Part shown: positions 1-63,276 of the stretch, piece after piece | Layout of the letters: the number at the start of each line of letters is the position of its first letter | How positions within the stretch are numbered: the first letter of the stretch is position 1 | Virus record (IMG/VR): IMGVR_UViG_3300032334_002666 | Span: 1 to 63,276 of that record | Direction: 5' to 3' (one strand) | Length of the DNA: 63,276 nucleotides | From: a virus | Taxonomy: Duplodnaviria; Caudoviricetes | Notes under the pieces: model-generated | Seen by the model: the letters and a program-made list of their open reading frames with translations, nothing else | What the model was told of the DNA's origin: nothing | Database searches by the model: none | Program-made: the position numbers and the translations under genes

Positions 1-2
1 TA

Positions 3-239
3 TCAAAAGACTTTAGATTAGTTGAACTTCCAAGCTTTGTAAAGTCAGAGGATATTATAAACTTGATTAAGAGTTCAAACTATGAAGAGTTTAAAAAAGA
101 AACACCGACATCGGTCTCTGCTGAATTTTTTAATTTACAAAAGGAGGTAGGTAAACATACTGATGTAAATGAAGCTAATCAGGACATACGTTTTAACGAG
201 CCTGATATAGCAGAAGATTCGACAGATGATATAGTTTAA
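3..239 (+). CDS. 3' end of a gene entering the window; possibly a phage cytidylyltransferase-like protein
   Basis: Open frame from 3 to TAA at 237-239 (SKDFRLVELPSFVKSEDIINLIKSSNYEEFKKETP...). It weakly resembles the C-terminal helix of T4-like cytidyltransferases. Confidence 0.4.
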   Translation, partial: SKDFRLVELPSFVKSEDIINLIKSSNYEEFKKETPTSVSAEFFNLQKEVGKHTDVNEANQDIRFNEPDIAEDSTDDIV

Positions 240-265
240 AACTTTAATTGATTCTCGAATATAAT
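238..265 (+). promoter_or_regulatory. Class B (putative early/middle) promoter AAAACTTT-N14-TATAAT
   Basis: The same bipartite motif recurs upstream of at least 8 non-virion genes. This copy ends 19 nt before the ATG at 285. Confidence 0.6.
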
Positions 266-284
266 ATACAAAACTTTCCAGTCT

Positions 285-1844
285 ATGAGGTTTAAAGAAT
301 TAGAAGAGTCAGATATTACCTATTTTACCGAAGTATACTATAATAAAGATATTTCATGGGATAATCGATTACGTCAATTATCTGAAAAGTTTGAGTGTTC
401 AACCAGAACACTAGAGAGATGGGCGTCAAACCTTAAATTGACAACACCTACCCAAGAGGAATCACCACAATATCAAATAGCTCAAGAGAGAGAATACAAT
501 AAGAAATCCAAGAGATTTATTATTAGTTGGGCACAAAATAACACAGGAGTACACCCTGCGTTTATTGAAAACATGAAAGCGTATGCTGATTTTATTAATG
601 CAGACATTCATATAATCGCAGGTCGATATAAAAATCCAACCTCTGTCTGGACCAATAATCAGGAAGAGAGCGAATTTTGGGATCCAATCGTCGTTCCCTA
701 CCTAGATGCAAATCGTCATAATATACATAAATATCTTTCTATTATGTCAGACGTTAAGATTCAGCCAACTGCTGTTAATCCTATGACTGGACTAGAGGGA
801 ATGAGTGGAATTAATTCATGTGTAGTAGGTTCGCCTAAAATGCAAATGGAAATGGTTCCTGTGTTGGAGGGTAATGCACCAAAAATGATGATTACAACTG
901 GCGCCTGTACAAATAAGAATTATACAGATTCTAAGGCAGGTAAGAAAGGAGAATTTCATCATACTCTAGGATTTGTTATTGTTGAAATTAAGAATGACGA
1001 AATATTCTTTATGCGACAGGTAACTGCAACTGATTCAGGAAGCTTTACCGATCTTTTTTATAATACTACTAATTGTGAAGTATCTCGAATTTCTGAAATA
1101 TCTGCAATTATCCTAGGTGACCTACACTATGGCAAACACGATCAAGAGGTATTAAATAAGACTCTTGACTTTATGAATATTCTTCATCCTGAACATGTCA
1201 TCCTACACGATGTTTTTGATGGAACCTCAATTAGTCACCATGAAGAAAAGGATCCATTTATACAATATCAAAAGGAATTAGACGGCACCAATTCACTAAA
1301 GAAGGAGGTTGACGATATGATAATTGGTCTGGCCGATTTTGAAGACTATAATACTGTAATTGTTCGAAGTAATCACGATGATTTCCTAGACCGATGGTTA
1401 AAGAACACTGACTGGCGAAAAACGGTTACTCCTAAAAACTCTCTAGAATATATGCTCTATTCTGCGGCTATTCTTGGAGGAGAGGCACCAAATGGTGTTA
1501 TTCCTTGGGTGATAAACAAGGCATATCCTCACTTTATTACACTGGGCAGAAGCGATAGTTACATCGTTAATGATTGGGAATTAGGCCAGCATGGAGACAT
1601 AGGAGCAAGCGGTAGTCGAGGATCCCTGCAACAATTTAGAAAACTAAATACTAAAATTGTAGTTGGTCACTATCACTCACCTGGAAGAAAGGATGGAGCT
1701 CTTGCTGTAGGGACTACTAGTAAATTAAGATGCGGCTATAATATTGGCCCGAGCTCATGGTTACATTCACACGTAATTATTCACAAAGATTCAAAAGCAC
1801 AACACATTAACTTTATAAAAGGCGGGTATACTACTCTAAAATAA
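285..1844 (+). CDS. T5 A1-like calcineurin-family metallophosphoesterase/nuclease with an N-terminal HTH-like segment
   Basis: Motifs GDLH, HDVFDG, SNHD, QHGD and GHYHS; an FIISWAQNNT block typical of T5 A1 homologues. Confidence 0.7.
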   Translation: MRFKELEESDITYFTEVYYNKDISWDNRLRQLSEKFECSTRTLERWASNLKLTTPTQEESPQYQIAQEREYNKKSKRFIISWAQNNTGVHPAFIENMKAYADFINADIHIIAGRYKNPTSVWTNNQEESEFWDPIVVPYLDANRHNIHKYLSIMSDVKIQPTAVNPMTGLEGMSGINSCVVGSPKMQMEMVPVLEGNAPKMMITTGACTNKNYTDSKAGKKGEFHHTLGFVIVEIKNDEIFFMRQVTATDSGSFTDLFYNTTNCEVSRISEISAIILGDLHYGKHDQEVLNKTLDFMNILHPEHVILHDVFDGTSISHHEEKDPFIQYQKELDGTNSLKKEVDDMIIGLADFEDYNTVIVRSNHDDFLDRWLKNTDWRKTVTPKNSLEYMLYSAAILGGEAPNGVIPWVINKAYPHFITLGRSDSYIVNDWELGQHGDIGASGSRGSLQQFRKLNTKIVVGHYHSPGRKDGALAVGTTSKLRCGYNIGPSSWLHSHVIIHKDSKAQHINFIKGGYTTLK

Positions 1845-1848
1845 ATAA
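1841..1848 (+). promoter_or_regulatory. Class A (late) promoter ATAAATAA
   Basis: Resembles the T4 late promoter TATAAATA; 22 nt before the ATG at 1871. Confidence 0.55.
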
Positions 1849-1870
1849 CTTAGAAATAGGTAATATTTTT

Positions 1871-2038
1871 ATGAAGTATATTTTAAACCAGGCAAAATAC
1901 CTATTTGAAAAGGTAACTAATACTCGTGTTATATGTGATAAATGTGGATGGAATTGGGCAATCGCCGATGGCGGTAAGGATGTGTACGTATGTCACAAAT
2001 GCTGGACTAATAACACCCCAAAAGAAGCTTTAAAATAA
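1871..2038 (+). CDS. 55-aa zinc-ribbon protein (not in ORF track)
   Basis: MKYILNQAKYLFEKVTNTRVICDKCGWNWAIADGGKDVYVCHKCW...; two CxxC pairs; follows a late promoter motif. Confidence 0.7.
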   Translation: MKYILNQAKYLFEKVTNTRVICDKCGWNWAIADGGKDVYVCHKCWTNNTPKEALK

Positions 2039-2047
2039 TCAAGTAGT

Positions 2048-2239
2048 GTGGCCAAGAAAAATGATAGTCAACAAAATTTTGAAGATTACCGTAAAGGTAA
2101 AGCAAAATTAAAGAACGCAGTTCTACAACATCCAGAAGAGAGTAATGGCGGAAAGTCAGTATATGACTTTATGCAGGGCGAGGTTAAACGCAATATGTGG
2201 GTCATTCCTTATGCGCAGTTTAAAAAGAGAGATAAATAA
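2048..2239 (+). CDS. Hypothetical protein
   Basis: GTG-start 63-aa ORF that fills the gap in the operon. Confidence 0.6.
   Translation: MAKKNDSQQNFEDYRKGKAKLKNAVLQHPEESNGGKSVYDFMQGEVKRNMWVIPYAQFKKRDK
2232..2239 (+). promoter_or_regulatory. Class A (late) promoter ATAAATAA
   Basis: 19 nt before the ATG at 2259. Confidence 0.55.
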
Positions 2240-2258
2240 TTAAAATCTCAAAGATAAT

Positions 2259-4208
2259 ATGAGTTTTGAAGCATATTTAAGAAACTGGCTTAGTCTCACT
2301 GAATCAATCGTAAATGAGACTACTGAAGAGAAGGAGGATAAGAAATCATCTGAATTTGAAGATATCCTTAATATTATTGAGTCAGGAATAGGCGGAGAAA
2401 CCTCAGATAAAACGGCTAGAACTACATCATTCGAATCAATCGAACAGGTATTACAAAAAGTAGACATACTTACTCTAGAAAAAATAAAGGATAATCCACA
2501 ATTACAAAAGGTGTTGCTAGCAATGGTTGCGCCTGGAAAAGTTGAGTGGATGGGTGAATACTTGACTAAATCTAAGAAAAATTTAAACGCTCTATCATCC
2601 GATAAGAAGAAGACAGATCCTTCTCTTAATTTTGAAGGGTATAAAAGGTTTACTTTACGTGAGGCTGATGTTAAGAGTCGAATCTATAAGATGCACTTGA
2701 TATTTAAGTACGCATCTGATCTTCCTGAATTAGACAAAGAGACAAATCTCTTATTAGCACTAAAACAATTAGATGCTTCCTTAATTACTTCAACTGAGGC
2801 GAATCAGCCAACTATTAAGATCAATAAGATTGGAAGTATTGATAATACTGTCGAGTCAAATGAGTTTGGAGTAATTGATTCAAATGGGGAGTCTAGGATA
2901 ATGAAGAAGGAAGAACTTTCTGATCTTCTTGAGAAGAATCCTGAGATTGCAGAAAAGGCTAAAGCCTTGGCTAATGATTCCTATAAGAAAAAACTAGGTA
3001 AGCTCGTACAGAGAACGGAAGATACTATCAGAAAGGAAGTAGCTGATTCAATGAAAGAGACTGAGAGAGTAATTTCGGACTTGCCGAATGATGAAAAGAC
3101 AATGGAGAAACTACAAGTCGATTGGAAACCTCTAATCGATGCACTAGGTTACTCCAAATTCTTCAGCGGTCCAATTAAGGCAAAGGAGAAGGAGGTAACG
3201 AAGAACGAACGCCCGAGTCTAAGAAAAAAGAATAGGATTAAAGAAAAATTGATGAGCGCACTAAGTTCATCTCTACTTCCACCCATGGCAAATGGTGAGA
3301 TATCTGCTCCAGGCGGAGATTACTATAAATTATTTAAGAAATTAGAGGGACAGAACGCTGCATGGCTAGAAGCAGCAATTAAAGAAGTATTAGTAGATTC
3401 AGCTAGGATTGCACAATTTAATAACTCAGCAAGAACTGCTGAGAGCTCACTCGAAGAGAACCAGTTAGCATATCTACAAATATGTAGCTCATGGATAACT
3501 AAATATATTGAGAGTGAAGTTGATGGAGAGCTCTCTAAGCGAGATACAGATAATGCAATCGCTAAAATTAAGTCAATTACTCAACAAAAAGAGAAGGAGA
3601 TTAAAAACTATTATCTTTCAAAGGATTTCAATATGAAGAACTTTAAAGGTATTCAGCTCAAACCTGACCTGCGCCTTCCTCTCTATCAAAGGGTTAGATT
3701 AGCGGTTAGCGAGGCAGACAGAATAGCTGAGAGTCCACTAAAAAACCTGCTTAAGGGTCTTGGCCAAATAGCAGTTGGATTATTTTCAACTATACCTGAT
3801 AGAGGTGATATGGCACTAGCTAAAAAGAATGCTGATCAAAATAGAGCAATCTTCAATGGTCTGTATAGTATTATTAAAGGCGGAGTATATGGCGTAAGCA
3901 AACAAGGAGGCCGAGACTTTGAAAAAGGAGTAGAAAAAGTTACGAACAAGTTAAGACTTGATGCAGTTGGATTGACACCATATGAAAAAGGTGAAGGCCC
4001 TAAATTCTATAAGTCAGCCGAAAAGAAAACAAATGAAGATGCTGTGCCTGCATCAACATCACCAGGAGCCACTTTCCAAACACCTGCTACCCTACCTTCT
4101 AATAATATGGATACATTTGCACTTGCTGGTCCAGGTAAAAAGATCAAACCGAAGAAAATCGTAAAGAAGGTTTCTAATTTTAGCGATTTTCTGAAAAGTA
4201 AGGACTAA
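2259..4208 (+). CDS. Large alpha-helical protein, probably virion/internal head
   Basis: 649-aa ORF after a late promoter; LxE/VNE motifs and a C-terminal VSNFSDFLK motif shared with CTS-like proteins. Confidence 0.55.
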   Translation: MSFEAYLRNWLSLTESIVNETTEEKEDKKSSEFEDILNIIESGIGGETSDKTARTTSFESIEQVLQKVDILTLEKIKDNPQLQKVLLAMVAPGKVEWMGEYLTKSKKNLNALSSDKKKTDPSLNFEGYKRFTLREADVKSRIYKMHLIFKYASDLPELDKETNLLLALKQLDASLITSTEANQPTIKINKIGSIDNTVESNEFGVIDSNGESRIMKKEELSDLLEKNPEIAEKAKALANDSYKKKLGKLVQRTEDTIRKEVADSMKETERVISDLPNDEKTMEKLQVDWKPLIDALGYSKFFSGPIKAKEKEVTKNERPSLRKKNRIKEKLMSALSSSLLPPMANGEISAPGGDYYKLFKKLEGQNAAWLEAAIKEVLVDSARIAQFNNSARTAESSLEENQLAYLQICSSWITKYIESEVDGELSKRDTDNAIAKIKSITQQKEKEIKNYYLSKDFNMKNFKGIQLKPDLRLPLYQRVRLAVSEADRIAESPLKNLLKGLGQIAVGLFSTIPDRGDMALAKKNADQNRAIFNGLYSIIKGGVYGVSKQGGRDFEKGVEKVTNKLRLDAVGLTPYEKGEGPKFYKSAEKKTNEDAVPASTSPGATFQTPATLPSNNMDTFALAGPGKKIKPKKIVKKVSNFSDFLKSKD

Positions 4209-4229
4209 TCCTAAACTTTTTAAAGCCTA

Positions 4230-4237
4230 ATAAATAA
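4230..4237 (+). promoter_or_regulatory. Class A (late) promoter ATAAATAA
   Basis: 16 nt before the ATG at 4254; heads the baseplate operon. Confidence 0.6.
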
Positions 4238-4253
4238 TAAAAACTAGATTCTT

Positions 4254-6137
4254 ATGGATATCCTTAGTGCAGCAGTAGGTAATGGCGGAGTATCCGATAA
4301 TATTTTAAATTTATCGTCAGTTCAATCTCTTGGACAGTCGACTGAAGTTACTGGTGGAAAAACTGCGCAGACCGGTGAAGTTAAAGGAGATGGGTCAAAG
4401 ACAATTAAGATAATTGGTACAGAATCAATATTTAATCCATTCTATATTTTTAGATACTCTGAATTTGGTGCAGGAACAACTGCAAATACTTCTGGAGACT
4501 ATGATCTAAAGAGACATAACCTAAGTTATGAGGGTTCAAATGCTCTACTCGGTAGAGTACAAGAAGCTGCTGAAAAATTAAAGCGTCAGCAGGCAGTAGT
4601 TGTACAAAACCCAACTGCTATTGCAATTAAGACATGGGCAGATCAGCAGGCAACATTAGGTTCAAATCATAAGGGCCCTTTATATCCATATCCATATTCC
4701 CTAACTGATTTTACTCACTGTAAATATTATGGACTTGTTCCAAATAATAGGCTACTTACACTTAGGAGATATCCAGTACCAGTAGAAGATAACTTACAAG
4801 TACATCAAGACAAGTTACCGTTGGTTCCGATTGCGCAAGCTGTTACTTGGTGGGGAGGAGATACTAGCAATACACTAGATGGAATCTTAGGTATGACCTT
4901 TGGTTTTAAATGGAAAGCATATCCTAAAGAGGGAGAAGAAATACAGGATGTTCAAGGTAATGAACTTATTTTAGAAGATGCGCTGGATGCTGCTGGAATA
5001 ACAAATCCTACTGCTCGACAGGCATTAATTGCTTCTTTTGCAAATATGAATGATCAAAATCCATTTGCAGTATCAGGATATGATAAAGTATTACAGGATA
5101 ATTCTGTGAAACAACAAGAATCTGGTGCATACGCTAATCGTATACTCGGACCAATTAATGTTATTACTGAGACGAAGATAAGAGATAGAGGATTTAGTTT
5201 TGAACAAAAAATAGAGCTTGTTTTTGAATATAAATTAAGAGCGATTGGAACAGTTAATCCTAAAGTAGCAATGCTTGATTTACTAAGTAATTTTCTATCT
5301 TTGACATATAATAGAGCTTCTTTTTGGGGAGGAGGATATCGTTATTTTCAAAGAACTGGTGCTCTTCTTCCTGGATTTAATACTGATAATATGGAAAAAG
5401 GAGATTATGCATCAGCGACCAAAGATATTACTTCGATGTTGACTCAAATGATTGCTGCAGGTGGTGATGATCTTAAGGGATTTATTAATGGCGTTTCAAA
5501 TGATGCTAAGAATGCATCTAGTTTTACTGAAGGGTTTAAAAAGATTGCAGGAGATATTGCAGGAAGTAAGGTCGGACAAAATCTTATTGCAAGTAGAATC
5601 GGTAAACTTCATCAGGCACCATTAATAATGAGAGCCTTGGCAGACGGTCGTGCAGTTGGTGAATGGCACTTAACTGTCGGTAATCCAATGGATCCAATCG
5701 CGGTAATAGGTAATTTATGTATGGATTCTACAACTATTTCATTTGGAGAAGAACTCGGAGCACATGATTTTCCAATTAATGTAAAATTTAAAGTTTCATT
5801 AAGTCACGGAAGACCTAGAGCAAAACAGGATATTGAATCAATGTTCAATCATGGTGGAGGAGATCTTTCATTTACTGCTCTGCAGCCTCCAGCAAGTGCA
5901 CAAAATTCATATGGTGAATATAATAGTAGAAGAATTGCAGATACTACCGGTTCAGTATCAGCTAGTTTTAATTCAGCAACAACTACTGCTGATACTGCGG
6001 TCGGTGACAATGGACTTACTTCTGGCCAAAATTTAGCTAATTATTTTAGACCGGCAGTAGAAAGAAAATACGGTGCAGGGTTTGGAAAATCTGGAATATT
6101 ACCAGATTACTTTACAAAATTATATACAAAAGATTAA
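4254..6137 (+). CDS. Putative baseplate/tail-tube initiator (T4 gp48/gp54-like)
   Basis: First gene of the baseplate cluster; C-terminal tube-like beta segment (GNLCMDSTTISF...DFPINVKFKVSL). Confidence 0.5.
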   Translation: MDILSAAVGNGGVSDNILNLSSVQSLGQSTEVTGGKTAQTGEVKGDGSKTIKIIGTESIFNPFYIFRYSEFGAGTTANTSGDYDLKRHNLSYEGSNALLGRVQEAAEKLKRQQAVVVQNPTAIAIKTWADQQATLGSNHKGPLYPYPYSLTDFTHCKYYGLVPNNRLLTLRRYPVPVEDNLQVHQDKLPLVPIAQAVTWWGGDTSNTLDGILGMTFGFKWKAYPKEGEEIQDVQGNELILEDALDAAGITNPTARQALIASFANMNDQNPFAVSGYDKVLQDNSVKQQESGAYANRILGPINVITETKIRDRGFSFEQKIELVFEYKLRAIGTVNPKVAMLDLLSNFLSLTYNRASFWGGGYRYFQRTGALLPGFNTDNMEKGDYASATKDITSMLTQMIAAGGDDLKGFINGVSNDAKNASSFTEGFKKIAGDIAGSKVGQNLIASRIGKLHQAPLIMRALADGRAVGEWHLTVGNPMDPIAVIGNLCMDSTTISFGEELGAHDFPINVKFKVSLSHGRPRAKQDIESMFNHGGGDLSFTALQPPASAQNSYGEYNSRRIADTTGSVSASFNSATTTADTAVGDNGLTSGQNLANYFRPAVERKYGAGFGKSGILPDYFTKLYTKD

Positions 6138-6142
6138 GAAAA

Positions 6143-6727
6143 ATGTTAGTAAGTAAATTATTAAGAGTTAAAAAACTTTTTACTACGTCCACTGGTGAAT
6201 CAATTATTGATTTAATTAGTTCAACGTTTACGTTTGGCGAAAATGGATCAACCTCAGGACCAGTTCTTGTTTCTGAATATGAAACAATGAGACCTGATCT
6301 TCTATCAAATCGAGTGTATTCAACGCAGGATTACTGGGAAACTATCTTAAAATTCAATGGAATATCGAATCCTTTTTCATTAGATCAAGGAGAAATATTA
6401 CTTGTCCCATCATATTCAATAATGGAAAAAATGATAAAACCGCCTAGGGAAGTAAAAGAAAAAGGTACTGAACCTGCTAAAAAGAATGAGAGTGCAGTGA
6501 TTAAGCCAAAATCTGCAAAAGACAAGCAGAGGCTAGAATCTCTTAGAACAAAGGCACCTGAAATAGTTCCACCGAATGTAAACCTTACTGGTGCACAAAA
6601 TGTTAAAGTAGTAAACGGTCGAGTAATATTAGGCGGAGACATGACTCAGACAAGTTCAACAAATACTAATCAGTCTTCAACTAGATCAAGAGTACAAGAT
6701 CAGTTAAAAAATAGTCCAAATTTCTAA
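6143..6727 (+). CDS. Baseplate wedge protein, T4 gp53-like (LysM-like)
   Basis: RPDLLSNRVY...YWETILKFNGISNPF signature. Confidence 0.75.
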   Translation: MLVSKLLRVKKLFTTSTGESIIDLISSTFTFGENGSTSGPVLVSEYETMRPDLLSNRVYSTQDYWETILKFNGISNPFSLDQGEILLVPSYSIMEKMIKPPREVKEKGTEPAKKNESAVIKPKSAKDKQRLESLRTKAPEIVPPNVNLTGAQNVKVVNGRVILGGDMTQTSSTNTNQSSTRSRVQDQLKNSPNF

Positions 6728-6730
6728 GCA

Positions 6731-8233
6731 ATGGCATTTAGTCAAGTAATAAAGACTCATTTTCAACCCAAGATCAAGTTAATTGAACTTGGAGACTTTG
6801 ATAACTCTTCTGGGAGCACAACACCCACGATTAGTCGTCAAAACCAAAACACACAAGACTTTGGCCAAAAGGCTGGTGTAAATAAGCCATTTGTTAAATT
6901 AGGAGGAAAATCAATAACTGAAGTTGACTATTTAACTCTTGATGAGTCTGGATTTATGCCTAGTGTAAATCTAGTGTTTACTGATACTGCTGGAGAATTT
7001 TCTGGAAACTATTTTCCTAAAAGAAACTTAATGGTTAGTCTTTTTATTAATAGCGGTAACCCAAAATTAAAACCGATTAGATCAGATTATACGATAACTA
7101 GTGTAAAGTCTATTCCTATAAAAAATAGAGGCGATAATGTCACATTAAGTAAAGGAATAACTTATCATATAAAGGCTGAGTTATTTGTTCCTAGACTATA
7201 CAACAACATCTCTAGGAGCTATTCTAATATGACATCGATGGATGCAATAAAAGCTATCTGTTCTGACCTTGGTCTAGGTTATGCGCAAAATGAATTTACA
7301 ACAACTGATGTTATGACTTGGATTAATTTTAATACTAGCCCAGCAAATTTCTTACGAGAAATTGTAAGTTATTCATATCAAGACGATAATTCGTTCTTTA
7401 CTGGTTTTATTAGTAAAGAATTAATCTTTAACTTAGTTAATGTAAATGAACAATTGCGCCAGGTCGAGGTAGATGATACTTTTACAAGTAATTCGAATCC
7501 AATGTCTCAAAATATTACACAGGCTCAAAAAGATAGCCCTCTTCAAGCGGGATTATCTGAGGCGACTGTTCCCAACTTTCTAACAAATCAAAGAACTAGC
7601 ATAAATCATCCAAATTATATTTATGAGGCTAATTTAATATCTGATCATGGTGCAGTTCTTAAAAAGGAAGGATATAAGAAGAAGATTTATTACTATGATC
7701 ATTTTGATGAGAGTGAAGATCAAAAGAAGAAATTTAAGGAATTTTTCGTAGCTCCAACAAATACGGAAGGTACATCAGATGCCTCAATGTTAATTCCAGA
7801 CGATGAAGGGATGGATGAGGTTGGAAATAAGAAATGGATGAATATTAACTATGGAAACACTCATGAAAATTGGAATGCAGCTCGAGTTTTTAATCATCAT
7901 AACTTAAAAGAACTTGAGAAAATAAAGCTTAGAGTCCTATTAAAAGGAGTAAATTTTCAAGTAATTAAAGGAATGACTGTTCCAGTATTAATGACAACGT
8001 CGATGGCTGAAAAAATAAAAAAGGAGACTGACCCGACTGGAAAGGAAGATGTTGATCCAAATAAACAAAAGATGGAGGATGAGACTCTTGATGCAGAATT
8101 GACTGGCTGGTACTATGTAAAAGAGGCAAAATATACTTTTGATCCTAGTGACGAACATATATTCTATACTGAATTAATTTTAGCTCGAAGAGAATGGATA
8201 CCGCCAAAAATAAAATTCACAGCAAATGCATAA
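6731..8233 (+). CDS. Putative baseplate hub protein (gp27-like)
   Basis: Lies between gp53-like and gp5-like genes; C-terminal LTGWYYVKEAKYTF...TELILARRE resembles hub proteins. Confidence 0.55.
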   Translation: MAFSQVIKTHFQPKIKLIELGDFDNSSGSTTPTISRQNQNTQDFGQKAGVNKPFVKLGGKSITEVDYLTLDESGFMPSVNLVFTDTAGEFSGNYFPKRNLMVSLFINSGNPKLKPIRSDYTITSVKSIPIKNRGDNVTLSKGITYHIKAELFVPRLYNNISRSYSNMTSMDAIKAICSDLGLGYAQNEFTTTDVMTWINFNTSPANFLREIVSYSYQDDNSFFTGFISKELIFNLVNVNEQLRQVEVDDTFTSNSNPMSQNITQAQKDSPLQAGLSEATVPNFLTNQRTSINHPNYIYEANLISDHGAVLKKEGYKKKIYYYDHFDESEDQKKKFKEFFVAPTNTEGTSDASMLIPDDEGMDEVGNKKWMNINYGNTHENWNAARVFNHHNLKELEKIKLRVLLKGVNFQVIKGMTVPVLMTTSMAEKIKKETDPTGKEDVDPNKQKMEDETLDAELTGWYYVKEAKYTFDPSDEHIFYTELILARREWIPPKIKFTANA

Positions 8234-9344
8234 TTTTTACGGAGTACGAAATAAGGTTGATAATTTTAGAAAAGGTTTTTTTCTTGATCCATATGATCAG
8301 CCAACATATTTAACATTTGCCCTAGACTTTAGGTTTGAAGGACTTGATGTTGATTCGCTAGCGGATGATGGATTATGGAAAAGTCCTCTATTTGAAAAAG
8401 GATCAAAAAATAATTGGTATAGCGCACAAACTCACTTGGGATCCCTTGGATATAAAGACAAGGAGGCAGGCTTAGCTAAATTTAAGTCTATTCTAGAATA
8501 CTTAACATTTAATGCTCCATGGTATTTTCAGTCTATTCAAGGATTAAGTAAATTATGGGGAAATGCAACAGATATGACAACCGCTTACAAAGGTAAGGAA
8601 GCAATCCTAACAATTGAAACATTGGAAGCAATTGACCTAAGAATAACTGAGATTGCTAGCTTATACAGATCTGCAGTATATGATAAAGTGTATATGAGAG
8701 AATTGGTGCCAGACAACTTACGATGGTTTTGTGTAGACATATATGTAGCTGAGGCTAGGAATATCAGGTATAATCCAGCAGGCTCTTTTAGTAATATGAC
8801 AAGTGCTCTTGGTATAGACACAAGTGGTTTAAATAGAACACTTACTGACGCTAGTGCAGGACTAGGTTCACTATTAGGAAATCAGCAATTGGATCAAAGT
8901 AATCCAATGAAACAATTTGGATACTTAAAGTTTAAGTGTAGACAGTGTGAGTTTGATTTTTCAGACACTTTTGTTGGAGGAGACACTATGGATGTTGCTA
9001 CAGGCAAGATAAAAGAACCAAATGGAGGTAAATTTAAGATCAAAGTTGGATATTTTGAGGAGGAGAGTGAATATCATGATTCTACTAAAATTGCAGATGA
9101 CTATGTGACGAATGCACTAAAAAATCCATGGAGCGCAATGAATACTGCAGCAGATATTCAGACAAGAATAGGCGGAGCCTCTGATTTACCATTTGTTGGA
9201 GGATTTGTAGATAAGGGGGTACAGGGATTGCAGGAGAAACTTAAATCTATTGGTGGACTAGTTAATCCAGCACTGGGGGCAGCATTCGGTGGACCAAATA
9301 TTAAGAATATTGGTGATTTATACCCTACGAATAATCCTAAATAA
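8226..9344 (+). CDS. Putative tail-tube-fold baseplate protein
   Basis: In the baseplate operon; PWYFQSIQGL and LTIETLE segments resemble tube-like folds. Confidence 0.45.
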   Translation: MHNFYGVRNKVDNFRKGFFLDPYDQPTYLTFALDFRFEGLDVDSLADDGLWKSPLFEKGSKNNWYSAQTHLGSLGYKDKEAGLAKFKSILEYLTFNAPWYFQSIQGLSKLWGNATDMTTAYKGKEAILTIETLEAIDLRITEIASLYRSAVYDKVYMRELVPDNLRWFCVDIYVAEARNIRYNPAGSFSNMTSALGIDTSGLNRTLTDASAGLGSLLGNQQLDQSNPMKQFGYLKFKCRQCEFDFSDTFVGGDTMDVATGKIKEPNGGKFKIKVGYFEEESEYHDSTKIADDYVTNALKNPWSAMNTAADIQTRIGGASDLPFVGGFVDKGVQGLQEKLKSIGGLVNPALGAAFGGPNIKNIGDLYPTNNPK

Positions 9345-9376
9345 AACTAAGTTAATAATCAAAGTAAAAATTAAAG

Positions 9377-10051
9377 ATGCTAGACCGAAATCACGATATA
9401 TCGAATAGAGACTTAGATGACTTAAGAGACAAGCAGTTCTTAGGGGTTGTTGAGCTTGTAGATGATCCTCGAAAAGAGGGTAGAGCCAGAGTTAGGGTAT
9501 ATAGTATTCACGATGATTTAGAGGCTGGTGATATTCCATGGGCGTATCCAAAGAATAAGGCTCTATTTTTTGGTCAAGACGGTCGTGCTGGATCTATCTC
9601 TATTCCTAAAGTAGGAAGTATCGTTGCTGTAAGATTCGATAACGGTAATCCATATTCTCCTGAATACTTCGCGATTCATGAATTGGCACAAGACGTAAAG
9701 GATGAGCTAAATACTGAATATGAAGGAAGTCATATTGTTCTCTTCGATGGGGACCAAGAATTAAAGTTATGGTTTAGCGTAGGAAAAGGCTTGACGATTT
9801 CAGTAAAAGGAGCAAGCATAAATCTTGCGCCAGATAACCTAATAACAGTAAAGACTGATAATAAAGTTGTGATTGATTGTCCTAATATTGAACTTGGTTC
9901 AACTACATCAGCTGCGCTATCTGAATATGTGATAAAAGGTGAAACTTTCTTAGAACTTTTTAATGCTCATATACATCCTGCAGCAGGTGGACCACCAGCT
10001 CCTCCTCTTATTGCAGACGTAGTAATAAGTAAAACAACAAAAACTAAATAA
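9377..10051 (+). CDS. Baseplate central spike (gp5/gpV-like OB-fold) without a lysozyme domain
   Basis: GVVELVDDPRKEGRARVRV, IPWAYP and IPKVGSIVAVRFDNGNPYSPEY motifs; C-terminal NAHIH (HxH) tip motif. Confidence 0.85.
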   Translation: MLDRNHDISNRDLDDLRDKQFLGVVELVDDPRKEGRARVRVYSIHDDLEAGDIPWAYPKNKALFFGQDGRAGSISIPKVGSIVAVRFDNGNPYSPEYFAIHELAQDVKDELNTEYEGSHIVLFDGDQELKLWFSVGKGLTISVKGASINLAPDNLITVKTDNKVVIDCPNIELGSTTSAALSEYVIKGETFLELFNAHIHPAAGGPPAPPLIADVVISKTTKTK

Positions 10052-10053
10052 GG

Positions 10054-10635
10054 ATGGCACTAGAAGATCAGGCAAAGGCAGTAACTCAATTAGGATCACT
10101 TGGAACAGATATTCCAAAACTAAACGCCGATGCCGTAATTGAAAATATTATTAAAAAGGACGAGACTCTTGGTAAATACTTAGTAATGATTGATGCGGCA
10201 AAAGCTGAAAAGATTGAGCGAGGAATGACTAAAGAAGAGGCAGATAAAGCGGCAGAGGAAGCTAAGAAGAAGATTTTAGAAGAGGTAAAGAAAAATCTTA
10301 AACCTGCAGTTGAAGAAGATATTATTAAGATAAAGCAGGAGTACAAGATCGCAAAGGAGGCACTTGATTCTATTCCAGTTGAAGTTCAGGCGACTGTTGC
10401 TACTGCTGCACTACCGGCAGCTCTGCCACCGGCTGTTCCTAATCCAGTATATACACTAGGAATTGCTCTACAAACAAAAAAGAGTCTATTAAAGACCTTA
10501 AATATTGTGCTCACTTCCCTAACAACAGTAATGATGCTGGCAAATAAGCTAAAGTTTGAATTGCCGGCAGCAATATTAAAACTGGTTGAAACCCTTTCAA
10601 TAGTTACAAAAGGTTTATCGCTTATTCCAGGCTAA
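10054..10635 (+). CDS. Hypothetical protein, probably baseplate-associated
   Basis: Immediately follows the spike gene; helical. Confidence 0.6.
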   Translation: MALEDQAKAVTQLGSLGTDIPKLNADAVIENIIKKDETLGKYLVMIDAAKAEKIERGMTKEEADKAAEEAKKKILEEVKKNLKPAVEEDIIKIKQEYKIAKEALDSIPVEVQATVATAALPAALPPAVPNPVYTLGIALQTKKSLLKTLNIVLTSLTTVMMLANKLKFELPAAILKLVETLSIVTKGLSLIPG

Positions 10636-10909
10636 TCCCATTATCGAGCTTATACTCTTCCCAGTCAGTCTTATTCATTAAGTTCGGAAAGCGTTCACCT
10701 CCATTACACGATTCCTTAACATATAGTTTTCCTGGAATATCACAACCGCAATAGGAACAGTATCCAAATTTTACACAGTCGTCTTTACAAATCATTGCCC
10801 GATAGGCAACCTGTTCCTTTTCATGTTCAGGCAAGAGATACATCTTGTCACCAAGCATCTTGATGTTGCCCTCTATATAGTGCCCGATATTCTTTAGCGT
10901 AATCTTCAT
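10622..10909 (-). CDS. Cys-rich small metal-binding protein
   Basis: CKDDC, CSYCGC and ESC cysteines; ATGA-coupled to the upstream gene. Confidence 0.7.
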   Translation of the reverse strand: MKITLKNIGHYIEGNIKMLGDKMYLLPEHEKEQVAYRAMICKDDCVKFGYCSYCGCDIPGKLYVKESCNGGERFPNLMNKTDWEEYKLDNGISLE

Positions 10910-11667
10910 TTTCCCTTAAGTTCTTTTTCCTTTTTACTCAGCTTACGGGCCTCATAGCCTCCTCTAGAGTTATCTATTTGAGCTAGATCGTTTACCAATT
11001 GACAATATTCACTAAATACTCCAGGACTACCTAAATAGTACTCTATAGTGTCATCAGTTACCTCAATTGTATATTCTAGGAATTTTGCTTCTAATATACG
11101 AGCAGCAATAAGTAGAGAAGTATTTGCAAAGTGATTATTTTTAAATCCAGTAGAATACTTTTTTTCAAATTCAATTGAGATTCCCTGAAGATATTTTATG
11201 TAGTCAAGTCGAGCCTCTCCTTGAGAATGATGAATTACTAGGTCAGGTTGAGCAGTTTCAATTGCTCGATCAATCTCTTTTTGTGTACTTGAACCAGTAT
11301 AGAGGACTAGATAGTCTGAGCTTTCTCGAGCATGACTAAGAAGATTAGTGTCCTTAATACAGTCGGATGGAATTCCTACCATGTAGCCAAGTTTACCATT
11401 CGGTAACCTAGAATAGTAAGGTCGAGTAAGGTTGATTGCTCGGATTGAGGTCACTATTGGAAACCATGAGATGTTTCGTGCTCTACAAAAATTGTCGAGT
11501 TCATCGCACATATTAACATTGATCATCGCACATTTATAGAGATCAATTGCGATATAATCTACATGAGTACCATCAAATGACTCAATTAAATTTTGCACGA
11601 TCTTTAAATTATTAAGATCGTCAGTCGCCTTCCAATCAATTGATACACATAACTTAGCTTTTTCCAT
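10906..11667 (-). CDS. Divergent NeuB/SpsE (N-acetylneuraminate synthase-like) TIM-barrel protein
   Basis: LVLYTGSSTQKEIDRAIE, AARILEAKFLE and EYCQLVNDLAQIDNSRG align by eye with NeuB. The likely start is the ATG at 11667, because the track start overlaps a promoter. Confidence 0.6.
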   Translation of the reverse strand: MEKAKLCVSIDWKATDDLNNLKIVQNLIESFDGTHVDYIAIDLYKCAMINVNMCDELDNFCRARNISWFPIVTSIRAINLTRPYYSRLPNGKLGYMVGIPSDCIKDTNLLSHARESSDYLVLYTGSSTQKEIDRAIETAQPDLVIHHSQGEARLDYIKYLQGISIEFEKKYSTGFKNNHFANTSLLIAARILEAKFLEYTIEVTDDTIEYYLGSPGVFSEYCQLVNDLAQIDNSRGGYEARKLSKKEKELKGK

Positions 11668-11685
11668 AGAACCTTTTCTTTTTTT

Positions 11686-11714
11686 CTTATACAATATAAG
11701 TTAGATCAGGTTTA
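11686..11714 (-). promoter_or_regulatory. Class B promoter TAAACCTG-N15-TATAAG
   Basis: Variant of the shared motif, 18 nt before the ATG at 11667. Confidence 0.4.
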
Positions 11715-11730
11715 GAAAAAATCCCAATTA

Positions 11731-12741
11731 ATGGATCACTATGCAAACTTAGGAGTTTCTAAAACGGCGACTCATGAAGAAATTAAAAAAGCTTATCGAA
11801 AGCTTGCAGTAAAATATCATCCAGATAAGACAGATGGTGATAAAGATCTAGAGGAACTTTTTAAAAAGATCTCTGACTCGTATACTATATTAGGTGATGA
11901 GAAGAAGAGGGAAGAATACGATAAGAAGACATCAAATCCCTGGAGTTCAAGTGGATTTGGTGAGACTTCAAATGGATTTGGATTTGATGAATTTGTTAGA
12001 AATTTTTCAGATTCAGACTTTAGACGAAGGTCGAATGATCGGGCTAGAAAAACGCAAGGTCGGCCTCACCCAACTCCACCAAGTACAGATCATCTTAATA
12101 TCTATGTGCATGATAAATTAGAATTAAAGGATGCAATGTTAGGAAAAAAGATTGAATTAAGTTTTACCAGAGAAAAGATAAACTATACTGGTAAATCAGG
12201 TAGTGTGTTGACTTTTGATAAGATCAAAGAGGAAAGGGATATTATAATTACGATCGATCTTAGGAAAAAGTATATTATCATTAAACAGGATGGAGATGCA
12301 CATACTGTTTCAGCAAGAGTGGCAAAGCTCGGTAATGAAGAGGTAGTTAGTCAATTAAATATGTGGGGAGATCTTGAACAGGTTCCGCTAATTGGAGATC
12401 TACATGTTACATTAGAACTAATTATTCCAGAAAACGTAAAAATTGAAGGCACTAGAATAATTCAGGTAATTGATATCCCATTGAGTAGTGTAATATTCAG
12501 TGAAGGAAAAACAAAGATTGAAACAATCGTTAATAAGAAATACGAGGTGGATTTTAATAGTCCTCGATCTGCATCAAACTTAAAATTCTCAATACCAAAT
12601 GAAGGAATATGCAATGAACAGGGCAAGCTCGGAGAATATCTGGTCAAGTTTAACGTAGTATTACCTCAAATCGACGACATATCAGAAGAAGATTTCTTAA
12701 AATTAAAATCGGTATTGTCAGAATACGAAAATAAAACTTAA
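11731..12741 (+). CDS. dnaJ: DnaJ-family co-chaperone (J domain plus C-terminal domain, no zinc finger)
   Basis: [17 protein letters not shown] with the HPD motif, a G/F-rich linker and GDLHV/GEYLV C-terminal motifs. Confidence 0.9.
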
Positions 12742-12761
12742 AAAGTTTCAAATAGCTCTTA

Positions 12762-12769
12762 ATAAATAA
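12762..12769 (+). promoter_or_regulatory. Class A (late) promoter ATAAATAA
   Basis: 18 nt before the TTG at 12788. Confidence 0.6.
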
Positions 12770-12787
12770 TAAAAAATATTTTGGGCT

Positions 12788-14761
12788 TTGACAAATCAAA
12801 ATTTAGCACAAATTAACTACGGCGACTGGGTACTAGTTGTTGAAAATGTTGGTGAGAAACTTCGAGTAAGTGAATCATCAGCGTCTGGTGCAGTACTTGA
12901 AGGAGTATGTGCAGTATTCGGTCAAATGAATAATAACCGACGAGTCTATGAAAAATCAGAATACCTTCCACACCTTTCCTATCTTCAAGATAAGATCTCA
13001 AAAAGACAATTAGTTGGAACAGTTGATCACCCTCAGCATTTTGAACCAAAATTAAGCGAAGCTTCACATATTATCGAATCTCTTACTTATGATGGCGGTG
13101 ACAAAGTATACATTAAAGTTCGACTATTAGAAAACACTCCTCATGGTAAATTAGCTAAAGCGTTGCTTGATGGAGGAGTTCAACTATCAGTTTCTTCAAG
13201 AGCAGCTGGTCAAGTTAGCGAGAGCGGTATGGTAAAATTACAGAGGATCTTTACTTATGACTTAGTAGGTGAACCTGGTTTTACTGAAGCAGTTTTACGT
13301 AAGACTGTTAGTGAATCCCTAAAGAGTGACTTTTCAATGATTACTGAGAGCTACAATACAATGAAGGAAAATTCATTTATTCAAAAATCTGGATTAATGG
13401 ATATTTCAGAAAGTTTAAACTTCGCAGATAATTTTAAAGTTTATAAGATAAATAAATTAGAAAATAGTTCAGGAATAAAATTCCAAGGGACTCTACAAGA
13501 ACAAAAAAATAATAACACGATGGCCGAGTTTGTAACAAAAGAACAAATGGATAAATACTCAGAAGTTCTTAAAACACAATTCAATGGGATTAAAAAAGAA
13601 CTTAAGAATCACAAGTCTGTTTTAGAGTCTGCTCAATCAAACGGATCTAGTAATTCTGAGCTAGTTGGATTTGTTAATTATTTAGCAGAATCATTAGAGG
13701 GAGTTATTAATTTTACTGATTATCTTTCTCATAAATTAAATGAATCAGTTAAATATACAGAACATGTATCTGAAACAGTTAATAATTCAATTGAATACTC
13801 TTCTTATTTAGGAGAAAAATTGAATCAGTCAGTTAATTATCAAGACTATATTTCAGAAAAATTAAACGAGTCTATTAATTATACTGAATACGTTAAAGAA
13901 AACGTAAACAACTCTATTAAATATCAAAATTATTTGGCTGAAGAGCTTGATAAAGGATTACAATATGTTGAATACGTTGCTGAAGGAGCTAATCGTTCAA
14001 TTGAATTTGGAGAATATCTTTCAGAAAACATTAACTTAAATCGTGATTATTCTCAGTATCTAGCTGAAACAGTCGGTAAAACAATCGGTTACGCTGAATA
14101 TCTTGCTGAATCTTTAGGAGAAGGAGCAACATTAGGTAAAAGAAATATCTTAGGAGGAGTTTCTAAATTAGATGAATCTAACTCTATTGATAACTTAATT
14201 TCTAAAGTTGACCAAGTAATTACTGAGGTAAATGATAAATCTTCTAAAGCAGTTCTTGAAAGTAAATATCCTTTCTTAAAGGTTATGAACGAAGCTAACA
14301 AGAAAAGTTTCTTTGGATTAGAGTCAAACACTAAACAAGCAATTGTTGAAGCACTTAATGGTTCAGTATGGTTTAACGAAAACGATATCGTTGGAATCAT
14401 GGAAGCAGTAGTAAATCACAAAGAGCAAAATATCCCTACATATATCCGATTCATGCCAGCAGAATACAAACCTACTTGGAATGAAATGAATGAGAGTGAA
14501 AAAAGTAAAGTTCATGCTAAAGCACAACTTTATAATGTAAACACTCCATACCAAGTTAAATCATTCTGGGATGATATTGATATGAGAGGTATCAATGAAA
14601 GAATTGAAATTCAAAAACATAATACTAAAAAAATGCAACAACTCAACGAAAGCCAAAGTACAGAAGGCCTAGTACCTGTTGAACAGGTTGTTGAGATGCA
14701 GAGAGGTTACTCTCAAGGTTACCTAGAGACTATGCTGAGAAGCGCAAACTCTAGATTGTAA
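12788..14761 (+). CDS. Prohead protease (T4 gp21-like) fused to a scaffold/core domain
   Basis: NNNRRVY, GTVDHP, SVSSRAAG and YDLVGEPGF are gp21 motifs; a coiled-coil repeat C-terminus; directly upstream of the major capsid gene. Confidence 0.88.
   Translation: MTNQNLAQINYGDWVLVVENVGEKLRVSESSASGAVLEGVCAVFGQMNNNRRVYEKSEYLPHLSYLQDKISKRQLVGTVDHPQHFEPKLSEASHIIESLTYDGGDKVYIKVRLLENTPHGKLAKALLDGGVQLSVSSRAAGQVSESGMVKLQRIFTYDLVGEPGFTEAVLRKTVSESLKSDFSMITESYNTMKENSFIQKSGLMDISESLNFADNFKVYKINKLENSSGIKFQGTLQEQKNNNTMAEFVTKEQMDKYSEVLKTQFNGIKKELKNHKSVLESAQSNGSSNSELVGFVNYLAESLEGVINFTDYLSHKLNESVKYTEHVSETVNNSIEYSSYLGEKLNQSVNYQDYISEKLNESINYTEYVKENVNNSIKYQNYLAEELDKGLQYVEYVAEGANRSIEFGEYLSENINLNRDYSQYLAETVGKTIGYAEYLAESLGEGATLGKRNILGGVSKLDESNSIDNLISKVDQVITEVNDKSSKAVLESKYPFLKVMNEANKKSFFGLESNTKQAIVEALNGSVWFNENDIVGIMEAVVNHKEQNIPTYIRFMPAEYKPTWNEMNESEKSKVHAKAQLYNVNTPYQVKSFWDDIDMRGINERIEIQKHNTKKMQQLNESQSTEGLVPVEQVVEMQRGYSQGYLETMLRSANSRL
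13448..13455 (+). promoter_or_regulatory. Internal class A (late) promoter within the protease gene
   Basis: GATAAATAA upstream of an in-frame ATG at 13520. Confidence 0.45.
13520..14761 (+). CDS. Putative nested in-frame scaffold protein (MAEFVTKEQ...)
   Basis: In-frame ATG (codon 245) preceded by the A-rich leader ACAAAAAAATAATAACACG and an internal promoter motif. Confidence 0.5.
   Translation: MAEFVTKEQMDKYSEVLKTQFNGIKKELKNHKSVLESAQSNGSSNSELVGFVNYLAESLEGVINFTDYLSHKLNESVKYTEHVSETVNNSIEYSSYLGEKLNQSVNYQDYISEKLNESINYTEYVKENVNNSIKYQNYLAEELDKGLQYVEYVAEGANRSIEFGEYLSENINLNRDYSQYLAETVGKTIGYAEYLAESLGEGATLGKRNILGGVSKLDESNSIDNLISKVDQVITEVNDKSSKAVLESKYPFLKVMNEANKKSFFGLESNTKQAIVEALNGSVWFNENDIVGIMEAVVNHKEQNIPTYIRFMPAEYKPTWNEMNESEKSKVHAKAQLYNVNTPYQVKSFWDDIDMRGINERIEIQKHNTKKMQQLNESQSTEGLVPVEQVVEMQRGYSQGYLETMLRSANSRL
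13678..14116 (+). repeat. About ten tandem 14-aa (42-nt) repeats in the scaffold domain
   Basis: YLAESLEGVINFTD / YLSHKLNESVKYTE / YLGEKLNQSVNYQD / YISEKLNESINYTE ... Confidence 0.8.
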
Positions 14762-14787
14762 CAAAAACTAAAAAAACATTTTAACAA

Positions 14788-16428
14788 ATGGCACGTACTA
14801 AAATTTTTAAGCGTTCAAGCGATGCTCGCTTAGCGAACACATGGCAGCCGATTTTAGAAGGTTACGGTGCTGATGTTGCAAAGACTCCATGGTTAGCTGA
14901 GTACGCTCACAACCACGCTATCTTTGATAACACTACACCAATCTTTGAAAACACTGCTCCAGGTGTATTCTTCCAAACTCCAGGTTCTCTTGGTGGTTTT
15001 ATGGGAAATCCATCAGCTCCAACATCAGCAATGACTCCGTTCACTGCAGGTGCTAAGAATTCTTTCTCAGCTGATGCTAACGGTTCTGGTGATAAATTTC
15101 CATCACTTTTACCAGTTGCTATTCAAGTAGCAGCAAAAACTATTGGTTTTGATCTAGTTCCAGTTATCCCTATGGATTCTCCAGTTGGATTCCTTCCTTA
15201 CTTGGATTATTTATATGCAGGTGGTAGAACTGGTACAGGCGAGTTTGATCCTTACTTAGTTAAAATTGAAGGTGTTACTTCAGCATCATTCAACCCAACA
15301 CCAGCTCCAGGTGATACTGCAACAGTTTCTGGATCAGGTGCAGGAGATTTTGTTCTTCACTTCGTAGGATACTCTCGTGTAGACGGTCAATTGATTCTTA
15401 AAGTAGTATCTGATACAGGTACAAATACTTTATCCACTTCACTTACAGGTAACACTATTACTATTAATGGTGATACTTCTGGTAACGTAACTGGAGTTTC
15501 TCTAGTTTCTGCATTAGAAAACCATATTTCTGGTTTTACTTCAGTATCTGATGCTGATTATGCAACTACTCCATTCAATGGTTCTTACCTTCCTTCTACA
15601 GGAAACGTACCAGGATCAATGAGAAGAGAAGAAGGTGAAAACTCTAAATTCCGTCAAATGGGATTAAGAATGTTCACTAAATTTGTTGAAGCTGAAACTG
15701 ATCAAGTATCAATTTCTGCAACAGTTGAGCAAATCCAAGACTTGAACAGAGTTTGGAATTATGATGTTATCTCTATGTTGGAAAACGTAGCAGTTAATGA
15801 CTTAGCTCAATCAATCAACAAAAGATTAGTTGATAAAGTATTACAACTTGCTGATGTTCACTCTACAGAAGTTAACTTAGTTGAAGGTACAGGTATTACT
15901 ACTCTTGACCTGACTGCTGGTGGATTTGATAACACTTCTACATTACAAAGAAGATTGGTTACTAAAGTTCTTGAAATGGCAAACTTGATTTACCATAGAG
16001 GACGTTTTGGAGCTGGTACTTTCTTAGTAACTAACGGACGTGTTGCTTCTGCAATGGCTGATGTTGCTGGTTACTCAATCGCACAAGTTCCAACTGATAT
16101 GGGTGGAGTTGCAGGTAACCTTTACCCAGCTGGTAAAGTTTACGGAGTACAAGTTTACGTTGATCCTAACATGGCTTGGGGAGACTCAAGAATCATGATT
16201 GGACGTAAAGGTGCTGACGAAGAACCGGGTGTTAAATTCATGCCATACATCATGGCTGAATCTCTTCAGACTATCTCTGAAGGTACATTCTCTCCAAAAA
16301 TCGGTATGAAATCAAGATACGCGATTACTGAAGCAGGATGGCATCCTGAAACTCAATACATTAGTATTGATGTTACTGGTGCTGCTCTTGGAGTTCTTAC
16401 AGGTTCTACTGCGTTAGTAAGTATCTAA
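14788..16428 (+). CDS. Major capsid protein (T4 gp23-like)
   Basis: DLVPVIPMDSPVG, TVEQIQDL, VYVDPN, FMPY and PKIGMKSRY are gp23 motifs; strong codon bias. Confidence 0.93.
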   Translation: MARTKIFKRSSDARLANTWQPILEGYGADVAKTPWLAEYAHNHAIFDNTTPIFENTAPGVFFQTPGSLGGFMGNPSAPTSAMTPFTAGAKNSFSADANGSGDKFPSLLPVAIQVAAKTIGFDLVPVIPMDSPVGFLPYLDYLYAGGRTGTGEFDPYLVKIEGVTSASFNPTPAPGDTATVSGSGAGDFVLHFVGYSRVDGQLILKVVSDTGTNTLSTSLTGNTITINGDTSGNVTGVSLVSALENHISGFTSVSDADYATTPFNGSYLPSTGNVPGSMRREEGENSKFRQMGLRMFTKFVEAETDQVSISATVEQIQDLNRVWNYDVISMLENVAVNDLAQSINKRLVDKVLQLADVHSTEVNLVEGTGITTLDLTAGGFDNTSTLQRRLVTKVLEMANLIYHRGRFGAGTFLVTNGRVASAMADVAGYSIAQVPTDMGGVAGNLYPAGKVYGVQVYVDPNMAWGDSRIMIGRKGADEEPGVKFMPYIMAESLQTISEGTFSPKIGMKSRYAITEAGWHPETQYISIDVTGAALGVLTGSTALVSI

Positions 16429-16452
16429 TCATATTTACTTTAGATAAATTAA

Positions 16453-16480
16453 AGAGGATTCTTTCGAATCCTCTTTTTTT
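16453..16480 (+). terminator. Rho-independent terminator after the capsid gene
   Basis: AGAGGATTC-TTTC-GAATCCTCT followed by a T run. Confidence 0.85.
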
Positions 16481-16490
16481 GTTTATAGAG

Positions 16491-16498
16491 ATAAATAA
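16491..16498 (+). promoter_or_regulatory. Class A (late) promoter ATAAATAA
   Basis: 19 nt before the ATG at 16518. Confidence 0.6.
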
Positions 16499-16517
16499 TA
16501 AAAAACTTATAGAAATT

Positions 16518-16886
16518 ATGACAAGTTTAATGTCAACATTCTTAGGAATCCAATCTCAATTTAAAGTGTTTCATTGGCAGACACAATCTTATGCTAAACA
16601 TCAAGCATATGGTGGAATCTATGATACTCTTAGCGACTTGTCTGACGAGTTTATGGAAACATATATGGGTAAATATGGTAGAGTTGCTCTAGAAGGAGAA
16701 ACTGATGCTATCCTATTAGGAAATATTGGAGAAGTTAACATAGAGGAATTCTTGGACACTATTGTAGAATTCTTATTATCTTTTAATCATAAACTAGATG
16801 GTAACAAGGACAGTGATCTCCTAAACATCAGAGATGAGATGTTAGGTGCTATTAATAAACTTAAATATTTACTAACTTTAAAATGA
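16518..16886 (+). CDS. Dps/ferritin-like four-helix protein
   Basis: FHWQT..YAKHQAYG.IYD.L..L.DEFME.YMG ferroxidase-like pattern; start placed at ATG 16518, after the promoter. Confidence 0.75.
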   Translation: MTSLMSTFLGIQSQFKVFHWQTQSYAKHQAYGGIYDTLSDLSDEFMETYMGKYGRVALEGETDAILLGNIGEVNIEEFLDTIVEFLLSFNHKLDGNKDSDLLNIRDEMLGAINKLKYLLTLK

Positions 16887-16889
16887 CTT

Positions 16890-17411
16890 TTGAGTATGTC
16901 GTTTATTAATTGGGGACATGAGACTCCTGAACAAAAGGAAATTAGAAGAAGAATGGAAGATGAGATGATGTTTGAACAGGCATCTTATAATGCTGCGGTA
17001 GCCGCGGTAGCTGCCGCCGGCTCAGGAGGAAATACTTTATTCTTAGTTCCACCACCTGAACCTGGAGAAACTTTATATTATATCAGACTGCTTGATTTTG
17101 CACATGGATTAGTATTTATGTTAGACGGATTTTTCTATGTGAATGATTCTACTCATATCGTACAGAGATTTTATGATTTGGCCAACCCAACCGTTGATAT
17201 TCTATCAACCGGCCACTCTGGAGGCCCTACATATCTCTACTATCCTGGATGGTTGTGTTTTGATGAAGGAGGATGTAATATAACTAGTCTTCCATATGCA
17301 TTCGGTTCAACTATAGGAGATTATAACATGTTTGGTAGTACTTCGTCTAGTAACGGATTAGTAGGTGGATTTGGTCCAGTTACTTATGTCTTCAGCACTA
17401 CTCCATTTTAA
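16890..17411 (+). CDS. Hypothetical protein (charged N-terminal helix, Ala/Gly linker, beta-rich C-terminal domain)
   Basis: 173-aa ORF ending before a terminator. Confidence 0.65.
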   Translation: MSMSFINWGHETPEQKEIRRRMEDEMMFEQASYNAAVAAVAAAGSGGNTLFLVPPPEPGETLYYIRLLDFAHGLVFMLDGFFYVNDSTHIVQRFYDLANPTVDILSTGHSGGPTYLYYPGWLCFDEGGCNITSLPYAFGSTIGDYNMFGSTSSSNGLVGGFGPVTYVFSTTPF

Positions 17412-17434
17412 TCCATAAGATAATTATAGACAAG

Positions 17435-17461
17435 AAAAGGATCCCAGTAGGATCCTTTTTT
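17435..17461. terminator. Bidirectional terminator
   Basis: AAAAGGATCC-CAGTA-GGATCCTTTTTT between convergent units. Confidence 0.85.
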
Positions 17462-17465
17462 AGTA

Positions 17466-17650
17466 TGGTGGGCTCGCCTAGAGGAGAAAGTAAAATTAGC
17501 TACAGAATTTTGAAGAAATAATGTTTGCGTTTTTGAGCTCTTAAATCAGGAATCTTGAGTTCACTATCACGATCGTACCATCCTAGTTCTGAGTAATGAC
17601 TTTGCGGGTCAGATACAGCATATAATACTCTGCCCCATCTAGGGTCGCCC
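17466..17650 (-). ncRNA. Candidate structured RNA (~185 nt) with a long closing helix and a 3' ACCA end
   Basis: 5' GGGC-GAC-CCTAGA-T-GGGG-C-AGAGTA...GCTGTA pairs with 3' TGTAGC...TACTTT-CTCC-TCTAGG-CGA-GCCC-ACCA. It lies between the DIP1984-like gene and a terminator. Confidence 0.55.
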
Positions 17651-17657
17651 ATGTATT

Positions 17658-18086
17658 TTAAATGCTAGTAGTATGATTAAATTGATCTAGTTTTTCTTGA
17701 AGTTTTTCAATATTTTCTTCAAGCTCTTCGATTTTTGTATCTTGCCACATAATATTTAATTCAGCAACCATTTGAGAGGTTGTGCTTTCATATCGATCAC
17801 GATAAACACCGTGTGTCGTATTTACTACTTTTACTCGTTGTACAAAAGTTTTCATCTCTGAAAGAGCAAAGATATCGCGTCTTACTGGAGAAGATGCTTC
17901 ATGAATCCGTGTTTTTAGGTCGACTAATTGGTCAACTTCAGTTTGTACTTGTCCAAAAAGTTCAGTTGAACTATATGGTCTTTCAGATCCCTCTTGAATA
18001 GAGTTATATTTCTGAATCTTGTCCCAAAGCTTTTGGATCTTAGCTACTTTTTTGTTCTTTTCTTTTAGTGCTTGTGCGATTGTCAT
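17658..18086 (-). CDS. DIP1984-like coiled-coil protein
   Basis: MTIAQALKEKNK...NSIQEG.ERP...LKTRIHEA...LQEKLDQFNHTT pattern; likely start at ATG 18086. Confidence 0.7.
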   Translation of the reverse strand: MTIAQALKEKNKKVAKIQKLWDKIQKYNSIQEGSERPYSSTELFGQVQTEVDQLVDLKTRIHEASSPVRRDIFALSEMKTFVQRVKVVNTTHGVYRDRYESTTSQMVAELNIMWQDTKIEELEENIEKLQEKLDQFNHTTSI

Positions 18087-18339
18087 ATTGTGGGTTTTTA
18101 TTTTTTTTAGATACTCTCTTTCGGTATTTTTCCAAGTCATTGACTAGAACAACAGTCGGTTTGAATCCATCATAAATAGGATCATCTAGCCATGATTGAT
18201 ATATCAACTGACCAATTGAATCATTTGAAATAAATATTTTTTTTCTGTCAGCTGTCGCAACAACATAATCGTTTGATATTACAGTTTGAGAAAAAGCCGG
18301 AGCTCCAATCAATAGTAAGGGAAATAATAATTTTTTCAT
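18040..18339 (-). CDS. Small secreted protein
   Basis: Signal peptide MKKLLFPLLLIGAPAFS-Q. Confidence 0.65.
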   Translation of the reverse strand: MKKLLFPLLLIGAPAFSQTVISNDYVVATADRKKIFISNDSIGQLIYQSWLDDPIYDGFKPTVVLVNDLEKYRKRVSKKNKNPQYDNRTSTKRKEQKSS

Positions 18340-18344
18340 GATTT

Positions 18345-18575
18345 TTATACTATTACTTCATGATATGGTTTCCACTCAATTTTATCTTCTTCACCTCTAA
18401 AGGCAAAAACTATCTCGCCAGACTCATCTTTGCCGATTGCAATAAAGCCATATCCTTCACAAATATATGATGTACAGTGTTCATTAGGTACGTCTTTGGC
18501 AATCTCAAGTATATCAAAATCTCCTGGAAGATCTTGTAAATGAAGCTCACAAAATTGTTTTGAAAATTCGGCCAT
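18345..18575 (-). CDS. Hypothetical protein
   Basis: 76-aa ORF, TAATG-coupled to the upstream gene. Confidence 0.7.
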   Translation of the reverse strand: MAEFSKQFCELHLQDLPGDFDILEIAKDVPNEHCTSYICEGYGFIAIGKDESGEIVFAFRGEEDKIEWKPYHEVIV

Positions 18576-18841
18576 TATTTTTTAGTTTCAACAATATTAT
18601 AAGTTCCTTCCATTACACCAAAACTTGACTCTTCATGGAATTTATAGGTTTCGGCAACGTCAGTTGAATTCATAGGACGAGTCAAGTACCAAATCTCAGT
18701 CTCTTTCCAAGTGATATTAACAAGCTTACGACCTGCTGGAAGATTGATAGTTCCTTCACCACCAAAGTTTTTTACTCGTGAGTTTTCAGTACATGCAGCA
18801 AGTGAAATTGCAAGCAGGATAAAAATAGATATTCTTTTCAT
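18575..18841 (-). CDS. Small lipoprotein
   Basis: Lipobox LAAC after a hydrophobic stretch. Confidence 0.75.
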   Translation of the reverse strand: MKRISIFILLAISLAACTENSRVKNFGGEGTINLPAGRKLVNITWKETEIWYLTRPMNSTDVAETYKFHEESSFGVMEGTYNIVETKK

Positions 18842-18852
18842 TATTGTGATTT

Positions 18853-20220
18853 TTAGTTATTATACTCTTTTTGCAGGGCTTTTTTCAATTCTTGTAAATC
18901 TTCCCTGTACATTTGTAATGGTTCTCTCTTCTTGATCTCCTCAAGCTCCCTCTCTTTTTGAAACTCTGCACTTATTAAGTCTTCATATGTTTCTTTAGTA
19001 AGTGAATGAATCGGCATTCCTAATAGGTATTGGTATGATCCATTTATCTCATCAAAGTCAGCAGTTTGTAGATAGAGAATAATCTCTTTTCGAGGCACAT
19101 TATTGATTTTTAATTTACCCTCAATTATTGCTTTAACGAAACGTGCTCTATTTGAGAGAAGAGTAAGTTCCTGATTTAGGGTATCGATAATAAACTGTTT
19201 TCTCTTATCATAAAAAGAGAGCCTAAATTTTACAAAATATTCGATAATTTCGCTAGCTGAGCTAAATATCTTAAGTTTACCAAATTCGTCAAGAACAGTA
19301 AAGTTTTCAGTCTGACGCTCTTCCATCTTAAGTAGTCTTTTCAGTCTAACTGAATCGCTTAACGTCTTAAGATCTTCTCTTCTAAACTTAATGACATAAT
19401 TAATATTAGACTTGCAATTATTCTCATAGCTTGCTATTCTTCTAGAATCCTCAAGGTCTATTAGGTGCTGATCAAATTTCTCATATGTGATAGATGGAGG
19501 AAGCTCGGTAATAGACACAGTAGTTGTGTTTTTTACTTCATACTTTCCGCTAAACACCCAAGAAAACTTTTCAGGATCAACTAGGTCACAGGCTCCAATA
19601 AATTCTCTATTCCATGGAGTCGGTTCTGCATATTTCTTTTGATCTAGTGATTTTAAGCAGGCATCTATCAGGCTAACTGGATTGCGATTTAATATATTTG
19701 TTGCGAAACCTACAGCAATCCCGCTACCGCCATTTAGGAGGACAGTCGGGATAATAGGTAGAAAATATTTAGGTTCAATCTCATTGCCTTCTTCGTATCG
19801 GGATTCTAATAATTCAAAATCCTTATATAAGAGTCTAAAGTTCTTATGTAGTTTAGTTGCAATATATCGAGCGGCTGCAGCTTCTGGTGAACGTAGGGAT
19901 CCAAACTGACCAATATCTTCTAATACTGGCATTGAATTCTTAAATTTTTGAGCCATTCCTACAATAGCTGAATTTAGAGATCCATCACCATGATGATAAA
20001 AAGCATCGGCTGCTACTCTACCTGCAAGTTGAAAGATTTTCATTGGTTTTTCAGAACCGTTTTTCCAAACCTTATTTGCAACAAAGATTACTTTACGTTG
20101 AGTCGGTTTAAATCCATCGATTACTGACGGAATTGCTCTTTCCTCAACAACGTATACTGCATATTCTTTGTAGTCGTTGTCTAGATAATCGGTTACTGTT
20201 TTTATTTCGGGCTTTCGCAT
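18853..20220 (-). CDS. DNA topoisomerase II, GyrA/ParC-like subunit (T4 gp52-like)
   Basis: DGFKPTQRK, YHHGD, catalytic AAARYI and GIAVGFAT motifs. Confidence 0.95.
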   Translation of the reverse strand: MRKPEIKTVTDYLDNDYKEYAVYVVEERAIPSVIDGFKPTQRKVIFVANKVWKNGSEKPMKIFQLAGRVAADAFYHHGDGSLNSAIVGMAQKFKNSMPVLEDIGQFGSLRSPEAAAARYIATKLHKNFRLLYKDFELLESRYEEGNEIEPKYFLPIIPTVLLNGGSGIAVGFATNILNRNPVSLIDACLKSLDQKKYAEPTPWNREFIGACDLVDPEKFSWVFSGKYEVKNTTTVSITELPPSITYEKFDQHLIDLEDSRRIASYENNCKSNINYVIKFRREDLKTLSDSVRLKRLLKMEERQTENFTVLDEFGKLKIFSSASEIIEYFVKFRLSFYDKRKQFIIDTLNQELTLLSNRARFVKAIIEGKLKINNVPRKEIILYLQTADFDEINGSYQYLLGMPIHSLTKETYEDLISAEFQKERELEEIKKREPLQMYREDLQELKKALQKEYNN

Positions 20221-20540
20221 TTAAAATATTTGTTTTCTATAAGATACTCATAAAGACCTGGAAGATCCTTGATTATTTCGACCTGTTCACCGCTATCAGT
20301 AGAATATGCCTGCATTTCAGGATTACCAATACCGTCCTGTAAATAGTTTTTCTCATACATAAACCAGTCAAACCAGTCTAAACCTTCAGCGGTTAGGATC
20401 TCTCCCCAAAGATAGTTAATTACAATACTATATCCTTCAGTAAACTCTATTAGATCTATACCATTTTCGTATGAACTATCGAGTCTAGCAGAATTTTTAA
20501 CCATCAAGTCAACAATATGTTTAAATTTTTCAAAAGTCAT
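20202..20540 (-). CDS. Hypothetical protein
   Basis: 112-aa ORF with an EGLDWFDWFMYE motif. Confidence 0.7.
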   Translation of the reverse strand: MTFEKFKHIVDLMVKNSARLDSSYENGIDLIEFTEGYSIVINYLWGEILTAEGLDWFDWFMYEKNYLQDGIGNPEMQAYSTDSGEQVEIIKDLPGLYEYLIENKYFKCESPK

Positions 20541-20558
20541 ATTATGGGATTTTTCTAT

Positions 20559-20586
20559 CTTCTACTTAGGCGAATACAAAGGTTTT
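20559..20586 (-). promoter_or_regulatory. Class B promoter AAAACCTT-N14-TAGAAG
   Basis: Shared motif, 18 nt before the ATG at 20540. Confidence 0.5.
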
Positions 20587-20682
20587 AAGCATCCAGGCAA
20601 CGGTGACGATTACTGAGCCCATTATTAACATCCAAATAAAGACGAATTTTGGTCTTCTTTCAAATTCATTGTAATACTTCAT
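20566..20682 (-). CDS. 38-aa single-pass membrane protein (not in ORF track)
   Basis: MKYYNEFERRPKFVFIWMLIMGSVIVTVAWMLKTFVFA; TAATG overlap with the topoisomerase stop. Confidence 0.6.
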   Translation of the reverse strand: MKYYNEFERRPKFVFIWMLIMGSVIVTVAWMLKTFVFA

Positions 20683-22550
20683 TAATTTTTATTATTTCCA
20701 AGAATCCTGTCCTTTCTAGGTTGAGAATCCTTACCGAACCACGACTCAAGGGACTCTTTATAGTCTTTATCGTTCTTTATTTGAACTAGGTTTGGATTTT
20801 TGATTATTTCTTCGTATTCAGCGTCCTCTAGAGCACCAAGTCCCTTTTTATATTCAATATCCCAAGCGGAAGCCTTATTCTTCTTTGTCCACTTGTCAAA
20901 TTCTTCATTTGTGTAAAAATTAAGCGAGTCTTTGCCTTTTTTAGCGACTACTAGTGGAGTCATTACTTTATATACTCGACCTTGATCAAAAAGTTCGGGC
21001 CAAAAGCGATTAAAGAAGTTAATTAAGGTTGCAGCGATGTGGCTACCGTCTGGATCGGCATCAGTGTAGATATAGATGCGACCATACCGTAATCCTTTAG
21101 GTTCTTCGCCTAGTTTTAGTCCAAGTGAGGCCATTAGCTGCACGGCTTCATCATTTTTAGCAATTTCAGAAGGTTTCATCTCACTAACGTTGATAAATTT
21201 ACCTTTTAGTGGAAAAGCACCAATTATTTGAGTGTCTCTAAACTTACGAACTGCTGAAACTGCTGAAAGACCTTCATATATGCCTAAGATACACACTCCG
21301 CGATCACCTTTACGCTGTGCATCGATCAATTTAGGTATTTTGGTCTTATCCAAGTCTTTATTTAGCTTTCTAAGCTCTGCTCGCTCTTGAGCAAGTGCTT
21401 TTTTCTCAATCCAATCTAGAACTGACTGTATTATTTCTGACTTAAAGACTAGTTTTGCTAACCTATCTGTTACCTCATGCTTAGTACCGAAATCTTTGAC
21501 TTCAGTGATGAGTTTTTCCTTAGTTTGTGAGCTAAAGAATGAGTTTACAATAGTCGAATCAATAAAGACATAGAGGTGGTTTCTAATATCACTCGGCTTA
21601 ACATCAACTCTGTGCTTTTTCTTAATCATTTCTCGCAATTGTGCGATTAGCTGATTAGTGATATATTCAACGTGAGTTCCGCCGTCTTTAGTGTGTACTG
21701 AATTAACAAAACTTACGTTTTGAAAGCCATTTTCTGACTTTGCAAAGCCTACTTTCCAATCTTTTGTCTCGTCAAAGAAGTATTCATCAGCATATAACTG
21801 AATGTATTCTTCAAAACTTTTGAATTTGAGTAAATAGTCCTTTTTTACGCCGTCTTTTATCTTAGTTAGCTTTAAGGTAAGCTTATTGTTACATGCAACT
21901 AGGTCCAAACAACGTTTAAATAGGATTTGAAAGGACTTTTCATCGATTAATCGCATTTTAAATCTCTCAAGATCTGGAAAAAAGGAAATTTCAGTAAATC
22001 CTCTCTTCGCTGGAGTTATTTTTGCAGTAGTTCGCTTACCCATATTATCAGTAAAGGTTTGGTCGAACCTATTTTTACCATCACAGGTAGATATTGAGAA
22101 CTTTTTACTAAAGATATTAGTTAGTGTTGATCCTACACCATTGGTACCAGCAACAGTTCTCTGTTCAGTGTCATCAAAATTAGATCCAGCTTTTAGATTT
22201 GAGAAAATCATTTCAGGAATCCACTCTTTATGGACTGGATGCTTCTCTACTGGAATTCCACCGTTATCCCAGATTGAAATCTCAGTAGTATCTAGATTAA
22301 GAGTCACTCGGATCTCATTTAATTTAGGATTTCGACGATGTTCATCGACTGAATTGGAAACAATTTCATCAAATAATTTAATAAATCCTGGATTATAGTT
22401 AACCTCCTCAATGGTTACCTTTTCTCCATCGTAGAGATATTGATCTCCAGTATGGGTGACAATTGAGCCAACATACATCGATGGACGAAGTAGGACGTGT
22501 TCGACGTCAGTTAATTTTTGATACTGAGTTTCTATTGATTTCCTAGCCAT
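20682..22550 (-). CDS. DNA topoisomerase II, GyrB/ParE-like ATPase-TOPRIM subunit (T4 gp39+60-like, unsplit)
   Basis: HVLLRPSMYVG, EIVSNSVD, DNGGIP, GTNGVG, EGLSA, PLKGK and DADPDG motifs. Confidence 0.95.
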   Translation of the reverse strand: MARKSIETQYQKLTDVEHVLLRPSMYVGSIVTHTGDQYLYDGEKVTIEEVNYNPGFIKLFDEIVSNSVDEHRRNPKLNEIRVTLNLDTTEISIWDNGGIPVEKHPVHKEWIPEMIFSNLKAGSNFDDTEQRTVAGTNGVGSTLTNIFSKKFSISTCDGKNRFDQTFTDNMGKRTTAKITPAKRGFTEISFFPDLERFKMRLIDEKSFQILFKRCLDLVACNNKLTLKLTKIKDGVKKDYLLKFKSFEEYIQLYADEYFFDETKDWKVGFAKSENGFQNVSFVNSVHTKDGGTHVEYITNQLIAQLREMIKKKHRVDVKPSDIRNHLYVFIDSTIVNSFFSSQTKEKLITEVKDFGTKHEVTDRLAKLVFKSEIIQSVLDWIEKKALAQERAELRKLNKDLDKTKIPKLIDAQRKGDRGVCILGIYEGLSAVSAVRKFRDTQIIGAFPLKGKFINVSEMKPSEIAKNDEAVQLMASLGLKLGEEPKGLRYGRIYIYTDADPDGSHIAATLINFFNRFWPELFDQGRVYKVMTPLVVAKKGKDSLNFYTNEEFDKWTKKNKASAWDIEYKKGLGALEDAEYEEIIKNPNLVQIKNDKDYKESLESWFGKDSQPRKDRILGNNKN

Positions 22551-24142
22551 TATTTTTTTGCTAATTTTTTTATTTTTAGTGCATCTAAAAAATATTGAGG
22601 CACATTTTTATTTTCAAGAATTTGATCAAAACACTCGTCTAAGATATAGGTCTCTGCCCAATCGTCATCGTTTCTTATTGATCTACCATATGCTTGCAAA
22701 AGGTCCACCAGGGTCTTCCAATTGTACCACTCTGGGCGAGTATCTAACCGTTTCTTTATCTTTGTACTAACAAGATTTGGAAAAGGTACTTTTAGGATTA
22801 CTTGAAATCTAGAAAGTTCATCCTTTAAGTCGACACCATTAATCATTGATGGAGAGACAAGTACTGTTTCTAGACTAGAAGTTAAGTGATCGGCTAGTGA
22901 TTTTTCTCTAGTAAAGGAATCATGAAAGATTAGTCGTTTATCTTTTATCGAACCTTGTATCCATTTACTGAATTCATAGTTAGAGGTATGGATAATTCCT
23001 TTATGCTCATGATTCTTTTCTAGTATTTTTCCTATTATTGGAATTGCTCTAGCAAAAGTCTCCTTCTTATTATAGTAGGACATTTTGCCAAATTTCAAAT
23101 ATATTACTGGTCGAGCCTCCGCTTTAAATGGACAAGGTAGAGCAAGATAAGTTGATTCATGATCTTCTATTCCCATAATAAATGAAAATAATTCACGATC
23201 AAGTAGAGTACCTGACATTAGGATCACATGGTCATATTGGTCCCAGAATAATTCCTTAAGATAAAGATTTCCCCAAATAGGCTCAACGATAATTCGGGTC
23301 TTGCCGTATTGATCTAGATCTTTTTCAAATGTCCAATTGGTTTTATAGTTTTCTTTATCGTTAACAAATCGATTATACTTACACATTGACTTATCAACAT
23401 GATCAGCTTTCTTAATTAGCTCAATCTTCTTTTTCTTAGCTCTAGTCTCTTTGGCTTCATCCAATAGTTCGCCTGCCTTTTGCTCTAGAAGAGGAACAAG
23501 TATACTACTTGTCCAGGCAGATAATTCCTGAAGAGACGAAACATTATCAAGATCACGTTCCATCCAATCTTGCCAAATATCCAATATTTTTAAACTACGT
23601 TCAGAATATGTAGATAGAATAAAATCACAAAATGTTTCCTCAAATGCATGGGCTTCATCAATTATTAGAAGCTTTGAATTGCGTTCAGCCATCATCTCCG
23701 GCGAATACATAGAATATGCAGTAACTAGGTGGAAATTTGCAAGACTGACAGGACTCTTTAGAAATTTAGATTGTGCAATCTTATGGGGGCATATATTACA
23801 CCGCTTTTCATTTGCTTTATTAATTACTTGTGCATCGCCACAACCCATACCTTGAGTACGACACCAATAATTATTTTTACCTTTAAGATTAGCAGCAAAA
23901 GTAAAATCTTTTACGTATTGATCTTGTAGAATTTTAGTATTGGTAACAATATCAGTTTTTGATTTTTTAGAGTGTTCACCACGATACCACTCTGCAACCA
24001 TGATTGCAGCATAAGATTTTCCTACACCAGTTGGAGCATCCACCATAATAAATTTTTTGCCATCCTTAATAGATGACTTTACAAAGTCCAATATTTGGAC
24101 TTGTTGGGGTCTTGGTGAAAACTCAAGAGGAATATCACTCAT
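22550..24142 (-). CDS. DinG/Rad3-family SF2 helicase
   Basis: APTGVGKS, DEAH, LMSGT, GVDL and QAYGRSIR motifs; a Cys cluster in the Fe-S position. Confidence 0.9.
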   Translation of the reverse strand: MSDIPLEFSPRPQQVQILDFVKSSIKDGKKFIMVDAPTGVGKSYAAIMVAEWYRGEHSKKSKTDIVTNTKILQDQYVKDFTFAANLKGKNNYWCRTQGMGCGDAQVINKANEKRCNICPHKIAQSKFLKSPVSLANFHLVTAYSMYSPEMMAERNSKLLIIDEAHAFEETFCDFILSTYSERSLKILDIWQDWMERDLDNVSSLQELSAWTSSILVPLLEQKAGELLDEAKETRAKKKKIELIKKADHVDKSMCKYNRFVNDKENYKTNWTFEKDLDQYGKTRIIVEPIWGNLYLKELFWDQYDHVILMSGTLLDRELFSFIMGIEDHESTYLALPCPFKAEARPVIYLKFGKMSYYNKKETFARAIPIIGKILEKNHEHKGIIHTSNYEFSKWIQGSIKDKRLIFHDSFTREKSLADHLTSSLETVLVSPSMINGVDLKDELSRFQVILKVPFPNLVSTKIKKRLDTRPEWYNWKTLVDLLQAYGRSIRNDDDWAETYILDECFDQILENKNVPQYFLDALKIKKLAKK

Positions 24143-24321
24143 ATTGTAGGTTCCAGTTTTTTCATTATTATTTTAATGTCCTCCTTAATCTCCCTTATTG
24201 AAGGGTCAAGTGAATTTTTTAATTCTTCCTTATTCATTGATTCAAAGACTTGACGACAACACTCTTTAATTATCGTACGTTCTCTTTTTGAAAAACCAGG
24301 TTTTAACAGTCTTCTAAACAT
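24139..24321 (-). CDS. Hypothetical protein
   Basis: 60-aa ORF, ATGA-coupled to the helicase gene. Confidence 0.55.
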   Translation of the reverse strand: MFRRLLKPGFSKRERTIIKECCRQVFESMNKEELKNSLDPSIREIKEDIKIIMKKLEPTI

Positions 24322-24359
24322 TATGCATTATTTATAGGGTACAGTAATAAAACTCAAAA

Positions 24360-25154
24360 TTAGTGGGAGGTTTTAAGTTGACTCTCATGATACCACATTC
24401 TTCTACCGTTTTTGTCAGTAAACCATTGGCCTTTGCCATAGCACTGCATCCACTCATCAAAACCTCCTTCTGGAACCTGGAATGGATTCGTCCAATCTTT
24501 TAATTGACCTCCACCTAGCACATAGGCTTCCCTAGGTAGTTGTTCACATAGCTCAAGTATTGCAGGATTCACGGTAAGCGCAGTACGTGCATCTATGAAA
24601 GGATCCTGCTCTGCATGGAAGAGAATCTCAGCTCGGAGATAGTTTCCTATCCCATTGAAATATAGTTGATTCATGAGCACAAGATGAATAGGTTTATCGA
24701 ATTCTTTCTTGTATAGATTAAGTAGGATGTTTTCTCGAAATTGGCTTGGTTCTTTTACTGGACACGGTCCTCTGTTAGTAGACCAGTCGTCAACTACCTT
24801 CCATCTAGCAAATCGACGAGTGTCAACTAGACATAGACTATAGTTGTCAATACTACTAAATTTCATGTGAGTATGTTTAGGCATATAGTCACGGTGACAT
24901 AGTGCCCAATGACCAGACATGCCCATTGAACAGCTAATCTTCATAAATACTTCACCTCCTTGAATTAGTGAGAGCAATAACTCCTTACCTCTAGACTCAG
25001 AAGTGATCCTAAATATTTGAAGATCGGTTGGCTGGACAATTCCTAGTTTACGACTCATGGCACTTTCTGAAAAAGCGATTGACGTAAAATCTTTTTTCTC
25101 ACAGGCGGAATTTATAAAATCCGCCATTATTTTTATTTCTGCTAGTTCTGGCAT
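24360..25154 (-). CDS. Fpg/Nei DNA glycosylase-AP lyase, NEIL1-like
   Basis: N-terminal PE catalytic motif, RGKEL, H2TH GIGNYLRAEIL and a zincless finger (DKNGRRMW). Confidence 0.9.
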   Translation of the reverse strand: MPELAEIKIMADFINSACEKKDFTSIAFSESAMSRKLGIVQPTDLQIFRITSESRGKELLLSLIQGGEVFMKISCSMGMSGHWALCHRDYMPKHTHMKFSSIDNYSLCLVDTRRFARWKVVDDWSTNRGPCPVKEPSQFRENILLNLYKKEFDKPIHLVLMNQLYFNGIGNYLRAEILFHAEQDPFIDARTALTVNPAILELCEQLPREAYVLGGGQLKDWTNPFQVPEGGFDEWMQCYGKGQWFTDKNGRRMWYHESQLKTSH

Positions 25155-25189
25155 ATTATTAAAATACTAAAAAAATCGACATAGTTAAG

Positions 25190-25197
25190 ATAAATAA
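25190..25197 (+). promoter_or_regulatory. Class A (late) promoter ATAAATAA
   Basis: 17 nt before the ATG at 25215. Confidence 0.6.
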
Positions 25198-25214
25198 TAA
25201 AAAAATATTAGAAC

Positions 25215-25613
25215 ATGAGTTTTGTACTTAATTTTAAAAACTGGTCTAAAGTAAACGAAGAAGCGATGGATGCAACTGCTGCAAATAATGGAACTAAAGC
25301 ATTTAACGCAATTAGAGCAGCAATGTCTGGAATTGGAACGGATGAACCTGGTGTTGAAAAGGGAGTAATGATGATCTTAACATTAGAAGATTATAAGACA
25401 TGTCTAGCTTTAGTAAAAGCAGCAAGTACTATGTTTGATACATATGAGACGATCATGGAATATATTGCAACTGACATGAGTTATGGTGATGAGTATGATG
25501 AAGATCAGGCAGCACCGGTTCAAAACTGGGGACAACTGGACAATAATCCATATTTAAACAGAATGTCCGCTCACTTACGAAAATTTAGCGGAAAAGAAGT
25601 TATTTGGAAATAA
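25215..25613 (+). CDS. Putative internal head protein with an annexin-like repeat
   Basis: CTS-like N-terminus (VLNFKNWSKVNE); AIRAAMSGIGTDE matches the annexin endonexin consensus. Confidence 0.6.
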   Translation: MSFVLNFKNWSKVNEEAMDATAANNGTKAFNAIRAAMSGIGTDEPGVEKGVMMILTLEDYKTCLALVKAASTMFDTYETIMEYIATDMSYGDEYDEDQAAPVQNWGQLDNNPYLNRMSAHLRKFSGKEVIWK

Positions 25614-25634
25614 GAATAAATTTTTTAATCAAAT

Positions 25635-25664
25635 AAAAAAGCATCACCTTTGTGATGCTTTTTT
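25635..25664. terminator. Bidirectional terminator
   Basis: AAAAAAGCATCAC-CTTT-GTGATGCTTTTTT. Confidence 0.8.
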
Positions 25665-26378
25665 GATTAATAAGAAAAGTAAACCTGTTACAAATCCTCC
25701 AATGTGAGCATAGTCACTACCATCAAGGATATTAGTATTCTTGAATATGCTGAATAGTGTAAATCCTATACAATATGCCGCAAGTAAATTAAAGCCAATC
25801 TTTTTCAAGTTAGTTAAGTTCAATAGCAAATAGATTGCAATAATTCCATAAAGAGCAGAAGACGCTCCGCATGTTTTAGAAATCACTCGATTATATTCTC
25901 TAACTATTACTATATCACTTTCATCAAGAGTAGATAAGTATTCTTGAGATACTCTGTGATCATTTATCTCAATAGTAGAAGGTTTAATATGTAGAGCTGA
26001 AAGCGACTTTTCAATCTTTTGCTTGTTTTGGTGATATGCATAGTTTGTTGTAGAGTATCCAACAATTCCACATAATATATAGATCAAAAACATATTCTTG
26101 GTTCCAAACTTTACTTCAATTGACGGAGCAAAGATTAAGAATAGAATCATATTAAACAAGATATGAGTAAAATTGATAGAGTGAGTGAATCCACTAGTGA
26201 TTATAGCAAGAGGATTAAAATACTCAGAATAGGTAGGATATGCACCAAGATAGTTAGTCAAATTAATACTAGCACAATAGTAAGTAACTAGTGTTAATGC
26301 ATAAACGAGTAAGTTTATTGAAACCAGGTATTTTACTCCGATTGGAAGTGAAGATACATATTTTTTAATTGCTTTCAT
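25644..26378 (-). CDS. Rhomboid-family intramembrane serine protease
   Basis: FTH..FTHILFNM, catalytic GASS and AHIGG motifs, with several TM helices; likely start at ATG 26378. Confidence 0.88.
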   Translation of the reverse strand: MKAIKKYVSSLPIGVKYLVSINLLVYALTLVTYYCASINLTNYLGAYPTYSEYFNPLAIITSGFTHSINFTHILFNMILFLIFAPSIEVKFGTKNMFLIYILCGIVGYSTTNYAYHQNKQKIEKSLSALHIKPSTIEINDHRVSQEYLSTLDESDIVIVREYNRVISKTCGASSALYGIIAIYLLLNLTNLKKIGFNLLAAYCIGFTLFSIFKNTNILDGSDYAHIGGFVTGLLFLLIKKASQR

Positions 26379-26427
26379 ACACTCTATTTTAATTCTAAAA
26401 TACATAAAAAAGTAGGTCATTTAAAAA

Positions 26428-26435
26428 ATAAATAA
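26428..26435 (+). promoter_or_regulatory. Class A (late) promoter ATAAATAA
   Basis: 19 nt before the ATG at 26455. Confidence 0.6.
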
Positions 26436-26454
26436 CTAAAAAAGTATTTTTATT

Positions 26455-28050
26455 ATGTCATACTTATTAAATTACAAAAATTGGAGAACTCTCCATGAAT
26501 CAGTGTCTCTAAATGAATCATTAGACACAAATATTCTTACTTGGGCTTCAGCTATACCTAGTGTTAAAATAGGAAATGAAATAATTGGATCAGCTGATGA
26601 TACAACGATTACTCTTAATTTAGATAAGACTCAAAATAATGCTACTTTTGAGACTATGACACGGATAGTCGGGCAAGAGGCATTACCTAATTTTATATTT
26701 GGAAATAGCAATATCAATAGTGAACTTAAGTATGAAAGAATGTTTGGATTAATTTTAGCTGGACTCGGTCAGTATGCTGGATCATTTGATGCTATCTCAG
26801 ATGTTAGTAAAATTGAGGCACTTATACCTAAACTTAATTTTAGTTTAACGAAATCCCCTGAACCAATACAATTAATTGGAAAATCGTCAGAGATGATTGA
26901 CACTGAAGGACTAGTACAATTTGGACAAAGAATTCTTACTCCAGGAATTACTAAGTCGTCTACTGTACGTAGCATATGTGGATATATTAATGCATTTAAT
27001 CTTCAAAACTGGGCATCCGGTTCCTTTGAACAATATGATCCGACTAAAATATTAACATCTGAAAACATAGTTAACTTAACTTCATCTAATAGAGAAGTAC
27101 TAACTGTAGAAAAAGGATATGTGATATTAGTTAGTCCAGCAAGTTCAAGCTTAACTGGCGGAGATAGAGGAACCACTACTGAGTTGACACAAGGAGAAGA
27201 GGCAAAAACTGGATCAGTAGCTATTGCATTTACTACAGGTAGAGCAGATATTGATGATAAAGGAGTTAAAGTTGATGCAACTCACCCTAATGTAAAAGAG
27301 ATTGGTGATAAAATCATTAGTTATTTAGGAGACTCCGGTATTGCTGATACAATGACACTTATTTCATCAGCAAGTCCAGACTATGGAACTATTAAAAATG
27401 TAACAGGCTGGGAGAAATCATATGTAAAAGGTACAACTGGAACATCTGATCCTGGTGCTGGAGCAGATGACGCAGGTAAAAATATAAAACTTGCGTACGA
27501 TAGAGGTGTTACTTTTAGAAATGCATTAACTGCATATTTAGGAGGACACTTAAAAGCTAACAGTATTTCAGTTTCTTGGAAGATATCAACGGCTGAACCA
27601 AATGGAGGAAAAAATATCTCCTACTCAATTGCAACAAAGAGTGTTGCCGCTCAACCAATTACTAAAACTACTTATCAAGGAGCAAAGGTAGCGATTAATA
27701 AAGCAGACAATGGAATCTATGTATACAAGGTTAAGTTTAATGCTGCTGCACTTGTAGAAGCAGGAAAGGGTAAATCTCAACCATATGAATCGTTAAAAAT
27801 AGGAGATATGATTAGAATCAAAGGAGCTCTAACTGATCCTAGAACAGGTAAAACTGTTTTTAGTGATAAAGGAAAGGACGAAGTTGAAGTAAAAGTAACA
27901 CGAGTAGAGGATAATAAAGTATATGTACAAGTGCCTAAGAAAGATGAAGATGATAAAGTGATCGAAGGTCAATTTGTAGATAAAGAAATCGTTAAAGAAA
28001 GATACCTCGGATTAGCTGCAAAACAGGCTAAACCTGTAGCCGGCGTTTAA
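26455..28050 (+). CDS. Putative internal virion protein with an OmpA-like domain and a C-terminal SH3/KOW-like domain
   Basis: CTS-like N-terminus (LLNYKNWRTLHE); IAFTTGRADI...ISSAS...NIKLAYDRG resembles OmpA_C. Confidence 0.55.
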   Translation: MSYLLNYKNWRTLHESVSLNESLDTNILTWASAIPSVKIGNEIIGSADDTTITLNLDKTQNNATFETMTRIVGQEALPNFIFGNSNINSELKYERMFGLILAGLGQYAGSFDAISDVSKIEALIPKLNFSLTKSPEPIQLIGKSSEMIDTEGLVQFGQRILTPGITKSSTVRSICGYINAFNLQNWASGSFEQYDPTKILTSENIVNLTSSNREVLTVEKGYVILVSPASSSLTGGDRGTTTELTQGEEAKTGSVAIAFTTGRADIDDKGVKVDATHPNVKEIGDKIISYLGDSGIADTMTLISSASPDYGTIKNVTGWEKSYVKGTTGTSDPGAGADDAGKNIKLAYDRGVTFRNALTAYLGGHLKANSISVSWKISTAEPNGGKNISYSIATKSVAAQPITKTTYQGAKVAINKADNGIYVYKVKFNAAALVEAGKGKSQPYESLKIGDMIRIKGALTDPRTGKTVFSDKGKDEVEVKVTRVEDNKVYVQVPKKDEDDKVIEGQFVDKEIVKERYLGLAAKQAKPVAGV

Positions 28051-28066
28051 AACAAGCTTATTAATT

Positions 28067-28097
28067 AAAAAGGGAATCTTAACGATTCCCTTTTTTT
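28067..28097. terminator. Bidirectional terminator
   Basis: AAAAAGGGAATC-TTAAC-GATTCCCTTTTTTT. Confidence 0.85.
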
Positions 28098-28630
28098 GTT
28101 ACTTGACATACGTAGTCATTGTATGTAGTATGCCCTTTATCCAGTGCATGATAAGTTGCATCTAATCTAAGTTCACCAGTCTTGGGATTGATTATGATAA
28201 TTGAAACAATTGTAGCAATGTTATATTCAGGTCGAGATATTGCTCTTTCATGAGTAGGAGAGTGAATCCATCCCTGAACCGTTTTTTCAGCAAGAGTTTC
28301 ATAATCTAGGTCATGAACTTCATTGATTACAAATAATGCATTTTTTCCAGAAGTAATAAAAGTATATAAACATTCAGCATTACTCCAATAACCTACGCTA
28401 TCTGAGTGAGTCGGCCAAGTTTTAACTATATTTCGATATGCTACTCGAGTACAAAAATCTCTCATTAACGAGTCCTCAAATACAGCAAATGCTTTTGCTC
28501 CTTTGGAGATTCGATATTCATTGATTTTTTTCCAAATAAGAGAGTCTAATTTAGTGGATTCAATTCTTTCAATTTGAGAGATTGAAGAGAATGAAAGTAA
28601 TGCAAAGAATGCTATTGCTATTGTTTTCAT
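28079..28630 (-). CDS. Secreted CAP/SCP-domain protein
   Basis: Signal peptide from MKTIAIAFF; INEYR...G and WIHSPTH motifs. Confidence 0.75.
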   Translation of the reverse strand: MKTIAIAFFALLSFSSISQIERIESTKLDSLIWKKINEYRISKGAKAFAVFEDSLMRDFCTRVAYRNIVKTWPTHSDSVGYWSNAECLYTFITSGKNALFVINEVHDLDYETLAEKTVQGWIHSPTHERAISRPEYNIATIVSIIIINPKTGELRLDATYHALDKGHTTYNDYVCQVTKKGNR

Positions 28631-28690
28631 GATAAAACTTTTAATTTGTTTATATAGCAATAATACAACAAATTCTCGAATTTTAAAAAG

Positions 28691-28698
28691 ATAAATAA
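28691..28698 (+). promoter_or_regulatory. Class A (late) promoter ATAAATAA
   Basis: 17 nt before the ATG at 28716. Confidence 0.6.
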
Positions 28699-28715
28699 TA
28701 AAAAATTCAATTGTA

Positions 28716-28946
28716 ATGGCAAATCCAGTTATGAACTACAACCAGTTTATGGCAGCATTCAAAAAAGCTGAAACGGGATACCGTGGAAAAGCAAACGTTG
28801 GTGCTAATGATAAAACAGGTTCTATGAAAATTAACCAAGGTTTGGTTGAAGGTCCAGTTAAAGGAAAAGGTACTCCTCAACTTGACAAGTACACTAAACA
28901 ATACATGACTACTGCGAAGAATAAAAACGTAGTTGGTAAGAAGTAA
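28716..28946 (+). CDS. Small basic putative head-core protein
   Basis: Lys/Gly-rich; CTS-like VMNYNQFM; late promoter. Confidence 0.65.
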   Translation: MANPVMNYNQFMAAFKKAETGYRGKANVGANDKTGSMKINQGLVEGPVKGKGTPQLDKYTKQYMTTAKNKNVVGKK

Positions 28947-28964
28947 TTAACAAAATCTAAGACT

Positions 28965-29222
28965 ATGAATAGATTAATTACAAGCTTTGAGCAATATGCT
29001 CTACTTGAAAAGAAGGGCGACCTTAAGAAGCTAGTCGGAAAAGATGAAGACGAAGAACTTACAGTAAATGACGCTAAGAAAATTGGCGTTAAAGTTGCTA
29101 ATATGGAAGGTGAAGACAAGAAGAAATTTGTTGGAATTATTAACTTTTTAGGGGCTTCATGTAATATCTATAACGAGCTTTGGAAGAACTATAAACGTAC
29201 ACGAGACCGTAAAAAAGACTAA
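28965..29222 (+). CDS. Small putative internal head protein
   Basis: CTS-like ITSFEQYALLE. Confidence 0.65.
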   Translation: MNRLITSFEQYALLEKKGDLKKLVGKDEDEELTVNDAKKIGVKVANMEGEDKKKFVGIINFLGASCNIYNELWKNYKRTRDRKKD

Positions 29223-30391
29223 TGAATAAAGTATTTGAAAAAGCGTATTCTGATGAAATTAGTTCAAAGGACGGAGGTTTCATCTTTCAAGCTATCTTAA
29301 ATTATGACTTAACTTGGTCAATAATAGATGGCGAAACTGCTCTTGATCAAAAAAATATTCAAGGCTGGTTAAAGCAGGTCGACGTTTTTCCGGATATGAA
29401 ATTTGATGAGGGTCATGCGACCCTCACTTATATTATCCTGAGTGAAGTAAATCTACTTAAAAGAAAGTTTGAACTTGCGAGTGAAGCAATTAAGAGATTA
29501 CTTAATCCTGACTATGCTAAAGAAATGGATGGTCTTCCTGCAGAACAAGCACCTGAAGAGGAAATACCAAAACCGGTTGAGTCTGACTTAACTGACGATG
29601 ATTGGAATAACTTATTACCCGCAGGCCCAGCTGATCCATTGGGTTTACCTGCACCACAAAAGCAGTTAGGCCAAGGTCAAAAACAGCTTGGGGCTGGACA
29701 AAAGATGTTAGGTCAAGGTCAAGCTATGCTACCTGCACCACAAAAACAATTACCTCCAGCTACTTCTGAATCAAGAGTAGATGAAGTTCTCTTCACTACT
29801 AAATTGACATCAGCTCAAATCAAGGCAATTAACGATAAGTATTTTAAGAATACTCGATATGAAGTTAGATTTACAGTAAATAGAATGGTGCTTCGTGAAG
29901 TTTCAACAAGTGGACTCGATACAGGTTCACCAAATGTTACTCTAAAACTTTCTACTGGAATGGTGGATACACTTGATGGAACTGCAATTAATAGCTGGGA
30001 CGGATTTAATGTTAAGGTGACTGGTAAAAATACTCTATTTAACGATCAATCCCTGACAATCAATAACCAGACTGACCCTAAGATCTCTGAGATCCTAGTA
30101 TATGATCCAATTGAAAACGTAAATGAATTAATTTTTAGAACAATATTACCTTCACTAGTGATTGACTTTAAAGGAGACAGGGTACAAATTGATAATTATT
30201 CTAATAGATCTTCACAAGTATCGATTAGATCAAATATAGATTTTGATAATTTGTTTAATATTGAAGATACTTTACAGTCTGAAATAGTTGATACTGAAGA
30301 GGGAGAAGATACTGAACAGGAAGATGAGACGATAGAAACGTCAGAACCAGTATTGCCCAAACAAAATATTGAGTCAAAGACAAATAAATAA
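29222..30391 (+). CDS. Hypothetical late protein with a Q/G heptad-repeat linker
   Basis: LPAPQKQLGQGQKQLGAGQKMLGQGQAMLPAPQKQL; acidic tail. Confidence 0.65.
   Translation: MNKVFEKAYSDEISSKDGGFIFQAILNYDLTWSIIDGETALDQKNIQGWLKQVDVFPDMKFDEGHATLTYIILSEVNLLKRKFELASEAIKRLLNPDYAKEMDGLPAEQAPEEEIPKPVESDLTDDDWNNLLPAGPADPLGLPAPQKQLGQGQKQLGAGQKMLGQGQAMLPAPQKQLPPATSESRVDEVLFTTKLTSAQIKAINDKYFKNTRYEVRFTVNRMVLREVSTSGLDTGSPNVTLKLSTGMVDTLDGTAINSWDGFNVKVTGKNTLFNDQSLTINNQTDPKISEILVYDPIENVNELIFRTILPSLVIDFKGDRVQIDNYSNRSSQVSIRSNIDFDNLFNIEDTLQSEIVDTEEGEDTEQEDETIETSEPVLPKQNIESKTNK
30384..30391 (+). promoter_or_regulatory. Class A (late) promoter ATAAATAA
   Basis: 19 nt before the ATG at 30411. Confidence 0.6.
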
Positions 30392-30410
30392 CTAAAATAA
30401 TCGATACACA

Positions 30411-30986
30411 ATGGCAGGTTTACCATATTGGAGCAACTCATTAGCTTCTAGAGAATACTACGAACCGATATATCAAAATCAGTTTGAAGTAATCTTGACT
30501 CCTCCTCCAGTAATTACTGGATCAGAAGTTGCTCTTCTAGTAGAACATGTAACTAAGATTTCCGGTTTACCTGAAATCAATTCAGCTGGTGAGCTAGTTG
30601 AACAAAAGTACAAGTTTGCTACTAGATCTTATGCTGGAGCTATTCCAGACAAGACTACAGCTGACTTGGAAATAACTTTTACAGTCAACTTAAATGAAGA
30701 AAACAACGCATATATCTATAACATCTTAAGAGCATGGAACGATATCTTATACAATCCTTTGACTGGTAGTCAAGGTCTAAAGAGAGACTATGTTGGTTCA
30801 CTATCAGTACACGTTTCAAATAAAACTGGAGAGATCTTTAGAGAGTGGTCGTTTGCATCAATTATCCCAATGGACAAGTTATCAGAGCTTAAACTTGACT
30901 ATACTGAAAAGGGTGTTTATGAAGTGACTGCAAAATATAGAGCAGATAGCTGGACTGAAACTAGAATCGGTCAAATTAACGTATAA
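30411..30986 (+). CDS. Tail tube protein (T4 gp19-like)
   Basis: NQFEV, SGLP, LEITF..N, LRAW....NP.TG..G...DY and LDY pattern; 191 aa. Confidence 0.8.
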   Translation: MAGLPYWSNSLASREYYEPIYQNQFEVILTPPPVITGSEVALLVEHVTKISGLPEINSAGELVEQKYKFATRSYAGAIPDKTTADLEITFTVNLNEENNAYIYNILRAWNDILYNPLTGSQGLKRDYVGSLSVHVSNKTGEIFREWSFASIIPMDKLSELKLDYTEKGVYEVTAKYRADSWTETRIGQINV

Positions 30987-31001
30987 AAAATTTAAGATAA
31001 A

Positions 31002-31739
31002 ATGGAAATGTTTGATACACATCGTCGAGATATCCTAAATTTCGATAATTATATGGACCTTAAAAAACCTGGATTTGGTGGACCATCTTCAATGATGCCG
31101 CTAAGAGACGGAAAAGGTAAGATAATTAATACTAAACCTAAATTAGCTGGATTTCAGAGAACAGTCGAACGCGATCCTGCTTTTTCTCATCCAGTATACG
31201 ATCCTACATATAAAGCTATGACTGGCGATCTTGTATATAAGCAAGAGGGTAGAAAAGCTTTTACTTATGATGATCAAAGAACAGGTATTCCAGTAGTTCA
31301 AATGGATCCGCTTAAGGAAGGAAAAGCTTATTCTTCTTTTCAGAGATTTGTTAACGAAGCTGAAGATGAAGTCGAAGATGAACTAGAAAATGATGATCAA
31401 GATATATACGATCCAATAGCGAAAGCCAACGCTGAGTACGAATCACCGATGGATCGTATGTATAATTCAGAAGACTGGGTAAGTGCACAAAGAGATGCTG
31501 AAGGTTTTGATGATGAGGAAGAAGAAGAAACTAGAACAGAGGCAACTCGTTCAAATAATACAATATCTGATTTACGTCAAATTGAAGATAAATTAAGACG
31601 CTTTGAAGCAGGTGAAAACTTTGATGAAGAGGAAGAAGACTTTGGTGCAAATCCAATGGCTTCACCATTTGGAGAAGTTCCAGATTGGGTAAAAGACCTA
31701 CATAATTCGCCTGAAGATCAAGTTGGAGAAGAATATTAA
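31002..31739 (+). CDS. Acidic putative head-core protein
   Basis: ILNFDNYM and internal YSSFQRFVNE CTS-like motifs; E/D-rich C-terminal half. Confidence 0.6.
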   Translation: MEMFDTHRRDILNFDNYMDLKKPGFGGPSSMMPLRDGKGKIINTKPKLAGFQRTVERDPAFSHPVYDPTYKAMTGDLVYKQEGRKAFTYDDQRTGIPVVQMDPLKEGKAYSSFQRFVNEAEDEVEDELENDDQDIYDPIAKANAEYESPMDRMYNSEDWVSAQRDAEGFDDEEEEETRTEATRSNNTISDLRQIEDKLRRFEAGENFDEEEEDFGANPMASPFGEVPDWVKDLHNSPEDQVGEEY

Positions 31740-31743
31740 AAAC

Positions 31744-31775
31744 AAAAAACCTCATATCCAATATGAGGTTTTTTT
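31744..31775. terminator. Bidirectional terminator
   Basis: AAAAAACCTCATAT-CCA-ATATGAGGTTTTTTT. Confidence 0.85.
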
Positions 31776-32172
31776 AGATAATTATTTTTTCAATTGATTT
31801 ATCTGAAATATCAAGTGGCTCAGGATCAGAAGTAGGAGCAATCAACTGATAATTAAATTCAAAATCTGGATACTCTTCTGATATGAAATCAATAGTATTT
31901 AAAATACTTACAGTAGATAAGTTTGAGTTTAAATAGATTATTTGATCGTATTTTTCATTCTTAACATTAATTGCCTTATCTAATAATTTTTTAATCTCAT
32001 AGTTTAATAAGAAGGACTGTACTTTATTTGGAATAATAAATTTTGTACTGAATTTGTCTTTAATTAATTTACTTACATTTAGGATATAGTCACTTTTATC
32101 TTTCTTATTAAAAGTTAAGATGAAGCTCTTATAATCTTTAACAAAGACTAGCGATATTTTTCGTTTGTCCAT
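31774..32172 (-). CDS. Hypothetical protein
   Basis: 132-aa ORF, last in the nucleotide-metabolism operon. Confidence 0.65.
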   Translation of the reverse strand: MDKRKISLVFVKDYKSFILTFNKKDKSDYILNVSKLIKDKFSTKFIIPNKVQSFLLNYEIKKLLDKAINVKNEKYDQIIYLNSNLSTVSILNTIDFISEEYPDFEFNYQLIAPTSDPEPLDISDKSIEKIII

Positions 32173-32173
32173 T

Positions 32174-32593
32174 TTATACTTCTAATTTTACAATATCTAC
32201 ACCAGCTGCCTTTAGGATCTTGATGCCAGAAGTATCTCGATATTCTTCTCGATAGATAACAAACTTAATTCCGGCTTGAATAATCAATTTTGAACACTCT
32301 TTACATGGTGAATAGGTCACATATAATGTAGCTCCATCAGTACTTTGTGTAGATCTAGCAACTTTCATCATTGCATTGGCCTCAGCGTGTAGAACATACC
32401 AGTGAGTATTATCATTAGCATCTTCACAGTCATTTGGAAAACCTTTAGGGGTACCATTAAATCCATCTGAAATAATTGTCCCGTCCTTAACAATTAGGGC
32501 ACCAACTTTCTTACGCTTACAACATGAAAGATTAGACCACTCAGTAGCCATTTTTAGGTAAGTAAGGTGATATTTAAGATCCTTATTTGTCAT
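32174..32593 (-). CDS. dCMP deaminase (ComEB/T4 cd family)
   Basis: VGALIV, GFNGTP, HAEANA and PCKEC zinc motifs. Confidence 0.93.
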   Translation of the reverse strand: MTNKDLKYHLTYLKMATEWSNLSCCKRKKVGALIVKDGTIISDGFNGTPKGFPNDCEDANDNTHWYVLHAEANAMMKVARSTQSTDGATLYVTYSPCKECSKLIIQAGIKFVIYREEYRDTSGIKILKAAGVDIVKLEV

Positions 32594-32786
32594 CTTTTAT
32601 ACTATTAGTTATGCCATTTGGCACAATACCATTGATAATTACGATAATTCCTACCCATTGTGAATAGGATATTGCAGGACCAAATACTTTAGCTAAGTCA
32701 TTCCAATCATATACTAGATTAGAGAGCAGAGCAAGTATTAGGAGCTTAGCTACGGTGGTGATGATTGAGATAATTGCTTTTTTCAT
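32583..32786 (-). CDS. Small two-TM membrane protein
   Basis: Two hydrophobic segments; ATGA overlap at 32783-32786. Confidence 0.6.
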   Translation of the reverse strand: MKKAIISIITTVAKLLILALLSNLVYDWNDLAKVFGPAISYSQWVGIIVIINGIVPNGITNSIKDDK

Positions 32787-33652
32787 AAGTTTATATTTTT
32801 TAGGATCCAATTATATAGAGGATCAGATAGTTGAGAATATTCAGATTGTCCATCAAATAGTGATGAAAAATGACCGGTTGGGGAGCCATCAATTTTAATT
32901 AAGTTTAAGTGGACTCCTGGAATACTTAGAGGTTCAAACTTTTTAGTAATCATCTTATTTGCAATTTCAAAATGTCTCTCATAGATATGAGAAGAGTTTG
33001 CAATGTGAGTATATGTTCCTAACTCTAATTCAGGATATCCTGTATAGGACTTAAGATGAGACAGCATTTGAGATTGTAGAATAGCAAAAAATGCAATATC
33101 TGTTGGAAGGCCTAAGATGACGTCATTACTTCGCATGCTTACCGTAAAATTAAGCTTGTTGTTTCTGATTTGAAAGATTCCATACATGGTACAAACAAAA
33201 TCCTTATTTCCTGATCTTTGGTGGATAGGCAAATTAAAGTGCAGGACAGCTTGTCGTGAATCTTTATCTTGAGCTAATGATTCTAATGCCCATCGATATT
33301 GATTAACACCGTGTTCATTAGGATTATTAAAGAGGAGGTATCCATATGATGAGTTTACAGTAGCATCACTATTTTGAATAGATTCCCAAAACTTTGCAAA
33401 TTTTGAGATATATTCGACATCATTTCTACCCATAAAATACCATAGAAATTCAGCTGCAATATACTTGAATTGAGAAGATCTAAATGGATTAGTATAGAGA
33501 CATGATAGAGGATTCTCAATAACTAGAGCAACATCACATATTTCATTGATCGTCATATCTCTAGGCTGTGTCACGTATTCTGGCTCAGTCATTAGGTCAT
33601 GTAAGAGCTCTTCATAGACTCCAGCGAATGTATTTGCTTGATATATTACCAT
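32783..33652 (-). CDS. Thymidylate-synthase-fold enzyme, probably a dCMP hydroxymethylase (T4 gp42-like)
   Basis: DSRQA, KDFVCT (catalytic Cys), MRSND and HIYERHF motifs; GLPTD has Asp where ThyA has Asn. Confidence 0.75.
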   Translation of the reverse strand: MVIYQANTFAGVYEELLHDLMTEPEYVTQPRDMTINEICDVALVIENPLSCLYTNPFRSSQFKYIAAEFLWYFMGRNDVEYISKFAKFWESIQNSDATVNSSYGYLLFNNPNEHGVNQYRWALESLAQDKDSRQAVLHFNLPIHQRSGNKDFVCTMYGIFQIRNNKLNFTVSMRSNDVILGLPTDIAFFAILQSQMLSHLKSYTGYPELELGTYTHIANSSHIYERHFEIANKMITKKFEPLSIPGVHLNLIKIDGSPTGHFSSLFDGQSEYSQLSDPLYNWILKNINL

Positions 33653-33667
33653 AACTTAGTTTCTATT

Positions 33668-33695
33668 TTTATACATGCTACTTTAAAAAAGTTTT
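33668..33695 (-). promoter_or_regulatory. Class B promoter AAAACTTT-N14-TATAAA
   Basis: Shared motif, 15 nt before the ATG at 33652. Confidence 0.6.
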
Positions 33696-33730
33696 AAAAT
33701 TAAATAAATATAATAAAGAACGCATAATAT

Positions 33731-35251
33731 ATGGCAGTCAGTCACGTGTATCCAGTAATAGATTTTACACTATTAGATTATGATAAGATCCCGGTCGGAA
33801 CCTTCCTGATTGGATTCGATAGTAGTAATGGAGGAAAGCTATGTAAAATGGATCATGTAGGAACTATTACAATAATTGAGAGTGGATTACTGCCCTCGCT
33901 AACTGGTCTTATTTACAAAGGATTATGGGATGCCTCAATTAATTTCCCTACTTTAACAAGCAGCGTGGGAACACCTGGAGATTTTTATATCGTTTCTGTT
34001 CTAGGAACAACTAATCTTAATGGAACTACTGATTGGCAAGTAGGTGACTGGGCTATTTTTGAAGGAGGAATATGGACTAAAGTCGACAATCATGATATTC
34101 AAACATATAACACTGTAAAGGATGAAGGTACAGTTCTTCCACAAAGATCAGTACTAAAGTTCACAGGAACTGGTGTAACTGCCAGTGATATTGGTGGAGA
34201 GACTCAAGTAAACATTCCAATTCAACCAGCTTATAAAACTGCACAAGATGAAGGCTCATCATTAACGCAGAGAGATACTATTAACTTTGTCGGTGGAGGA
34301 GTAACGGTAACTGATACTGGTACTAAAACACAAGTGAGTATTCCTACTCAGCAGGCATATACTACTATTCAAGAAGAAGGAAGCGCATTAACCCAGCAGA
34401 GCGTTATTGATTTTCAAGGTGCTGGTATAACTGCATCTGATGGAGTAGGTAAAACAATTATAACTGTTCCAATTCAGCCAGCGTATTCAATAATTAAAGA
34501 TGAAGGTAGCTCAGTAACTCAACGAAGCACTATTAACTTTGTAGGTGGAGGAGTAACTGCAAGTGATATTGGCGGTGAAACACAGGTGAGTATTCCTACT
34601 CAGCAGGCATATACTACTATTCAAGAAGAAGGATCGAGTTTGACTCAAACAAATATTCTTGATTTTCAAGGTGCTGGTGTAACTGCAACAAACGGAGTCG
34701 GTAAAACTATTGTAACTATTCCTGGAAGTGGGTCAACTACTAATTTTGGACTACATGCACAAACTAGTACAAGTACACCTGTTACAAATACATTATCTGA
34801 ATTATCTCTATTAGGTGGAGGAGTAGGAACATTAACCGTCCCAGCTAATGGGTTTAACGTAGGGGATAGTTTCCATGCAGTAGGCACCGGCCATATATCA
34901 TCAAATAATAATCATAAACTTAGAATAAGAGTTAAAACTGGCGTAATTGTTCTTGCTGATACTGGTGATATAACCATGCCATCAACTACTTCTAAGCATT
35001 GGAAACTTGATATTGAATTTACAGTTAGGGCAATCGGCGGATCTGGAGTAGCAAGTATTGCTACTGGAGGCAGTTTTATATATACTAAAAATTCAAGTAA
35101 TGCATTTGAAGGGGTCACATTTTCAACAGAAACTACTACTGGATTCAATACAACAATTAGTAATACGCTGACTGTTACTGCTCAATGGGATACAGCAAGT
35201 ACTGGTGATTCAATCTATTCAGAGATATTTACGTTGACTAAAGTTTATTAA
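33731..35251 (+). CDS. Virion fibre/structural protein with tandem repeats
   Basis: YKGLWDAS...GDFYIV...WQVGDW...WTKVDN fibre-type module plus five 42-aa repeats; late-promoter variant ATAAATAT at 33704. Confidence 0.7.
   Translation: MAVSHVYPVIDFTLLDYDKIPVGTFLIGFDSSNGGKLCKMDHVGTITIIESGLLPSLTGLIYKGLWDASINFPTLTSSVGTPGDFYIVSVLGTTNLNGTTDWQVGDWAIFEGGIWTKVDNHDIQTYNTVKDEGTVLPQRSVLKFTGTGVTASDIGGETQVNIPIQPAYKTAQDEGSSLTQRDTINFVGGGVTVTDTGTKTQVSIPTQQAYTTIQEEGSALTQQSVIDFQGAGITASDGVGKTIITVPIQPAYSIIKDEGSSVTQRSTINFVGGGVTASDIGGETQVSIPTQQAYTTIQEEGSSLTQTNILDFQGAGVTATNGVGKTIVTIPGSGSTTNFGLHAQTSTSTPVTNTLSELSLLGGGVGTLTVPANGFNVGDSFHAVGTGHISSNNNHKLRIRVKTGVIVLADTGDITMPSTTSKHWKLDIEFTVRAIGGSGVASIATGGSFIYTKNSSNAFEGVTFSTETTTGFNTTISNTLTVTAQWDTASTGDSIYSEIFTLTKVY
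34100..34729 (+). repeat. Five tandem 126-nt (42-aa) repeats, including a 48-bp exact duplication at 34334-34381 and 34586-34633
   Basis: Y.T.(Q/K)(D/E)EG..L.Q...I.F.G.GVT..D....T.V.IP repeated five times. Confidence 0.85.
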
Positions 35252-36915
35252 ATCTTGATAATTTCCATCTCTGAAAAGTGATCGTTTTGAGTAACACAGA
35301 TTCGGTGATCAAATAGTTCTTCAGGCAAGGATTCATGGGATACTACAAATATTGTCATATTATATTTAGTAGAATATTCTTTAAGAATTGAGATTGCGCG
35401 ATAAACATTAGTCTTATCGAGAGAACTAAAGATTTCATCTAGAAACATTACGTTCATTGTACTGTGCTTCATTTTAATTATTTCAATAAAGGCAAGTAAT
35501 ACTATTAGATTCATCTTTTTTCGCTGACCACTCGATAAACTTTCAGGAGAAATTTGCATTCCTAAATAGGTGATATGCGGATCAAACTCGTTATCGAATT
35601 CAAATGAGAATTTAAACTCTAATTTTTCAGAGATCTCAAGAATTCTAGCATTTAGGGTAGGAATTATTCTGTCGATCATGTCTCGCTTGATTCCATTTTC
35701 AGATAGTAAATCGTCTAGGCTTAGCGCAATTGATCGGGTTGAAGCCAGTTGAGAAGAAGCTTGAATATCTTCCCTTATTTGATCACCAAGACTCTTAATT
35801 ATTCCGGAGATAGAAGATATTTCCTCAGATCCGTCGCTTTCCTGAGCAGCCTCTAGTGATGACTCCAAAGCTTTAAGTTCGGCCCTCTTATCAGAGTAGT
35901 TTGAATCGATATCACTTCGATCCAATAATAGAGTTGTTAGGCTCTCATTGACTTCATCTGCAAGTTTCTGCTTATCCTCAAGAGATTCCTTTAATTTAAT
36001 AATTTTAGATTCAATCTTCTCTTTTATTTCGATTGAAGAGTCTGAATGCAGGTCATTAAGACAGTGAGGACACCGGTTTTTAGCATAGATTAGGAGACGA
36101 CTCGATAAGTCTCTGATTTCTGATTTTATCGTATTAAGTTCTTCTTGAGCAACTTTATTTACACTAGTTTGAGAATCTATCTTTTCTTTAAGACTAGTCT
36201 TTTCAAGAAGGGCAGCATCGACTTCTACTTTTTTATTTGCAATATCGGCTGTTAATTTATCAGTAAGTTCCTCCTTTTTCTTACTTAATTTTTCTTTTAG
36301 TGCTTCAAGTTGACTAGTGTATGTTACTAAGTTAGATTGACTGCTTTTTAAAGTTGCAGTAAGAATATCGAGCTCAGATTTATTTTCTCTTAACTCGTCT
36401 TTTACTTTACTTCGCATATCTGAAAGAATATCAATTCCAAAGATACGATCAATAATTTTTCGTTTATCGTCTTTACTTAGGTTCACAAATGATTTAAAAT
36501 CATCAAATGATAGACTGATAGTATTACAAAAAACTGAGAATGGGATTCTAGCTAGTTCTTCTTCAATAAATTCATCTACTTTTCTCTTGTCTGGAAGATT
36601 AAAATGGCTTCCGTTTATTTTAATGTCGCTAAAATTTGGATCGATTCCTCTATCTAACTCTACGATTTCTCCAGAATTGGTTACAAACTTGACATTAGTA
36701 TAAGCATTACGATTGATCCAATTAGGAATATCTTTCATCTTACGAATTGCAGAGCGCCCATATATTGAGACAGTTAGTGCTTCTTTGATTGAAGATTTAC
36801 CTGCACCATTTTCTCCTTCAACTAGGATTAAACCTGCTTTATCATCAAACTTAAATGTTTGTAATTTATTCCCATATGATAGGATATTCTTGTATGAAAA
36901 TTCAGTTAATCTCAT
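35248..36915 (-). CDS. Rad50/SbcC-like recombination ATPase (T4 gp46)
   Basis: GENGAGKS, CPHC hook, LSSGQ signature and FLDE motifs. Confidence 0.93.
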   Translation of the reverse strand: MRLTEFSYKNILSYGNKLQTFKFDDKAGLILVEGENGAGKSSIKEALTVSIYGRSAIRKMKDIPNWINRNAYTNVKFVTNSGEIVELDRGIDPNFSDIKINGSHFNLPDKRKVDEFIEEELARIPFSVFCNTISLSFDDFKSFVNLSKDDKRKIIDRIFGIDILSDMRSKVKDELRENKSELDILTATLKSSQSNLVTYTSQLEALKEKLSKKKEELTDKLTADIANKKVEVDAALLEKTSLKEKIDSQTSVNKVAQEELNTIKSEIRDLSSRLLIYAKNRCPHCLNDLHSDSSIEIKEKIESKIIKLKESLEDKQKLADEVNESLTTLLLDRSDIDSNYSDKRAELKALESSLEAAQESDGSEEISSISGIIKSLGDQIREDIQASSQLASTRSIALSLDDLLSENGIKRDMIDRIIPTLNARILEISEKLEFKFSFEFDNEFDPHITYLGMQISPESLSSGQRKKMNLIVLLAFIEIIKMKHSTMNVMFLDEIFSSLDKTNVYRAISILKEYSTKYNMTIFVVSHESLPEELFDHRICVTQNDHFSEMEIIKI

Positions 36916-38024
36916 TAATCGTATTGTTTTGTGTTTCTTAATGAATCATAAATCTCTTTGAATTTATCAACTATTTGAGTCGATTGATCAGTAGGAAGAT
37001 TCATAAGCTTGATGCGTTCTTCTAATAGAGTGAAAATGTTGTATTCGTAATTTGAATCTAGTTCAAGCTCGCTCTTATTTTTTAATTGATCTTGCGAATA
37101 TGAAGCAAATTCAAGCCGGCGATGTCCATAGCTTTTTACCAGTTCTGTAAATTGTGAAAGTGGAAACTTCTTTGAAAATTCCGACTCGATCATAATATCA
37201 ACGAAATTATTTACGAATTCCTGTTGAATCTGGTCAGGTGTTAATTCAAGCAGATCTAATACTTCAAATCTAAGATGACGTGGTGAAAAATCATTTGGGA
37301 TAAATTTCTCAGTTACCTCTTTACCGCTTACATCAAGAACATAGAATCCTTTTTGATTTCCGCGATCACCTCTATCCATTTCGTATGGAGTTCCAACATA
37401 GAGAACGTTTCCTTTTTCTTGTCGAATATGGATATGACCAGAATAGATTCGAGTAAATTGGTTAAGTTCAGATTGTTCTAATCCGTGTTCAAGTTTAGTG
37501 ACTTTCGTTAGGTTAAAACCTTTAACATCAGCATGACAAAAAACATATTTGGCTGACCGATATGATTGGATTTGATTTTTTAACTCTTCTAGTTTCTCAA
37601 TCCACGGCAACATTAAAAAGTTATGAGAATTGATAGTTAATATCTCAGGCTTCTCATAAATCTTAAAATTAGAATACATGCGATCAAATCCCTCTAGTGA
37701 GTGAGTATCGGTTCGGTCTTTATAATATACATCATGATTGCCTAATATTACAAAGACGCCTCGTTTAAACTTCTTTGTGAATACTTCAGCAATCTTTAGG
37801 GAAAGCTTGTAAATTCGGGTATTAGTAGATTCTCTAACATGGTTCCAGTCACCTACTTGTACTAGAATATCTGTCTCTGGATCAAAGCCTTCCTCCTCTA
37901 TCTGTTTAAGAAAATAGTCGATAAGATATGTTGTTTGAATATCTGACCACTCGACTGAGTTATTACGTACGCCTAAGTGAAGATCACCAAGTACAAATAT
38001 TTTTCTAATGTTATCTAATTTCAT
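36915..38024 (-). CDS. Mre11/SbcD-like nuclease (T4 gp47)
   Basis: GDLHLG, GD, GNHD and SGHIH motifs; coupled to the gp46-like gene. Confidence 0.93.
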   Translation of the reverse strand: MKLDNIRKIFVLGDLHLGVRNNSVEWSDIQTTYLIDYFLKQIEEEGFDPETDILVQVGDWNHVRESTNTRIYKLSLKIAEVFTKKFKRGVFVILGNHDVYYKDRTDTHSLEGFDRMYSNFKIYEKPEILTINSHNFLMLPWIEKLEELKNQIQSYRSAKYVFCHADVKGFNLTKVTKLEHGLEQSELNQFTRIYSGHIHIRQEKGNVLYVGTPYEMDRGDRGNQKGFYVLDVSGKEVTEKFIPNDFSPRHLRFEVLDLLELTPDQIQQEFVNNFVDIMIESEFSKKFPLSQFTELVKSYGHRRLEFASYSQDQLKNKSELELDSNYEYNIFTLLEERIKLMNLPTDQSTQIVDKFKEIYDSLRNTKQYD

Positions 38025-38248
38025 CCTTGAGTTGCTAGCTGATCAATATCTATTACTTTTGAAATACTCGTAAGTTTCGCCATAAATATCTTAAGATCGG
38101 CTGCTGTTGCAAAAGCATAAGTAGTTGGCAATATTGAATTAGCATCATAGAAAGTTACATCAGTTGTCGAAGTCTCCTCAAATCGATATACTTGTTCAAG
38201 ATTAAGGTAAACTGATCCGGTGGTATGTGTTAATTTAATGTAAGTCAT
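38021..38248 (-). CDS. Hypothetical protein
   Basis: 75-aa ORF coupled to its neighbours on both sides. Confidence 0.65.
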   Translation of the reverse strand: MTYIKLTHTTGSVYLNLEQVYRFEETSTTDVTFYDANSILPTTYAFATAADLKIFMAKLTSISKVIDIDQLATQG

Positions 38249-38793
38249 TAGTGTATTCTTTTTTTATGCATTTTTCCTTCTAGAAATTTATACTTCTTAT
38301 TTAGCTCAAGGATCAAGATTTCTTGAATCTCAGTATCTAGTGAATCAAAGATCTTTTTGTATTCCATTGATGAAATCGATGAGATTGCTTCAAGGATATA
38401 GATTGGACTGTAGAAATTTATACCACGATTAGCAATATCTAGATTCTCGTGTACTCTATTGAAGATTAAGTTAAGGTCCTCCTTTGAGAATTTTATTTTT
38501 GATATTGCTGGATCTTGAGTTAACTCAATTGTATATCGACTAAGGACCTCATCTTTTTGTAAAAATTCAAAGATTATGTCTAGGATAAATTTTGATTCTA
38601 ATTGCTCTTCGTAATCATATAGGTCCTTCAAATAATTATCTGAATAATCGGATGATACTGATATCTTTTTTGAGAATTCATATTCTTCTGAATCTTTTAG
38701 CTTATCACCATTGTAATAGCTATTATTAAATATTTTGTCCTCTCTTATTGGATCGTTAGGCAGATCCTTTGTAAATTCTTCGTCTTCGCTCAT
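38248..38793 (-). CDS. Hypothetical protein
   Basis: 181-aa ORF in the replication operon. Confidence 0.7.
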   Translation of the reverse strand: MSEDEEFTKDLPNDPIREDKIFNNSYYNGDKLKDSEEYEFSKKISVSSDYSDNYLKDLYDYEEQLESKFILDIIFEFLQKDEVLSRYTIELTQDPAISKIKFSKEDLNLIFNRVHENLDIANRGINFYSPIYILEAISSISSMEYKKIFDSLDTEIQEILILELNKKYKFLEGKMHKKRIH

Positions 38794-38807
38794 TCATATG
38801 AATTATT

Positions 38808-40292
38808 TTATATGGAATTAAAGAGAGCATCATAGTCATCTTCAATTATATTATCAACTATAGCGGGTTCTGGAGAATTAGTTATTTCAGAATATTCAGA
38901 CCTTAATTCGTCTGCCATTCTACTTACTTCTTCATCATCACTATAAAATTCGCTATTTTGTCCACTCTCTTCAGAAAGTCTAAAATAGTCTTTATGCATT
39001 GTGTAAAATTTATAACTTTCTTCGTAACCATTGTCACGATTGGCAATTACTTTAATTTTCATTCTACTCTCTAATGGACTTCTCATTAGGCCAAATAGAG
39101 CATCAACTGTATGGATTAGACCAAATGACTCAGCTACTGAATCCATACCTAAATCAAAATTATCAATATCTTCTCGACGAATTTGAGTGGCACTTATTAT
39201 ACACCATTCATTTCGCATAGCAACACCTCTAAGTTCTTCAGAAATAGCTTTGATCTTTTCATAAAGACCATTTTGAGTATTAATAGGTCGTAATAGGTTT
39301 AGATAATCTACTACGACTACTTTAAACTTCTTATTCATCTTTTGCTCAAGTCGAACAAAATAATTTTCAATATCAATTGCAGTAGCTCCACCAGTAGGAA
39401 ACTCCTTAACGATTAACTCGCCAATGTTTTTACCGGAATCCTTAAGCTCTTGAATCTTGTTTTGAACAAGCTTAGATGCAGCTTCATCTGTGATCATTGC
39501 ATAGTCTTCGGATTTTATATTTAAAATATTCGATCCGATTCGCTTCATATATGAACGATCAGCTAATTCAACTGTGACTAATCCAGTAACGTTTCCAGAA
39601 AGAAATGATCGAGCTGCAATATTTCCAAGAACCATTGATTTACCAACTTTAGGTCGACCTTGAAAAACTACAAGTGCTTTTGAGTTCCACCCTCCTCCTT
39701 GAACTTTATCTAGAAAAGCAAAGCCAGTTGGGCTTCCTGATTTTGAAATTTGGATATGAGATTCTGGATTAAAGAAATTTAGGCCAGTATCTGCGCTTGA
39801 GAAGTTTAGAGCAAGTTTAGTACTAATATCGTTTCTAATCTTTTCAGAGATCTTATCAATATTTCCTGGATCAATTGGAGTGGTTTTTAGATAGGTAAGT
39901 AGATCAAAGACAGTTAAGTTTAAATTTCTTAAGAGAATAAATGATCTAACATATTTGTAAAGATAATCATAATTATATTCATTTAGATTAAATGCATACA
40001 ATTCACTAAATTCATCTTCATCTAAATTAACATTGCCTAGGTCAAGATAACTTCTGAGTTCTTTTTTATTTGGAATCTTCTCGTATTCTTTAAAAAACTT
40101 TATTGCTACTTTAAATGATTCTTGTCGGTCATCATCATTAAAATAACTAGGCTTCATCATTGTGATTAATTCTTCACGTCTTAAAGAGTCATGATTAGAT
40201 GGCTTTAGATCATTAAGGTCATTATCGGAATTTAGGATAAAATTCCAAACCATCTTTTCAAGAGAGTCAATATTTTCTGTAAAATCAATCAT
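38808..40292 (-). CDS. Replicative DnaB-like helicase (T4 gp41)
   Basis: GRPKVGKS, VKEFPTG, VVDYLNL, SATQ and AESFG motifs. Confidence 0.92.
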   Translation of the reverse strand: MIDFTENIDSLEKMVWNFILNSDNDLNDLKPSNHDSLRREELITMMKPSYFNDDDRQESFKVAIKFFKEYEKIPNKKELRSYLDLGNVNLDEDEFSELYAFNLNEYNYDYLYKYVRSFILLRNLNLTVFDLLTYLKTTPIDPGNIDKISEKIRNDISTKLALNFSSADTGLNFFNPESHIQISKSGSPTGFAFLDKVQGGGWNSKALVVFQGRPKVGKSMVLGNIAARSFLSGNVTGLVTVELADRSYMKRIGSNILNIKSEDYAMITDEAASKLVQNKIQELKDSGKNIGELIVKEFPTGGATAIDIENYFVRLEQKMNKKFKVVVVDYLNLLRPINTQNGLYEKIKAISEELRGVAMRNEWCIISATQIRREDIDNFDLGMDSVAESFGLIHTVDALFGLMRSPLESRMKIKVIANRDNGYEESYKFYTMHKDYFRLSEESGQNSEFYSDDEEVSRMADELRSEYSEITNSPEPAIVDNIIEDDYDALFNSI

Positions 40293-40617
40293 TCGTTAGA
40301 TAAAAATAAGTTAGTCCTTTTTTTGTAAAATATATGAAGTCACCTTCAGTCGTAAGATAATCATCAGCGATCATTGTCTTTAATGATTTAACTAAGTTTG
40401 TTTTAAAAGTTTCATCTTTGATCTTATCTCCAAATACATACTTTAGAGATTTGGATGAAAATTTTATGTTTTTTAGCTCTAAACTCTTTTCTTTGGAGTT
40501 AGCCACTCGTATTATGTACTGTAATATCTCAAAAAGGAGGGTAAACTCGTCGCTTAGTCCCTCCTCATTGTACAGATTCAAATAATACTTTATTGGTAAA
40601 TTAGAGTGCAGCGTCAT
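40285..40617 (-). CDS. Hypothetical protein, possibly winged-helix
   Basis: 110-aa ORF between the UvsX and helicase genes; C-terminal IYFTKKG. Confidence 0.6.
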   Translation of the reverse strand: MTLHSNLPIKYYLNLYNEEGLSDEFTLLFEILQYIIRVANSKEKSLELKNIKFSSKSLKYVFGDKIKDETFKTNLVKSLKTMIADDYLTTEGDFIYFTKKGLTYFYLTND

Positions 40618-41806
40618 CTTCGTCGTCAGTTAAGTCGTTAAGTTCACTAGTCTCTAATAAGTCGATTTCATCTTGTGTTTCTGGAAATTTAAAAGTAGGT
40701 TTAATTACTTTTTCATCAAGCTCCATTAATACATCGTGGGTAAATAATCTACCTGTAAAAAATTCTTTGACTGGTACAAGATCTCCATTATGTCGAATAA
40801 CGTAGCTCTTTCCAAGTTTCTTAGGTAGGAAATAGAATGTCTCTCCATCTACTTTAAATTCGGAACAAATTGATTGCTCGTCACTCTTTAATTTTGAAAA
40901 TTCTTTTTCAGTTAACTTATTTCCTCGACCAACTCCGCAATTTTCCCAATTGACAAACTGTTCAAGTCCTACATATTGATTCATTCCTTTATGGAACGAG
41001 ATATGGAATTCAATATCAATTGGTTTAGCGAGACGATTTTTTCTGGTTTTGGATCGAACGATAATTCCGGTGGTAGTCTTAGCCTCATCTCTTAGGGTTC
41101 CTTTACTTAACATTAAGATAATTGATGCTGAGAACTCAGGACCTCCTCCACCAGACATTCCTTTAGGAGTATACTGATCCATTGAAGCATAAGTATGATT
41201 AGTAAAGATAAATGGGACTTTTAAATTAGATAGCTCAAGAGTAAACGACTTAAATAGTGATCTCATCTCTTTAGAACGGAGACCCATATCCGATGCGTTT
41301 TTACCAGCATCCATATCTCTTTTACTCTTATCAGTATCGAGCATTCCTACTGAGTCAACAAAGATTGCAGCCTTTAATCCTGGATTATCTCGCATAGTTT
41401 CAATAAAATCATTAATGAAGAATTTAACATCACTGATTAAACCCATACGAAGGTATTTTAATTTTTCTAGATCTACTCCAAATTTGATATAATCTGATCT
41501 ATCGATTGCACCTTCAGTGTCAATATAGAAAACAAAATAGTCTTTCTTTTGAAGCTCTCTAACTGCATTTAAGCAAAGGAATGTTTTACCTGCACCAGAA
41601 TCTCCAGCGATTCCAATACTTCGAGTGTTTGGATATCCACCGAATACTGATCCTGAGATTTGAGCATTTAAGAGATAATTTCCAGTTGGAATATAATCAT
41701 CAATATCTGAAAATCCCATTAGGGTGATCTTGGTTTTTACCTTCTTTTCTAGGAGGTCATTGAATTTATTAAAAGCATTAATTGCGTCGTTTGTTGACTT
41801 TGCCAT
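40601..41806 (-). CDS. uvsX: RecA-like recombinase (T4 UvsX)
   Basis: GDSGAGKT, IDTE, VDSVG, TNHTY, SGGGG and KNR motifs. Confidence 0.92.
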   Translation of the reverse strand: MAKSTNDAINAFNKFNDLLEKKVKTKITLMGFSDIDDYIPTGNYLLNAQISGSVFGGYPNTRSIGIAGDSGAGKTFLCLNAVRELQKKDYFVFYIDTEGAIDRSDYIKFGVDLEKLKYLRMGLISDVKFFINDFIETMRDNPGLKAAIFVDSVGMLDTDKSKRDMDAGKNASDMGLRSKEMRSLFKSFTLELSNLKVPFIFTNHTYASMDQYTPKGMSGGGGPEFSASIILMLSKGTLRDEAKTTTGIIVRSKTRKNRLAKPIDIEFHISFHKGMNQYVGLEQFVNWENCGVGRGNKLTEKEFSKLKSDEQSICSEFKVDGETFYFLPKKLGKSYVIRHNGDLVPVKEFFTGRLFTHDVLMELDEKVIKPTFKFPETQDEIDLLETSELNDLTDDEDDAAL

Positions 41807-41824
41807 AATTATGTATTTTAATAT

Positions 41825-41852
41825 ATTCTACTAGAGAAAGGGTAAAAGTTCT
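41825..41852 (-). promoter_or_regulatory. Class B promoter AGAACTTT-N14-TAGAAT
   Basis: Shared motif, 18 nt before the ATG at 41806. Confidence 0.55.
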
Positions 41853-42408
41853 ATTCTGAAATATAAGAAAGTAATAAAATAGAACAGGAAAGAGTTAGGG
41901 TATCACAAATTTCTCCTCGCATAACTCTACTAAATCGTACTTTGTCGATTGAATGCATTTTAGATTCTGGATCAATTATTTTAGGCATAAATCCAGTAGG
42001 GTCTTCACTATAATTAGTTAAGTTAAGAGCGTAACACTTATAGGTCTTAGTAAAAGGAATAGTGTGCTGTATTTGTCCTAAATAAAAAATATCATTTACA
42101 TCAATATCAGATAAACCTAATTCAGAATCTATACAATCAGAAAGAGATTCATGATATGTATTAAATTCGTCAGGTTTAAGAGACGCGGTGATACACCTTT
42201 TATTTTCTCCATTTAAAACATAATCATGATACTTTGCAAGATATACATTTTTTATTTGGTCGTTTTCATTAACGTCAAAAGGAAGCAAACAAATTGCTTC
42301 CCTCGATGACGAAATTCTTTTGAAACTTCCCTTATCTCCAGTAAAATTTAGGACTTTAAACTTATCGTCTGAATATTCTTCGTTTGAATTAAATTGGTCA
42401 TTCTTCAT
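41851..42408 (-). CDS. Nudix-fold protein with a degenerate Nudix box
   Basis: AICLLPF beta strand; ITASLKPDE...SDCIDSELGL in the Nudix-box position; YLG.I. Confidence 0.5.
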   Translation of the reverse strand: MKNDQFNSNEEYSDDKFKVLNFTGDKGSFKRISSSREAICLLPFDVNENDQIKNVYLAKYHDYVLNGENKRCITASLKPDEFNTYHESLSDCIDSELGLSDIDVNDIFYLGQIQHTIPFTKTYKCYALNLTNYSEDPTGFMPKIIDPESKMHSIDKVRFSRVMRGEICDTLTLSCSILLLSYISE

Positions 42409-43036
42409 GTATCTCAGTAATATTTACAGTAGGGCCAGTCTTTCTTTGTTTTGGTGGTTGAGGAACTACCATTGTTGAAATAGAAGATTGTACTACTGTT
42501 TTATTTATCGCTCTAAATACATAATCAGATAATTCGCCAAGAAACTTATCTTTATCCTTTGCATTAGAATACATCATTTTTAAAAAATCCTGGTCAGGTA
42601 GGCTAATAGTCACCTGTAAATCTATATTTCTTTCCTCAGAATTAAACATTTCAAACATATTTGATGCTGCAGGCTGAGGCTGTACTTGTTGTTGAACCGA
42701 CTGAGGATTTCCGATTGGTCCTGGACCGCCCATTGGACCATTTTCCAAAGGTACTTGTGGAGCAATTGGTCGAGGTGGACCGGAAATAGATTCAACCTCG
42801 GCTCTAGTCAAAGGCTGCATGTCTCCATGTATCATCAATAGACTAGTATTTAATTGAGAGGTATCTACACTTGACCCATCATCAAATACTGCAAAAAATC
42901 GGTCTCCTCGAGGTTCGATATTTCTACACGTAACTAGTTTACCTAATAACTCAGGTCGATTTGTTTTGATCCACTGGAATTTTGCTCCAGAGAAATTCTC
43001 CATTAAGGAAATTAATTTGTTTTCGTCAAAGTGCAT
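42398..43036 (-). CDS. Hypothetical protein with a Pro/Gln-rich linker
   Basis: Likely start MHFDENKL at 43036; the track start overlaps the upstream gene. Confidence 0.65.
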   Translation of the reverse strand: MHFDENKLISLMENFSGAKFQWIKTNRPELLGKLVTCRNIEPRGDRFFAVFDDGSSVDTSQLNTSLLMIHGDMQPLTRAEVESISGPPRPIAPQVPLENGPMGGPGPIGNPQSVQQQVQPQPAASNMFEMFNSEERNIDLQVTISLPDQDFLKMMYSNAKDKDKFLGELSDYVFRAINKTVVQSSISTMVVPQPPKQRKTGPTVNITEIHEE

Positions 43037-43052
43037 TTGATCTTGGTTTTTT

Positions 43053-43385
43053 TTAGGAATTAAGTTCTTCCATAGTTGAGGCAGATTTATTGTCCTCAAT
43101 CGCTTTAAGAAATTCATCATCTAATGGTCCATTATTTGGAATGTTTGATCCTGGTGGGACAATTGAAATAGTTGGAAAATGATCCGCTGGAACTGCTCCA
43201 GTTGAAGTATTCCATAATGGATTATACATTTCACCAGTAACCCGACTAGACAATAGTCTATCTTTAGCTAAGGGCAATGCTGAAATCTTTTTTCTAACCT
43301 CCTTAATTTGTTGAGGAGATGGCGAGTTCTTACATGCGTCTAAGAAACCTTCGAGCCAGTTTACAAAATCTTGTGCTGTGTTCAT
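43053..43385 (-). CDS. Hypothetical protein
   Basis: 110-aa ORF with a MNTAQDFVNWLEGF N-terminus. Confidence 0.65.
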   Translation of the reverse strand: MNTAQDFVNWLEGFLDACKNSPSPQQIKEVRKKISALPLAKDRLLSSRVTGEMYNPLWNTSTGAVPADHFPTISIVPPGSNIPNNGPLDDEFLKAIEDNKSASTMEELNS

Positions 43386-43394
43386 ATTATTTGG

Positions 43395-44816
43395 TTATTT
43401 TGAGTTTTTTAATTGTTTAATCTCACCCTGAGTTTTGATACGTTCATCATATAATCTAGTAAGAATTTTTCTAGCAACTGAATCAGTTTTACTTGAAAAC
43501 ATAGTATCGTTTTTAGTATGGATTTCAGTGCCATCTTTTTTGACCTTATCGGTTTTTCCAAGATAGGTATCCGGTGAAATATTAAATTGGATTTGAATAT
43601 TTGGATACATTGAAGAGAAATCATAACATGCAACTGCGCCATAATATCCAGGAATTGGATCTTTTACATAGGCTCCAGCATAGGTACCATCAATTACCTC
43701 TTCTCCCCAAGGAAGTTTCATCATCTTCATGTTCTTATTTAGGAATTCACGGCACATTAAGATCTCAGCAATATACACTGGACTAAATACTTTGTTTACT
43801 TCTACTTGAGCGACATTTGCCATTGCAAAGGCAACATCCATTAGGGCAAGTTTATCCTCTATTAATTTAACTAGGATAACGTCAATCACGTTATACATAG
43901 TAAAGAGATAAGTATCCTTTTGGAATTCCATAAATGAAGAATAATCATGATGTAGTTTTGCAGTACCTAACACTAAGTCTGCGATATAGTCTAGTTTATA
44001 GTTTTCTACTACTTTATATGGCTTCATTTTTTCAAAGACTTGCATATAATCGAGAACACCTAAATGGGTAGGAATCTTAACCTTTGAAACAGTTGATCGA
44101 GTTGGCATGTTCTCCATCATATCGATCTTTAGATTCTTACCTCGATTCATCAAGTACTTCCAGTCAAATTCAGTAACATTCCAACCAGTAACAAAATTAA
44201 AGTGAGGCATGATCTTATGAAAGTAGAACGCCATTAATTCGTCTTCACTCTTAAAGAATTTATATTTGATTTTAAAATCTTGATTAAAGAGACGCGCATC
44301 TTCTGGTTTTTTAGGAACAGTTTTTCGGAAGTAGTCATTAACTCCTTTTTCCATTTGAACTATTTGTTCTGGAGTAAGTCCATCCGGTTGATCTTCGGTA
44401 TTTAGGATAGAGAGAATGTAGGTAACATTATCTTCATTGCAAAATGAGATAAGTCCAACCGGCATTCGGGCTTTATCTGGCTCTGGAAAAGAGTCATCGA
44501 TTAGTTTAATCTCAATATCAAGATATGTTTTCTTAGGAAAATTATCAAAATTGTAGACCATTTCAAGTTCTTCAGCAGTTAATTTCTCTTGAATCAACTC
44601 TTGAATTCTAAACTGATTCATGTATTGACCTTGAGAGTTACCTTTCTTTACAAACTTACCATTCCAGTTTTTGGTGGCAGTTGGTGTTTGAGATTCCACC
44701 CAATTGTACATTTCATGATCCATTAATCTTTTACGAATAAACTCAATCTTTCCACTCTCATTATAATATGAGATTGTTAATACATTGTCATTAAGTATTT
44801 CTGCACCAATTATCAT
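43395..44816 (-). CDS. Family B DNA polymerase, N-terminal half (exonuclease plus motif A) of a split gp43
   Basis: DIE, GWN..FDW and YNVID exonuclease motifs, GAYVKDP and YDFSSMYP; ends before motifs B and C. Confidence 0.88.
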   Translation of the reverse strand: MIIGAEILNDNVLTISYYNESGKIEFIRKRLMDHEMYNWVESQTPTATKNWNGKFVKKGNSQGQYMNQFRIQELIQEKLTAEELEMVYNFDNFPKKTYLDIEIKLIDDSFPEPDKARMPVGLISFCNEDNVTYILSILNTEDQPDGLTPEQIVQMEKGVNDYFRKTVPKKPEDARLFNQDFKIKYKFFKSEDELMAFYFHKIMPHFNFVTGWNVTEFDWKYLMNRGKNLKIDMMENMPTRSTVSKVKIPTHLGVLDYMQVFEKMKPYKVVENYKLDYIADLVLGTAKLHHDYSSFMEFQKDTYLFTMYNVIDVILVKLIEDKLALMDVAFAMANVAQVEVNKVFSPVYIAEILMCREFLNKNMKMMKLPWGEEVIDGTYAGAYVKDPIPGYYGAVACYDFSSMYPNIQIQFNISPDTYLGKTDKVKKDGTEIHTKNDTMFSSKTDSVARKILTRLYDERIKTQGEIKQLKNSK

Positions 44817-45046
44817 ACTCTAGGTTTAAATAGTTCGTTAATGTGTCCACAGTTTGAACAGGCAATTACTGGAATTGGAGCAATAGAGTCGTGTTCCGCG
44901 CCTGACATAAACTTAGATACTTTTTTAATCATCATTTTTTCTTCAAATACTCGTCCTTTGCACTCTTCGCATTCAATATACGGAGCGTCTGCTAAATTAA
45001 CATTTAATTGAGGTTGAGCTTGACCGCCACTTTGTAATGGATCCAT
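44813..45046 (-). CDS. Zinc-ribbon protein
   Basis: CEEC...CSNCGH. Confidence 0.75.
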   Translation of the reverse strand: MDPLQSGGQAQPQLNVNLADAPYIECEECKGRVFEEKMMIKKVSKFMSGAEHDSIAPIPVIACSNCGHINELFKPRV

Positions 45047-45062
45047 AGTTATTATACTTTTT

Positions 45063-45530
45063 TTAATATCCTCTTTTCTGTCTTTCGCGATTTTCTGCGT
45101 TCTTTGCCATGTACATATTGTACATTTCTTGAGGAGTCATGCCGATTGAAATAGCATAATTCATAAAGAAGTGTAGCATGTCAACTATTTCAAATTTACA
45201 TTCCAATTGGTCACCTTCAGAAAGATCGGAAAACTTCATGAAACTATATTTACTAAAGTCACTCTTCCAATATTTCCAAATAGCGTTTCCGCTACCGTCT
45301 TTGATTCCACCAAGTGCATCAGTTGCCTCATGGATTTCATCAACTATTGCGTGGGTATTGGCATGCCAAAATGACATGATCTCGCGAAGAGTCATATTGT
45401 CAAAATTCCATCCATATACAGTGCTTTGAGTATCCTTTTGGAGAGCCATAATGTCTCCTAGAGTATCAGTGCTTTGTGAATATAGATCTTCGATCTTAAG
45501 ATCGGCACAAGTATTATCGATATTTGCCAT
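45063..45530 (-). CDS. Dimeric dCTP/dUTP pyrophosphatase (T4 gp56-like)
   Basis: DEIHE, WKYWK, ECKFEIVDMLHF and KNAENRERQKRGY motifs. Confidence 0.85.
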   Translation of the reverse strand: MANIDNTCADLKIEDLYSQSTDTLGDIMALQKDTQSTVYGWNFDNMTLREIMSFWHANTHAIVDEIHEATDALGGIKDGSGNAIWKYWKSDFSKYSFMKFSDLSEGDQLECKFEIVDMLHFFMNYAISIGMTPQEMYNMYMAKNAENRERQKRGY

Positions 45531-45617
45531 TCTTATTGTATTTTGTTATCTTATACTGTAAAACGAGTCGAGGATCTTAATTTTTCAATTTTTTTAGATT
45601 TATTGATGCTATTTAAG

Positions 45618-45625
45618 ATAAATAA
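45618..45625 (+). promoter_or_regulatory. Class A (late) promoter ATAAATAA
   Basis: 20 nt before the ATG at 45646. Confidence 0.6.
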
Positions 45626-45645
45626 TTAAAAATATCTATACCGAG

Positions 45646-48600
45646 ATGGCTGAACCAAGGATAAACTTAAATAATTACAAGTCTAGTGGTGTTTACACAG
45701 TTGAAATCGATGCAAGTGAGAACGTAGTTTTACCTCTTACAACTGGTCGTTTGATCGTAGGATCAAGTAGAGTTGGACCCTTTAATACTGTTGTATTGAT
45801 TAATGACATTAGAACTTTACGAGCAGTATTTGGAGAAATCGATCCAAAATTAGAAAAAGCAGGAAGTTACTTCCATAGAACAATTGAGGTTGCTCTAAGA
45901 GAAGGACCAGTATTTGCAATGAATGTATTGCCTTTAGATACTTATATTGCTATTCCTGCATCAAATTTGGACCAGGCTGCATTCACTACATTCAATACTG
46001 AATCTGCTGCAAATAATGATGGTACTAACCAGTATCCAATCGTTGAATTCTTTAATCGTCAGAGATTATGGTTTGCAGACGCAGATAAAGTAAATAAATC
46101 TAAAAACTTAGCATTAGGTGATGATTATATCACTACTCCTGGAGGATTTGGTATAACTACTTCTGCATCAAACAAGGTTCTTTCATTTGCAAACTTAGGA
46201 CAATCTAATATGACTGTATGGGTAAGAAAAGCAAATGTTTCTGGCTTTGATGTTACTGCTACCGAATGGTATGCAAGTGTTGGTGGAGGATCAGTTGAAT
46301 TTCCATCGTTTCTTCACCCAGATGATTTTATCTCTGACTATTTTGTTGAGGTAATCGTAGTTAATGGAGATTGGACAAATTACTTAAAACTTTCAAATGA
46401 CCCGATCTATAAATCCTACTTTGATGCCTCTGGTTTAAAGAGTGCTAATTCAGCAAACTTTTTTGCATTAAGAGAAATCAGAGTAATTAATAGAACAATC
46501 GGATGTTTAATCCCTGATTTTAGAGATCAGAGTGGAGTAACAGTTTCAATTGACAGACTGGTAAACAGAGCATTCCCAACAACTGGATTAATTTGTGCAC
46601 TAGACACTGAAAAATTAGACTTAATTGATCTTACGAATGATACTTTTCTTGATACTGATGTATATACTCATAGAGTTGATATAATTGGTCAAGGTATTGA
46701 TGAACTAGCATACTACGCTGATAATGGAGGTTTTGATAACGTCTATATTGGAGGAATAACACCGACCGGCTTTACTACAAACGGTTTAGGTACAGTATAT
46801 TCTACTGCAACTGGTGTTGCAACCACAAGTGCTGGTGGCGGTACTGGCTTAACGGTAGATATTACTGCTACTCTTGGTGTAATTACTAGTATTGTTGTAA
46901 ATAATCCTGGAACTGGATATGAAGTAGGTGATACTATCACTATCGTTGGAGGTACCATTCCTGAGATTTTAACAGTTACTGCAGTTACATACGCTAACCC
47001 AGCAGTTAATGCAACTCCATTAATTGATACAATAAGTTATTCTAGACCAGTTGATGCTGAATTAGTATTTGAAATGGATAGTACTATAGTAGAAGCTACC
47101 TTTTTATTAGGTACCGGTGTAGCAGTTGGTGATCAATACCTTATCACTGCAGCAACAGACTATATTGTTGCAATGGAAGGAAGTAAGTTATATGAAGCAT
47201 ATACAAAAGGTTTCCTAAAAACTGGAGATACTAGTTCAGACGGTATTAACCCGACTCGTTATTTAAAAGTGGTTGATAATTTAACGGTTCTTACTTTTAA
47301 ATATATCAAAATTGAAGTATACTCAGGAATATCATTGACTTCACAAGTTAATGCTAATGCGTATAACGTATCTGGTTCAGATTACTTTAAAGTTGCCCTA
47401 GCTGACGGTGACGATTTTAGTCACACCTTTGACTTGACGGATACTGCAATATTTGCAAGTTATTCAATTGCTCAGCCTAATGTGTTGACTCTTGAATTAG
47501 ATGGAGCAATCAGTGTACCAAATAAAGCACTAGTTAATAAATATATTAAGCCAAATAGTTATATCAAAGCTGCAACAACTGATGGTAGATCAAGATTATT
47601 AAAAATAGTATCAGTATTTACACCAGATCCTTTACTTGCTCCAGATACTATTAAAGTTACAACAATGGCGCCTTCAGTAGACGAAGTAACTGGATTAGAT
47701 ACTACTGGATTAGAGATTCAAGTGTATATTGGAATTCCTAATTTCGTGACTAACTTAAAAGGTCAAAAATTAGCAGCATTCAAATTAAGAAATGATGTTT
47801 TACCTGATGGTACAGCGGATCGATTAGAAGGAACTGGCGGAATCTTAGATTATCTTTTCACAGATACTTTAATCCCACAAGCACTTTCAAATGGAGAATT
47901 AATTGATTTTAGATATGTAGTCGATTCTTATTCAGGTACAATATCTGCTTCTTCTAAATATCAACTTGCTAAATTAGCTGCAGTAAATGGTCAAGCAATG
48001 GCACTTTTAAATGCTCCATCAATGCAACAATTTGAGAAATCAGTTGACCCTAGCTTTATTGATACTACTAATAAATTGGTATCTACTGAGTTAATCGCAG
48101 CAGGTGGTAATACTACACTGAATCCAAGCTTCCTTTATAAGTTTGCTGAAGAGGATGTTAAAGGAGTTCCATTATCTTCTTATGCATCATATCACTTCCC
48201 TAACCTAATCGTAAGAAGCGGAAGCAAGAATATCTCAGTTCCTCAAGCAGGATATATTTCTAACTTATACGTTAGAAAATTCAAAAATGGTACTCCATTC
48301 TTGATTGTAGCTGGTGGAAAACGTGGAGCTCTTAATGATCCAGAAATAGTCGGATTAGAATATGATCTTACTGATGATGATAGAGATTACTTAGAGCCAG
48401 CTGGATTTAACTTAACAGTTAAGCGTAGAGGATTTGGAATTATCTTGTTCTCTAATAACACTGCATACCAAAGAATTAATTCAGCTCTTAATAATGCTCA
48501 CGTTAGAGATAACTTATCTACTATTGAGAGAGACCTTGAGAAAATCTTATTTAACTTCTTGTTTGATTTCAATGATGAGATTACAAGATTAAGAGTAAGA

Positions 48601-48834
48601 ACAATTGTTGAAAACTACTTAAACGCTGTAGTTAATGCAAAAGGAGTTTCTACATATGAAGTAATATTTGATAGTTCAAATAATACAAATGAAGTAATTT
48701 CTGCAAATGCAGCAATTATAGATATTCGAGTAGATTTCCCAAGAGGAATTCAAAAATTCATCAACCGAATTACTATTACAAGAGTAGGAGGATCGTTGAG
48801 TTCAGATGCTACTGGATTTATTCCAAGTTTCTAA
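45646..48834 (+). CDS. Tail sheath protein (gp18-like)
   Basis: SSGVYTVEID, GPFN..VLI, VFG, C-terminal HVR and FDFNDEITR...DSSNNT motifs. Confidence 0.92.
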   Translation: MAEPRINLNNYKSSGVYTVEIDASENVVLPLTTGRLIVGSSRVGPFNTVVLINDIRTLRAVFGEIDPKLEKAGSYFHRTIEVALREGPVFAMNVLPLDTYIAIPASNLDQAAFTTFNTESAANNDGTNQYPIVEFFNRQRLWFADADKVNKSKNLALGDDYITTPGGFGITTSASNKVLSFANLGQSNMTVWVRKANVSGFDVTATEWYASVGGGSVEFPSFLHPDDFISDYFVEVIVVNGDWTNYLKLSNDPIYKSYFDASGLKSANSANFFALREIRVINRTIGCLIPDFRDQSGVTVSIDRLVNRAFPTTGLICALDTEKLDLIDLTNDTFLDTDVYTHRVDIIGQGIDELAYYADNGGFDNVYIGGITPTGFTTNGLGTVYSTATGVATTSAGGGTGLTVDITATLGVITSIVVNNPGTGYEVGDTITIVGGTIPEILTVTAVTYANPAVNATPLIDTISYSRPVDAELVFEMDSTIVEATFLLGTGVAVGDQYLITAATDYIVAMEGSKLYEAYTKGFLKTGDTSSDGINPTRYLKVVDNLTVLTFKYIKIEVYSGISLTSQVNANAYNVSGSDYFKVALADGDDFSHTFDLTDTAIFASYSIAQPNVLTLELDGAISVPNKALVNKYIKPNSYIKAATTDGRSRLLKIVSVFTPDPLLAPDTIKVTTMAPSVDEVTGLDTTGLEIQVYIGIPNFVTNLKGQKLAAFKLRNDVLPDGTADRLEGTGGILDYLFTDTLIPQALSNGELIDFRYVVDSYSGTISASSKYQLAKLAAVNGQAMALLNAPSMQQFEKSVDPSFIDTTNKLVSTELIAAGGNTTLNPSFLYKFAEEDVKGVPLSSYASYHFPNLIVRSGSKNISVPQAGYISNLYVRKFKNGTPFLIVAGGKRGALNDPEIVGLEYDLTDDDRDYLEPAGFNLTVKRRGFGIILFSNNTAYQRINSALNNAHVRDNLSTIERDLEKILFNFLFDFNDEITRLRVRTIVENYLNAVVNAKGVSTYEVIFDSSNNTNEVISANAAIIDIRVDFPRGIQKFINRITITRVGGSLSSDATGFIPSF

Positions 48835-48853
48835 GAATAAAGAACAATTATAG

Positions 48854-48881
48854 AAAAAGAGATCTTCGGATCTCTTTTTTT
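48854..48881 (+). terminator. Rho-independent terminator with a UUCG tetraloop
   Basis: AAAAAGAGATC-TTCG-GATCTCTTTTTTT. Confidence 0.9.
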
Positions 48882-48887
48882 GGTTTG

Positions 48888-48895
48888 ATAAATAA
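48888..48895 (+). promoter_or_regulatory. Class A (late) promoter ATAAATAA
   Basis: 15 nt before the ATG at 48911. Confidence 0.6.
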
Positions 48896-48910
48896 TAAAA
48901 AATAAAGAGT

Positions 48911-49519
48911 ATGAGTTATACTAGAGAACAGGTTGAATCTGCCGTAAAAGCAAAAGGATACGTATGGTTTGAGGATGCATCTAATAAATCGTATGATGTA
49001 AATATTGTAGGTGTGAGAAACACAGCACCGTCGGTTTATAAAAAAGTGACTAATGTTTTTGATGATCACCTTACTATATCATTTAAAGATGAAAAGGGAG
49101 TTCAGCAATATTATTGTTGGCTGGCAACATGTGATCCTGGTAAAAAAGGAGTTCAGCAATTCCATAATAAGAATGGTGTTGCAAGATTAGTACCAGGTCA
49201 GTACAGAGGAGTATGGAAAATTGATTTACATCAAGGAAAGTACGAAGCCCTATGCCAAAGAAATGGTAATGTTACTGTTTGGAGAGATGCAAATAAAGAT
49301 CTTATTTTTGAAGAGAATAAAACTGATACTGGAATGTTTGGTATCAATATCCACAAAGCTGGGCAAGATTCTACTTGGGTAGAAAACTGGTCAGAAGGAT
49401 GTCAAGTATTTAAAAGAGTAAAAGATTTTGATGCTTTCGTAGTTATCTGTAAAAAGGCAGCTAAGATCCATGGAAATAAATTTAGTTATACGCTATTGGA
49501 GTCAACTGATATAAAATAA
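48911..49519 (+). CDS. L,D-transpeptidase (YkuD)-like cysteine peptidase; candidate endolysin
   Basis: LVPGQY and GINIH...WSEGCQV His/Cys motif; own late promoter. Confidence 0.6.
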   Translation: MSYTREQVESAVKAKGYVWFEDASNKSYDVNIVGVRNTAPSVYKKVTNVFDDHLTISFKDEKGVQQYYCWLATCDPGKKGVQQFHNKNGVARLVPGQYRGVWKIDLHQGKYEALCQRNGNVTVWRDANKDLIFEENKTDTGMFGINIHKAGQDSTWVENWSEGCQVFKRVKDFDAFVVICKKAAKIHGNKFSYTLLESTDIK

Positions 49520-49546
49520 AAAAGAGGAGCTAAATGCTCCTCTTTT
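49518..49546. terminator. Bidirectional terminator
   Basis: AAAAAAGAGGAGC-TAAAT-GCTCCTCTTTT. Confidence 0.85.
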
Positions 49547-49549
49547 GTT

Positions 49550-49849
49550 TTATTCAAATTCCTCTAGGGAAATATCGTCAATATCATCGAGTATTCCGAT
49601 AATTTCATTTGCCATAATAACATAGTGCTTTTCTCCTTTGTACATTAGCTCTAATCCAGCATAACGATTAAATAAGATTTGATCACCAGGTTTAACTAGC
49701 ATTTCATTATTTTTGGTCCCAGTACCAGCATTGACTACAACACCGACATTTGGTTTTTTTATAGCTTTTTCAGGAAGCATGATTCCTTGACTCGTACGAG
49801 TCTCTTTGTGCCTAGGTTTAACTAGGACTCTTTCATATAGAGGTGTCAT
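49550..49849 (-). CDS. groES: Co-chaperonin GroES
   Basis: PLYERVLV, GIMLP, GVVVNAG.G and VKPGD motifs. Confidence 0.92.
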   Translation of the reverse strand: MTPLYERVLVKPRHKETRTSQGIMLPEKAIKKPNVGVVVNAGTGTKNNEMLVKPGDQILFNRYAGLELMYKGEKHYVIMANEIIGILDDIDDISLEEFE

Positions 49850-50985
49850 AGTACTGATAAATTATTTTTTAAATTTGTAAATTCTCTAGGATTATAAGCA
49901 GTCATTCGATATGACTCAAAGAATTCAATTAGGGCATCTCTGATTTCATCAGGAAATACTTTAATTGAGAGACGAGTTAGCTTAAGGTTAAACAATAAGT
50001 GCTCTCTAATCTCATCTATTTTATCCTGATCCTTGATCTTATTAACTATTTGAATTTCTGAAACAATGCTGGAAATTACCTCTTCATTCAAGTCATCTAG
50101 TTGAGAGATAATTTGATCTCCAAACTTTTCATGAACTGCAGAGATTACTTTTTTAGCTTTAGTTGGTGAAACACTTGTTATCTTTGGAATATTATCTGAC
50201 TTGTCGCCTAATAATATTTTACTTAATACTTCATCAACAAAATCTACTTTGTACTCTACATAATCTTTGTTGATTAGATTAGAGATAGTTTTTTCAATTG
50301 TTGCTCCAGTGATATGATCGTCGCTTAGTGAGAAAAAGTTATCTATTTCTTCGTTAGCAGCGGTAGGAATTAATTGGGATGGGACAAAAAGTCTCTTGGT
50401 TTTAGCCATTTGCTTAGGCGTAATCACAAGTACATTTTTATCAGTAATCCCAGTAGTCTGTTTAATATCTTGGTCTACTGTGTAGATCAAGATGTCACAT
50501 TTTAAAACATCGCATAGGTATGCAATGATATCGTCACCTTCAGTACCTTTAAATTTATATTGGTTAATTCCAGACCTGGCAACAAGTGGTGCCATAATTA
50601 CATTCTGAAAATAATCAAAGAAAAGGTATTGATGATCGTCGTATTTACGAGTTCCTTTGTATTTAAACTCAGTAGGAGCAGAAGTAGTCTTAAAATCTGA
50701 ATTCTTAAAGAATTCATTAGTGTACTCTTTTCTCCAACTTGCTGAATCAAAAACAATGTGGACTTTTTCCGGATTAGACGAAATGGGGGCAATTAAAGAA
50801 TTTAGGTAAGTAAAACAAAAATTTCTAAATGTTATTCTTACGTGATCCTTTAATATAAATCCTCCATCATTAAATAAGTCATTAACATAATAAGCATCAC
50901 CAGTTCTTTTATCCTTGAAGGACAACGACTTAGTGACGCTTATTGCGACATTAATAAAAGCGTTACCGTCTATAATTAAGTCCAT
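49846..50985 (-). CDS. 5'-3' exonuclease/flap endonuclease (T4 RNase H-like)
   Basis: IIDG, VFD, YKGTR, EGDD, DQD and GDKSDNIP motifs. Confidence 0.88.
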   Translation of the reverse strand: MDLIIDGNAFINVAISVTKSLSFKDKRTGDAYYVNDLFNDGGFILKDHVRITFRNFCFTYLNSLIAPISSNPEKVHIVFDSASWRKEYTNEFFKNSDFKTTSAPTEFKYKGTRKYDDHQYLFFDYFQNVIMAPLVARSGINQYKFKGTEGDDIIAYLCDVLKCDILIYTVDQDIKQTTGITDKNVLVITPKQMAKTKRLFVPSQLIPTAANEEIDNFFSLSDDHITGATIEKTISNLINKDYVEYKVDFVDEVLSKILLGDKSDNIPKITSVSPTKAKKVISAVHEKFGDQIISQLDDLNEEVISSIVSEIQIVNKIKDQDKIDEIREHLLFNLKLTRLSIKVFPDEIRDALIEFFESYRMTAYNPREFTNLKNNLSVL

Positions 50986-50993
50986 GTTAACTT

Positions 50994-51284
50994 TTATTTT
51001 TGAGGTTCAGTGTCAGTTTTTTCGCTAGTCTTACGAATTGATCGAATTGCAGCAGAAAGAGTTTCAGATTCTAATAGATTGAATGCTCCTTTAGCTTGAG
51101 AATAATTAGCAGATGCGATTAGAACAAATAGAGCTTGACTAATATTCATTTTAGTTATAAACTCTTCATATGCGTTATCATCAGCGTATGTAATTGTCCC
51201 AAACAGGATATTTTGCTGAGCCTGTTCTCCTTGCTGGATATTCTCTTTTTCAAGAGAAACTTGAGCTTCTTTATTTTCTTCCAT
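50994..51284 (-). CDS. Hypothetical protein
   Basis: 96-aa ORF in the operon. Confidence 0.7.
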   Translation of the reverse strand: MEENKEAQVSLEKENIQQGEQAQQNILFGTITYADDNAYEEFITKMNISQALFVLIASANYSQAKGAFNLLESETLSAAIRSIRKTSEKTDTEPQK

Positions 51285-51301
51285 AATTGATACGAATTAT
51301 T

Positions 51302-52318
51302 TTATAAGTTTGAGAATAGTGAATCATATTCATCGTCTTCAGAACCAGCAGTGGTCGATTCTGCCGGAGACTCAGTAACAGATGATGCAGGGGTACTTGC
51401 AAACTCTAGATCATCATTGACGCTTGCTTTTGGAGCATTTGATTTTCCAGGTTTCATTTTAGAACGAATTAATTCATTCATTTTAGTATCCTTACTTCTT
51501 TCAAGAATCATCTCAAGAACTTCTCTTTGAGGAACCGCTGCAACTATTGCCTCAGCTACTTTAGTGAAGGTCTCTTCTGTCCAATCTTGGTGAAAGTATT
51601 CATCCATTTTTGGAGTATTCTTTGTCATGAACTCGGTTACAAGCTTAATTGATTTTTCATCATTTTTGACCTGTACTTGAGTATCACCAATTTTAAATAC
51701 TAATGGAGTAACTTCATCCATGAACTTACATTTAGCCCAGTCTCTAAACTCTTTGGTTTTCTTACCGACTACACAAAGTAAATCTTTTCCTTCAAGTAAG
51801 TGATAAGGATTTACTTTTTTGCTTGTTGAGAATCCATCTAATTCTTCAGGATTTACCAATTGGTCGATTAACATACCAATTTGATTTCTGAATTTAAAGA
51901 TTTTAATAGTCCCTTCAAGATCAGGTCTTTGTGGATCCTTCTTGATGTAAACGGCTGAGTGATTAGTACTCCATCGTGAGAAGTTTTTACCAATTTCTTC
52001 AGCAATTTCAGGTTCTTCTTTTTTCAAAGATCTTAAAACTGATTCCATTGTCCATAAGATTGAAGGTTTTTCAACATTCGATGGACAGTCAATAATCAAG
52101 GATTCCTTAGTTAAAGGATTCCAAAATTTAGCAGTGTACTTAGTGTACTTGCTTTTTGTTTTGTCAAACACATAAGGGATAAATCTAAATACTGATTTAT
52201 ACGAACCATTGTGCGCATTTGGATCCGGGTCATAAACGTTCGGATCTACTTTTTTACCGCCACCAGCTTGAGGCTTTCTTGAAAAGTTCTCTTCTGGTAA
52301 ATCAAAAAAATCTGTCAT
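51302..52318 (-). CDS. Single-stranded DNA-binding protein (T4 gp32-like)
   Basis: VFRFIP, KDPQRPDLEG.IKIFKF, NPYHLLEG and an acidic C-terminal tail. Confidence 0.85.
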   Translation of the reverse strand: MTDFFDLPEENFSRKPQAGGGKKVDPNVYDPDPNAHNGSYKSVFRFIPYVFDKTKSKYTKYTAKFWNPLTKESLIIDCPSNVEKPSILWTMESVLRSLKKEEPEIAEEIGKNFSRWSTNHSAVYIKKDPQRPDLEGTIKIFKFRNQIGMLIDQLVNPEELDGFSTSKKVNPYHLLEGKDLLCVVGKKTKEFRDWAKCKFMDEVTPLVFKIGDTQVQVKNDEKSIKLVTEFMTKNTPKMDEYFHQDWTEETFTKVAEAIVAAVPQREVLEMILERSKDTKMNELIRSKMKPGKSNAPKASVNDDLEFASTPASSVTESPAESTTAGSEDDEYDSLFSNL

Positions 52319-52342
52319 AATTTTTGTTGTTATTTTTATAGT

Positions 52343-52370
52343 CTTGTACTACATATATTACTAAAGTTTT
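52343..52370 (-). promoter_or_regulatory. Class B promoter AAAACTTT-N14-TACAAG
   Basis: Shared motif, 24 nt before the ATG at 52318. Confidence 0.55.
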
Positions 52371-52378
52371 AAGAAAAC

Positions 52379-52407
52379 AAAAAAAAAGCCTCAAAAAGAG
52401 GCTTTTT
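52379..52407 (-). terminator. Rho-independent terminator
   Basis: GCCTC/GAGGC stem followed by T9 on the minus strand. Confidence 0.75.
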
Positions 52408-52433
52408 CATAGTTTAAAGGTAGAGGGTAATTC

Positions 52434-52703
52434 TTATTTTGCTGAGATCTCGTCAGTTAATGTTTGACGAAGATTCTTTGCACCTTCTTGAAGCTTAGTC
52501 ATTTCAGCTTTAATTGCAGGATGCTTAATTGCTTTACGGATCTCTTGCATTTTCTTTTTAAGTCTGTTACCAGCGCTTTTTACACCTTTTCCGTAATATT
52601 TATCAGCATCTTCTTCTGCTGTTGAAATAAGAGAAATAATTGGATCAAAGATTGCAGCTTGAACAGAGGCAATTTCAGCTTTTAGTTTTTCAAAATCGTT
52701 CAT
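52434..52703 (-). CDS. Hc1/histone-H1-like small DNA-binding protein
   Basis: DADKYYGKGVKSAGNRLKK matches the Hc1-like G.K.AG.R.RK motif. Confidence 0.7.
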   Translation of the reverse strand: MNDFEKLKAEIASVQAAIFDPIISLISTAEEDADKYYGKGVKSAGNRLKKKMQEIRKAIKHPAIKAEMTKLQEGAKNLRQTLTDEISAK

Positions 52704-52722
52704 ATTTAATACTTTTTATAGT

Positions 52723-52750
52723 TTTTTACTAAAAAATATGAAGTGGTTTT
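52723..52750 (-). promoter_or_regulatory. Class B promoter variant AAAACCAC-N14-TAAAAA
   Basis: 19 nt before the ATG at 52703. Confidence 0.4.
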
Positions 52751-53499
52751 TAAATTGAGGTAACTATATGGTCTACCTTATTTGAAAAAGTAGCATCTGG
52801 ATACTGTTCTAGTGCTTGAGTAACCCATACTTTCATTACATGACTATATTCATCTTGACTAATATATCCAGATTGAATAAATGGAATTAGATAATTATCA
52901 AATACTTGGTCCAATGGAATATTTTGGGCTTGTGAGCTTGCATACATTCCTTCAACCATTGATTCTATTTCATCGCTTAATAGGAAATATTTATAGCTCT
53001 TTTTAGCACTATGTCTCTTCATTTTATCACTCACATGAGAATTAAAAGGATTTCGATTAAGACCTAATTGATCTAGATGATTAGTTTCATGAGTAAGGAT
53101 ATCTAATAATCGATAATATAATTTACTATATAGTATCGGTTCCTCCTTTGGATTTAAGATAATATGAAATGTGATTTTAGGTACTTTTAATTTTGATTTA
53201 CTCATTTTGGTATTAGCATCAATGCAGTACCCTAAGCGGTCAAAATTTATTTTTTCCCAAGGAAGACCTTTAAAGTGGCTATCTTGCTCAAGATCAGGTG
53301 ATCCATCTGCTCTAACATTTAGAATCAGGTCAAATATAAATGGTTCTGTAAATTCCATTCCAGAAAAAATAGTATATTGTGTACTCTCATCTAGATAGGA
53401 AGTACGTAATTTCTCAATCAGTGTTTGAGAAAGATCTTTAATAAATTGGGATTTTTGATCCATGCTCTCGTTTATAAATTCGATAAATGACTTAATCAT
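52750..53499 (-). CDS. Putative internal head protein with an HExxH metallopeptidase motif
   Basis: MIKSFIEFINE CTS-like start; THETNH followed by DEIES. Confidence 0.65.
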   Translation of the reverse strand: MIKSFIEFINESMDQKSQFIKDLSQTLIEKLRTSYLDESTQYTIFSGMEFTEPFIFDLILNVRADGSPDLEQDSHFKGLPWEKINFDRLGYCIDANTKMSKSKLKVPKITFHIILNPKEEPILYSKLYYRLLDILTHETNHLDQLGLNRNPFNSHVSDKMKRHSAKKSYKYFLLSDEIESMVEGMYASSQAQNIPLDQVFDNYLIPFIQSGYISQDEYSHVMKVWVTQALEQYPDATFSNKVDHIVTSI

Positions 53500-53990
53500 T
53501 ACTTTTTATGTTTTATGAAGGTGACGTCGATGTCTTCAGTAGTAGGTGTATTATTTGAAAAAACAACTGTGACGTCTGGTAGCTGCTTAGCTATAATATT
53601 TGAAGCAGATGCATTTTTTAGCTTTTCAATAAATGGTAAATCTTCGCTTGAGATATTTACACGGTCGCCTTTAACAATGTCAATTAGACTTTTTTGACGA
53701 ACTTCAATTTCAGGTCCAGTTAACTTTTTCTTATCTGAATCTATTATATTTTCTTGAGCCCAAGTCTTTAGTTTTTCTGCATCAATTGAATAACATGGAT
53801 ATTCAACAACTACACTACCATCTGGGTATTTACGACGACTGTTTCCAATATCATCATGTCCAGTCATAAATAGAAATTTATATTCAATTGCCTTCTTTAC
53901 TGGCGCAGCTGGTGCGCCTGGCATAGGAGGCATTCCCATGTCCTGTTCAATAATAAATTCTGAATACTTACGGATATGTTTATTTTTCAT
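53499..53990 (-). CDS. Putative internal head protein
   Basis: IRKYSEFIIE CTS-like start. Confidence 0.65.
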   Translation of the reverse strand: MKNKHIRKYSEFIIEQDMGMPPMPGAPAAPVKKAIEYKFLFMTGHDDIGNSRRKYPDGSVVVEYPCYSIDAEKLKTWAQENIIDSDKKKLTGPEIEVRQKSLIDIVKGDRVNISSEDLPFIEKLKNASASNIIAKQLPDVTVVFSNNTPTTEDIDVTFIKHKK

Positions 53991-54213
53991 CTTTATTAGA
54001 GTCTTTCTTTTTTTCTATGATGATTCCGTCTCGCTGGTTCCACATGTTTTTATTAACACGTATGTCACCATATTTACTATCAAGAACAATCGCACCGTCA
54101 TTAACTTTCTTTACCGTAAATCGAGTAGCTGCGTATCTAACTAAATCACCTTTTTCAATAGATTCAAATTCATGATCTTTACTTTCATTTATAAATTGAT
54201 TGAAATTAAGCAT
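53980..54213 (-). CDS. Putative internal head protein with an SH3/KOW-like fold
   Basis: MLNFNQFINE start; IEKGDLVRY...FTVKKV. Confidence 0.65.
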   Translation of the reverse strand: MLNFNQFINESKDHEFESIEKGDLVRYAATRFTVKKVNDGAIVLDSKYGDIRVNKNMWNQRDGIIIEKKKDSNKDEK

Positions 54214-54229
54214 GAAAAAATATTTTTTA

Positions 54230-54237
54230 TTATTTAT
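54230..54237 (-). promoter_or_regulatory. Class A (late) promoter ATAAATAA on the minus strand
   Basis: 16 nt before the ATG at 54213. Confidence 0.6.
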
Positions 54238-54243
54238 CTAAAC

Positions 54244-54273
54244 AAAAAAGCAGCAAAAGTAATTTGCTGCTTT
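54244..54273 (-). terminator. Rho-independent terminator after nrdA
   Basis: GCAGCAAA/TTTGCTGC stem with T6 on the minus strand. Confidence 0.8.
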
Positions 54274-54295
54274 GATATTTATTTTAATTTTGATT

Positions 54296-56101
54296 CTATC
54301 CATCGCAACTTAGACAGTCAACCATTGCTCTAGCTGAAATATCTCCACGTAATACTGATTCGGTTCTCATATAATACAGAGTTTTAATTCCAGCATTGTA
54401 TGCTTCTAGGTGAACTTGATTTATAAATTTAGGCTCAGCCTCAGTAGGAAAGGCTAGATTCAAAGAAACGGACTGATCAATATACTGTTGTCTTAATCCA
54501 GCTTGACGAACTAGTTCTAATTGATTTAACTCTTTAAACGTAAGGTACACATCCTTTAACGGGATATAGCTAGATTGATCTATTTCTGGAAGCCTATTAA
54601 ATTTACTTAGGGTAATAGGATTTCCAGCTTCTCCTAATTTTACAAAGTAATTATCAATACACTCTAGATCTTGTACAGATCCGCCGTCTTCTAGAATTTG
54701 ATCCCAAGTATCTTTAGTATTGAACCCTAATTTATCAAGGACCTTTTCTAAGGAAGGATTTTTTCTAATAAAGGTACCTTTTGCTGTTTGCTCAGTAAAT
54801 ACATTTGCTGCCCATGGTTCAATACCAGCAGAGACGTTTCCAGAAAGCTTAGAGTTAGATACAGTAGGTGCAACTGCACGCTGATGAGTATTTCTCATTC
54901 CTGTACCAACACACCATAGGGGCTCACCATATTCCCTTGCCATATCTCTACTTGCACGTTCGCTTTCAATTTTAAGCTGTGAAAATATTTTACGAGTCTC
55001 AAATTGAGCAGGTAGAGAATCGAATGGGATATTTTTATTTTGTAAATAGGTATGCCATCCTAATACACCTAATCCAAGAGCTCTACCCTTTTCGGCAGAT
55101 CGAACTGAATTTTCAAATCCTCTCATGTATTTAGCGCGTTGAATAAATTCTTCAAGCACTCCATCTAGGAACCATGTTGCGGTGTAGATCAGGTCAGTAT
55201 CTTTCCACTCTTCATATTTTGCAAGATTTAGAGAGGAAAGGCAGCACACGAATGAGTGATTTTCATCTGTATGTAGAGTGATCTCACTACAAATATTTGT
55301 CATATAAACCTTAAGGCCGTTCTTTTTGTATGCTTCAGGATTTTGACGATTGACGTTTCCTTTGTACATAATATATGGCTCACCGCTAGATCTACGTTTT
55401 CTTAACACCGCTGTCCATCGACGACGAGCTTCTTTATCGCCATGCTCTAGTTTTTGCATAAAGTCATCAGATACGACAACACACTGATGAAGATTTAAAC
55501 ACTGTCGATTAATATCTCCCTTAGGTTCTCTAATTTCTAGCCAATCCCAAAAATCTCCATGCTCAATATCCATATTCACAGAAGCAGCACCCCTACGAAC
55601 ATTTCCTTGATTTGTTGCAAGAACAGAGGAATCGTATATTTTACAGAAAGGAACAAGTCCGTCAGATGTACCGTTTTGAGAAATAGTAGAACCTGCTGGA
55701 CGTATTTGATTTACACCAACCCCGACGCCTCCACCATGTTTAGCTAGGAGCATAAGTTCTAGGTTCTTTCCTCCAATATCTGCTATTGAGTCAGCAACGT
55801 CAATGCCGAAACATGAAATAGGAAGACCTCGTTCAGTACCAGTATTTGAAAATACCGGAGTTGCTAAATTTAACCAGCCTTTCCACATATAGTCAAAAAA
55901 CTTAGATGCCATTTCTGGCTTACGAAGTCTCTTCGCAACGGCAGTTGATACTCTCCAATAAGCGTCTTTAGGTGTTTCACCCTCAAGTAGGTATCCTCTA
56001 GATACTGTTTTAACATATACTTCAGTATTTGCCCATACTGGAAAGTGAACGCCGATTTCCCAACCTAGTGATTCTCCGTGATTCATTTCATTTTCTTCCA
56101 T
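54296..56101 (-). CDS. nrdA: Ribonucleotide reductase class Ia alpha subunit (no ATP cone)
   Basis: ATP.F.N.G, ISCF, TNICSEI, APT, DQSVS, KTLYY and C-terminal CLSC motifs. Confidence 0.95.
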   Translation of the reverse strand: MEENEMNHGESLGWEIGVHFPVWANTEVYVKTVSRGYLLEGETPKDAYWRVSTAVAKRLRKPEMASKFFDYMWKGWLNLATPVFSNTGTERGLPISCFGIDVADSIADIGGKNLELMLLAKHGGGVGVGVNQIRPAGSTISQNGTSDGLVPFCKIYDSSVLATNQGNVRRGAASVNMDIEHGDFWDWLEIREPKGDINRQCLNLHQCVVVSDDFMQKLEHGDKEARRRWTAVLRKRRSSGEPYIMYKGNVNRQNPEAYKKNGLKVYMTNICSEITLHTDENHSFVCCLSSLNLAKYEEWKDTDLIYTATWFLDGVLEEFIQRAKYMRGFENSVRSAEKGRALGLGVLGWHTYLQNKNIPFDSLPAQFETRKIFSQLKIESERASRDMAREYGEPLWCVGTGMRNTHQRAVAPTVSNSKLSGNVSAGIEPWAANVFTEQTAKGTFIRKNPSLEKVLDKLGFNTKDTWDQILEDGGSVQDLECIDNYFVKLGEAGNPITLSKFNRLPEIDQSSYIPLKDVYLTFKELNQLELVRQAGLRQQYIDQSVSLNLAFPTEAEPKFINQVHLEAYNAGIKTLYYMRTESVLRGDISARAMVDCLSCDG

Positions 56102-56198
56102 CTTCTTTATTATTCGTTAATTTATTTAATTTTTCTGCTATTCTAGGAGAGACAATAATCCATGAAGCTGGGCTACGTTTGCCAGCTTCATCTAACAT
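56088..56198 (-). CDS. Possible micro-ORF (36-56 aa) between nrdB and nrdA
   Basis: MLDEAGKRSPASWIIVSPRIAEKL...; fills the gap; alternative start at 56258. Confidence 0.4.
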   Translation of the reverse strand: MLDEAGKRSPASWIIVSPRIAEKLNKLTNNKEDGRK

Positions 56199-56226
56199 AC
56201 GACAATATTCACCAATTGGTGTTAAT

Positions 56227-57231
56227 TTACCAGAGTTCCTCTTCTGACCAGTTTTCATTTTCTCCGGCTTTAGCGTAATCAGTAGGGCGAATTGCAAAGA
56301 AGTCAGTATGGGTATGTCCACCAGTAAGATGATAAAACCAGTCAAGTTCTGATGCTGAATCTTCGTTATATTCAAAAATTGAGGCGTATCCTAATTCGTT
56401 TAGTTTTTCGTTTGCTCTCTTTTTAATAAAGGCTTTTAGGTTTTCTGCTTTAAGATTTTCAAGATCTCCAAGTTCAAACATTTTATCAATGAAAGTAAGC
56501 TCCATCTCTACCATTAAGACAGCAGCTTCTTCTACTTGTGTTTGAACAGATTCCCTAAGTCCTGGATATTCGTCACACATATGTCGAAATAACTGGCAGC
56601 CCATTTTAGAGTGAAGAGACTCATCTCTAACTGACCATTTCATTTGCTGACCAATTCCCTTTAAGAAATTTCTCATTTGAAAAGAATATAGGACAGCAAA
56701 GGATGAGTAGAGGGATACTCCTTCAGCAAATGCGGAAAATATAGCAAGTGACTTTGCCACATCTCTACGGGCATCTGATGAATCAGCTAGATCAATATGG
56801 GTATAATCGCTAGCTGTAGATAATAAAAATTCAAATTTAGCAGCAATGGTAGGTTCATGCATAAATGCTTTAAAATCATCTAAGCCTAGGGTTTCATTTA
56901 AGTAAGAATAGGCAACGGCATGTATTGTCTCTTGTGAACCAAATATCATTGCCATTTGCTTGATTTCATATTTAGGAAACCACTTAGTAACCATGCCAGT
57001 CCAATAGTCACTTACTGCGCATTCAGTTTGAGCAAAACCTAAAAGAATATTACCAACTAGGTTTTTTTCAGAGGGTGTTAAATTTTCATTCCAATCTTTA
57101 ATATCACCCTGCATTGAAATTTCAGTATGCAGCCAAAATGCTTGTGCTTGTAGTAACCAACCTTCCGTGTAATATATTGGATATTCAAAGGGTTTATATT
57201 CGAGTCGTTCTTTAAAGAGGGAACTTGCCAT
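56227..57231 (-). CDS. nrdB: Ribonucleotide reductase class Ia beta subunit
   Basis: ETIH...Y, EGVSLYSSF and RDESLH diiron motifs; DFF C-terminus. Confidence 0.95.
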   Translation of the reverse strand: MASSLFKERLEYKPFEYPIYYTEGWLLQAQAFWLHTEISMQGDIKDWNENLTPSEKNLVGNILLGFAQTECAVSDYWTGMVTKWFPKYEIKQMAMIFGSQETIHAVAYSYLNETLGLDDFKAFMHEPTIAAKFEFLLSTASDYTHIDLADSSDARRDVAKSLAIFSAFAEGVSLYSSFAVLYSFQMRNFLKGIGQQMKWSVRDESLHSKMGCQLFRHMCDEYPGLRESVQTQVEEAAVLMVEMELTFIDKMFELGDLENLKAENLKAFIKKRANEKLNELGYASIFEYNEDSASELDWFYHLTGGHTHTDFFAIRPTDYAKAGENENWSEEELW

Positions 57232-57383
57232 GTGTTTTACTTGTTTTTTTAGACAACACTGCTAATACTATCAGCGCTGCAGATTGTTAAATTTTTTAAT
57301 TTTACCGTCTTAATCTAGATCGAACTGGTTTAGTTCTTGGTTATTTATCTTGTCCTTCATTTGAGTAAGAGCTCTTTTAAAAA

Positions 57384-58541
57384 TTAATTTTCAGAGTCTT
57401 CAACGAATTCAAATTTTAAGCTTTTATTTAGGATATCTACTCTAGAAACCCTAACATATGGAAACTTATTTATGTTATTTTCAAGATCTTTTCTTTTTAG
57501 TGATACTTCATAGTTTTCACCATCTATATCAATTGAAATAGAATTTTTCTTAGTGTTAACCTCGTATGCAAAACGTCTAGACTCAGTTTTTTCTCTAAGC
57601 TGTTGCCATGCTAATTTTTCAGTATTAACACTTTCTGGATTTAGAGTAAGGACTATTCTAAATTGTCCACCTTTCGATGTAATATCTTTTACATATACAT
57701 TGAGTGAATCACCAGTTCGTAAAGTTCGTTTGATTGTCTCATAGTCATCAAATTCGGTTTGATGTACAAGACCAGTAAAATATCCATCAATCTCAACGAA
57801 TACACCAAAGTCATATGGTTTATTAGTAAGCGTTCCAGTATATTCTCGATTGAAGTCAAGATTTTCAATCATTGTAGGCATCGAATGAGTAACATACTTC
57901 TTATATGAAAGAATGAATAGGTCATTTGCTTGATCGTAGTTGTCAACCATTACTGTCAATGTCTTGTTTAACATATCATTAAAGTTATGGACTACGTTAG
58001 CTGCTGCATGCGACCCTGGAATAAAGCACTCAATCTCTTTGTTATAGAGAGCAAGGTATCCTCCTTTAATTAGTTTAGTAATGGTTACATCGAACCATTT
58101 ATTCTCGGCAAGATTAGTAAATAGGTCTTGTTTGTATGAGATGGATAGTGCTTTTCTTTCAGATCCATAGTTTTCACCAAACTTGGTTGATTTATAAACC
58201 ATAATTAAAAACTCTCTATCCTCTCCTTGAGAAAGAGTCTCAATATTTTTTGAGTATTCTCTAAAAGGAATAATGATTGGTGTCTTAGAAGTTACCTCCT
58301 CTGCATGAATTAGTTTATCCTGAAAAGAGATAATGTTTGCTTGTACTCGGTATACGCCACTTTCCTGTAGGTCTTTTGCTGAAACGTCACCAGTTTTCTC
58401 ATATCTATTCATTAGATCATATAGCTCTTGTGCATATGGCTCATGGCAATAGATTTTAACTCCGGCTTTTTTATCTTCGGCTGTAAGGTTAACACGTGTA
58501 TTGTATTTACCTAATGTTGTGAATTGATCAATAGTTGTCAT
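57384..58541 (-). CDS. Ribosomal protein S1-like RNA-binding protein
   Basis: S1 domains: KGGYL...CFIPGSH and FGVFVEIDG..TGLVH.TE. Confidence 0.82.
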   Translation of the reverse strand: MTTIDQFTTLGKYNTRVNLTAEDKKAGVKIYCHEPYAQELYDLMNRYEKTGDVSAKDLQESGVYRVQANIISFQDKLIHAEEVTSKTPIIIPFREYSKNIETLSQGEDREFLIMVYKSTKFGENYGSERKALSISYKQDLFTNLAENKWFDVTITKLIKGGYLALYNKEIECFIPGSHAAANVVHNFNDMLNKTLTVMVDNYDQANDLFILSYKKYVTHSMPTMIENLDFNREYTGTLTNKPYDFGVFVEIDGYFTGLVHQTEFDDYETIKRTLRTGDSLNVYVKDITSKGGQFRIVLTLNPESVNTEKLAWQQLREKTESRRFAYEVNTKKNSISIDIDGENYEVSLKRKDLENNINKFPYVRVSRVDILNKSLKFEFVEDSEN

Positions 58542-58558
58542 TGCGAATTAATTTATAA

Positions 58559-58587
58559 TTTATACACTCGTTGTTGGATAAAGTTTT
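58559..58587 (-). promoter_or_regulatory. Class B promoter AAAACTTT-N15-TATAAA
   Basis: Shared motif, 17 nt before the ATG at 58541. Confidence 0.55.
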
Positions 58588-58597
58588 TATAAAAAAC

Positions 58598-58625
58598 AAA
58601 AAAGAGATAGTTTCCTATCTCTTTT
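58598..58625 (-). terminator. Rho-independent terminator after groEL
   Basis: GAGATAG/CTATCTC stem flanked by A and T runs. Confidence 0.8.
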
Positions 58626-58646
58626 ACTTTTTAATATTGGTTGGTC

Positions 58647-61040
<2,394 letters not shown>

Positions 61041-61057
<17 letters not shown>

Positions 61058-61775
61058 ACTCTTCTACTACACAAAGTCCTGATAGTTTTAAAAGAGTTTG
61101 AATTCCAGCAAAAACATCTCGCTGGCAGTATTCAGCAATTCTTTGAGTATCCCCATCTTGCCAAAATACTCGACTGACTTCTTCACCTTTAATATCTCCT
61201 TTTGGAGTCTCAAGACCAATCGAAGTCACTAATAATTCAAGTGAAACGAATCCCTCTTGCCATGCACCAAAGCTCCATAATTCAGAGGTATCAACAAATG
61301 GCATTTCCCAAGGTTTAAGATTTTGAATTTGTAAGCCTTTAGGTAAGGATCTTCCATGGATTAGGAGACGTTTACACATCATCGGTATATCAAATCTCTT
61401 GATATTATGTCCTGAAAATTTAAGAGCAGCGAACTTATCAAATACTTTTTGAATTCCATCAAGTACTTCATCTTCATGTTCTGAACAGTAACTTTTTAGG
61501 ATCACATTAGGATCCTCTCCAACAAAGGTTAATCGACCAAATGTTGCACAAACTATTCTAGCAAATTCTGGAGTTAATGCAGCTTTTGCTTCATATAACT
61601 GTTCGTCTGTCATCTCTCGATTCTCATCAAATCGGGAACGAAGATAGTCACAACGTTTAGACCATAATTCAGCCATTTTTGGTTTGTTAAGAGCTAATTG
61701 ATCAAGTGATGCGTATTCTGATGCTGTTTCTAGATCAAAGAATACGACTTTTGCTAATTCTGCTGGTGTATACAT
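61041..61775 (-). CDS. Stand-alone DnaQ-like/PolB-type 3'-5' exonuclease
   Basis: FDLET, GHNIKRFD and YCQRD DEDDy motifs. Confidence 0.85.
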
Positions 61776-61784
61776 ACTTTAAAT

Positions 61785-61907
61785 TTAATCGGGTTGGTTA
61801 TCTAAGTCGTCGGCTTCATTTATTACTCTACTTGAAAATTTCATTACAAGTAAGGTGATAATAGTGCTTATTACTATTAAAACTAATGTAAGTGCTAAAA
61901 GTTTCAT
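61785..61907 (-). CDS. 40-aa membrane protein (not in ORF track)
   Basis: MKLLALTLVLIVISTIITLLVMKFSSRVINEADDLDNQPD; ATGA overlap with the upstream stop. Confidence 0.6.
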   Translation of the reverse strand: MKLLALTLVLIVISTIITLLVMKFSSRVINEADDLDNQPD

Positions 61908-62155
61908 TTTTCTACTACTTTAATTATTAAACCGCTATGATATACTTCAGTTTTACCATTACAAAGCTCAATTGAAGTAAATCCATTACTATAATGATTT
62001 ACGTTTCTTGCATCAATTGAGAGTTGACCTTTGATAAAGACTACTAGGTCACACTCTTTTGATTTCTTATTGTAACCATACATGAGTCCTCCAAATGAAG
62101 AAAATATAATTAGCATTAATCCAATGAGTTGCCAATTTAATTTTAAATGTTTCAT
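61904..62155 (-). CDS. Small membrane-anchored protein
   Basis: N-terminal TM helix. Confidence 0.65.
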   Translation of the reverse strand: MKHLKLNWQLIGLMLIIFSSFGGLMYGYNKKSKECDLVVFIKGQLSIDARNVNHYSNGFTSIELCNGKTEVYHSGLIIKVVEK

Positions 62156-62173
62156 ATTTTTATTTTTAGTTTA

Positions 62174-62794
62174 TTAATCCCACCAGCCTTTCATACCTGA
62201 TCCATCGAACCATTTATCCCAAAGGTCTTCTGTTTCTAGATCAACATTTTGAGACTTGGCTTTATCTAGGAGCATCACATAATGAGAGTGTTCTTGACCA
62301 TCAAAGATAGTCCAGAGTTCTTTCCATTCCTTTTCTTCAAGTTCACGAGATAAGGCGTAGATTTTGCTATTCATCTCCTTAATGCTAGCAGGTTGATCCT
62401 CTTCATCTTTATCTCCAAAGATTCCATATGAAAGATCTACAGTATATCCTAAAGTCTCTTCAGCTAAATCAATATAGTCATCCGTTGATTGTCGGTTTAG
62501 GATCTCAATAGCTCTCTTGATCTTGGCTACTTTTTTTAATCTAGGTCCATCTACTTCGTTTCCATGGTGTTCTAGTGTATGAGCAAGTGGTTCAAGAGAA
62601 CGAGATAAGATTCTCATTTGAAAGCTTGAGTCCCATGAGCGGTAGTTCCAAATTACCTTCCAGAAAAAGAAGATATTTTTGACTCCATTGGGTAGGTCAT
62701 AACGAAGGAAATCCCAAGTCTGCCAGTACCATTTCTGACGATTTACCATTCTCTCTAATGATTTAAAGAATGTGTCTGCAAATTTAATTTCCAT
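62174..62794 (-). CDS. Hypothetical protein
   Basis: 206-aa Trp-rich ORF ending in GWWD. Confidence 0.7.
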   Translation of the reverse strand: MEIKFADTFFKSLERMVNRQKWYWQTWDFLRYDLPNGVKNIFFFWKVIWNYRSWDSSFQMRILSRSLEPLAHTLEHHGNEVDGPRLKKVAKIKRAIEILNRQSTDDYIDLAEETLGYTVDLSYGIFGDKDEEDQPASIKEMNSKIYALSRELEEKEWKELWTIFDGQEHSHYVMLLDKAKSQNVDLETEDLWDKWFDGSGMKGWWD

Positions 62795-62810
62795 AATATT
62801 TTATTTTTTT

Positions 62811-63275
62811 TTAACTAAATTCAGTTGAAGTAGACACTCTAAGTCCATCTACGATAAGATCAAAATATTTGCTTTGATCGTATCCATAGTCTCGGTGATA
62901 GCCCTCTTTTTTCATGTGATCAAGATAGGCTTGATTATAAATGTGACCATCAGGTTCTCCCCAACTAAAAGCCATCTCGATAAACTCTTCGATATCTTCC
63001 TCTGCTCCATACTCATCAACCACTCGACCGCTACGAATAAAACTTAAGAGCTCCTCCTTATTTCGGTAATATTTCTCTTTATTGAAATTCCAGCAAAACC
63101 GCCAGCCCATACTTCGTTTGCCTAGATGAATCGATGTCTCTTCAATAAATTCACTCCAAGGGGAATGGTACTCCCAGACAGATTCACTATTTTCTAGCGT
63201 GCAAAAGCCTCTCTCGATTGTTTCTGGCGAAATATCTAATGCTTCTATTCTCTCTTGGAGTTTAAATTTTTTCTC
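62811..63275 (-). CDS. Hypothetical phage protein, 5' end outside the window
   Basis: The frame stays open upstream of 63110 to the window edge (...IHLGKRSMGWRF...VVDEYG). Confidence 0.7.
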   Translation of the reverse strand, partial: EKKFKLQERIEALDISPETIERGFCTLENSESVWEYHSPWSEFIEETSIHLGKRSMGWRFCWNFNKEKYYRNKEELLSFIRSGRVVDEYGAEEDIEEFIEMAFSWGEPDGHIYNQAYLDHMKKEGYHRDYGYDQSKYFDLIVDGLRVSTSTEFS

Positions 63276-63276
63276 A

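What the first reader, a model, noticed from the sequence alone, without database searches (positions are those of the whole stretch)
17466..18086. Rod-shaped ~185-nt RNA with a tRNA-like ACCA end directly downstream of a DIP1984-like gene
Seen: this is the largest gap in a tightly packed window. On the minus strand its two ends are complementary over about 35 nt in five stacked helices: GGGC/GCCC, a GAC/CGA internal loop, CCTAGA/TCTAGG, GGGG/CTCC, AGAGTA/TACTTT and GCTGTA/TGTAGC. The 3' strand ends GCCC-A-CCA, like an acceptor stem with a discriminator, a few nt before a terminator. The enclosed loop has 7-8-nt quasi-repeats (ACTCAAG ATTCCTG ATTTAAG AGCTCAAA AACGCAAA ... TTCAAA). The element starts 7 nt after the stop of a DIP1984-like coiled-coil gene, a family whose function I do not know. 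Inference: a co-transcribed protein-RNA module in which an oligomeric protein binds the repeats, as in a type III-like toxin-antitoxin pair or a tRNA-mimic/decoy RNP. Caveat: a 50-codon ORF (17500-17652) overlaps it, so a coding or dual function is possible.
Basis: partly seen in the sequence, partly recalled or inferred. Interest (0 to 1): 0.85.

Follow-up and report, generated by a model that had tools for sequence, protein, structure and literature searches.

The report
Conserved repeat-bearing RNA behind DIP1984-like gene
A roughly 185-base folded RNA with regularly spaced UCA repeats sits directly behind a small gene of unknown function in many lake phages and some Bacteroidota, and matches no described RNA family; the pair probably works as one RNA-protein unit.

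Summary
On the minus strand, 17464-17653 is a structured RNA that starts 7 nt after the stop of a 142-aa DIP1984/DUF6847-fold gene and ends just before an intrinsic terminator. A covariance model found the same element directly 3' of the gene in 81 of 100 homologous loci. No match lay elsewhere in 433.5 kb. The end-pairing rod covaries strongly: 85% of cells paired against 48.8% in shuffles, and all 21 pairs show changes on both sides. The ~110-nt interior is conserved in sequence, not in structure. It holds GAU repeats followed by UCA(A) repeats spaced 7-8 nt apart. The 50-codon ORF is spurious. The ACCA "tRNA-like" end is clade-specific and lies before the terminator. Rfam, ARAGORN, PADLOC and my literature searches give no name. 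The pair also occurs as a single copy in Bacteroidota chromosomes. My best reading (0.5) is that the RNA is a multivalent platform for an oligomeric protein, most likely its own upstream-encoded protein, which is predicted to self-associate. Binding is inferred, not shown. It does not meet the defining features of type III toxin-antitoxin systems or of tRNA mimics.

The parts
17658..18086 (-). DIP1984/DUF6847-like gene, 142 aa plus the TAA stop
   Evidence: Pfam DUF6847 30.1 bits against cut-off 27. NF038048 40.5 bits, below its cut-off of 70. AlphaFold2 model with pLDDT 90.6 matches PDB 3kdq, TM 0.74-0.82. Homologues are nearly all about 142 aa and begin MTIAQALKEKNKK.
17464..17653 (-). Whole structured RNA element, as matched by covariance models R1 and R2
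   Evidence: R1 194.5 bits and R2 170.1 bits. Homologous elements follow the gene in 81 of 100 loci searched.
17614..17651 (-). 5' arm of the rod (helices P1-P5)
   Evidence: Minimum-free-energy fold. Covariation on 27 and on 79 distinct sequences. RNAalifold recovers the rod independently.
17469..17504 (-). 3' arm of the rod (helices P5-P1)
   Evidence: Same calls as the 5' arm. G-U/U-G 153 against A-C/C-A 44 places the structure on the gene's sense strand.
17593..17610 (-). Small hairpin P6 (GAC / 7-nt loop holding GCAAA / GUC), followed by a conserved UAC
   Evidence: Three pairs, each with changes on both sides, 80.9% of cells paired. UAC is at least 80% conserved in the consensus.
17505..17574 (-). 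Conserved, apparently unpaired centre: GAU-N3-GAU, then UCA(A)-type repeats spaced 7-8 nt, ending UUCAAAAUUC
   Evidence: Consensus and UCA-to-UCA spacing of 7 nt (143 times), 8 nt (62) and 9 nt (27). Periodic runs against shuffles. RNAalifold predicts no consensus pairs here.
17466..17469 (-). ACCA tail after P1
   Evidence: Present in the sequence. A 50-80% majority in the alignment, absent in distant clades. A terminator follows it, so it is not the primary 3' end.
17435..17459 (-). Intrinsic terminator (11-pair stem, then a U run); its palindromic stem also faces the convergent gene ending at 17411
   Evidence: Terminator scan; sequence.
17500..17652 (-). 50-codon ORF: not a gene
   Evidence: A 1-nt deletion inside it in the 98%-identical relative, and in 3 of 4 sequencing runs laid on it. 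From the same ATG, L004 stops after 10 codons and L006 after 7 (read from the sequences). No Pfam or NCBIfam match.

Best explanation
The stretch encodes a conserved structured RNA of about 185 nt, made as the 3' extension of the DIP1984-like mRNA. Its two ends pair into a rod of about five short helices. The rod closes a loop of about 110 nt. That loop holds one small hairpin, two to four GAU repeats, and typically three to seven strictly periodic UCA repeats (more when degenerate units are counted) spaced 7-8 nt apart.

I propose that this loop is a multivalent docking platform for an oligomeric protein. The most likely ligand is the protein encoded immediately upstream. Because the protein is made next to its own transcript, it could load onto it as it is translated, several dimers per RNA. 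The result would be a ribonucleoprotein particle, or a feedback or sequestration complex.

The cassette moves as a unit. In some phage clades it has its own host-type promoter. In the T4-like clade it sits at the end of an operon. In some Bacteroidota it is a single chromosomal copy.

Shown here: the RNA structure, the repeat periodicity, and the strict gene-RNA linkage.
Predicted: that the protein self-associates.
Inferred: that the protein binds the RNA, the stoichiometry, and the biological role. The role may be early host takeover, defence or counter-defence.
For: Structure:
- On 79 distinct sequences, 85.0% of cells pair against 48.8% in shuffles. The covariation score is 0.696 against 0.181 (0 of 500 shuffles reach it). 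Slid controls reach at most 0.170. All 21 pairs change on both sides.
- The smaller set of 27 sequences gives the same picture.
- RNAalifold recovers the rod on its own.
- In an alignment-free test, each 5' arm was paired with its own 3' region and with those of unrelated clades. In 42 of 95 cases the cognate pair beat every non-cognate one; median z = -2.45.
- G-U/U-G outnumber A-C/C-A by 153 to 44, which places the structure on the sense strand.

Linkage:
- 81 of 100 loci have the element right after the gene, with no other match at E <= 0.1. A further 5 of 27 harder cases match at E <= 0.1.
- 15 of 15 exact RNA-core pattern matches in IMG/VR lie on gene-bearing contigs.
- The model finds one copy per genome, next to the gene, in 4 of 5 bacterial genomes.
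- The DIP1984-like gene is the only neighbour shared by all 30 phage loci.

Repeats:
- UCA spacing is 7 nt (143 times) or 8 nt (62 times).
- Periodic runs of at least 4 occur in 52 of 79 RNAs, against 6 of 1580 shuffles.

Protein:
- Four copies score 0.65 against a best control of 0.24. The runs agree in at least 87% of contacts and the partner's pLDDT is at least 87. In the tool's calibration this mark was reached by 20 of 30 proteins solved as pairs and by 1 of 23 solved as single chains. PDB 3kdq holds four chains, so the pass may come from memory of that structure.
- Invariant K8, K10, N11, K12, Q130, D134 and N137 are not among the interface residues listed.

Expression:
- In one metatranscriptome run, a 236-nt contig covers 17474-17708, that is, the RNA plus the last 48 nt of the gene. 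Apart from a 35-nt piece with 5 mismatches, nothing else of the 1001 nt laid was found. Depth is 2.3, and DNA carry-over is not excluded.
Against: - Nothing here shows binding.
- The protein is not basic: median pI 6.5 and median net charge -1 over 52 homologues. It carries no recognised RNA-binding domain.
- One canonical DIP1984 member (L177) has a terminator right after its stop and no such RNA.
- Homologue L053 keeps the N-terminal ALKxKN motif but is followed directly by another gene.
- L051 keeps the pairing arms but has lost the repeat region.
- The thermodynamic signal of the single sequence is weak (z = -1.57).
- The predicted unpaired probability at the UCA sites is only 0.50, against 0.30 in the arms.
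- The pair counts were made on alignments fitted to the model, which leans them towards the structure.
- In the window itself only three strict UCA units remain.
Confidence: 0.5

Rival explanations
1. The RNA is a sponge, decoy or scaffold for a different protein. Candidates are a host RNA-binding protein, a ribonuclease, ribosomal protein S1 or another phage factor. The DIP1984-like protein would be functionally related but would not itself be the ligand.
For: - The repeat core (UCAAAAU / UUCAAGA) stays recognisable where protein identity falls to 35-40%. That fits a very conserved, possibly cellular, ligand.
- The protein is near-neutral and has no RNA-binding domain.
- Several phage clades place a host-type TTGACA-N17-TATAAT promoter just upstream, which suggests early expression.
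Against: - The strict one-to-one linkage with this gene across phages of apparently different hosts and in bacterial chromosomes is hard to explain if the gene product does not need the RNA.
- A decoy for a host factor has no obvious use as a single-copy chromosomal gene in that host.
Confidence: 0.2
2. The RNA is a purely cis-acting 3' untranslated domain. It would stabilise the mRNA against 3' exonucleases, form part of the terminator, or mediate feedback on the gene, with no function as a separate RNA or particle.
For: - It always abuts the stop codon. In some clades the stop codon lies inside the first helix (L038, L123, L124, L131).
- In bacterial copies the last helix is followed directly by a U run, as in a terminator (L140).
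- No promoter-like site lies between gene and RNA.
Against: - A stabiliser or terminator does not need about 110 nt of conserved sequence with periodic triplets.
- Most phage copies carry a separate canonical terminator hairpin after the rod.
Confidence: 0.17
3. The pair is a toxin-antitoxin-like or abortive-infection-like module. The RNA would neutralise a harmful DIP1984-like protein by sequestering it, working like a type III system. This is a special case of the best explanation.
For: - A two-part cassette of a small protein plus a repeat RNA.
- Sporadic distribution: 4 of 401 sampled genomes of the class.
- Presence in phages, in bacterial chromosomes and next to a DUF932 gene. That DUF932 genes are typical of mobile elements is recalled, not tested here.
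- Relatives of the family sit on Acinetobacter plasmids beside BrnT-BrnA (PMC10889530, one passage read).
Against: - The defining features of type III systems are not met (see the membership test).
- PADLOC gives only a 13.8-bit coiled-coil hit to LmuB.
- In one bacterial context the gene sits at a conserved place beside an M48 peptidase in 6 loci, which looks like stable inheritance.
Confidence: 0.08
4. The RNA is a tRNA mimic whose GCCC-A-CCA end is recognised by CCA-adding enzyme, synthetases or anticodon nucleases.
For: - GCCC-A/G-CCA is conserved in the window's own clade.
- The heptads resemble 7-nt tRNA loops by eye. This is my own recollection and was not tested.
Against: - ARAGORN finds no tRNA or tmRNA, and no Rfam tRNA-like family matches.
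- The CCA is absent in distant clades.
- A terminator hairpin follows it, so it is not a free 3' end without processing.
Confidence: 0.02
5. The stretch codes for the 50-aa peptide, or it is a DNA-level element such as iterons, an origin or a packaging site.
For: - An ATG-started 50-codon frame exists.
- 7-nt repeats between inverted repeats could in principle be protein-binding DNA.
Against: - The frame is broken by a 1-nt deletion in the 98% relative and in 3 of 4 runs laid. It is cut short after 7-10 codons in relatives whose protein is 69-81% identical.
- The G-U to A-C ratio of 153:44 shows a strand-specific, RNA-type constraint.
- The position is always 3' of the gene on its sense strand.
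Confidence: 0.02

Closest known systems
Type III toxin-antitoxin systems (ToxIN, CptIN, TenpIN)
   Same: A small protein gene is paired with an adjacent repetitive non-coding RNA thought to bind an oligomer of that protein. They are linked to phages and mobile elements. This description is recalled, not taken from a call.
   Different: There the RNA lies upstream of the toxin, consists of tandem units of about 34-36 nt cut out by the toxin, and the toxin is an endoribonuclease. Here the RNA is downstream, and the 7-8-nt repeats sit inside a closed rod. The protein has the helical 3kdq fold.
Proteins that read periodic triplets, such as TRAP ((G/U)AG repeats) and HutP (UAG repeats spaced by 4 nt)
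   Same: Trinucleotides repeated at a fixed short spacing in single-stranded RNA, one per subunit of a multimer. HutP's spacing also gives a 7-nt period. This description is recalled.
   Different: Those sites lie in 5' leaders and control attenuation, and the proteins are ring-forming folds unrelated to this one. Here the sites lie in a 3' element closed by a rod, and the protein is a helical bundle with a beta hairpin.
Rod-shaped regulatory RNAs of similar size (6S RNA, Y RNA/YrlA) and sponge RNAs (CsrB/RsmZ)
   Same: About 185 nt, with 5' and 3' ends paired into a rod around a large internal region that engages a protein. Sponges carry many copies of a short motif. This description is recalled.
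   Different: No covariance-model match to any Rfam family, even at E <= 10. The motif here is UCA/GAU in an unpaired loop, not GGA in hairpin loops. No Ro/TROVE protein or RNA polymerase link was tested.
RNAs encoded at the 3' end of their protein partner's gene (omega RNA of IscB/TnpB)
   Same: A structured RNA directly 3' of, or overlapping the end of, the gene for the protein it is thought to bind, inherited as a unit. This description is recalled.
   Different: Those proteins are RNA-guided nucleases and the RNAs carry a guide. Nothing of that kind is seen here.
Candidate structured RNAs of viruses catalogued from IMG/VR (Fremin et al. 2023, PMC10690425)
   Same: The same data source and the same kind of evidence (covariation in intergenic regions). 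The catalogue lists 8,495 unnamed candidates (abstract and passages read).
   Different: The passages I read discuss tRNA-like candidates and candidates upstream of genes. They mention neither this RNA nor DUF6847. The supplementary tables were closed, so this RNA may be listed there under a number.

Membership tests
tRNA or tRNA-like element | A cloverleaf or T-arm detectable by a tRNA finder | tested here: not met
   ARAGORN finds 0 genes in the window. No tRNA, tmRNA or tRNA-like Rfam family matches at E <= 10.
tRNA or tRNA-like element | A conserved NCCA at the 3' end of the RNA | tested here: not met
   The CCA is only a 50-80% majority in 81 sequences and is absent in distant clades. A terminator hairpin follows it.
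Type III toxin-antitoxin system | Tandem RNA repeats of about 34-36 nt upstream of the toxin gene | tested here: not met
   The repeats are 7-8 nt and lie downstream of the gene inside a rod.
Type III toxin-antitoxin system | A toxin of the ToxN/AbiEii endoribonuclease type | tested here: not met
   Foldseek against the PDB gives only 3kdq at E <= 0.001. Pfam gives only DUF6847.
Type III toxin-antitoxin system | The protein is toxic and the RNA neutralises it | not testable with these tools
   This needs expression of the protein with and without the RNA.
DIP1984 / DUF6847 protein family | A profile score above the curated cut-off | tested here: inconclusive
   Pfam PF20935 scores 30.1 against 27, so it is met. 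NCBIfam NF038048 scores 40.5 against 70, so it is not met. The protein is therefore a divergent subfamily.
DIP1984 / DUF6847 protein family | The same fold as the solved member 3kdq | tested here: met
   TM 0.74/0.70 with chain A and 0.82/0.77 with chain C. The next hit has E = 0.52.
Any Rfam 15 family (including 6S, 6S-Flavo, Y RNA-like and Bacteroides sRNAs) | A covariance-model score at or above the gathering threshold | tested here: not met
   0 matches in the whole window. The best sub-threshold match is 21 bits against 50, and it lies on the other strand over the terminator.
Periodic-triplet RNA platforms (TRAP/HutP type) | Trinucleotide repeats at a fixed short spacing in an unpaired region | tested here: met
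   UCA spacing is 7 nt (143 times) or 8 nt (62 times). Runs of at least 4 occur in 52 of 79 RNAs against 6 of 1580 shuffles. No consensus pairs are predicted there.
Periodic-triplet RNA platforms (TRAP/HutP type) | A protein of the TRAP or HutP family | tested here: not met
   Pfam and NCBIfam gave no such family for the DIP1984-like gene or for the eight neighbouring ORFs scanned. The protein's fold is helical.
Known anti-phage defence systems (PADLOC 2.0) | A match to a defence-system protein model | tested here: not met
   Only a 13.8-bit hit (E = 0.0059) to the coiled-coil part of LmuB for the window protein. None for three other family members scanned (two close relatives and one canonical DIP1984 protein) or for four neighbours.

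The most novel reading that the evidence does not exclude
The DIP1984-like protein and its 3' RNA form a previously unrecognised kind of ribonucleoprotein. Several protein dimers would line up on heptad-spaced UCA/GAU repeats held in a loop by a covarying rod. The particle would be carried by lake phages of several host groups and by Bacteroidota. It would act in phage-host conflict: early host takeover, counter-defence, or an RNA-antitoxin module built differently from type III systems. This would give the first function to the DUF6847 ('septicolysin') family, which counts 1,726 clusters at 50% identity.
Probability: 0.25. Interest if true: 0.85.

Novelty: categorically new. Interest (0 to 1): 0.72.

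Why it matters
- The RNA is a well-supported structured family that Rfam 15 does not contain.
- It is tied one-to-one to a protein family whose function is unknown although a crystal structure dates from 2009 (3kdq).
- The protein subfamily is large: 1,726 representatives at E <= 0.001 among 1.84 billion clusters.
- The family label ('septicolysin', DIP1984 family) also appears on Acinetobacter resistance plasmids. No function is assigned in the one passage I read or by any library searched.
- A regular 7-8-nt triplet repeat inside a closed loop is an unusual and easily testable design. It points directly to a binding experiment that could give the family a first function.
- The cassette occurs in phages and in host chromosomes, which makes it a candidate player in phage-host conflict.

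Limits: the function is inferred. The RNA may already be listed, unnamed, in the supplementary tables of PMC10690425, which I could not open.

Tried and rejected
- Rfam at gathering scores on the whole window, and at E <= 10 on the region: nothing usable.
- ARAGORN: nothing.
- blastn of the region against 50,697 phage records: no match. tblastn of the protein: one uncultured phage, 31% identity.
- PDB sequence search with the family profile: 3kdq only at E = 0.53. The link to DIP1984 came from the fold.
- A plain MAFFT alignment of 17 sequences let RNAalifold see only 9 pairs. The distant arms needed alignment to a covariance model.
- A weak R1 match elsewhere in the window (37606-37742, 18.9 bits, E = 0.13) lies inside a 369-aa ORF. 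It did not reappear with R2 at E <= 0.1. I treat it as chance.
- Two canonical DIP1984 genes found in a sample of genomes of the phylum. L177 has no such RNA. L176 has a GC-rich 300-nt tail of another kind.
- The 143-aa gene after the RNA in bacterial context B is not a paralogue of the DIP1984-like gene (hhalign probability 0.1).
- PADLOC and PHROGs gave no function.
- Literature. DIP1984: 1 paper, plasmid annotation only. DUF6847/PF20935: 0 papers. 3KDQ: 0 papers. 'septicolysin': 34 papers, of which I saw 15 listings only. Two broader searches found only PMC10690425 as relevant.
- Sequencing runs: apart from the probable source sample, holders carry 0.14-0.35 of the sampled words. I laid four of them. 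The parts of the stretch without cover in the RNA run are not evidence of absence.
- The GC-rich insert of L014/L063 has no Rfam match. Its 22-nt core has no other copy in IMG/VR (1 match, on L014's own contig).
Full report
**Setting.** The window is a 63-kb fragment of an uncultured virus record. It has T4-like genes: a Gp23 major capsid protein at 14788-16425 (+) and a topoisomerase II subunit at 18856-20220 (-). The finding lies where two transcription directions converge. On the minus strand the order is topoisomerase, three small ORFs, a DIP1984-like gene, the candidate RNA, then a terminator. On the plus strand the capsid gene block ends at 17411.

**The observation.**
- The gene's true start is ATG 18086. 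This gives 142 aa, like nearly all of the 112 homologues found. The stop is TAA at 17658-17660.
- Seven bases later the minus strand reads UGGGC. This pairs with GCCCA at 17469-17473.
- On energy alone the signal is weak: z = -1.57, and 13 of 200 shuffles fold as well. Whether it exceeds chance therefore had to be settled by comparison.
- The terminator scan finds an 11-pair hairpin plus a U run at 17459-17435 on the minus strand. It finds no promoter-like site between the gene and the RNA.

**The protein.**
- Pfam DUF6847 is just above its cut-off (30.1 against 27 bits). NCBIfam's DIP1984 model is below its own (40.5 against 70).
- An AlphaFold2 model from 52 homologues has pLDDT 90.6. It shows four helices and a beta hairpin.
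- The model matches only PDB 3kdq, the DIP1984 protein of Corynebacterium diphtheriae, which has no known function. TM is 0.74-0.82, and the next hit has E = 0.52.
- So the protein is a divergent subfamily of that fold.
- The subfamily is large: 1,726 representatives at 50% identity reach E <= 0.001, and the 150 listed are nearly all 137-182 aa.
- PADLOC and PHROGs add nothing.
- An automatic cluster name for bacterial relatives is 'putative Septicolysin'. The DIP1984 label also appears in annotations of Acinetobacter plasmids (PMC10889530, one passage read).

**Relatives of the locus.** Using the protein alignment, I fetched:
- 55 loci from IMG/VR;
- 80 of 149 relatives from metagenome contigs;
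- 17 loci from genome contigs.

Printing the 300 nt after each stop codon showed the same design almost everywhere:
- a 5' stretch complementary to a 3' stretch, with sequences that differ completely between clades;
- a centre with GAU-N3-4-GAU followed by UCAAAA/UUCAAG-type heptads, ending in UCAAAAYUC;
- then a terminator.

**Formal test of the structure.**
- I built a covariance model from 8 close sequences. Its structure held the rod and one hairpin, 21 pairs in all.
- I searched the loci and rebuilt the model from 27 matches.
- The second model matched 81 of 100 sources at E <= 0.1. Every match lay on the gene's strand directly after the gene. There was no other match in 433.5 kb.
- Of 27 further sources, 5 matched at E <= 0.1 and 6 more at E <= 5. 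These sources were the 19 that had missed, plus two canonical DIP1984 loci and six other genome loci.
- The model's first position lies -5 to +30 nt from the stop in 74 of 81 matches. The median length is 183 nt.
- On 79 distinct sequences, 85.0% of cells form standard pairs against 48.8% after shuffling. The covariation score is 0.696 against 0.181 (0 of 500 shuffles reach it). Sliding the partners by 1-3 columns gives at most 0.170. All 21 pairs show changes on both sides. The 27-sequence set agrees.
- These alignments were fitted to the model, so I added two checks that do not depend on that.
  - RNAalifold run on the alignment predicts the same rod (18 pairs) and nothing else.
  - An alignment-free test paired each 5' arm with its own 3' region and with those of unrelated clades. 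The cognate pair beat every non-cognate one in 42 of 95 cases; median z = -2.45. The misses include L014 and L063, whose insert displaces the arm.
- G-U/U-G pairs outnumber A-C/C-A by 153 to 44. The constraint therefore acts on the gene's sense strand, as for an RNA.

**The centre.**
- No consensus pairs are predicted in the ~110-nt interior, yet its sequence is the most conserved part.
- The 81-sequence consensus reads: UAC .. GAUnnUGAU .. UCAAAau UCAanau UCAanngn UCAAaann ucAaaan ucAnaann UcAAAAcUC.
- Distances between successive UCA triplets are 7 nt (143 times), 8 nt (62) and 9 nt (27).
- A periodic run of at least 3 UCA occurs in 73 of 79 RNAs, and of at least 4 in 52 of 79. After shuffling the centre the figures are 50 and 6 of 1580.
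- The window's own copy is among the more degenerate, with three strict UCA units.
- The predicted unpaired probability at these triplets is 0.50, against 0.30 in the arms. This difference is modest.

**Not coding.**
- The 98%-identical relative has a 1-nt deletion inside the 50-codon frame.
- The same deletion is seen in 3 of the 4 sequencing runs laid on the stretch.
- Read from the same ATG, L004 stops after 10 codons and L006 after 7 (sequences).

**Not tRNA-like.**
- ARAGORN and Rfam find nothing.
- The CCA after the last helix is a majority feature only. It is missing in distant clades, where the helix runs into the terminator.
- In the window a terminator follows it.

**Linkage and distribution.**
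- Among 30 phage loci compared by clustering the ORFs of their flanks, the DIP1984-like gene is the only gene present in all. The topoisomerase/capsid synteny holds only in the T4-like clade, in 10-14 loci.
- Two exact patterns taken from the RNA core of two different clades hit 13 and 2 stretches in IMG/VR. All 15 lie on contigs that carry the gene.
- Several distant clades have TTGACA-N17-TATAAT just upstream of the gene. There the cassette looks like its own unit: promoter, gene, RNA, terminator.
- The genome-contig loci are mostly Bacteroidota assemblies from metagenomes (Crocinitomicaceae, Cryomorphaceae and other Flavobacteriales).
- In two of them the neighbours are ordinary bacterial genes. 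One has S9 and M48 peptidases and a GNAT acetyltransferase. The other has an ECF sigma factor, a DUF932 protein and polyphosphate kinase.
- Two recurrent bacterial contexts exist.
- The RNA model finds exactly one copy, next to the gene, in 4 of 5 such genomes.
- The subfamily is sporadic: 4 of 401 sampled genomes of the class.
- One canonical DIP1984 gene (L177) has a terminator right after its stop and no such RNA. The RNA therefore goes with this subfamily, not with the whole fold family.

**Expression.** Only contigs were available.
- In one metatranscriptome run, a 236-nt contig (depth 2.3) covers 17474-17708. That is the RNA plus the last 48 nt of the gene. Apart from a 35-nt piece with 5 mismatches, nothing else of the 1001 nt laid was found.
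- This is a weak hint that the region is present in RNA. It does not show ends, strand or level, and DNA carry-over is not excluded.

**How it most likely works.**
- Shown: a closed rod, a conserved unpaired loop with triplets at a fixed 7-8-nt spacing, and strict co-inheritance with one small protein.
- Predicted: the protein self-associates. Four copies score 0.65 against a best control of 0.24. The runs agree in at least 87% of contacts and the partner's pLDDT is at least 87. The mark was reached by 20 of 30 proteins solved as pairs and by 1 of 23 solved as single chains. The pass may come from memory of 3kdq, which holds four chains.
- The interface uses residues 21-110. The invariant N-terminal ALKEKNK stretch and the invariant C-terminal Q130/D134/N137 are not among the contacts listed.
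- Inferred: several protein units dock on the repeats of their own transcript. This would form a particle, or sequester or feed back on the protein.
- I put this at 0.5.
- Against it:
  - the protein is near-neutral (median pI 6.5);
  - it has no known RNA-binding domain;
  - L053 keeps the N-terminal motif without the RNA;
  - no binding has been shown.
- Rivals are a sponge for another protein (0.2), a purely cis-acting 3' domain (0.17), an antitoxin-like special case (0.08), a tRNA mimic (0.02), and a coding or DNA-level element (0.02).

**Comparison with what is known.**
- The design resembles periodic-triplet platforms (TRAP, HutP), sponge RNAs, rod-shaped RNAs of the same size (6S, Y RNA), and RNAs encoded at the 3' end of their partner's gene (omega RNA).
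- It fails the defining features of each family that I could test (see the membership table).
- Rfam 15 has no family for it.
- My searches found no paper on the RNA or on the function of DUF6847/DIP1984/3kdq.
- PMC10690425 catalogues 8,495 unnamed candidate structured RNAs from IMG/VR. I read its abstract and passages. Its supplementary tables were closed, so this RNA may be listed there under a number.

**Verdict.** This is a real, conserved, widely distributed structured RNA of a new family. It is genetically locked to a protein subfamily of unknown function. The idea of a protein-RNA module is plausible and now sharply testable. The tRNA-like and type III readings are not supported as memberships.

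Noticed in passing
L014:2930-3055 and L063:1634-1760: In two relatives a GC-rich insert of about 130 nt sits between the stop codon and the RNA. It folds into a closed multi-hairpin junction (-42.9 and -41.9 kcal/mol; z = -1.8 and -2.5). One hairpin differs in sequence between the two copies but still pairs. It has no Rfam match, and its 22-nt core has no further copy in IMG/VR.
   Followed up: partly
L142, L143, L145, L146, L147 (bacterial context B): In 5 of 15 genome-contig loci, an ECF-type sigma factor gene (176 aa; Sigma70_r2 and r4_2) ends about 55 nt before the DIP1984-like gene on the same strand. A conserved 143-aa protein of unknown family follows the RNA. A link to sigma-factor control is conceivable but untested.
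   Followed up: partly
L054:2362-2434 and L176:1211-1422: tRNA genes lie directly upstream of the DIP1984-type gene in a distant phage relative (tRNA-Gly) and in a canonical bacterial DIP1984 locus (tRNA-Gly and tRNA-Val). The 300-nt tail after the L176 gene contains a T-arm-like GGGTTCGATCCCCAC that ARAGORN does not call as a tRNA.
   Followed up: partly
L051:432-520: One distant relative keeps complementary arms (AATTGAGTG / CACTCAATT) but has only about 70 nt between them and no UCA repeat run. This looks like a decayed copy.
   Followed up: no
window 1871-2038 and 2048-2239: The other long stretch free of large ORFs holds two small ORFs. One is 55 aa with two Cys-x-x-Cys pairs, as in a zinc ribbon. 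The other is 63 aa with a GTG start.
   Followed up: no
window 18040-18339: A 99-codon minus-strand ORF overlaps the start of the DIP1984-like gene by 47 nt. A similar small ORF occurs at this place in 5 of 30 phage loci (cluster 9).
   Followed up: no
L140:3595-3640: In one bacterial copy (L140) the last helix of the rod is followed directly by a U run, with no separate terminator hairpin. The rod itself may therefore serve as the terminator there. A second copy read (L146) shows neither a clear U run nor a hairpin after the rod.
   Followed up: no
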